Notes under the pieces: model-generated
Told to the model about the DNA's origin: nothing
The model's input: only the letters and a program-made list of their open reading frames with translations
Databases searched by the model: none
DNA from: an uncultured archaeon
GTDB taxonomy: Archaea > Asgardarchaeota > Thorarchaeia > Thorarchaeales > Thorarchaeaceae
Direction: 5' to 3'
Length of the DNA stretch: 32,000 nucleotides
NCBI GenBank assembly: GCA_964648855.1
Contig: CAZYLT010000007.1
Coordinates: 30,001-62,000 of the forward strand
Shown: piece after piece, positions 1 to 32,000 of the stretch
How positions within the stretch are numbered: the stretch's first letter is position 1
Layout: each line of letters starts with the position of its first letter
Translations under genes and position numbers: made by a program

Positions 1-2
1 AT

Positions 3-1031
3 GGCTACAAAATGAGTGAGAAGGCGAATTTGATTGCCATTTGTGATTTGGACAAGGACCGTCTTGCCCACAAGTCAGCGAAGTGGGGCATTGACTCCGA
101 CATGTTATTCACAGATATAGATGAGCTCTTGAGGCTTGACAATCTTCATGCCGTTGATATTTTGCTCCCTCACGACCTTCATGAAAAAGTGACGAGGAAG
201 GCAGCTGAGGCCAAAAAGGATGTTTCTGTACAAAAGCCTATGGCACTTGAATTCCGACAATGCCAGAACATGATAGATATCTGCCACGATAATGAGGTCA
301 AATTGCGGGTCTTTGAGAATTTCCGGTTCTATCCGCCCTATATCAAAGCGAAGGAGATTATCGAATCCGGGGAAATAGGCCGTCCATCATTTATTCATAT
401 AAAGCTGGGAGCTAGCCTTGGAGGCGGCTGGGAGGTGCCACTCGATGCTTGGATGTGGCGATTCGACCAAGATCGGTGTGGCGGCGGTCCACTTGTATGG
501 GATGACGGTTACCACAAGTTTTCGATAGCTGAGTTTCTGCTGGGCGATGTTCAGAAGGTGAAAGCCTGGATCGATGAAACTGGTGTGTATGACGATGACC
601 AGGAAGCTCCAATTGTTGTTGATAGCCCTGCGGCTGTGATGTGGAAATACAAGCGTCCGCGAACATACGGTACAATGGATGTCACATGGAGCAGAGAAGG
701 TGAATTTCCTTCGGACTTCTATCCCGCAGATGAGCGGGTCGAGATTACGGGCGATAAAGGCTACATCTGGGTGAATCAATGCACAGCAAAGTCTCTGAGA
801 AAGGATTCTCCCGTTGTCACCTTTATTGAAGGCAAACTAAGGGAATTTGATGAGATTGACTCGGGTTGGCAATCATCTTTTGATGCAGCAGTTGATCACT
901 TCGCTGATTGTATCTTGAACGACACAGAGCCAATCCTCTCTGGTCAGAAGGGACTTGAAATCCAGAAGTTCGCCACCGCTGCACACCTTTCAGCAGAGAA
1001 AGGTACTGAGATCAGCTTGGACGATATTTAG
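3..1031 (+). CDS. Gfo/Idh/MocA family NAD(P)-dependent oxidoreductase (5' end lies before the window)
   Basis: LIAICD; 'DILLPHDLH...VSVQKPMAL' (EKP-like motif); ENFRFYP; GGGPLVWDDGYH. The frame is open from position 3 (GYK-M) and the N-terminal GxGxxG is missing, so the gene is truncated by the window edge. Confidence 0.9.
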   Translation, partial: GYKMSEKANLIAICDLDKDRLAHKSAKWGIDSDMLFTDIDELLRLDNLHAVDILLPHDLHEKVTRKAAEAKKDVSVQKPMALEFRQCQNMIDICHDNEVKLRVFENFRFYPPYIKAKEIIESGEIGRPSFIHIKLGASLGGGWEVPLDAWMWRFDQDRCGGGPLVWDDGYHKFSIAEFLLGDVQKVKAWIDETGVYDDDQEAPIVVDSPAAVMWKYKRPRTYGTMDVTWSREGEFPSDFYPADERVEITGDKGYIWVNQCTAKSLRKDSPVVTFIEGKLREFDEIDSGWQSSFDAAVDHFADCILNDTEPILSGQKGLEIQKFATAAHLSAEKGTEISLDDI

Positions 1032-2142
1032 TCTGGGTGTGTCGTCGCATAATCTGGTCAGTAGTTGCCTTCAGCCATTGTTCAACGTGTGAAAAGAAGG
1101 TCTGATAGCCATAGCAAAGGTGGCTCTTTGGGCGTCCGTCCTGTCCAATCCTATCTTTTGGGCATCCCCCCCTGCACAATCTTAGCCAATCACATTGGTG
1201 GCAATCCACTGGAAGGTCAGTCTTGAGCTGTTCAAAAGGCCCTCGTCTTTGCATAATGTCGGTCCAAGAATCAATCAGGACATTTCCCAATTTATCCTGA
1301 GAGTTCACGAAAAAATCACAAGGATAGACATCGCCATTCCATTCCACAACCAGATAAGGCGGGCAATGCTGGGAAATGCTGCATAATGAGCAATTCTGGT
1401 AGCCTAGTGCATTCTCAACAACTGCATCAAAGAACCTAATGGCTACGGTACCCATATCACCGTTCTGTAGCCATATGTCAAACAAATCACAAAGGAATCG
1501 CCCGTATTTGTCAGGACTCAGAGTATGGGGGCACAGAGTGCCATCTTTATGGAAATCCACAGCGGGGATAAACTGCAGATGGGCGAAGTCATTCTCTCTT
1601 AGGAAGGTGTATATTTCTGCCGCCTTGTCCGCATTGTCTTTATGAACAACCGTTAGGACATTTATGGGAACCTCGTACTGTTTGAGCGTTTCTGCCGCTC
1701 TCATCGCTTTGATCCAAGTCCCTTGTCCTCTCGCTCCATCATGGATGTGCTTTGGGCCGTCCAAGCTTAGACCCACCAAGAAGAGGTTCTGTGCCAGAAA
1801 ATGTGCCCATTCTTGGTCTATCAGGGCACCATTCGTCTGAAGTGCGTTTCCAATGGTTTTTCCTCTCCCCGCGAAGGTCTGTTGGTATGTTATCGCAGAC
1901 CGAAAGAAGTCGATTCCTGCCAGTGTGGGCTCTCCACCTTGCCACGTGATGATGCTCTCTTCGAAACCGAGCGATAGAAATGATTCCAATATCTTTTTCA
2001 AAACTTCACTAGGCATTAGTGGCATTACTGTTTCCGGATATTCGTCTTGGGGTACTAAACAATAGAAACAATAGTCGCACGATTGGTTGCAGCACCCAGA
2101 TACTGGCTTGATTAGGAGCTGGAAAGGTTCCAGATTGGACAC
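1012..2142 (-). CDS. Anaerobic sulfatase-maturating enzyme (radical SAM/SPASM, anSME/ChuR-like)
   Basis: LLIKPVSGCCNQSCDYCFY (CxxxCxxC), WQGGEPTL, QTNG, SLDGP, SPASM cysteines (GDVYPCDFF, CHQCDWLRLCRGGCPKDR, HLC); directly downstream of a sulfatase. Confidence 0.93.
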   Translation of the reverse strand: MSNLEPFQLLIKPVSGCCNQSCDYCFYCLVPQDEYPETVMPLMPSEVLKKILESFLSLGFEESIITWQGGEPTLAGIDFFRSAITYQQTFAGRGKTIGNALQTNGALIDQEWAHFLAQNLFLVGLSLDGPKHIHDGARGQGTWIKAMRAAETLKQYEVPINVLTVVHKDNADKAAEIYTFLRENDFAHLQFIPAVDFHKDGTLCPHTLSPDKYGRFLCDLFDIWLQNGDMGTVAIRFFDAVVENALGYQNCSLCSISQHCPPYLVVEWNGDVYPCDFFVNSQDKLGNVLIDSWTDIMQRRGPFEQLKTDLPVDCHQCDWLRLCRGGCPKDRIGQDGRPKSHLCYGYQTFFSHVEQWLKATTDQIMRRHTQTKYRPS

Positions 2143-2151
2143 CTCATCTGG

Positions 2152-3456
2152 CTAGAACACAAAAGGTCCCGGCCCCTCTGGAGCATTCATCTTTCCCTCA
2201 AGAACGGGATCTTTGGTTTTTTGTAACCAGTCCAGAAGCCTAGCCGCTAGGTCGCTCTTTATCTTGGCATGGTCTGCCACACTGGCAACATTGTTCATTT
2301 CAAGCGGGTCAACAGTCAAGTCATAGAGCTCTTCTTCTTCCCGTGGCTGGTTATACCTTTCCTCTCCATAAATCTCTAGATATGCTTTCGTGGCACCAGA
2401 ATCTATGAAGTCATCAGGAATCTCGAATTTGAACGGTAATGGGGCAAAGTTGCGGACATACTTGTATCTTTCAGTACGTATCGCTCTGATTGGATTGTAA
2501 CCAATGTCGTGGTATGTCAGCTCTGCGAATACTTGGTGTCTATGGCATACGATATTCTCTTCCTCTTCCAATAATGGCAGAAGGCTTTTCCCACTTATGT
2601 TATTGGGAATGTCCACCCTCATTATTTTGGCTAGTGTCGGAAACAAATCCACGTTGTTCACGAGAGCATCTATTTCCAGCCCCTCTCTTAGCCTACCTAT
2701 CCAGGAGAAGATTAATGCTGTATGAATTCCTGGATCATATGCTGTGCATTTCACGCGTGGAAAGGCAGGTCCGTGGTCTACAGTGAAGATGAAAAGGGTC
2801 TCCTCTGTCAAGCGGTTTGTTTCTAGTGCAGACTGAACCCTCCCCACTGCTTCATCTACCTTCTTGACACCTTTGGAAAATCGAGTGTATTCCTCTGCTA
2901 TTTCAGGATGCTCAGGCAGATACCTTGGCAAGTTTGAGATCTCATCGTCTTCTTCATAATGTGGAAATGGGCGGTGTGCCTCGAAAATGCCTATCGAAAC
3001 AAAGAACGGCTTGTTCTGTACCTTTATTCCCTCAAAGAAGTCCTCAGCCTTAGGAATAACAAAGTCGCTTAAGTAGGGAAAATCCATCCTATCGCTAACT
3101 CTTTCATATCCTAGAGCAGCAGCATCCTTGTGCTCGTGTTGAAGACCTATCAGATTGGTTGAATAACCTGCTTTCTTCGCAAGATTTGGTAGAGTGATGT
3201 TTTCTTTAGGTAGATTCCACCCGTAATTCACAAGCCCCATGAGGCCGTGTTGATGGGGATGCATGCCAGTAAGTATGCTTCCACGAGATGGACTGCATTG
3301 AGGGGCAGTACAGAAGTTATTCGTGAACTTCACACCTTTTTCTGCTAACGCATCTATCTGGGGCGTGTCTGTAGGCGAGCCATAACAGCCGAACTCTGTT
3401 CCACTATCGTGGCTAGAGAAGAGCACAATGTTAGGTTTCATTTCTTTTCCAGTCAT
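2152..3456 (-). CDS. Cys-type formylglycine sulfatase (N-sulfoglucosamine sulfohydrolase-like), no signal peptide
   Basis: KPNIVLFSSHD, CTAPQCSPSRGSILTG (CxPxR), EAHRPF, TVDHG, EELYDLTVDPLEMNNVA. Confidence 0.93.
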   Translation of the reverse strand: MTGKEMKPNIVLFSSHDSGTEFGCYGSPTDTPQIDALAEKGVKFTNNFCTAPQCSPSRGSILTGMHPHQHGLMGLVNYGWNLPKENITLPNLAKKAGYSTNLIGLQHEHKDAAALGYERVSDRMDFPYLSDFVIPKAEDFFEGIKVQNKPFFVSIGIFEAHRPFPHYEEDDEISNLPRYLPEHPEIAEEYTRFSKGVKKVDEAVGRVQSALETNRLTEETLFIFTVDHGPAFPRVKCTAYDPGIHTALIFSWIGRLREGLEIDALVNNVDLFPTLAKIMRVDIPNNISGKSLLPLLEEEENIVCHRHQVFAELTYHDIGYNPIRAIRTERYKYVRNFAPLPFKFEIPDDFIDSGATKAYLEIYGEERYNQPREEEELYDLTVDPLEMNNVASVADHAKIKSDLAARLLDWLQKTKDPVLEGKMNAPEGPGPFVF

Positions 3457-3758
3457 GCCTTAATTTCCTCATTGGTCCTCCTGATCAAATATGTAATCTC
3501 CACAGACCTTTTTCATGAGTTCCTATATCATGGCCTCTAATATCTTGTTAGGAAGAATTGGCATCAAAAAAGAAATGCTGCAGAGTGCTCATCATCGACA
3601 TTTTGAAGCATATCAATCGAACGGGTTAATAATGTTAATTGTAAACCACATTAATTACCAATTGCCTTGGATGTTTGTTCTTCTCAGAAAGAATCTGGTG
3701 AGCTATCTACGAGTTTTTTAGGCAAAACATATCCCGCTTGCTGGTAGTGGGCATCACA

Positions 3759-4778
3759 ATGCTAAATCGAATAGCTACCATTTCGGAAGATCTGGCCAAA
3801 GCAAGAAAGGAGGACTCGAAACTCAAGCGGCTGATGGATATAGCCGCAAAGGACCAATCACCGCGTTATTTCATAATCTCCCCCATTGACCGTTCATCAC
3901 AAGACCTCCATCTCTTGCAGTTTCAACAGGGTGACGCCTTTGGTGGTACAAGGGTTCCTGGAATGCCACTTCCTTCTACAAGAGAATCACCTATCCTCTT
4001 TGCGGGGCCGGCAGCTTATACTAGGAACTTTTCCGAACGTAAAGCTGTGATAATCACGTTTGAAGAAGATGAAGCAGCCGATACGGTCGAAAAAAGTCTT
4101 GATTCCATCACTAGACATCCTGCCCTTGCTGGAGTGCGTATTGTTGCTCTGAAGGTCGACTATCTTAGTGGAGATGTAGAAATAATACCACACGAATATG
4201 CCAGAGATTCAAAAGAAGAGAAGTCGGTTCTGAAACGGGTCGAACATCCAAATTATCTAGATGATCGTTTATTGACGATCCTATGTTCAGATTCAAGAGT
4301 TCGTCCCCCTGAATCTCCACTGGGCGTATCTATGTCCATTCAGACACTTGGCGCTTTTGTCCCCACATATGATTCCGGTATAACTGAATGCCTCCAATTA
4401 AATTCCTTCTTCACTCGATGGCTCTCGGGTACGAATAATGAAAAACAAATACTCGTGGTTATTCATGGGAATTTGGAGGGTACAGGACCATCTTGTGGTG
4501 CGGGGTGTGCATCTCTGAAGCTAGATGCCATAGAGGATTCACATCTCCATTTTGCTGTGGGTGCCTTATGTGAAAGCGTGGCGAATTTTGAAGATGTCTG
4601 TGCTAGAGATCCTGAGGAGCGGGTTCTTAATGTGGGAAGAGCCACAATCGAAAATCTCTCAACATATCCAGCAATCAAAAATCACGAGAGATTGCTTTCC
4701 CGCGAAGATCAGTTTATTGAAATGATGAAAATGGATACTGTGACTAATGTTGTCAGACAGATTGACTGGCGTACCTAG
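3759..4778 (+). CDS. Beta-class carbonic anhydrase-like protein with a degenerate N-terminal domain
   Basis: The C-terminal half has ILCSDSRV (CxDxR) and VVIHG...SCGAG (H..CG zinc ligands with an insertion). ATG 3759 is preferred over TTG 3738. Confidence 0.6.
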   Translation: MLNRIATISEDLAKARKEDSKLKRLMDIAAKDQSPRYFIISPIDRSSQDLHLLQFQQGDAFGGTRVPGMPLPSTRESPILFAGPAAYTRNFSERKAVIITFEEDEAADTVEKSLDSITRHPALAGVRIVALKVDYLSGDVEIIPHEYARDSKEEKSVLKRVEHPNYLDDRLLTILCSDSRVRPPESPLGVSMSIQTLGAFVPTYDSGITECLQLNSFFTRWLSGTNNEKQILVVIHGNLEGTGPSCGAGCASLKLDAIEDSHLHFAVGALCESVANFEDVCARDPEERVLNVGRATIENLSTYPAIKNHERLLSREDQFIEMMKMDTVTNVVRQIDWRT

Positions 4779-5464
4779 AGCTCAGCTTGGTCGTACTGCA
4801 TATCCAGAATCCCCTTGAAGAATCTGAGTCTATCCTCGAACATGGAATAGCTCAGAAGAAATGAATTGAATTTGAAAACGGGAATAATTGGTACACCATC
4901 ATGGATTTCTACATCTTCAATAAGCCAAGTTACAACCATCGGTCGCATGATATATTCCCCCTTCTGCATGGCTGCAATTCTTCCAGCAAGCTTAGATAGA
5001 TTATGACCTAATCTGCGTGTTCTCTTTGCCTGCTTTTCAGCAGCACTGCGGAGAGCAGATGCCTTCCCGCCACGAATGCCCCACATCTTGGCATCAACAG
5101 ACACAATTACTCTATTGCGAACGCCTATTACATCAATCTCCATCCCCTTTCTTTCGTTATTACCCACACGCCGAAAGCTTTCCACACAATCGTAATTATG
5201 TTCTCTCAATATTCTCGCAATGAACCCCTCGAAATCTTTCCAAGTCAAATGACTAACTACTTTTTCTATCTCTGCACCTAGAGAAACAGCCATGAGCGCC
5301 AAATCTATCCGAGCGCTTCTATCAAGAGTCCAAGGGTCTTTCTTGGACTGCGTTGCGTACTTATTCAATATGGAGTATGAAAGCTCATCCTCCACGGGTA
5401 GCATATCGGACTCTTTCGTTGCCTTCAGGACTTTCAGGATTTCACTCAATTCGGGTGGGTTCAT
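4775..5464 (-). CDS. PD-(D/E)XK restriction-endonuclease-like protein (Mrr_cat/NERD-like)
   Basis: WKDFEGFIARIL...EIDVIG...VSVDAKMW pattern. Confidence 0.75.
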   Translation of the reverse strand: MNPPELSEILKVLKATKESDMLPVEDELSYSILNKYATQSKKDPWTLDRSARIDLALMAVSLGAEIEKVVSHLTWKDFEGFIARILREHNYDCVESFRRVGNNERKGMEIDVIGVRNRVIVSVDAKMWGIRGGKASALRSAAEKQAKRTRRLGHNLSKLAGRIAAMQKGEYIMRPMVVTWLIEDVEIHDGVPIIPVFKFNSFLLSYSMFEDRLRFFKGILDMQYDQAEL

Positions 5465-5487
5465 ATTGTCTTCATATACTTCACACT

Positions 5488-5497
5488 ACTTTATATC
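5488..5497. promoter_or_regulatory. Putative TATA element shared by divergent genes
   Basis: CTTTATAT lies about 30 nt from both the ATG at 5464 (-) and the ATG at 5528 (+). Confidence 0.4.
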
Positions 5498-5527
5498 ATG
5501 CGCTGTAGAATACGCAGAACGATAGAC

Positions 5528-6022
5528 ATGTCTGAAACTGCTGCAGCATGGCACATGGTACTTAGTGCATTTGACGATTGGATTGCATATGAGAGTACAG
5601 AGTTCATGCCCTGGACTACCTATTTCTCAATCGACAGTCTGCGAGATTTGACTCACCAAGAACGAGTTGGATGGATGGCAAACATGATAGATGATGTCAT
5701 TCCTGGAAGAGTGGACATGTGCAGGGCAGCTGGAGTGGCACTGGAGGATTTTCTTCCACACATGCCAGATGAAGCTGCAATTGAAACAGTGAGATCCATG
5801 ATAGAGCTAAATGACCGTGTAGAGAATATGATACTCTCTATGAGCGATACCTTCAGCATCATGCTCGAAGAGTATAAAGAAGGCGGTCTGGATAATATCG
5901 TGGGACAATTGGGAAATCTTGCTGATATTGAGGAAGATATACGCCACCACATGAGTCTATATAGTAAGGGTTTCGCACGACTCAAGAAACTGGGACTAGA
6001 TGTTCCTTCTGAGATGGAATAG
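5528..6022 (+). CDS. Hypothetical acidic alpha-helical protein
   Basis: Clean ORF with typical acidic composition. ATG 5528 chosen because a TATA-like element lies about 30 nt upstream. Confidence 0.75.
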   Translation: MSETAAAWHMVLSAFDDWIAYESTEFMPWTTYFSIDSLRDLTHQERVGWMANMIDDVIPGRVDMCRAAGVALEDFLPHMPDEAAIETVRSMIELNDRVENMILSMSDTFSIMLEEYKEGGLDNIVGQLGNLADIEEDIRHHMSLYSKGFARLKKLGLDVPSEME

Positions 6023-6113
6023 GCGTTTGCCTTGTTCTACGCCCCCAAAAAACCTTAAAAGCACGTTTTTGAAAACAGCTAGTGACCCTATTAAAACGAG
6101 GTGAAAAAACAAA

Positions 6114-6227
6114 ATGGGTACTGAATCAAAATTCGATGAACTGGATGCCCATCAATGTCGGGTCACAAGCTCCCAAGGTGAGTATGAAATTACTCTCCGA
6201 GGTGAATCTGTTTTCCAGTGGCAGTGA
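6114..6227 (+). CDS. Putative 37-aa small protein/leader ORF (MGTESKFDELDAHQCRVTSSQGEYEITLRGESVFQWQ)
   Basis: GAGGTGA RBS about 9 nt upstream of ATG 6114, and a TATA-like CCTTAAAA at about 6053-6060. Below the ORF-track length cutoff. Confidence 0.35.
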   Translation: MGTESKFDELDAHQCRVTSSQGEYEITLRGESVFQWQ

Positions 6228-6579
6228 TGTCTGCCAATACTGCGATGTAGAATTGAATCCGCTTTCTTTCAGAGGATTGCTTTCTGCATATTTTTCTATG
6301 GCAGCTTACAAGCTATCTGAGACTCAGAAAGAAGTTCTGCGGAATTGTGTGGTTACATTAAGTTGGTGTGAGCGCGACATGACATTGACTGCGTTGGCAG
6401 ATTGCGTGTCAACAAATACTGGCATCCCATATAGTACAGTAAAGTGGAATATGAGAGTTTTAGTTGACCTGGAACTCTTGGACGGTGGCGATGCAAACAA
6501 TCGCGGTTGCCCTGCCAAGTTCACAGAGGTCGCAAGACTACTGGTGAACGAATTGGAATCCACTAAATCCCTTTTGTGA
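6184..6579 (+). CDS. Winged helix-turn-helix protein, putative transcription regulator (start uncertain: 6184 or 6298)
   Basis: LSETQKEVL...TLTALADCVS...GIPYSTVKWNMRVLVDLELL...FTEVARLL fits the wHTH pattern. Confidence 0.65.
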   Translation: MKLLSEVNLFSSGSDVCQYCDVELNPLSFRGLLSAYFSMAAYKLSETQKEVLRNCVVTLSWCERDMTLTALADCVSTNTGIPYSTVKWNMRVLVDLELLDGGDANNRGCPAKFTEVARLLVNELESTKSLL

Positions 6580-6628
6580 CAAATATGGGACTGCGGGATG
6601 CGTTCCTTAAGCACATGAATGTAGTGAG

Positions 6629-6663
6629 GAGGGTGCTGTTGCAGCCCCTCTTCTTCATTTTTT
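6629..6663 (+). terminator. Hairpin plus T-tract between convergent genes
   Basis: GAGGGTGCTG-ttg-CAGCCCCTC followed by TTCTTCATTTTTT. Confidence 0.5.
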
Positions 6664-6726
6664 CGACAAGAGTGCAGGGTGCTGCCCTGTGCTACTCCAA
6701 TTCTGCGTTTGCTTTACGAATTGGCA

Positions 6727-7419
6727 TCATCGCAATTTCTTATCGAATAGTTCTAGTCCGTTTGGAATGAGCTCTATCGCCTCTTCACGGCTGGATCCAA
6801 TAGACAAAAGCAAATCAATATCTCTGCTCTCGTCTGGCGGAAGATGACCAAGATTCCATTGCAAGCCAACTGCAAGGTCCTTTGGCCCTTCTTCTGTGTT
6901 ACCTGGAAGGTCGCGCAAGGCCTGTGTTATCTTAAGATTGATTGGAGACTTTATTCCCCAACCATGTGGCTCAGTTTTCGATGTCATAGCAACGCTAACC
7001 GGATTATCGTCAAATACGACCATCACATTATTGTGGGTATCGTATTGTGCCATGTCATCTTTGTAGCTGGTTGGCCCTCCAACATCAAAGTCCATGAGTG
7101 CGTATACTCTCAGGTCCTTCACCTTGCTATTACTGACATTTTTGGTAGTGAAACGCCAGAGCAGATATGGCTTATTTTTGCTCCAGAGGGAATGCTTGAA
7201 TTGCAGTACCTCTTGGGTTTCGCCTTCAGGTGTATGATTAAGGACAACACGGAGTAGTCCGTCCTTTTCAGTCTTTGACTCGACCTTCATGAGCTCTATT
7301 GGCTCCGTGGACGCCGTGTAGTAGGTTCCACGATCCGTTTTGAAGGAGGTCCAGAAACCCGATTTGTAGTTTGCAGGATTCCTCAATACTAGTCGGTCGT
7401 TTTTGTCAGGGTCAATCAA
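6727..7419 (-). CDS. Hypothetical protein, predicted beta-sandwich
   Basis: 230-aa ORF with alternating beta-strand patterns (WRFTTKN, LRVYALMDFDVGG, LQWNLGHLPPDES); TTG start after GAGG. Confidence 0.7.
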   Translation of the reverse strand: MIDPDKNDRLVLRNPANYKSGFWTSFKTDRGTYYTASTEPIELMKVESKTEKDGLLRVVLNHTPEGETQEVLQFKHSLWSKNKPYLLWRFTTKNVSNSKVKDLRVYALMDFDVGGPTSYKDDMAQYDTHNNVMVVFDDNPVSVAMTSKTEPHGWGIKSPINLKITQALRDLPGNTEEGPKDLAVGLQWNLGHLPPDESRDIDLLLSIGSSREEAIELIPNGLELFDKKLR

Positions 7420-7692
7420 ACTGAGCCTCTTGAGATATAGACCATACCGACCTTTTCCTCATGAGGCACACTCTATGGCATATGCCATGTCAAGCCTGGG
7501 AGCTCTATTCCCAGTTTCCAAGATTTTTGCCACAATGACCACTTGTCCAATGCTAACTGAGGGAGATTCATTTGCTGATATAAATAATAGGCTTTGAACC
7601 AGAAGTTACTTCTAGTAGTATATTCGCTCTTGTTTCATAAAGTTGATAAAGTGCTCACGGAACTCTGGCCATATAATAGGTGCTTCTGTGCG

Positions 7693-8949
7693 ATGAAGAA
7701 ATTATCAATCCCTGAACTCGAAGAATGGTATCAGAAACGCCTGCAAGACGAGTCTAAAGATTTCATAAAGGAAGCCGAGAAGAGCTACAAGTCTGTTGAG
7801 CGACTCCTTCGAGATGTTGATTCTATAGCCACACAGCTAAGAGAGGAGAGCGAAAAAGATGACGAGGAAGCATTAGGAATTGCTACACGATTTGCTCTAA
7901 AAATCCGGGAAATTGTTGATGATTTTGAAGTAAAAAGCGACATCACCTATGAAAGCACAGAAGAGATGCAGGAAGCGATTCAGGACTTCATCCAAGAATT
8001 ATGGGGGGCTGGTGCTAGATGGATAAAACGAATGGATAAACGACACAAGAGCACCATCAAACAGCTAGACATCTACATGAAGGAACTCGCCAATGAGATG
8101 AAGAATCTGAGCAAATTACTGTACGAATATTCTTGGGTCAAAGACCTCGAAAGAATCGGCACTAGGATTGATACCCTGAAAGACCTCACTTATGGCAAAG
8201 CTCAATTTGAAGAACAGATTAGGCAAGTGACCATGAAGATGGAACAGGCCAGAAAAGAGTATGAAGAAGCGCAGGAAACCTATATTGACTTCAAAGAGAA
8301 GTCCAATGTTTCAGATCTCTTGAATCTGGATGAGGATGCTGACCATGTTGCAGTTGTCTTAAAGATGAAATTGAATACTCTTAGGAAGCCTGTGAAGAAA
8401 TTTACACAACAAGATACTGGTGTCATGGTTGGTCCTTCAGGTCAAAAGGCACTCAATGACTACTGGGAGGATCCCTATACAGCAATAGTTGAAGAACCTG
8501 AGGGGCATCCAGCACTCCTTGAAGGTCTTGCTGGAGTGGAAACGGCAGTTGATAAAGATACGCTGAAGATAAAGGATCGTTTGGCTCGAAGAGCAGTTGA
8601 AGAAATTGAGGCCATTCGAGGTGGCATGCTCTTAGATTTACAGCAGCAAGCAAAAGAGATTGAAAATAAAAGGCGTGAATATGCGGAATCAGATGTCTAT
8701 AGGCGTGACGAGAAACTCCAGGAAGAAGTAAAGGAAGCCAAGAAAAATCTAGAATATCACAAGAATGACCTTTTGAGAATTGCAGATGACATTGAACGCC
8801 AAATAGAGAAGATAGAAGTCTTCAAGCGCCGCATCATGATAGAAATTAAGAAGGCATTCGATGAGAGAATTCACATCGAGATTGAGGACCATGGGCTAGA
8901 GCCTCTTCTAGTGGAATGTCGCGCGAAGGCGAAAGAGGTGCCCTCTTGA
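7693..8949 (+). CDS. Long coiled-coil protein
   Basis: E/K-rich heptad segments throughout and no Walker motifs. ATG 7693 preferred over the track start. Confidence 0.8.
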   Translation: MKKLSIPELEEWYQKRLQDESKDFIKEAEKSYKSVERLLRDVDSIATQLREESEKDDEEALGIATRFALKIREIVDDFEVKSDITYESTEEMQEAIQDFIQELWGAGARWIKRMDKRHKSTIKQLDIYMKELANEMKNLSKLLYEYSWVKDLERIGTRIDTLKDLTYGKAQFEEQIRQVTMKMEQARKEYEEAQETYIDFKEKSNVSDLLNLDEDADHVAVVLKMKLNTLRKPVKKFTQQDTGVMVGPSGQKALNDYWEDPYTAIVEEPEGHPALLEGLAGVETAVDKDTLKIKDRLARRAVEEIEAIRGGMLLDLQQQAKEIENKRREYAESDVYRRDEKLQEEVKEAKKNLEYHKNDLLRIADDIERQIEKIEVFKRRIMIEIKKAFDERIHIEIEDHGLEPLLVECRAKAKEVPS

Positions 8950-9770
8950 GAGTTCTCGTTACTTCTGAGAAGGATATTGCAAGTCTTACTATTCGGAAAA
9001 TTCTCATAGATGAGTTTGGTTTCAGTGAAACAGGAGGCACATTCGATGGCAATCCTGTATGGGCTATGAATAGAGATACCAAATTAGTAACCAGTGCTCG
9101 CGACCTGATTCTTACAAATCACCTTGACGCGCATTTTGACGCTGAAGCATATATTTTCTGTTCCAGACATCGCTCAAAATCTGGAAAGCCAGCGCTTCTA
9201 ACACACAGCACTGGTAATCTTGGCTCGGAAGCAAGATATGGTGGCGACCCATTATCATTGTCTATTTCAGCAGCAAGTCTCGTTTCAAAGGCCCTTAGAT
9301 CACTCCAGCTTGCACGAGAGCATTATAATTTGGCTGAATTCGACGTGTCTATGGAAGCTACTCATCATGGTCCTACATCCATGAATACGCCCCTTGTATT
9401 CATAGAACTTGGAAGTGATGAAACATACTGGAAACACAAAGGTGGTGCCAAGGCCGTTGCAAATGCTGCCATTGACTGCAGCAATGAACGCTTCTCCAAA
9501 ACTGCATCAATAGGAATTGGAGGGACTCACTATGTCAGCAAATTCAATAAAATGGTCCTAGGTGGAGAAGCAATATTCGGGCATATGGCTCCAAAATACG
9601 CCCTTGAAAATATGACTGAAAAAGTCGCAGAGCGAATGATAGACAGGTCTTGCGAAAGTATCGAATCTGCCATCATCGATTGGAAAGGTACTAACTCCTC
9701 CCAGCGAGATAATATTTTGCCTCTTCTAGAGAAGCTCGATGTAGAGGTCATCCGTGCAAGAGACGTTTGA
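8946..9770 (+). CDS. dtdA: Archaeal D-aminoacyl-tRNA deacylase (DTD2/GEK1 family)
   Basis: SRHRSKSGKPALLTHSTGN, EATHHGPT, FIELGS, GIGGTHY, GHMAPKY, IIDWKG. The TTG start at 8946 follows GAGGTG and overlaps the upstream TGA. Confidence 0.93.
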   Translation: MRVLVTSEKDIASLTIRKILIDEFGFSETGGTFDGNPVWAMNRDTKLVTSARDLILTNHLDAHFDAEAYIFCSRHRSKSGKPALLTHSTGNLGSEARYGGDPLSLSISAASLVSKALRSLQLAREHYNLAEFDVSMEATHHGPTSMNTPLVFIELGSDETYWKHKGGAKAVANAAIDCSNERFSKTASIGIGGTHYVSKFNKMVLGGEAIFGHMAPKYALENMTEKVAERMIDRSCESIESAIIDWKGTNSSQRDNILPLLEKLDVEVIRARDV

Positions 9771-9862
9771 AAGCATGTATTCAAAGAGGGAGCACACCCC
9801 CGAAACCCTAAATAACTTGTTCACTTTCACAAATAACCAACAGCGCCACAGTAGGGGAGCAT

Positions 9863-10951
9863 ATGTCAGGCGAGAGTAAAGAAATCTCCGAACTCGATGA
9901 AAAGATTGACAATCTCGGAAAGGAGGTTGTAGAGATGAAAGAAACATTAGAAACACTCTCGACCCTTTCGGACATTGATGAAAAAGTCGGCTCCATGGAA
10001 GAAAAAATAGAAGAGGTTTCATCTCAGATAGCACCCGTATCAAAGGTCGATGATTTGGTGAAATCTGTTGATGGGCTTGAGAAAGCAATAGACAAGTCTG
10101 ATACATCGAAAGAAATCGATGCGATTGATAAGAAGGTTGATGGACTCTCGAAGAATCTCCAGGCACTTGATAAAGAAGTTTCCAAAATTCTTGATGCCAA
10201 AGAAACCGAAGTTATGTTCAAGAAGATTGATGATGTTCTGATAGCCGTTACTGACCTGAAGGCAGATATGAAAGCAGCTGCCGATGCCAGCCAAACTGAA
10301 GAACTCGAGAAGAAGACAGATGCACTGCTAGAGAAGATAGACTCTGTCGATGAAGGCATCCGCGAATTAAAAGGCGAGAAGTTGGACATCCTAGAAAAGA
10401 AAATGGATGATATGCAGCAGTATGTTGCCGGTCTCTCTGTTCTTGAAGAACGTCTAGATGAGATTTCTGTGTCATTTTCCGAAACCAAAGAAATAGTAAG
10501 CATAATTGTCCGTCAGCTCGACGATATTGAGAGAAAATACAACAAGACCATTGAAGACTTGTCAGAAGCCTTGGATAAACTAGATGACGTACAAAACAAT
10601 TCCACTGCACCAAAGAAGAAAACTCCTCAAGAGAAGACCCCCTCCGGAAAGAACGGCGAACCGGAATCTGCCAGTCAGGAGGAATTGCCATCAGATATTG
10701 ACGGATTGATGACAAGTCTGAAGGGTCTGGTGAATCCAAAGACAGAAGCAAAGGAAATGGCAAAGGCTCTAGAACAGGTGAGAGATAAGCTAACTACACT
10801 CATTGAAGGGCACACCCCTGTGCTATTTCAATTTGGAAAGCGTGCCCGAGAGTTGAAATCTTATCCGCCAACAGCTACTTTGAATGAAAATGACATTGCC
10901 AGACTCAATAAGGACCTCCGTGATTGGTCTAAAAAACTGGACAAAGTCTAA
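9863..10951 (+). CDS. Coiled-coil protein with a low-complexity linker and a C-terminal helical bundle
   Basis: Repeated (E/K)K(I/V/T/M)D heptad units over about 240 aa, a P/K/E linker, then about 90 aa of amphipathic helices; GGGGAG RBS. Confidence 0.8.
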   Translation: MSGESKEISELDEKIDNLGKEVVEMKETLETLSTLSDIDEKVGSMEEKIEEVSSQIAPVSKVDDLVKSVDGLEKAIDKSDTSKEIDAIDKKVDGLSKNLQALDKEVSKILDAKETEVMFKKIDDVLIAVTDLKADMKAAADASQTEELEKKTDALLEKIDSVDEGIRELKGEKLDILEKKMDDMQQYVAGLSVLEERLDEISVSFSETKEIVSIIVRQLDDIERKYNKTIEDLSEALDKLDDVQNNSTAPKKKTPQEKTPSGKNGEPESASQEELPSDIDGLMTSLKGLVNPKTEAKEMAKALEQVRDKLTTLIEGHTPVLFQFGKRARELKSYPPTATLNENDIARLNKDLRDWSKKLDKV

Positions 10952-11216
10952 TTCAATACTGATCACTAGATTTTCGACGGTCCGGCTTGTATAGCTTTAT
11001 CATAATCAATTTTTAAGCATCATCTGACTGCAATCAGTTGGCATTCCATCATTTATAGTTCTCAACTGTCAAAGAATCCATGACCTAGTCAAATTAGGAA
11101 TAGAATCCGGTATGAAAGTTATTGACCATAAAAGGATGATTTGGCCGAACGGATAAATATCCTGAATCTCTACCAGGACCTAATCGGTCCAAAGATGATT
11201 AGTAATCGCAAAAAAG

Positions 11217-11714
11217 CTAAAAGCGTAAATAATAGCAGAGTGCGTCCTCGTCTTCATAGTATGCGGGGATTCTCGCTTTCTGCTGAAATCCGAGTTGCTC
11301 ATAGAATTTTCTGGCCCTCAAATTGCCCTCCCGTACTTCTAGACGTACTTGGTTCATGTTCTGTTGATTCATGGAATCAATCGAATATTGCAATAACTTG
11401 CGACCCACCCCCTGGCCCCACATTTTCTTTCTCACTGCAATATTGAGAATATGACCTTGCTGGAGGTTCAGACCTTCTGTCCATACGATATATCCCACAA
11501 CTCTATCTTGACTTATCGCCACTACCATGCGAATGAATGCCCCTCTGAGCATAATCTTACCTTGATACTCTACTATATCTTGAAATACGTCAGAATCCCA
11601 AGGGTGGGGGAAACTTCCCTTCTCTATGTCATTGATACTCGGCAGATCTTCAACCCTAGGCATTCTTATGTTGACCACACAAGCCACTCTCAATTGCTCT
11701 GCTATTCTCAGCAT
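11217..11714 (-). CDS. rimI: GNAT N-acetyltransferase, RimI/Ard1 family
   Basis: IEKGSFPHPW, HILNIAV...WGQGVG, LEVREGN..A..FY..LGF, YYEDEDA; ATG 11714 follows GGAGTGA. Confidence 0.85.
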   Translation of the reverse strand: MLRIAEQLRVACVVNIRMPRVEDLPSINDIEKGSFPHPWDSDVFQDIVEYQGKIMLRGAFIRMVVAISQDRVVGYIVWTEGLNLQQGHILNIAVRKKMWGQGVGRKLLQYSIDSMNQQNMNQVRLEVREGNLRARKFYEQLGFQQKARIPAYYEDEDALCYYLRF

Positions 11715-11716
11715 GT

Positions 11717-12079
11717 TCACTCCGAATCTGCAATATTCTTGCCGCATTTGTGGCAATAAATGGCATCATCAGTGATTTTGCTATGGCAATACGGGCAGTA
11801 TTCCTGTATTTCAGCCTGATGCTCATAATCGAGTGGAAGACGACCATTTGAACTCAATCTTAGAGGGACACAAAGAAAAAAGAGAGCAAAAGCAACAAAA
11901 ATCATGGCGAATACAATAATGGCGAAATCGGCTGAGCCAGTACCAGCGAAAAAGAAGAATGGAAAAAGAAAGAAGAATGTATCAATAGAGCTGGCTTCCA
12001 TCATAAGAAAGATGAATCCTATCACAACAAAAACTAGGCCAAGCGATACCAAAAAACCAGCTTTGCGCAAAAAGATCAC
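11717..12079 (-). CDS. Membrane protein with a C-terminal zinc ribbon
   Basis: Two or three hydrophobic segments, then CPYC-x10-CHKCG. Confidence 0.8.
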   Translation of the reverse strand: MIFLRKAGFLVSLGLVFVVIGFIFLMMEASSIDTFFFLFPFFFFAGTGSADFAIIVFAMIFVAFALFFLCVPLRLSSNGRLPLDYEHQAEIQEYCPYCHSKITDDAIYCHKCGKNIADSE

Positions 12080-12126
12080 TTCCCCTTTTCAGCTTTGAAA
12101 TAGTATGAGTAGAGCATTAGAACTGT

Positions 12127-12486
12127 CTATGCCATTCCTTGTTCTTTCATTTTGCTTAGTATCTGGTTATATCTGGTGTCATCCGATATCATCTGATTCA
12201 CAGCGTCTTCCTGACTATGAGTTCCCGGAACCAGTGAAACCTCTATGTTCTTGTTGGGAAATACCTCTTCCAACCGTCTTCTGATTAATACGCCAATCAA
12301 CCCACCCATAGGGCAGTATGGCACGGTCGGCTTGAATTGGACAAAAACGCTGGTGTCATCCGTATCGATGTAATCCTTCTTCACAATACTCATCCTGGGG
12401 TCAGTTATTGAAACAGGGTGCTCAGGATCCTGTACAGGCTTGAGAGCTTCAAACACTTCTTCCTTAGTTACCAATTGAATCTCCAA
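12127..12486 (-). CDS. DUF59/FeS_assembly_P protein, CIA2/MIP18(FAM96)-like Fe-S cluster assembly protein
   Basis: VQDPEHPVSI, FKPTVPYCPMGGLIG, VPGTHSQEDAVNQMISD. Confidence 0.88.
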   Translation of the reverse strand: MEIQLVTKEEVFEALKPVQDPEHPVSITDPRMSIVKKDYIDTDDTSVFVQFKPTVPYCPMGGLIGVLIRRRLEEVFPNKNIEVSLVPGTHSQEDAVNQMISDDTRYNQILSKMKEQGMA

Positions 12487-12640
12487 TTCGCTCTTGATTA
12501 GAGCTTCTTAATAGTCTTAGGCTAACATGAGTGAAGGAGATTTTATGTGAAGATAAGACATATCAGCGAATGTACATGTTCTGTTATTGTAGTTCATAAC
12601 ACCTGCAATACGAAAGGGTGAAAATCACGAGGCGAATCAT

Positions 12641-13099
12641 ATGTCACCAAAGCCGAAGAATGAATCCGAACCTGCAAAAAAGAAAGCTAAGTACTTGTTT
12701 AAGGTAACCGTTGTTGGTCCAGATGATTCCATATTGGATGATGTATTGCGTGTTATCAATGAGAATGTAGTTACTATTGACGGTATCAGAATAGGCAATA
12801 CTGAGATTGAGGCTGAGGGCACAGATGTACGCGCCGTAACCATGTCTCCAAAACATACCGCACTTGATGTCTTATTGACTGTCACATTTACGGGCGCAAA
12901 GGGCGTCCTGATAATTATGAAGGAGCCTGACCCCGAAATCGAATCCATCTACAGAAACGAGATTCGTGAGAAGCTTGGAGATGACATTCCAACGCGAATA
13001 GTCTTTGTGGGTGATGAAATTGAGGAATATCAGAAAAACGAACTGATATACAATCTCGGTGAACTTGTTGAAGAAATATTGGAGAAGAGGAAGAAGTAG
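12641..13099 (+). CDS. Degenerate small-GTPase (Rab/Ras-fold) protein lacking canonical G-motifs
   Basis: YLFKVTVVG, IEAEGTDVRAV, TFTGAKGVLII, EIREKLGDDIPTRIVFVG follow the Rab beta1/beta3/beta4/beta5 order, but there is no GKS/T, DxxG or NKxD. Confidence 0.6.
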   Translation: MSPKPKNESEPAKKKAKYLFKVTVVGPDDSILDDVLRVINENVVTIDGIRIGNTEIEAEGTDVRAVTMSPKHTALDVLLTVTFTGAKGVLIIMKEPDPEIESIYRNEIREKLGDDIPTRIVFVGDEIEEYQKNELIYNLGELVEEILEKRKK

Positions 13100-13156
13100 C
13101 CTATAATACTAGATTTGTTATGGAAACCCTTTTCTCATTAAGACACATGCTCCGAA

Positions 13157-14122
13157 GTGGTGCTCGATTTGAATTCCGAGAAGAAGAAATCAGATGAATA
13201 TTGGATGGGTGTACGAGACGCCCTTAGAATGGTCGATTCATTTGTAAAATGGTCAAGCAGGTACAAAGAGGATGCAAAAACCCTGGAAGAGTTCATTCAT
13301 GATGGACTTATTGCAGCTGCGAAACGATGTGAGAGCTGCCTTAGCGACCAGCTAGGTCTACGATTCAACAGGGAAAAAGCCGATGAAGAATATGTTGCTC
13401 AGGAAGATGAAGAACTCGAAGATAGACATCTTGGGACAGATTTCGAATCCAGCCATTTTTCAGAAGATGCCGATTATGGTCAGGAATCCGAAGAAGAGCA
13501 CTTGACAAAAGAAGAACATGACGCGCTGTCTGTAGAAGAATCAGCTTCTTACATGGTTGATTCAATCACGGGAACTGCTGCATCAATGAGTGAAGAATCC
13601 TTGATGGAGGGTGAGGCACGTGATTTTGAAGAAGACTTCGAAGTAGCTGAACCAATGCCCTACGAATTAGATGAAACAGAACGGGCTGAGTCCTTAAGTG
13701 AAGAGCCAGTTGACTCAGCTGATCACATTGCAGAGGCACCACCAGAATCGGATGATATTAGCCATGAAGAGATGGATTCTGAGGGCATAGAAGACTTGGG
13801 GATATCAGATTTAGAGGAACCTGATAAACCATCGTTTACATGGAACGATTACGAGTCGGAAATGGATGAAGTAGCTGAAGATGAAGGATCAGATGAGGAA
13901 TCCGAATCCTCACCAAAGTCTTGGAGTCCAATGGATGAACCACCGGTGGAGGAGGAACTGGAAGATAATGAAGACTTGGAGGACGATGATACTGATGGGT
14001 CGTCAGATGAGGAAGAAGAAACCAAGAAAGAGACTCCACCCCCACCTCCACCCCCACCTGAGACTGACGACAGTGAGGAAGAACGGAAGCGCCGAGCAAG
14101 ACGCCTGTTTTTCGGAACTTGA
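13157..14122 (+). CDS. Acidic intrinsically disordered protein with an N-terminal helical domain, an 8-Pro tract and a basic C-terminal motif
   Basis: N-terminal DEYWMGVRDALRMVDSF...CESC; about 220 aa D/E/S-rich; PPPPPPPP; ends EEERKRRARRLFFGT. Confidence 0.8.
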   Translation: MVLDLNSEKKKSDEYWMGVRDALRMVDSFVKWSSRYKEDAKTLEEFIHDGLIAAAKRCESCLSDQLGLRFNREKADEEYVAQEDEELEDRHLGTDFESSHFSEDADYGQESEEEHLTKEEHDALSVEESASYMVDSITGTAASMSEESLMEGEARDFEEDFEVAEPMPYELDETERAESLSEEPVDSADHIAEAPPESDDISHEEMDSEGIEDLGISDLEEPDKPSFTWNDYESEMDEVAEDEGSDEESESSPKSWSPMDEPPVEEELEDNEDLEDDDTDGSSDEEEETKKETPPPPPPPPETDDSEEERKRRARRLFFGT

Positions 14123-14233
14123 ATCACGGATGCGGATATTCAATCTGAGCTAATTTCGCATTTTGATATAGGGGTTCTCTTCATTGCAAAGTGTTTCAGT
14201 TAACTTAAAACCTCAGAATAGATTCTCTAAGAT

Positions 14234-15079
14234 ATGAAACAGACTACTGACATTGCTGTGGCGGTTCGAAAGAACCCATTGGAGGCATTATCTGTCGCTA
14301 TTTCCAAGCTTCCCCAGCCCATTCACTTCGCAAGGGGTATTGATGAAATCGTTATCAAGCCCTCTATATACAATCCGGCATTACCTGGGAACACATCGCT
14401 TGGAATGATGATGTCTGTGGTGAACGTGTTTGAAGATATTGCAGGATTGGTCATTGTTGAGAGTGATAATCCCCTTCGTAGCTCAGAAAGCGCCTTTGAT
14501 GAACTAGGTTACACTTCGGCATTGTCTGAGCGTGCACGCTTCAAGAATCTTAGCAGTGATGAGAAAGTGCCTGTGGATTTTCCAGGGAATTTTTTTCGAA
14601 AGCATGAGATGCCAGAAACCATTGTAAACATGCAATTCCTTGTCAATGTCTCAACTCTAAAGGCTGAACCAAATATATGTACCATAGGTGGGTCTGTAAA
14701 GAACCTGTTTGGCCTCATTCCTGAGAAAGACAAATCTGTATATCACGCTGCAATCGATGATGTATTGCAAGACCTACTATATCATTACAAGCCTGACTTC
14801 ACTATTCTTGAATTGACAGATGTCGTCATTGGCTTGCGAGAAGAAAAGCGGACCAAATTCGTCGGTGGGGTAGTTGTTGGAGAAGACCCTGTAGCCATCG
14901 ATTCCTATTGTGCTGAATTACTCGGGCTTGATCCCCTTGACATACCTCATCTTCTGAAGGCACATAATCAGGGTTTCGGACAGGCTGCTGTAGACCATAT
15001 CAACGTACACGGTACAGCACACCAGAAGAAGCTACTTGAGAGAAGCCTTCGGGAATGTATGTTGCCAAAAGGGATATAA
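14234..15079 (+). CDS. DUF362 domain protein
   Basis: IVIKPS, IVESD, VNVSTLK, GSVKNLFG, DPVAIDS motifs. Confidence 0.85.
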   Translation: MKQTTDIAVAVRKNPLEALSVAISKLPQPIHFARGIDEIVIKPSIYNPALPGNTSLGMMMSVVNVFEDIAGLVIVESDNPLRSSESAFDELGYTSALSERARFKNLSSDEKVPVDFPGNFFRKHEMPETIVNMQFLVNVSTLKAEPNICTIGGSVKNLFGLIPEKDKSVYHAAIDDVLQDLLYHYKPDFTILELTDVVIGLREEKRTKFVGGVVVGEDPVAIDSYCAELLGLDPLDIPHLLKAHNQGFGQAAVDHINVHGTAHQKKLLERSLRECMLPKGI

Positions 15080-15141
15080 TACTGGTCAGGCAGGACCATA
15101 TATCTGTACGGTGCTAATAGTCACCCCTTGGTGGGTCAGAT

Positions 15142-16308
15142 ATGGACTGGACATCTCACATAATGGAAAGAATTCCGGCATCGGGCACCCTCAAGATGTT
15201 TGAATTGGCTAATCGCCTTGAACGCCAGGGACGACAAGTCTATCACTTTGAGGTTGGGCAGCCGGACTATGACACCCCGAAGAATATAGTAGACGCTGCA
15301 ATCAATGCACTCAAGGCAGGGCATACACGCTATACGCCTGCCCGAGGCATTCCTCCGCTTTTGGATGCCATAGAAGAAACCTATGGAAAAAGGGGGATCG
15401 AGATTGATGGCAGGAGAAATGTAATAGTCACACCTGGGGCAAAGATGGCACTTTTTGGTGGGCTCTATGCCACAATCAACCAAGGAGATGATGTTCTAGT
15501 TTTATCGCCAGCCTGGCCAACCTATCGCGTCATGGTGAGAACTGCTGGTGGAAAACCCATTGATGTTCCTACTAGCATGGATTACAGACTGGACCCAGAA
15601 TTATTGAAGACCCGTGCGAATAGGCATGTTAGCGCTATCATAGTCAATAGTCCGAATAACCCCACGGGCGGAGTCTTAAGCGAAGCGGATATGAAGCTCG
15701 TATATGACATTGCAGAAGACTATGATTTCTTAGTTTTTAGTGATGAGATTTACGAGGCACTAGTATATGACGATTTTTCACAGACAAGCATGCTAAAAGC
15801 AGACCCCTCTATGGAACGTACCATGGCAATTAGTGGCTTCTCAAAAGCATACTCAATGACAGGCTGGAGACTGGGATATGCAATTGGAAATCCCGAATCT
15901 ATCAACAATCTGGTGCGTATCCAGCAAAATACCACCTCGTGTGCTACATCATTTGTCCAACATGCGGGCATTGAAGCCTTGAAGGGCGATCAGAGCTTTA
16001 TCGAGAGTGTTAAGGCCGAATATAAGCGGCGTCGCGACCGTGTCATAGAGCTACTGTGTGAGATTGAGGGCATTCAGTGTGTGAATCCTAAGGGCGCCTT
16101 CTATGTCTTTCCAGACTTTTCAGAATATGGACTCACTAGCGCAACGCTGGCAGAGTTGCTATTGAAAATGGTGGGAGTATGTAGTACTCCTGGTGAAGCG
16201 TTTGGAGATCATTATGATTACAATTTGAGATTCTCCTATGCAACTGACATGGAGTCCATCGAGAAAGGTTTCACGAAACTCAAGAAGTACCTCGAAACTT
16301 TATCCTAG
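15142..16308 (+). CDS. PLP-dependent class I/II aminotransferase (aspartate aminotransferase-like)
   Basis: GQPDY, YTPARG, TPGAK, NSPNNPTG, SDEIY, GFSKAYSMTGWRLGY (PLP Lys), GAFY, LRFSYA. Confidence 0.95.
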   Translation: MDWTSHIMERIPASGTLKMFELANRLERQGRQVYHFEVGQPDYDTPKNIVDAAINALKAGHTRYTPARGIPPLLDAIEETYGKRGIEIDGRRNVIVTPGAKMALFGGLYATINQGDDVLVLSPAWPTYRVMVRTAGGKPIDVPTSMDYRLDPELLKTRANRHVSAIIVNSPNNPTGGVLSEADMKLVYDIAEDYDFLVFSDEIYEALVYDDFSQTSMLKADPSMERTMAISGFSKAYSMTGWRLGYAIGNPESINNLVRIQQNTTSCATSFVQHAGIEALKGDQSFIESVKAEYKRRRDRVIELLCEIEGIQCVNPKGAFYVFPDFSEYGLTSATLAELLLKMVGVCSTPGEAFGDHYDYNLRFSYATDMESIEKGFTKLKKYLETLS

Positions 16309-16311
16309 GTC

Positions 16312-16923
16312 GTGCATGAGCTGCCTCGAAAAGCCAGGAATGAAAGGGAAACGCCTACTGAGGTGCGATTTGAATGCATCGAATGTGGGGAGTGCTGTCG
16401 GCATGAGCAGATTCTGGTGACTGTGAATGGGAGGGATATTGCTAGGCTGGCTTATGCTCTGGGTTTATCTGCAAGTCAAATGATGCGAGCTCTTGATTTC
16501 TATGTGGTTCCCGAGGACGAAGCAATTCCGATGGGGCTTCAAGATACGCCATCAGTATTGACGGAAAAGGGACCTGCGTATCCTGCGCTTAAAGTATTGG
16601 AAGATGACTCTTGCGTATTCTTGAAGGACAATTTATGTATGGTTCATCCTGTTCGACCTAGTGTATGCCGGAGTTTCCCATTTGTGTTTGAAAGAGTTGA
16701 CGGCGACATGAAATGGGGTCTTCATGCCTTGGTTGAGATTTGCCCCGGCATGGGACGGGGTGATCTCGTGACTGAAAAAGAACTTGGGGCTATCGGGGCT
16801 GCATTCCTGGAAGAGTGGAGTCTGTACCGTGAGTTTGTTGATGAATGGAACATTGAACGAAACACTCACTCTGCTGTTGGTTTCATTCGAGCAATTCTAG
16901 AAGACCCTCGTTTTTCCACCTAG
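16312..16923 (+). CDS. YkgJ family cysteine-cluster (CxxCxxCC) protein
   Basis: FECIECGECC, CVFL...CMVHPVRPSVCRSFPF, CPGMG. Confidence 0.9.
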   Translation: MHELPRKARNERETPTEVRFECIECGECCRHEQILVTVNGRDIARLAYALGLSASQMMRALDFYVVPEDEAIPMGLQDTPSVLTEKGPAYPALKVLEDDSCVFLKDNLCMVHPVRPSVCRSFPFVFERVDGDMKWGLHALVEICPGMGRGDLVTEKELGAIGAAFLEEWSLYREFVDEWNIERNTHSAVGFIRAILEDPRFST

Positions 16924-16968
16924 GAATGTATTTAACAACGGCATATTGTGCGGAACATGGTATTGCCT

Positions 16969-17919
16969 ATGAGTAGAGTTCTTGTAACTGGCGGAGCTGG
17001 GTTTATCGGAAGCCATCTTGTTGACTCACTGATCGAAGAGAATGAGGTAGTAGTGCTGGATGACCTCTCTGGTGGATTTAAGTCAAACATCGAATCTCAT
17101 GTAGAAAAGGACAACTTCCGTTTCATTGAGGGCTCCATAACCTCTGATGAAGACCTGAAAAGGGCTCTTGAGAATATTGATGTCGTATTCCATTTTGCAG
17201 CACAACCAGATGTGCGTCTTAGCGTTAAGAAACCCTATTGGGACTTTCAAATCAATGTGATTGGCAGTATGAAACTCCTTGATGAATCGAGAAAAAATGA
17301 TGTAGACAAATTCCTCTTCGCATCATCAGGAGGGACAGTATATGGTGAAACTGAAGAATTTCCTACACCAGAATCTATCGCATTCCGTCCGATAAGCAAC
17401 TACGGAGCTGCAAAGGGTGCTACAGAGATGTATCTGTCATCCTTCTCAACGCTATATGGCGTCAAATGCTCAAGCCTGAGATTTGCCAATATAATTGGAC
17501 CACGTTCAACGCATGGAGTCATCTATGATTTCTTTATGAAACTAAAACGAGACTCTTCGCGATTGGAAGTTTTGGGTGATGGCCGTCAAGAAAAATCCTA
17601 CATGTATGTTAGTGATGCAGTTGATGCAACAATGACTGTATCAGAAGAAATGGGCAAGGGCTACCTTCCGATAAACATAGGATCCGGTGAGAGACTCAAA
17701 GTTTCACGTATAGCTGAACTAGTGATCGAATCTCTGAACTTGGATGACGCGAGGATTGAATATACGGGTTCTGAGAGAGGTTGGGCAGGAGATGTAGTAA
17801 TAACTGATATTGACATCAGTCGGTTGAAGTCCTTGGGCTGGAATGCCAAAACTAGTTTGGAAGAGGCCGTAAAGAAGTACGTGCAATGGCTTGTCGATAC
17901 TCACGGATTTGAGCGATAA
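16969..17919 (+). CDS. NAD-dependent epimerase/dehydratase (UDP-glucose 4-epimerase-like extended SDR)
   Basis: VLVTGGAGFIGSHL, HFAA, ASSGGTVYG, YGAAK (YxxxK), LRFANIIGP. Confidence 0.93.
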   Translation: MSRVLVTGGAGFIGSHLVDSLIEENEVVVLDDLSGGFKSNIESHVEKDNFRFIEGSITSDEDLKRALENIDVVFHFAAQPDVRLSVKKPYWDFQINVIGSMKLLDESRKNDVDKFLFASSGGTVYGETEEFPTPESIAFRPISNYGAAKGATEMYLSSFSTLYGVKCSSLRFANIIGPRSTHGVIYDFFMKLKRDSSRLEVLGDGRQEKSYMYVSDAVDATMTVSEEMGKGYLPINIGSGERLKVSRIAELVIESLNLDDARIEYTGSERGWAGDVVITDIDISRLKSLGWNAKTSLEEAVKKYVQWLVDTHGFER

Positions 17920-18102
17920 GCTATCACAAACTCAAGAGTGTCTATGCAAATTTCTAGAACCCTTTGAATCTTCATCTGATTCAATGCGACTAGATGATTG
18001 CACAACCAATTGGATATACTCGTGTGACCTCGTAGCACATGTAAGAAATTGTCTTTTTCATTTCTTCTCTTATTGAACACTTGGAGAAACCTGACAAAGA
18101 CA

Positions 18103-19020
18103 TCAGGTAGACTTCATTATATCCAGTATATTCCCGAAAAAGTGGTCAATGGTCATGCTTCTCTCAACATACTCGTCCATTCTATCGGCAATCTCGTTTT
18201 TCTTATTCTTTCTATAAGATGTACCTCTATCTGACATGATTATTGTGGAAACAACATCATTAATTTCATAGATGCTTCTCGCGCTATTGAGAATATGGTA
18301 GAGCATTCTTACCAATATTCTTCGATTCTCAGTGCCCCTAATATTCAAGACCTGGCTATAGAATTGGAATTGTAGACGATCAAGTGTTTCCATGTGGCTG
18401 GACAGAGTCTTAAGCCATTCTCCATCTTCTTCTTTTTCTTCTATGTTTCTTTGAACGTTGTGCCAGAATTTCTGTTGTTCGAGGAGGTCTACAAGATATG
18501 CTCTTACGATTCCGAAGTAGTCAATATCTTCTTCATCCTCAACTGAGCTTAACTCACTGAGATTCACAGCAATTTTCAGAGAAAACTCATCGAGGTATCT
18601 CTTGATCGAATCAAATTGCTTCTCCTCAGACATTACCAAAGCGAGAAGAATACCATATATGCAAGTTGCACAGTCAAGAGTCGGTTGAATCTCGCCAATG
18701 AAGTAGAGCCTGAGTGCGGTCATCAGGTCTTCTGACGTTACATCCCTTCCATGAATGCGAATAGGCCAGCCCTGAGATAGACAGTAGACTCTGCCTTCAT
18801 CCGTATATATGGACATGTAGCATGTTTGTCCATCGTCGCATCTGAAGCGGTCTATCTGCTCCATAGTCGGATCCGTACCAAGAATATCTGTGCCCAGTGT
18901 CATAGGCTCAATATCTATTATATCATCATCATTAACGCAGAGAATTTCGCCTTTAAAATCCCTATAACAGGGGCAGAACCCGAATGCCTTTGGTTCTTTC
19001 ATTATGCCTCTTTTCCCCAT
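18103..19020 (-). CDS. Uncharacterised Cys/His-rich protein, paralog B
   Basis: CPC..LCVNDD..CY..VYCLSQGW..RIHG..CATC; collinear with the upstream ORF over its full length. Confidence 0.85.
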   Translation of the reverse strand: MGKRGIMKEPKAFGFCPCYRDFKGEILCVNDDDIIDIEPMTLGTDILGTDPTMEQIDRFRCDDGQTCYMSIYTDEGRVYCLSQGWPIRIHGRDVTSEDLMTALRLYFIGEIQPTLDCATCIYGILLALVMSEEKQFDSIKRYLDEFSLKIAVNLSELSSVEDEEDIDYFGIVRAYLVDLLEQQKFWHNVQRNIEEKEEDGEWLKTLSSHMETLDRLQFQFYSQVLNIRGTENRRILVRMLYHILNSARSIYEINDVVSTIIMSDRGTSYRKNKKNEIADRMDEYVERSMTIDHFFGNILDIMKST

Positions 19021-19036
19021 TCAAGATTCATGTTTT

Positions 19037-20011
19037 TCACAATCTTCCGAGAATTTGAAGGATGTTTCCGAAGTTATGCTCAATAGCTCTGGCCTTTCTT
19101 TTATAGTTTAAAAATATAGTCTGTTCTTCATGGCATATTTTCTTCTCAATAAATTCTTGTGAATTGATTCTGGTATGTAGGTCCGAATTGAGTGCAAGAA
19201 TCCTGGAAGATGTATCTAGAATGAAATGAAGTACCTTGATCACGAGGTGGAAATCCGAAATGTTTCTCAGGAGGAGAACCTGGCTGTAAAACTGAAATTC
19301 AAAACGGGAGAGTTTCTCCCTATCCGAAATCAAATCCAATATCCATTTCTCAGCTTCTTGTTTCTCGAGATTCTTCTGGATTTCCATGTATTGATTCTGC
19401 TGATCCTGTAGCTGAAGAAGGTATCCTTGGATAATGTCAAATGGGTCCATTTCTTCTCCATTTTGCTCAGCCTTCTCTACTGTCTCCATCTGCTCGTCTG
19501 TTTCACTCAGGTTAATTGCCACTTTGACAGAAAACTCATCAACGTATCTCTTGATCTCTTCCATCTTCTCCTCTTTAGACATAACATCCGTAAATGATTC
19601 TCCCAGAGTTAGGAGGAACTTGTACAAACAATCACTACAGAGTTCTGCACTGGCAGATTTGTCAGTTGTTGAGAGGAATTTCATTGCGTCCTTGAGCTCA
19701 TCTGCTTTGACATCCTTCCCATGTATCCTAAGATTCCAACCCTGTGAAACGCAATATACTTTATTGTCAGGATAATTGGCATATATACAGAGATAACAGA
19801 GATTTCCCTTGTTGGCCTTCTCTTTTTCTAGTGATTCTTTCGTAGGATTGAAACCAAAGAGAGATGGGTCGATTTCCATGACATCAAGTTCCAAAATGGT
19901 GTCGTCGTTGACACAGAGTTGCTCATCACCAAAGACCTTGAAGCATGGGCAGCCACGAATAACTCTAACAGTCTTTGGTGGTTCTATTTTGTCCTTGACA
20001 CCTAAGCCCAT
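19037..20011 (-). CDS. Uncharacterised Cys/His-rich protein, paralog A
   Basis: CPC..LCVNDD..CY..VYCVSQGW..RIHG..CSDC; ATG 20011 has an AGGAG RBS 9 nt upstream. Confidence 0.85.
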   Translation of the reverse strand: MGLGVKDKIEPPKTVRVIRGCPCFKVFGDEQLCVNDDTILELDVMEIDPSLFGFNPTKESLEKEKANKGNLCYLCIYANYPDNKVYCVSQGWNLRIHGKDVKADELKDAMKFLSTTDKSASAELCSDCLYKFLLTLGESFTDVMSKEEKMEEIKRYVDEFSVKVAINLSETDEQMETVEKAEQNGEEMDPFDIIQGYLLQLQDQQNQYMEIQKNLEKQEAEKWILDLISDREKLSRFEFQFYSQVLLLRNISDFHLVIKVLHFILDTSSRILALNSDLHTRINSQEFIEKKICHEEQTIFLNYKRKARAIEHNFGNILQILGRL

Positions 20012-20270
20012 GAATGGTTTCTCCTGACGGGAAAGCAAGAGTGGAGCCCACACCAGCTAAATTGTCTATATAGTTATAGGAATTCAGGTAGATACATTGA
20101 TAGATTGGAATTTCTACAGAATAGATTCACTCGTAACTCACAAGATGAGAAGACCATAATGAACGAAATTCAACCTCTTAGACGTCATTCATTGCCTATT
20201 CACAAATAAAATTCAATCTCAACTTGGTTCTGTAGCTTCTTTTTCTGCATAAATGAAAGGTGGGGTGGAC

Positions 20271-20332
20271 ACTCAGCCCTCATAGGTTCGTGATCTTTCT
20301 CTCACGAAGGCGGTCCTACGTCTGGACTGAAT
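20271..20332 (-). other. Long bulged RNA hairpin starting immediately after the RHH gene stop codon (3' UTR structure or terminator)
   Basis: Nested stems AUUCAGUCC/GGGCUGAGU, CGUAGG/CCUAUG and UUCGUGA/UCACGAA. The G-U pairs form only on the minus strand. Confidence 0.55.
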
Positions 20333-20473
20333 CTAACCCCAGAGTTCTCTTTTAAGCAGGTCACGGATTGCTATACGAATTGCCTCAGACCTATTAGGAT
20401 AGAGATTGCTGTCGACTAACTTCTCCAATCCATCGATGTAGGTTTCCGGGACATGTAATGTTACGAGTTTCAT
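20333..20473 (-). CDS. 46-aa ribbon-helix-helix (CopG/Arc/MetJ) regulator, CdrS-like (missed by the ORF track)
   Basis: Manual translation gives MKLVTLHVPETYIDGLEKLVDSNLYPNRSEAIRIAIRDLLKRELWG, with the YPNRSEAIR signature; GGTGG RBS. Confidence 0.9.
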   Translation of the reverse strand: MKLVTLHVPETYIDGLEKLVDSNLYPNRSEAIRIAIRDLLKRELWG

Positions 20474-20677
20474 TTTTTCCACCAATTATCTTTCTTTGAA
20501 GGCTCCCCGCAGTAGTACGTCGAGCCTACCGAGGTATTCATCTAAGTAACACCTGGGTCATACACAAATATGGAGGTTAGTAATACTAGGTAGATACCAC
20601 CGTCAGGGAAAAAACGCGGCTGAAAGAAACATAGTTTTTTAGTGGTAGAAACCATCATCCCCATACAGCTGTTAGGA

Positions 20678-20701
20678 AATGAGTTATAACCATCACTCAT
20701 T
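20678..20701. promoter_or_regulatory. Inverted repeat enclosing a TATA-like element upstream of acd
   Basis: AATGAGT-N10(TATAACCATC)-ACTCATT. Confidence 0.4.
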
Positions 20702-20744
20702 GCCCCAAAGCTCGAATCTAACCGTCAGAAGGTTGTGTAGGAAA

Positions 20745-22865
20745 TTGGACAGACAAAAAGGCATTGACGTAATGTTCAATCCGAAATCGGTAGCAGTGAT
20801 TGGCGCATCAGCAACAAAGGGAAAGCTTGGCAACGATGTGATGCGGAATCTGATCGATAGCGGATTTGACGGCAGAATTTATCCAGTTAATCCAAGAGCA
20901 GGTGAAATTCTTGGACATCAAGCATATAGAACTGTGAACGATATCGCTGGCGATGTTGATATGGCCGTCATAGTTATTCCTGCTAAATACGTTCTCGATG
21001 TTGTCAAGCAATGTGCTGAGAAAGAAGTTAAGGCTCTGGTAGTTATAACAGCCGGATTCAAAGAGATAGGACATGAAGGAGCAGAGGCCGAAAAAGAAAT
21101 CGCAAAAGTTGCAAAAGAAAACGGGATGGTGATGTTAGGTCCAAATTGTCTTGGCATAATTAACACTCATGCGCCCTATAATGCTTCATTCTCAGCTGGG
21201 ACGCCCCCAAAGGGGACTATTGCATTTGCATCTCAGTCTGGTGCTCTGATGACAGGCATCCTAGACTGGAGTCTAATGGAGAGAATAGGATTCTCCAAAT
21301 TCGTCAGTTTAGGAAATAAGGCACAACTTGATGAAGCCGACTTTATCGAGGCATTTGGAAGAGACCCTGACTCAACATTTGTGTTGCTTTACATTGAATC
21401 TGTGGTTGATGGTCGAAAATTCATGGATGCTTGCAAGGACGTTGTCCAGAAAAAGCCCATATTCGTGATTAAATCTGGAGTAAGCGTGGCTGGTGCAAGA
21501 GCTGCATCATCTCACACAGGATCTCTTGCTGGTAGCGACACTGCTTACAATACGGCATTCAAACAATCAGGCGTAAGCCGCGCAACTAGCATGGCTGAGC
21601 TCTTCGATATAGCAAATGTATTTGATGATATGCATCTCCCCGCCGGGAATAAAGTTGCAATCATCACCAACGCAGGTGGGCCAGGCATTATCACGACTGA
21701 TGCGTGCGAAGCGCATGGATTAGATATCGCCGAACTCTCTCAGAACACAGTTGAGTTACTTCGAGAGGAGCTTCCTCCCGCAGCAGCAGTCTACAATCCG
21801 ATTGATGCGCTTGGAACTGCTCAACCGGAAGACTATGCGCTTTGTACAGAGGCAGCTCTACGAGATGAGAAGGTTGACTCAGTAATTGTATTGGTTACTC
21901 CACAGGCCATGACGAAAGAGGCAGAAACCGCCCAAGTGATTGTTGATGCTCATAAGAAATATCCCGACAAGCCATTGCTTGCTGTATTCATGGGTGGCAA
22001 CTCGATGGTCTATCCAAGGATTGTCCTGACCGACGGCGGTATTCCCGTATTTGACTTTCCCGAGCGTGCTGTCAATGCGTTAGCTGAGCTCTACCAATAT
22101 GTCTTGAATAGAGACAGTGTGAAAGACGAAACAATCCCCAAGTTTAAAGCTGACACTGAAAGAGTGACGGAAATCATTCGAGAAGTTCGTGAAGACGGTA
22201 GACGTGTCTTGCTTGGTAGTGAGGCTCATGAAATCGCTGAATGCTACGGAATTCCTGTTGCCAAGATAAGCCTCGCAACTAGCGCGGAAGAAGCCACCAA
22301 AATGGCAGAGGAACTTGGTTATCCCGTAGTGCTAAAAATTGCCAGTCCTGATATTGTCCATAAGAGCGACATTGGGGGCATCAAGGTCGGTCTTGAAACG
22401 CCTCGACAAGTAGAAGCGGCATTTCTTGAAATCGTTGATAACGCTCGGAAACATATGCCCAAAGCCATCATCTATGGTGTGGATGTGCAGGAGATGGCAG
22501 AAGAGGGAAAGGAGCTCATTATTGGTTGTTCCAGAGACGTTCAGTTTGGCCCTCTCATCATGTTTGGAGCCGGAGGCATATTTGTAAATTACTTGAAAGA
22601 TGTTGCTTTTCGACTCGCTCCTATGACAAGAAGCGATGCCAGCGAATTAATGAAAGAAACCAAAATTGGTACTTTGCTGGAGGGTGTCAGAGGGGAACCA
22701 CCAAGCGACATTGTGGCGATTCAAGACACTATCCTAAGAATTAGTCAGCTTGTTACTGATTTTGAAGAGATTGTTGAACTCGATATCAATCCCGCCTTTG
22801 CATACGAGAAAGACAAAGGTGTATCTGCTGTCGATGTCAAAATTACAATTGGAGGAGAAAACTAG
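20745..22865 (+). CDS. acd: Acetate/acyl-CoA ligase (ADP-forming), fused alpha-beta
   Basis: FNPKSVAVIGAS, GPNCLG, SQSGA, SLGNKA, AASSHTGSLAG (phospho-His), TNAGGPG, ATP-grasp domain with HKSDIGG and ELDINP. TTG 20745 preferred as start. Confidence 0.93.
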   Translation: MDRQKGIDVMFNPKSVAVIGASATKGKLGNDVMRNLIDSGFDGRIYPVNPRAGEILGHQAYRTVNDIAGDVDMAVIVIPAKYVLDVVKQCAEKEVKALVVITAGFKEIGHEGAEAEKEIAKVAKENGMVMLGPNCLGIINTHAPYNASFSAGTPPKGTIAFASQSGALMTGILDWSLMERIGFSKFVSLGNKAQLDEADFIEAFGRDPDSTFVLLYIESVVDGRKFMDACKDVVQKKPIFVIKSGVSVAGARAASSHTGSLAGSDTAYNTAFKQSGVSRATSMAELFDIANVFDDMHLPAGNKVAIITNAGGPGIITTDACEAHGLDIAELSQNTVELLREELPPAAAVYNPIDALGTAQPEDYALCTEAALRDEKVDSVIVLVTPQAMTKEAETAQVIVDAHKKYPDKPLLAVFMGGNSMVYPRIVLTDGGIPVFDFPERAVNALAELYQYVLNRDSVKDETIPKFKADTERVTEIIREVREDGRRVLLGSEAHEIAECYGIPVAKISLATSAEEATKMAEELGYPVVLKIASPDIVHKSDIGGIKVGLETPRQVEAAFLEIVDNARKHMPKAIIYGVDVQEMAEEGKELIIGCSRDVQFGPLIMFGAGGIFVNYLKDVAFRLAPMTRSDASELMKETKIGTLLEGVRGEPPSDIVAIQDTILRISQLVTDFEEIVELDINPAFAYEKDKGVSAVDVKITIGGEN

Positions 22866-23911
22866 TGCCGGAAAACTACGTTATAAGTGGCCAGACTTTC
22901 ACTGGTAAGACATTGGTTGCTTTAGCGCTCTCAGAGTACGCAGAGAAACAGGGTTTGAAGGTTGGTTATTTCAAGCCAGTGGGTATTCCGAATGACGACG
23001 ATGCTGCACTAATGAAAGAGGTTCTAAACCTCTCAACAGATTTGAGCAAAATTTGTCCAATTGAGAGAACGAAGTCAAGCTATGATGAATTATTGAAAAT
23101 AGGATACAAACAGTTACGCACTAAGATCTTGGAATCCTTTAGTGAGGTGTCGGATGGCAAGGATATAGTGCTGATTGAAGGTACAGAAGCTCCCTGGCAT
23201 CTTCTTCATGTGAATCTCTCTACCCCCCAGATCGCAGAAGAACTTGGTGCAAAAGCTATCTGCCTCGTGAATTTCCAAGATGTTACAGCTATTGATGATG
23301 TGTTACTTCAAAAGGACCTGTTTCTTAGACACAATGTCAAGGATTTGACAATTGCTCTTAATATGGTTCCCCCCATGCTCAAGACGATTGTTTCTACAAG
23401 CATTGGCGATTTTATCAAGGCCAGCGACATGAAGTTCTTGGGTTCAATCTTTAGAAATCGTGAGCTCTTTGCTCCAAGTGTTCAAGAGATTCTGAAGGCG
23501 TTAGACGGGCAAATGGTAGTTGGTGAGGAGAAGCAGAATGTTCTTGTTGATAGTTTCATGGTGGGCAGTATGGCACCTGAAAACGCATTGAAGTGGTTCA
23601 GAAGGGCAAAGAACAAGGCAGTTATTACCAGTGGAGATAGAGCAGATATTTGCATGGCTGCCATGGAAACTGATACAAATCTACTCATTCTCACCGGTGG
23701 TATGGGTCCCAATATCAGAACCCTTGCCCAGGCAAGAGAAAAAGGAATCCCAATCATGATGACTGGCTACGATACATATACCACTGGTCAAGTTGTGGAT
23801 TCATTGATTGGAACTGTCACTACTGAAAATATCCAGAAGGTGCCAGTAATAGTGAAAATACTGAGAGAATCCCTCGATTTTGATGTGCTTGATATAAAAC
23901 CCAAAAAGTAG
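22865..23911 (+). CDS. Phosphotransacetylase N-terminal-like protein (BioD-like AAA_26 plus DRTGG domains)
   Basis: GQTFTGKT, VGYFKPVG, VLIEG, ITSGDRADI, LILTGG, DTYTT; translationally coupled to acd. Confidence 0.88.
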   Translation: MPENYVISGQTFTGKTLVALALSEYAEKQGLKVGYFKPVGIPNDDDAALMKEVLNLSTDLSKICPIERTKSSYDELLKIGYKQLRTKILESFSEVSDGKDIVLIEGTEAPWHLLHVNLSTPQIAEELGAKAICLVNFQDVTAIDDVLLQKDLFLRHNVKDLTIALNMVPPMLKTIVSTSIGDFIKASDMKFLGSIFRNRELFAPSVQEILKALDGQMVVGEEKQNVLVDSFMVGSMAPENALKWFRRAKNKAVITSGDRADICMAAMETDTNLLILTGGMGPNIRTLAQAREKGIPIMMTGYDTYTTGQVVDSLIGTVTTENIQKVPVIVKILRESLDFDVLDIKPKK

Positions 23912-23918
23912 ATTTGAG

Positions 23919-23937
23919 GAGGAGCATTAGGCTCCTC
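23919..23937 (+). terminator. Hairpin downstream of the acd operon
   Basis: GAGGAGC-attag-GCTCCTC perfect 7-bp stem just after the stop codon. Confidence 0.5.
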
Positions 23938-23938
23938 T

Positions 23939-24098
23939 TCATTCTGGGAACACACTGGTCACCGGGAGGATTTGTGTGCTCCAGCTATTGAAATACCTAC
24001 CTGAATATTTCATATTGTGTGCTTCAGCTAATACGGGGTCAATATGAGCGTAAAACCCCCGCAATATATGGTTTCCACATCTACACGTCCCAGAATGA
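23939..24098. repeat. 160-bp element bounded by a perfect 11-bp inverted repeat, with an internal 16-bp direct repeat
   Basis: TCATTCTGGGA (23939-23949) / TCCCAGAATGA (24088-24098); TTGTGTGCT(C/T)CAGCTA at 23972 and 24015. Confidence 0.5.
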
Positions 24099-24181
24099 TG
24101 ATTTTACCTAGAATGATTCTTCTCGGAAGGAATAAATGTAAGACCTCATCACCACAGGTATACTATTCAAACGACTGAGGT

Positions 24182-24949
24182 ATGATTATGGCAACAGATG
24201 CAAAATCGGAATCAGCCGGAGACGCCAAAGGAGCAGCAGGTACCGTTCAAGACCTGCAGTCTCTGAAGCTCATTCGGCAACGGCGTTCAATCCGGGAATT
24301 TACCGGAGAACCCATTCCAGATGAACATATTGAAATGATTTTGGAGGCGGCTCGTCATGCTCCGAGTCCGGAAAATATGCTCATGATGCGATTCGTCGTA
24401 ATACGCGATGATGAAGAAATGAAGACTTTTCTCGCTGACATTGCTCAGGAAATGGCGCAGACCGCCTTTGGTGGTGCCCCATTTGAACTGACCAGTGGAC
24501 GCAATTGGTTCATCAGCGATCCGTATCGTGCAGCAGTATACGCAAGACTCAGAGATGGAGAGCTATTCCGTTATCCGGAAAAGAGTGACACATGTATTGT
24601 TGTATGTGCTAGTGACAGCTGGCATGACGCAGGCTACCTATATCCAAATGAGCTCTTTGGCTCTGTTGTATGTGGTATGGCCGTTCAAAATATGTGGCTC
24701 ACGGCTACTGAGCTAGGCTACGGATGTGGATACGAGGCATTGGTCTGTTCAGATCCACGGCACGCAGAGCTGATTCGAGATAGACTAGGAATACCCCCCA
24801 TCTGGACACCACTAACTGCCTTTTGCATAGGTCAGAGGATTTCAGAAAGAGCACTTGGTCCAAGCCGGCCTCCATTGGAGGGCCTGATGTACCAGGAGCG
24901 ATGGGGTCTGCCCTACACCCGTTTTGCATTCAGAGATAAGGAGGAGTAA
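24182..24949 (+). CDS. Nitroreductase-family FMN oxidoreductase
   Basis: RRSIREFTGEPIP...ILEAARHAPSPEN...RFVVI, AVQNMWLTATELGYG. Confidence 0.9.
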   Translation: MIMATDAKSESAGDAKGAAGTVQDLQSLKLIRQRRSIREFTGEPIPDEHIEMILEAARHAPSPENMLMMRFVVIRDDEEMKTFLADIAQEMAQTAFGGAPFELTSGRNWFISDPYRAAVYARLRDGELFRYPEKSDTCIVVCASDSWHDAGYLYPNELFGSVVCGMAVQNMWLTATELGYGCGYEALVCSDPRHAELIRDRLGIPPIWTPLTAFCIGQRISERALGPSRPPLEGLMYQERWGLPYTRFAFRDKEE

Positions 24950-24954
24950 GCAAA

Positions 24955-25212
24955 ATGGAAGTCAGTTTTAACGAAGAAACCAAGAAGAATATGGAAGAGC
25001 TTTCTGAAGAGGCCAATCTTACTCCTGAAGGATTCATCGAAGTCGTCATGGAGCAATTCTGTAACAATACAGGATCTCGTGTGTACACTGGGAGATGGTC
25101 CAGTGGGGAAGTTGATGGCGTCAAGGGAATGCGTTATGTTGTTCAATGGCCGTTCCGACCAGGTTTCAAAGAAGCCAAGGGCAATGAAGTAAAGAAATGG
25201 AGGAGATCCTAG
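24955..25212 (+). CDS. Small protein with an N-terminal RHH-like segment
   Basis: MEVSFNEETKKNMEELSEEANLTPEGFIEVVMEQF strand-helix-helix pattern; AGGAGGAG RBS. Confidence 0.7.
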   Translation: MEVSFNEETKKNMEELSEEANLTPEGFIEVVMEQFCNNTGSRVYTGRWSSGEVDGVKGMRYVVQWPFRPGFKEAKGNEVKKWRRS

Positions 25213-25485
25213 ATGGCGAAGTATAGAGACCACCCAACAGGTGAATGGCCCTTTTACCCAACTTTAGAAGAGGGCGACATTGAGCATGAGTATTGGACCA
25301 CCAAGAAAATGGCCCATCAAGCGCTCATAAATGACCGAAAGGGGCGCATTGTGGTGCTCATGCATTTTCCGAAATACAAGGCTTTTCTCGATGAAATCAA
25401 GAAGAGAAAGGGGAATATGTGGTCTGTGACCATTGAAGAAGTGATGCAGGAAGCCATTGACTTATGGATGGAGAAGGAGGCGTAG
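25213..25485 (+). CDS. Small protein with a C-terminal RHH-like segment
   Basis: RIVVLMHFPKYKAFLDEIKKRKG...TIEEVMQEAIDLW; the start codon directly abuts the upstream stop. Confidence 0.7.
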   Translation: MAKYRDHPTGEWPFYPTLEEGDIEHEYWTTKKMAHQALINDRKGRIVVLMHFPKYKAFLDEIKKRKGNMWSVTIEEVMQEAIDLWMEKEA

Positions 25486-25489
25486 AGAA

Positions 25490-25849
25490 ATGTCACAGTT
25501 ACAAGAATTCTTCAAGTTCCTGATGGCTCAAGTCAGGGAGAAAGAAGACCTGCAGAAGAAACTTGCCGAGTGGGTTGGACCCTATGATGGTAAAATCCTT
25601 CAGGTACGAACCGAGGAGGGTGACCAATACGTGGTTGTTACAAAGGACAGCATGACTCTCCGTGATGGATTGTACCCAAGTCCAGACGTAACCTACGAGT
25701 CAGACGCTGAAACTCTACTGGGCATCTTTACCGGCGATGTTCCCTTCAAGCAGACAATGAAGGATGGCTCTCTCAAGGTCATTGGGAATGCTCATGAGAG
25801 CGATCCACTTGCTAATCTCATCTTGGTTGCCATGACGAGCGCTCTATAG
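25490..25849 (+). CDS. SCP2 sterol/lipid-binding domain protein
   Basis: PDVTYESDAETLLGIFTG...MKDGSLKVIGN matches the SCP2 C-terminal signature; ATG 25490 follows AGGAGG. Confidence 0.85.
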   Translation: MSQLQEFFKFLMAQVREKEDLQKKLAEWVGPYDGKILQVRTEEGDQYVVVTKDSMTLRDGLYPSPDVTYESDAETLLGIFTGDVPFKQTMKDGSLKVIGNAHESDPLANLILVAMTSAL

Positions 25850-25860
25850 GAGGAAGACCC

Positions 25861-26985
25861 ATGGACGTTAACAAGATTGCAGTTGTCGGCGCTGGCTTGA
25901 TGGGTTCAGGTATCGCGTATATTTCAGCGTGGCATGGTTTCAATGTCACGATGGTGGATGTGAACCAGGAGGCTCTCGAGGAAGGAATGGAGCGCATCCG
26001 TTCCGATGTGATGACGGGTGTTGACAAAGGAAAGCTCTCCCTTGGTGAGGCACAAGACCTTATGGGTCGCTTGAAGTCAACTACAAATCTAGAAGATGCC
26101 GTGGATGACGCTGACCTGGTAATAGAGGCCATCTTTGAGAACATGGAAGTCAAAAAAGATGTATTCTCGAAAGCAGACAAGCATGCCCCGCCGCATGCAA
26201 TCCTAGCAACAAACACATCATCTCTGAGTATTGATGAGTTGGCAACCGCCACAGATCGACCAGAGAAGTTCATCGGGATGCATTACTTTTCTCCCGTCGC
26301 GGCAATGAAACTGATTGAGATTGTCATTGGTGAAAAGACCAGCGAGGAGACCATTGAAACAGCCATCAAGGTGGGCGAGAAACAGGAGAAGGAACCGGTT
26401 AAAGCAAAGGACTGCCCTGGCTTCATCGTCAATAGAATTCTCATGCCTGTCCTCAGAGAAGCAATCCTTCTCTACGAGAATGGTGTTGCCACGAAAGAGG
26501 AAATTGACACGGCCATGACAACAAAAGCGAAGTTTCCTGCGGGACCCTTTACTTTGGGTGATTTTGTTGGGCTTGATATTGCATATCACGCCATGAGTAC
26601 TCTGTATAAAGAACTTGGTGATTGTTTCAAGCCGCCTGAAACTCTGAAGCAGCTTGTTGACGAAGGTAAAATCGGTACCAAGGCCAAAGAAGGCTTTTAC
26701 AAATATGGCGGTGAGCCTGAGGAACCGGAAGAGCCCAAGGGAGCAGACTCAGACTGGCTCGTTACTCGTATTCAAGTCCCTGTTATCCGCGAAGCTATGA
26801 TTCTCGTCGATGACGGCATTGCTGAGAAGGATGCCATCGACAAGGCCATGAAATTGGGTGCGAGCTTCCCCAAGGGTCCGTTCGAGATGGCCGAGGATAT
26901 GGGCTATGAAAAGGTCAAAGAAGAGATAAAGAAACTGGAGGAAGAACACGGGGAGTGTTACTCCATACCGGAGATGCTCAAGTAG
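25861..26985 (+). CDS. 3-hydroxyacyl-CoA dehydrogenase with a duplicated C-terminal dimerisation domain
   Basis: VVGAGLMGSGIA, IEAIFE, ATNTSS, GMHYFSP, PGFIVNR; a second 3HCDH-C repeat (REAMILVDDG...FPKGPF). Confidence 0.95.
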   Translation: MDVNKIAVVGAGLMGSGIAYISAWHGFNVTMVDVNQEALEEGMERIRSDVMTGVDKGKLSLGEAQDLMGRLKSTTNLEDAVDDADLVIEAIFENMEVKKDVFSKADKHAPPHAILATNTSSLSIDELATATDRPEKFIGMHYFSPVAAMKLIEIVIGEKTSEETIETAIKVGEKQEKEPVKAKDCPGFIVNRILMPVLREAILLYENGVATKEEIDTAMTTKAKFPAGPFTLGDFVGLDIAYHAMSTLYKELGDCFKPPETLKQLVDEGKIGTKAKEGFYKYGGEPEEPEEPKGADSDWLVTRIQVPVIREAMILVDDGIAEKDAIDKAMKLGASFPKGPFEMAEDMGYEKVKEEIKKLEEEHGECYSIPEMLK

Positions 26986-27113
26986 TCTATCTATGGCAAG
27001 GATTCGTCCTTGCCACTCCTTTATTTTATTGAACCACGTTGAATCTCCCATGAAGGAGGTTTATAAGGCGGTAGATTCATCGAGGCAGTATAGTAGCGAT
27101 AAGGTGGTAAAAA

Positions 27114-27926
27114 ATGCCCGAATTCGAAACAATGCTATACTCAAAGGAAGGTTCGTTTCTTTCACCCGTGAAGAACGTTGCCTTAATCAAATTCAATCGT
27201 GTAGACTCGCTGAACAGCATTAATGACCAATTTATCGAGGATTTGGTTGCTGCTCTTAAAGAAGCAGAGAATGATGATGATGTTCGTTCGGTGGTCTTAG
27301 CATCAGCGCACGATAAGGTCTTTTGTACTGGCGCTGACCTGAAGATGGCTCAAGGACTCCTCGGTAAGAGCGAAGAAGTCAAGGACCTAGTTGGACAAGG
27401 ACAAAAAGCTATTGACACAATTGCTAAACTCAGCAAACCAGTCATTGCGGCAATCCATGGCCTCTGTCTCGGCGGAGGTACTGAGATCGCCCTCGCATGC
27501 GATATCCGTGTTTGTGACGAGGAGGCAAAAATCGGCACTCCAGAGGTCAGCCTTGGTCTGATTCCTGCTTGGGGTGGCTGTGTCAGATTACCTCGTATCA
27601 TTGGCCTAGGCAAAGCAATGGAACTGATTCTTACTGGTGGACAAGTTTCTGGAGAAGAAGCGCTGGAGATGGGACTTGTCAGCAAAGTTGTGCCTAAAGA
27701 AGAGCTTCTAAGTCAAGCAATGTGGTATGGTGCCAAGCTTGGCGGCAATGCCCCAATTGCGTTGAACTGGGCTAAGAAAGCAACACATATGGCTTTTGAA
27801 GAAGACTATGACGATAATCTTGATTTCGAGATTGAAGCTGCAGTGGCATGCTTTGAAACAGACGACTTGGCAGAAGGTATCTCCGCAGTCTTTGAGAAGA
27901 GACGAGGCAAGTTCAAGGGAGAGTAA
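27114..27926 (+). CDS. Enoyl-CoA hydratase/crotonase family protein
   Basis: FCTGADL, KPVIAAIHGLCLGGGTEIALACD, PEVSLGLIPAWGG (both catalytic Glu present). Confidence 0.95.
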   Translation: MPEFETMLYSKEGSFLSPVKNVALIKFNRVDSLNSINDQFIEDLVAALKEAENDDDVRSVVLASAHDKVFCTGADLKMAQGLLGKSEEVKDLVGQGQKAIDTIAKLSKPVIAAIHGLCLGGGTEIALACDIRVCDEEAKIGTPEVSLGLIPAWGGCVRLPRIIGLGKAMELILTGGQVSGEEALEMGLVSKVVPKEELLSQAMWYGAKLGGNAPIALNWAKKATHMAFEEDYDDNLDFEIEAAVACFETDDLAEGISAVFEKRRGKFKGE

Positions 27927-27933
27927 ACTAACT

Positions 27934-27972
27934 CAGAGTACCATGTGGTACTCTGCTTTCTTTTCTTTTTTC
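27934..27972 (+). terminator. Hairpin plus T-tract terminator
   Basis: CAGAGTACCA-TG-TGGTACTCTG followed by CTTTCTTTTCTTTTTT. Confidence 0.7.
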
Positions 27973-28082
27973 AGTATAGCCCAGAATTTTCCATGAATCA
28001 TCTCCAAATCTAACCGAATCGACTTCTAGTTGGGTTTCCACAATAAATAAAACGAGGGATGTATACTATTTTTAGTTGAGAG

Positions 28083-28646
28083 GTGAACGCGTTGGGTGTA
28101 GAAGAAGGCGGAAGAAAACCCTTCATCACTAGTCGTCAAATGGGACTAGCTGCAGCCTTTGGTGCTGCTGCATTTGCGTTCAGAGCCTTGGGAATTGCAA
28201 TTCCTATGGTTCCGCCTTTGGTCATTGGACCTGGTGCTCTAATGCCAATCCTTGCTGGAATGGCAGGAGGACCTATAGTCGGAATCATTGTTGGTATTGC
28301 GAGGGGGATTCCCTCGGGTCTGCCGCAAGTAGATCTCATCTTGCAACCCGTGAAAGGCATCTATTGGGCGTTTGTATGGAAATACGTAGTACTAAAAATC
28401 GAAGATGAAAAGAAACGTTGGATTGTTTTCTGGATACTGACATGGCTGCTTCAATTCTTTATTGAGGCTCCGTTGTTCATATTTGCGAACTCCCTGTTGG
28501 GATTCTATCCGTTCTATCCAACATACCCAATTGTCTTCGGATGGTACTACATACTATATGGAATTTTCCAGATAGTGATTTTCAGCGCAGTAGTTGCCGC
28601 GTTGCCTGATATCTTTGGATGGTCAGAAGGTGAGGCGCCATGGTAG
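28083..28646 (+). CDS. ECF transporter substrate-binding S component (putative)
   Basis: About 20 kDa with 5-6 TM helices, an N-terminal AxxxA-type helix (LAAAFGAAAFA) and AGMAGGPIVG; upstream of ECF A/T genes. Confidence 0.75.
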   Translation: MNALGVEEGGRKPFITSRQMGLAAAFGAAAFAFRALGIAIPMVPPLVIGPGALMPILAGMAGGPIVGIIVGIARGIPSGLPQVDLILQPVKGIYWAFVWKYVVLKIEDEKKRWIVFWILTWLLQFFIEAPLFIFANSLLGFYPFYPTYPIVFGWYYILYGIFQIVIFSAVVAALPDIFGWSEGEAPW

Positions 28647-28894
28647 AAGAGAACAAGAAAACAATGTATTGGGTAGTATGCCTAGTCGTGCTCTTCATTA
28701 TCTTCATTGTGGTGACATTCTTTGTAAGCGGTGGATTTGAAGCACTTGGTACGCGAGTTCTTCTTCCCATCGTCGAATCCATCTTTGGTTCAGGCACCAT
28801 TGCAAGTCTAGCTGTACAGGGTATTCTATCCGTTGTAGTGATAATCATCCTTATTGTCTGCCTATGGTATGGCAGAAAGCAGGAATGGTTCTAG
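28640..28894 (+). CDS. Small two-TM membrane protein
   Basis: Two hydrophobic segments; GGTGAGG RBS; overlaps the S-component stop. Confidence 0.7.
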   Translation: MVEENKKTMYWVVCLVVLFIIFIVVTFFVSGGFEALGTRVLLPIVESIFGSGTIASLAVQGILSVVVIIILIVCLWYGRKQEWF

Positions 28895-28898
28895 TTTA

Positions 28899-28931
28899 GA
28901 AAGGCCCCCCGGCCTTTCCTCTTTTCTTTTT
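28899..28931 (+). terminator. Hairpin plus T-tract terminator
   Basis: GAAAGGCC-cccc-GGCCTTTC followed by CTCTTTTCTTTTT. Confidence 0.7.
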
Positions 28932-29013
28932 AGTTGGGTTTTGCCTAATCATTTGATTCAAATAGGGGTACGCGTAGAGGTTCTATAATAATAGTACAAG
29001 AGTTGCTTGATTT

Positions 29014-30795
29014 ATGAGCGAAGGAGAGCCAGAAGTATCTGTTAAAGAAGTAAATTGGAGATATGCTGGAACACCAGAACTGGTGTTAAAGGATATCTCT
29101 ATAGACCTTAAGAAGGGCGAGATTCTACTGCTCACAGGCCCTAACGGGGCAGGAAAGACCACTTTCTGTAACCTGCTGAACGGTCTCATTCCTCACTTTT
29201 ATTCCGGAAAGCTGGAGGGTGAAATCACTGTCGCTGGTATTGACACGCAGAAGTCATACGTGGGCAGGTTATCGAGACATGTTGGGCTTCTCTTTCAAGA
29301 CCCAGCTAGCCAGTTGATTTCTGGTTCAGTTGCGGAAGAGGTTGCCTTTGGTCCCGAGAATATTGCACTGCCTAGAGAGGAAATCGAAGAACGCATCGAT
29401 TATGCCCTAGGATTCGTTGGATTAGATCATGCTAGGGATCGTCCACCTTTTGCTCTGTCAGGAGGTCAACAGCAAGCGTTAGCTCTAGCCTCCATTTTAT
29501 CAATGAGTCCTGATATATATGTCTTGGACGAACCAACTTCAAATCTGGATCCTTATGGAACCGAACAGGTCTTCGAGCTCATTCATAAGATTGCAGATGA
29601 AGAAAACAAGACATTTGTCGTTGTGGAGCACGAGCTAGAAGCCTTAATTGACATAGCAGATCGTGTCTTAGTTCTTAATGAAGGTGAAATTGTAGCCATG
29701 GGTCCACCAAGAGAAATCTTGGGTGGAAAGGCTGAGATGCTTCGAGATATCGGCCTTTGGCCACCTCAGATGTCCCTGCTCGCATATCGGTTAAAGGACA
29801 AAGGCCTAATTGGTGATGAATTTGGAGAAATTCCCATGACTTTGGAAGAAGGAGTTGAATACTTTTCCAATGTCTTATCCAAGGCAGGCGTGCCAGAGCG
29901 CTCAGGTGGAGCTCCTGTGGATGAGGTAAAAGACAGGGCATCTGTTCCCAGAGATGGAGAACCACTGATTCGTATTGAGGATGTGCAATTCTGGTATGAC
30001 ACAGGAACACATGCCTTAAAGGGAGTGAACCTGGAGATTTATGAAAACGAGTTTACTGCAATATTGGGCCAGAATGGATCTGGCAAAACAACTTTAGTCA
30101 AGCACTTCAATGGGCTGCTTGAACCCGGAGAAGGAGCGGTATATTTACGGGGAACCGATACTCAGGACATCCCAACGTATGAATTGGTTACTGATGTTGG
30201 CTACGTGTTCCAAAACCCTGACCAACAGCTATTTTCAAGTAAAGTTTCCGATGAGCTCGAGTTCGGGCTGAAAAACATAGGAATGAAGAAGGACGATAGA
30301 AAGAAACGAGTTCAAGAAGTCGCTCGTAGAATGGATATAGAAAACTTGCTGGATGAGCGCCCCTATTCATTGAGTAAGGGTGACCGACAGAGAGTTGTAA
30401 TCACATCTATTCTGGCGCTAGACCCGGCCGTGATAATCGTTGACGAGCCCACAACTGGACAGGATCCCCGTCGACGCAGAGAGATTATGGATCTTATGAG
30501 GGAATTGCATAAAGAAGGCAAAACGATAGTTGTCATAACGCACGACATGTCATTGGCTGCAGAATATGCAGAGCGATGTGTAATAATGCATGATGGCAAA
30601 ATATTGCTAGATGGCACTCCTGAGGAGGTATTCATCCAAGTGGATCAACTAGAGATTACTCACCTTGCCCCCCCTGTAATGACGCAGCTATTCATGCGAT
30701 TGAGCCAGAAGTTTGAGGTTCCCCCAGATATTCTCACAATCGACAAAGCAGCGAGTCTTTTGGAAGAAATCCTGAAAGAAGGAGGTCAACAATAG
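29014..30795 (+). CDS. ECF transporter fused dual ATPase (EcfA-A')
   Basis: Two ABC domains: GPNGAGKT/LSGGQ/DEPT and GQNGSGKT/LSKGD/DEPT, with Q-loops FQDP and FQNPDQQ. Confidence 0.93.
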   Translation: MSEGEPEVSVKEVNWRYAGTPELVLKDISIDLKKGEILLLTGPNGAGKTTFCNLLNGLIPHFYSGKLEGEITVAGIDTQKSYVGRLSRHVGLLFQDPASQLISGSVAEEVAFGPENIALPREEIEERIDYALGFVGLDHARDRPPFALSGGQQQALALASILSMSPDIYVLDEPTSNLDPYGTEQVFELIHKIADEENKTFVVVEHELEALIDIADRVLVLNEGEIVAMGPPREILGGKAEMLRDIGLWPPQMSLLAYRLKDKGLIGDEFGEIPMTLEEGVEYFSNVLSKAGVPERSGGAPVDEVKDRASVPRDGEPLIRIEDVQFWYDTGTHALKGVNLEIYENEFTAILGQNGSGKTTLVKHFNGLLEPGEGAVYLRGTDTQDIPTYELVTDVGYVFQNPDQQLFSSKVSDELEFGLKNIGMKKDDRKKRVQEVARRMDIENLLDERPYSLSKGDRQRVVITSILALDPAVIIVDEPTTGQDPRRRREIMDLMRELHKEGKTIVVITHDMSLAAEYAERCVIMHDGKILLDGTPEEVFIQVDQLEITHLAPPVMTQLFMRLSQKFEVPPDILTIDKAASLLEEILKEGGQQ

Positions 30796-31722
30796 ATGGC
30801 AATGGAATATGTACCTGGTGATAGCATTCTTCATAGAATGGATCCTCGGACGAAGATCTTCATCTTCTTGTGTCTGGTAATACTAACAGTGGTTGTCTTC
30901 GACCCGATAGTCTTTTTCATCATTCTCCTAATGACATTGGGAATGTATCGTATTGCTGGTATTCCTCGAGATAAACTGATGCTTGTTCTGAAGGCATCCC
31001 TGCCCGCAATGATTCTCTTTATTGTGGTCAATTACCTAACAGTACCCCCTGTGCCAGGCGATTATGTCTACTTCTATCTTATTCCATTCACGGAATTTGG
31101 CCCGGTGACGCTCCGGACAACATTGATAGGCATTTCAAGCGGTGAACGTTTTATCTTCTTCATCATTGTGACTCGACTGATTACTCTAGTCACCCCTGTT
31201 TCAGACTTATTGATTGCATTAGTGCGGCTACGGTTTCCGGTTGAGGTGGCCGTTTCGCTTGGAATTGCCTTTGCATCTGTTCCTCTGATGATCAACCAAT
31301 TCCGTACTGTGATTGAAGCGCAAAAATCAAGGGGTGCGAAATTTGATATTAGAAACCCCATTACAAAGATGAGGGCGTACGTTCCAGTTATTGTGCCTAG
31401 TATCTATCTAACGGTGCTCAGAGGTATTGATATCTCGAGAACCATTGAGTCTCGAGCATTCACCTTCGATCCTGCTAACCGAACCTTCAGGCAAGAGATC
31501 TCGTTCAAGGCCTTGGATTATGGTGTGCTTGCTCTAGCAGTCTTAACGACTCTGGGAATCGTTATACTGAGTGTGGTATATGGATGGTTCAACTACCAAT
31601 TCCTATACTACATCCTTCGACCAAACCTCATTCAGTGGATTATCGACATAGTGAATTGGATTATCGGCTGGCTGATTGCTCTTTTCAATCAGCTGCTCTC
31701 CTTCCTGGGAATTGGCGCATAA
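30796..31722 (+). CDS. ecfT: ECF transporter transmembrane component T
   Basis: SILHRMDPRTK and two x-R-x motifs (AQKSRG, IESRAF). Confidence 0.92.
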   Translation: MAMEYVPGDSILHRMDPRTKIFIFLCLVILTVVVFDPIVFFIILLMTLGMYRIAGIPRDKLMLVLKASLPAMILFIVVNYLTVPPVPGDYVYFYLIPFTEFGPVTLRTTLIGISSGERFIFFIIVTRLITLVTPVSDLLIALVRLRFPVEVAVSLGIAFASVPLMINQFRTVIEAQKSRGAKFDIRNPITKMRAYVPVIVPSIYLTVLRGIDISRTIESRAFTFDPANRTFRQEISFKALDYGVLALAVLTTLGIVILSVVYGWFNYQFLYYILRPNLIQWIIDIVNWIIGWLIALFNQLLSFLGIGA

Positions 31723-31771
31723 GGCCTTGGTGGGTCACCGGCGCCGCAATCTTCAGAGGATGGTATAGAAA

Positions 31772-32000
31772 ATGGGACCTGAATTAAGGATTGGAGTTAT
31801 TCGCGTCGTTACTACAGACGATTGGGGCTTCCTCAGAACACATGCTCGATTAATCTCCGACTTCATCCGAGACCCCAATTTGCGGTTGACGACTGATAGA
31901 ATTAACGGATTTCCGAATGGCATTCCGAATGAGGAAGAAGAAGCTCGTGCAATCCCTTACGTAATCGAAACTGCTAATCGAATGCTCAAAAAGGAGGACT
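31772..32000 (+). CDS. Asp/Glu/hydantoin racemase family protein (3'-truncated by the window; absent from the ORF track)
   Basis: Manual translation MGPELRIGVIRVVTTDDWGFLRTHARLI...FPNGIPNEEEEARAIPYVIETA resembles the N-terminus of archaeal racemase-family proteins. The catalytic Cys would lie beyond the window. Confidence 0.7.
   Translation, partial: MGPELRIGVIRVVTTDDWGFLRTHARLISDFIRDPNLRLTTDRINGFPNGIPNEEEEARAIPYVIETANRMLKKED

What the first reader, a model, noticed from the sequence alone, without database searches (positions are those of the whole stretch)
18103..20011. Tandem paralog pair of an unassigned family with a conserved C5-H-C2 metal-ligand set
Seen: two co-oriented genes 16 bp apart that are collinear end to end. 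Shared blocks are CPC, LCVNDD, CY, VYC(V/L)SQGW, RIHG(K/R)DV, CxxC, IKRY(V/L)DEFS(V/L)K(V/I)A(I/V)NLSE, FQFYSQVL and I(E/D)HxFGNIL. Seven Cys and one His are shared, enough for two Zn sites or an Fe-S cluster, followed by a long helical or coiled C-terminal half. I recognise no family. Inference: an old duplication producing a heterodimeric metalloprotein (sensor, redox or zinc-finger adaptor). The pair lies downstream of a CdrS-like regulator on the same strand.
Basis: partly seen in the sequence, partly recalled or inferred. Interest (0 to 1): 0.72.

Follow-up and report, generated by a model that had tools for sequence, protein, structure and literature searches.

The report
Asgard six-cysteine protein pair behind CdrS
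Two neighbouring genes of a Thorarchaeota (Asgard archaeon) genome are ancient duplicates of an uncharacterised, Asgard-only protein built on a six-cysteine domain with no known sequence or fold relative, and they sit behind an extra copy of the archaeal cell-division regulator CdrS, which makes them a real but functionally unsolved lead.

Summary
Two co-oriented minus-strand genes (B 19037-20011, A 18103-19020) are collinear paralogs (35% identity, E 3e-62). They lie downstream of a CdrS-like ribbon-helix-helix (RHH) gene.

There is no hit in Pfam, NCBIfam, PDB sequences, PADLOC or PHROGs. The genome is Thorarchaeia.

- **Three old clades.** The family has clades A, B and C. The conserved unit elsewhere is cdrS-like -> C -> B (29 of 30 loci). 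Only this genus has cdrS-like -> B -> A and no C. Some genomes have B alone, so pairing is common but not obligatory.
- **The metal-ligand set is smaller than proposed.** Six Cys are invariant. The second Cys of CPC is replaced in 9 of 65 sequences, and His97 is kept in only 23 of 65.
- **The N-domain is a mobile, Asgard-only module.** It is about 125 aa and occurs in 140 of 400 Asgard genomes. It also occurs alone, or fused to Arf-like GTPases, a membrane domain or a Trx-like domain.
- **The C-terminal half** is a generic helical bundle.

Function is inferred only: a metal-stabilised interaction module on an oligomerising bundle, tied to the CdrS cell-division circuit and possibly to small GTPases. 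This scan has already reported the same family on other Thorarchaeota DNA.

The parts
19037..20011 (-). Paralog B, 324 aa. It is the core member of the family. The ORF extends to GTG 20053.
   Evidence: ORF. AGGAG lies 9 nt before ATG 20011. The identical 324-aa protein is P0001. It falls in the B clade. B-type genes are present in at least 68 of 87 Thorarchaeia genomes, judged by the length and E-value classes.
18103..19020 (-). Paralog A, a 305-aa ORF. The likely true start is ATG 19002, giving 299 aa.
   Evidence: Its orthologues are 45-53% identical, and P0121 is 93% identical. It falls in the A clade with 96% support.
19592..19972 (-). Six-cysteine N-terminal domain of B (residues about 14-140)
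18631..18996 (-). Six-cysteine N-terminal domain of A
   Evidence: It aligns with the B domain and with the stand-alone domain proteins.
19040..19576 (-). C-terminal helical bundle of B (five long helices, residues about 146-321)
18106..18630 (-). C-terminal helical bundle of A
   Evidence: It is collinear with B, sharing KRYxDEFSxKxA, FQFYSQVL and HxFGNIL.
20333..20473 (-). CdrS-like RHH gene, 46 aa. The ORF extends to TTG 20485.
   Evidence: Pfam RHH_1 at 5e-8; NCBIfam CdrS at 2e-13, below cut-off. GGTGG lies before ATG 20473. It stands upstream of the family in 29 of 30 other loci.
20579..20587 (.). Perfect 9-bp palindrome AGTATTACT upstream of the cdrS-like gene (aCcr1/CdrS-box-like)
   Evidence: A GTA(N1-2)TAC palindrome lies upstream of the cdrS-like gene in 33 of 36 loci, against a shuffle mean of 3.8 and a maximum of 10. 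The motif for comparison is from PMC9976878.
20086..20095 (-). GTATCTACCT, which also occurs at 20588-20597 next to the palindrome. Here it lies just upstream of a TATA-like CTATATAG (20066-20073) before B.
   Evidence: This site is not conserved in other genomes: the palindrome class is found in only 3 of 36 gaps.
20287..20308 (-). Hairpin TTCGTGA-N8-TCACGAA directly after the cdrS-like stop, followed by T-rich sequence
   Evidence: Read from the sequence.
18050..18102 (.). Inverted repeat (11-nt arms, 91% complementary) directly after the stop of A, between A and the convergent epimerase gene
   Evidence: repeat I2.

Best explanation
The two genes are the A and B members of an Asgard-specific protein family that has three old paralog clades (A, B, C) in Thorarchaeia.

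Each protein has two parts. The first is an N-terminal domain of about 125 aa, held together by six invariant cysteines, most likely binding zinc, possibly at two sites or in a binuclear cluster. The second is a helical bundle of about 180 aa.

B is the constant member. It sits at a fixed chromosomal place directly behind a dedicated paralog of the RHH cell-division regulator CdrS. That regulator's promoter carries a CdrS/aCcr1-type palindrome.

Proposed working, which is inferred: the RHH protein autoregulates and times expression of the unit. The helical bundles of B and its neighbour paralog (A here, C in most genera) associate into homo- or hetero-oligomers. The six-Cys domain is a metal-stabilised docking module for a partner, with a small GTPase as the best candidate. 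The family would then act in the cell-division or membrane-remodelling circuitry rather than in metabolism.

Shown here: the paralogy, the clades, the synteny, the Asgard-only distribution, the domain fusions, and the absence of any known sequence or fold relative.

Inferred only: metal binding, oligomerisation, regulation by the RHH protein, and the cellular role.
For: - **Paralogy.** 35% identity, E 3e-62.
- **No known family.** all came back empty.
- **Distribution in Thorarchaeia.** The family is in 81 of 87 genomes and in all 17 genera. G000 has exactly two copies.
- **Clades.** A has 96% support, C has 99% and B has 86%. The window genes fall inside A and B.
- **Synteny.** cdrS-like -> C -> B is found in 29 of 30 loci. 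cdrS-like -> B -> A is found in G000 and in its congener G076.
- **A dedicated cdrS lineage.** The window RHH protein scores 78-93 bits against the family-linked RHH of other genera, but 65 bits (66% identity) against its own genome's ftsZ-linked copy.
- **Promoter palindrome.** GTA(N)TAC lies upstream of the cdrS-like gene in 33 of 36 loci, against a shuffle mean of 3.8. It also lies upstream of two other cdrS paralogs of G000.
- **Cysteines.** Six Cys are invariant in 65 homologues.
- **Rarity.** Only 62 hits in 1.84 billion representative proteins, and every named one is Asgard. The N-domain is in 140 of 400 Asgard genomes.
- **Domain fusions.** The N-domain is fused to Arf-like GTPases twice in one genome, to a multi-TM domain, to a Trx/KaiB-like domain, and to a different helical tail.
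- **GTPase neighbour.** A Ras/Rab-like GTPase lies directly upstream of A in G053 and G030, and nearby in G042 and G017.
- **Fold.** The N-domain model has pLDDT 87 and pTM 0.81. No match was found in the PDB.
Against: - No experiment or expression data exist. No RNA run holds the locus.
- Six Cys do not make two classical four-ligand sites.
- The palindrome is not enriched between the cdrS-like gene and the family genes (3 of 36 loci). A hairpin and a TATA-like element lie in that gap here. Co-regulation with the RHH gene is therefore not shown.
- The GTPase neighbour of A is seen in only 3-4 of 23 loci.
- Neighbours of the stand-alone domain genes are not conserved across Asgard families.
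- B occurs alone in G009 (97% complete) and G014 (91% complete). A hetero-oligomer cannot be essential.
- Synteny with a CdrS paralog says nothing direct about function. Other CdrS paralogs of this genome precede an ABC transporter and an acidic protein.
Confidence: 0.45

Rival explanations
1. Redox or iron-sulfur sensor. The six or seven Cys bind an Fe-S cluster, or form a redox-active thiol set. The helical bundle passes the signal on. The pair would report oxygen or redox state in these anaerobic mat archaea.
Confidence: 0.2
2. Dedicated small-GTPase regulator or effector (GAP-, GEF- or GDI-like). The six-Cys domain binds an Arf- or Rab-like GTPase, in cis in the Heimdall-type fusions and in trans in Thorarchaeia.
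For: Arf-like GTPase plus domain fusions are P0270 and P0282 ('ADP-ribosylation factor family protein', Heimdallarchaeota) and two more in genome G168. A Ras/Rab-like GTPase gene abuts A in some Thorarchaeia. A published survey of Asgard small GTPases notes fused domains of unknown function (PMC10933270; PMC11914678).
Against: Most family genes have no GTPase neighbour. There is no ArfGAP or any other regulator model hit. The domain is also fused to non-GTPase partners. No binding data exist.
Confidence: 0.2
3. Toxin-antitoxin or defence cassette, with an RHH antitoxin followed by effector proteins.
For: A small RHH gene stands upstream of two genes of unknown function. Weak ParD-type and phage-repressor hits exist for the RHH protein.
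Against: It is a core gene set at a fixed syntenic place in 81 of 87 genomes. There is no PADLOC hit. The RHH protein's best model is CdrS, and an aCcr1-like box lies in its promoter. GC content is not atypical.
Confidence: 0.03
4. Divergent TFIIB/Brf-like transcription factor, as one JGI record names a homologue.
For: The name of P0021. The length is similar (about 320 aa), with an N-terminal Cys region followed by helices.
Against: No TFIIB, zinc-ribbon or cyclin model hit in any of 65 members, even at E 1. The N-domain is 125 aa and rich in beta strands, not a 35-aa ribbon. No cyclin-fold match appears in the fold searches.
Confidence: 0.02

Closest known systems
cdrS-ftsZ2 locus of Halobacteria and other archaea (CdrS; PMC7439475)
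   Same: A roughly 50-aa RHH gene of the CdrS type stands directly upstream, on the same strand, of the genes in question. This genome also has the canonical arrangement elsewhere, with a cdrS paralog abutting ftsZ on contig C4.
   Different: The downstream genes here are not tubulin homologues but the six-Cys family. The RHH protein scores below the CdrS equivalog cut-off (50 vs 100 bits). A gap of about 320 nt, with a hairpin and its own TATA-like element, separates it from B.
aCcr1 and its aCcr1-box in Sulfolobales (PMC9976878)
   Same: A small RHH cell-cycle regulator that binds a 9-bp palindrome with a GTA.TAC core in promoters. AGTATTACT lies upstream of the cdrS-like gene here, and the same class is found in 33 of 36 related loci.
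   Different: The aCcr1 model hit is weak (4e-4, 20 bits vs a cut-off of 60). The known aCcr1 target is cdvA. Binding was not tested here, and the box is not found before the family genes in most genomes.
Structural zinc modules that dock on small GTPases in eukaryotes (ArfGAP zinc finger; FYVE/Rabphilin-type Rab-binding domains; Mss4). This comparison is from general knowledge.
   Same: A Cys-rich domain of about 50-125 aa, physically linked to Arf/Rab-type GTPases, with a CxxC at a helix N-terminus.
PhoU-like and hemerythrin-like (ScdA/YtfE) helical bundles
   Different: All these scores lie within the range of unrelated helical bundles. The metal-ligand sets of those families are not conserved here.

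Membership tests
CdrS (NCBIfam NF058555), for the upstream RHH gene | Score over the equivalog cut-off (100 bits) | tested here: not met
   50 bits, E 2e-13. It is the best-scoring model but is below the cut-off.
CdrS (NCBIfam NF058555), for the upstream RHH gene | Ribbon-helix-helix fold of about 50 aa | tested here: met
   Pfam RHH_1 at 5.2e-8, 33 bits against a cut-off of 20.5.
CdrS (NCBIfam NF058555), for the upstream RHH gene | Encoded directly upstream of ftsZ2 | tested here: not met
   This copy precedes B and A. A 66%-identical paralog on contig C4 holds the place before ftsZ.
aCcr1 / CdrS regulatory logic | Palindromic GTA.TAC-type box in target promoters | tested here: met
   AGTATTACT lies at 20579-20587. 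The same class is found upstream of the cdrS-like gene in 33 of 36 loci, against a shuffle mean of 3.8. Binding was not tested.
TFIIB/Brf (the JGI name of one homologue) | N-terminal zinc ribbon and two cyclin-fold repeats | tested here: not met
   No TFIIB, TF_Zn_Ribbon or cyclin model hit in any of 65 members at E up to 1. The model shows a 125-aa beta-rich domain plus a single bundle of long helices.
PhoU domain (PF01895) | Score over the Pfam gathering cut-off (23.5 bits) | tested here: not met
   A scores 14.1 bits, E 0.065, and B has no hit. The Foldseek hit 3l39 at E 0.04 with TM 0.24-0.33 is inconclusive for the fold.
Hemerythrin-like di-iron domain (ScdA/YtfE) | Four-helix bundle with a conserved His/Glu di-iron ligand set | tested here: not met
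ArfGAP zinc finger (PF01412) | CxxC-x16-CxxC finger with a catalytic Arg, and a Pfam model hit | tested here: not met
   No hit in 65 members, and the Cys spacing differs. This does not exclude a GTPase-directed function.
Any solved zinc-binding fold (treble clef, zinc ribbon, Mss4/TCTP and others) | Structural similarity of the N-domain model to a solved chain | tested here: inconclusive
   Conservation is met, with six invariant Cys. Metal content needs a bench test.
Type II toxin-antitoxin or defence system | Match to known defence or TA models, with patchy mobile distribution | tested here: not met
   No PADLOC hit. The genes are core and syntenic in 81 of 87 genomes.

The most novel reading that the evidence does not exclude
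The six-cysteine domain is a previously unseen metal-binding fold that serves as the Asgard-specific docking or regulatory module for Arf/Rab-like small GTPases. In Thorarchaeia its helical-bundle forms (A/B/C) would couple a CdrS-timed cell-division programme to GTPase-driven membrane remodelling. That would be a prokaryotic forerunner of the GTPase-effector logic of eukaryotic cells.
Probability: 0.15. Interest if true: 0.85.

Novelty: categorically new. Interest (0 to 1): 0.62.

Why it matters
Asgard archaea are the closest known relatives of eukaryotes, and little is known of how they divide or how their many small GTPases are wired. This family is near-universal in Thorarchaeia. Its core gene is fixed behind a paralog of a cell-division regulator. 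Its domain has no known sequence or fold relative, is confined to Asgard archaea, and is fused to Arf-like GTPases in another lineage.

That gives concrete, cheap experiments:
- metal analysis and a structure of a 125-aa domain;
- pull-downs with the fused or neighbouring GTPases;
- gel-shift assays (EMSA) of the RHH protein on a defined 9-bp box.

The novelty claimed is of the domain and fold and of its genomic wiring. No new mechanism has been demonstrated.

Tried and rejected
- **Family libraries.** Pfam, NCBIfam, PADLOC and PHROGs scans of A, B and of 65 homologues gave nothing above noise. PDB sequence profile search: best E 1.4.
- **Fold searches.** The whole-B model gave only generic helical-bundle matches. 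The N-domain model gave no match.
- **ESM Atlas.** It was closed for the window sequence. It returned no usable hit for the homologue P0113.
Contexts were taken from the genome search and the fetch from genomes instead.
- **Longer fused forms** (568-2000 aa): none found, which is weak evidence.
- **Viral contigs.** The scan could not run, because the domain alignment is too diverse for the pattern step.
- **Remnant of a C paralog** in the 20012-20332 gap: none.
- **Conserved partner next to stand-alone domain genes.** Large neighbours exist: a 1,440-1,484-aa TrmB-HTH/apolipoprotein-like protein, a 1,030-1,127-aa protein, and an Ig-like 1,223-aa protein. They are unrelated to each other across families.
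- **GTPase directly upstream of A.** Found in only 3-4 of 23 loci, so it is not a general rule.
- **Palindrome between the cdrS-like gene and the family genes:** not enriched (3 of 36 loci, against 4.6 in shuffles).
- **RNA evidence.** No RNA holder is listed for the locus. Only four DNA runs of one microbial-mat study hold it.
- **Literature.** Searches on Asgard Arf/Rab GTPases and on CdrS found no description of this domain. One search failed on a short term.
- **3D clustering of the Cys.** Not checked, because model coordinates are not returned.
Full report
**1. What is there**

On the minus strand the window carries three co-oriented genes between two outward-facing neighbours. On one side is an ADP-forming acetyl-CoA-synthetase-like gene at 20679-22865(+), divergent from the three genes. 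On the other is a 323-aa epimerase-like gene at 16948-17919(+), convergent with them. The three genes are:
- a 46-aa RHH gene (20333-20473);
- gene B (19037-20011, 324 aa);
- gene A (18103-19020, a 305-aa ORF, probably 299 aa from ATG 19002).

B has an AGGAG 9 nt before its ATG and a TATA-like CTATATAG about 55 nt upstream. A follows B after 16 nt, or 34 nt from the likelier start. An 11-nt-arm inverted repeat lies directly after the stop of A.

A and B are 35% identical over their whole length (E 3e-62).

**2. Not a known family**

Nothing turned up for A or B, or for 65 homologues scanned one by one, in Pfam or NCBIfam. PADLOC, PHROGs and a PDB sequence profile search were also empty. One JGI record calls a homologue 'TFIIB/Brf'. 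No model or fold result supports that name.

**3. Where it occurs**

All named homologues are Asgard. They are mostly Thorarchaeota, but also Heimdall-, Loki- and Freyarchaeota and 'Asgard group' records. A full HMMER pass over 1.84 billion representative proteins found only 62 hits.

Within the class of the window's genome the full-length family is in 81 of 87 genomes and in all 17 genera. The window's genome has exactly the two copies seen here. The N-terminal domain alone is found in 140 of 400 Asgard genomes. Its distribution is patchy: some families have it in 12 of 12 genomes, and another in 0 of 135.

**4. Three old paralogs, and why this window is unusual**

The hits fall into three classes:
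- B-type, about 320 aa;
- A-type, about 296 aa;
- a more divergent C-type, E about 1e-50 against an A+B profile.

A quick IQ-TREE tree recovers the three clades (A 96%, C 99%, B 86% SH-aLRT). It places the window genes inside A and B. The careful tree search did not finish, so I used the quick tree.

In 29 of 30 B loci from other genomes the order is cdrS-like -> C -> B. The 30th locus is cut by a contig end. By the length and E-value classes, A-type genes occur in 26 of 87 genomes, in four genera. Outside this genus they lie on other contigs, far from B.

Only the window's genome and its congener G076 have cdrS-like -> B -> A with no C. No remnant of C remains in the 320-nt gap.

Two good genomes have B as their only family gene: G009 (97% complete) and G014 (91% complete). 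In G014 the cdrS-like -> B unit sits between the same kind of flanking genes as here.

B is the constant member. A tandem partner is usual, but its identity changes and it can be absent.

**5. The cysteine set**

In the 31-sequence A/B alignment the invariant residues include C21, C33, C72, C87, H97, C125, C128 and H312. The picture narrows once C-type, stand-alone and fused forms are added, giving 65 sequences. Six Cys (21, 33, 72, 87, 125, 128), Pro22 and nearly always Asn35 and Tyr130 remain. Cys23 is replaced in 9 sequences. His97 is kept in only 23. The 'C5-H-C2' set is therefore a Cys6 core with lineage-specific extras.

In the model the Cys sit as follows:
- C21/C23 in a loop between two strands;
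- C33 in a strand;
- C72 and C87 at strand ends;
- C125/C128 at the start of the last helix.

This layout is common for structural zinc. I could not inspect coordinates, so clustering in space is untested.

**6. Structure**

With 31 sequences the whole-B model was mediocre (pLDDT 67). The helical half was confident and the N-domain was not.

With 65 diverse sequences the N-domain alone gave pLDDT 87.2 and pTM 0.81. It has six strands, two short helices and two longer helices. It matches nothing solved:
- Foldseek best E 0.16;

This is consistent with a new fold. Small metal-held domains do score poorly in such searches, so it is not proof.

**7. The domain is a mobile module**

Besides the A/B/C proteins it occurs in several forms:
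- alone, at 120-150 aa;
- at the C-terminus of Arf-like GTPases (P0270/P0282, named 'ADP-ribosylation factor family protein' from Heimdallarchaeota, and two such genes in genome G168);
- after a multi-pass membrane domain;
- before a Trx/KaiB-like fold;
- before a different helical tail.

In G053 and G030 a Ras/Rab-like GTPase gene abuts A. In G042 and G017 one lies within 0.6-1.6 kb. The other 19 A loci have none. Recent surveys of Asgard small GTPases mention fused domains of unknown function but do not describe this one.

**8. The CdrS link**

The upstream RHH protein's best model is CdrS, below cut-off. The genome has four such paralogs:
- one abuts ftsZ, the canonical cdrS-ftsZ2 arrangement of PMC7439475;
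- one precedes an acidic 202-aa protein;
- one precedes a membrane protein plus an ABC ATPase;
- one is the window's.

The window's copy is closer to the family-linked copies of other genera (78-93 bits) than to its own ftsZ-linked paralog (65 bits). It is therefore a dedicated orthologous lineage.

A perfect palindrome, AGTATTACT, lies about 100 nt upstream of it (20579-20587). A GTA(N1-2)TAC palindrome is present upstream of the cdrS-like gene in 33 of 36 loci, three of which are duplicates of the same genomes. The shuffle mean is 3.8 and the maximum is 10. The palindrome also lies upstream of two other cdrS paralogs of this genome. It resembles the aCcr1-box of Sulfolobales.

It is not enriched in the gap before the family genes. 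In this window that gap holds a hairpin right after the RHH stop and a separate TATA-like element. Autoregulation of the RHH gene is plausible. Direct control or co-transcription of B/A is not shown.

**9. Reading**

The best-supported account is an Asgard-specific structural or regulatory protein. It would be a metal-stabilised interaction domain on an oligomerising helical bundle, attached by conserved synteny to a cell-division-type regulator and linked through its domain to small GTPases.

The rivals, with my odds:
- a redox or Fe-S sensor (about 0.2);
- a dedicated GTPase regulator (about 0.2, overlapping with the main reading);
- a toxin-antitoxin or defence cassette (about 0.03);
- a TFIIB-like factor (about 0.02).

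No expression data exist. Only DNA runs of one microbial-mat study hold the locus.

**10. Earlier work in this scan**

The same family behind a CdrS paralog has already been reported and followed up on several other Thorarchaeota genomes, with the same conclusions: an Asgard-only six-Cys domain, no fold relative, and Arf fusions. I reached these points independently before reading those notes. I took from them only the lead to test the aCcr1-type box, which held.

New here:
- this genus carries the B-A arrangement instead of C-B;
- B alone occurs in some genera;
- A is unlinked elsewhere;
- the tally of ligand conservation.

Noticed in passing
G000 contigs C4, C10, C12 (loci L052, L053, L054): The genome has four CdrS-like RHH paralogs, each directly upstream of a different gene set. 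One precedes ftsZ (the canonical pair, with overlapping genes). One precedes an acidic 202-aa protein. One precedes a membrane protein plus an ABC ATPase, with a divergent Rab-like GTPase on the other side. The fourth precedes the six-Cys pair. A GTA(N)TAC palindrome lies upstream of three of the four.
   Followed up: partly
L045, L048, L049, L050 (genome G168, another Asgard family): One genome carries four architectures of the six-Cys domain: two Arf-like GTPase fusions, one multi-pass membrane protein fusion, and one with a different helical tail.
   Followed up: partly
L064:6828-11282 and L065:1934-6256: In two genera of another Asgard family, the stand-alone domain gene directly follows a 1,440-1,484-aa protein with an N-terminal TrmB-type HTH and apolipoprotein-like helical repeats. 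This adjacency is not shared with other families.
   Followed up: partly
L040:6941-7525 and L042:8196-8780: A 194-aa Ras/Rab-like GTPase (Pfam Ras 3e-40) lies directly upstream of the A-type gene on the same strand in two Thorarchaeia genomes. Most A loci lack it.
   Followed up: yes
window 20086-20095 and 20588-20597: The 10-mer GTATCTACCT occurs twice in the window. One copy abuts the AGTATTACT palindrome upstream of the cdrS-like gene. The other lies just upstream of the TATA-like element before B. The second site is not conserved in other genera.
   Followed up: partly
window 16312-16923 (+): A 203-aa ORF with a CIECGECC motif near its N-terminus and further Cys later. It looks like a small Fe-S/zinc-chelating protein and sits between an aminotransferase-like and an epimerase-like gene. 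I did not examine it.
   Followed up: no
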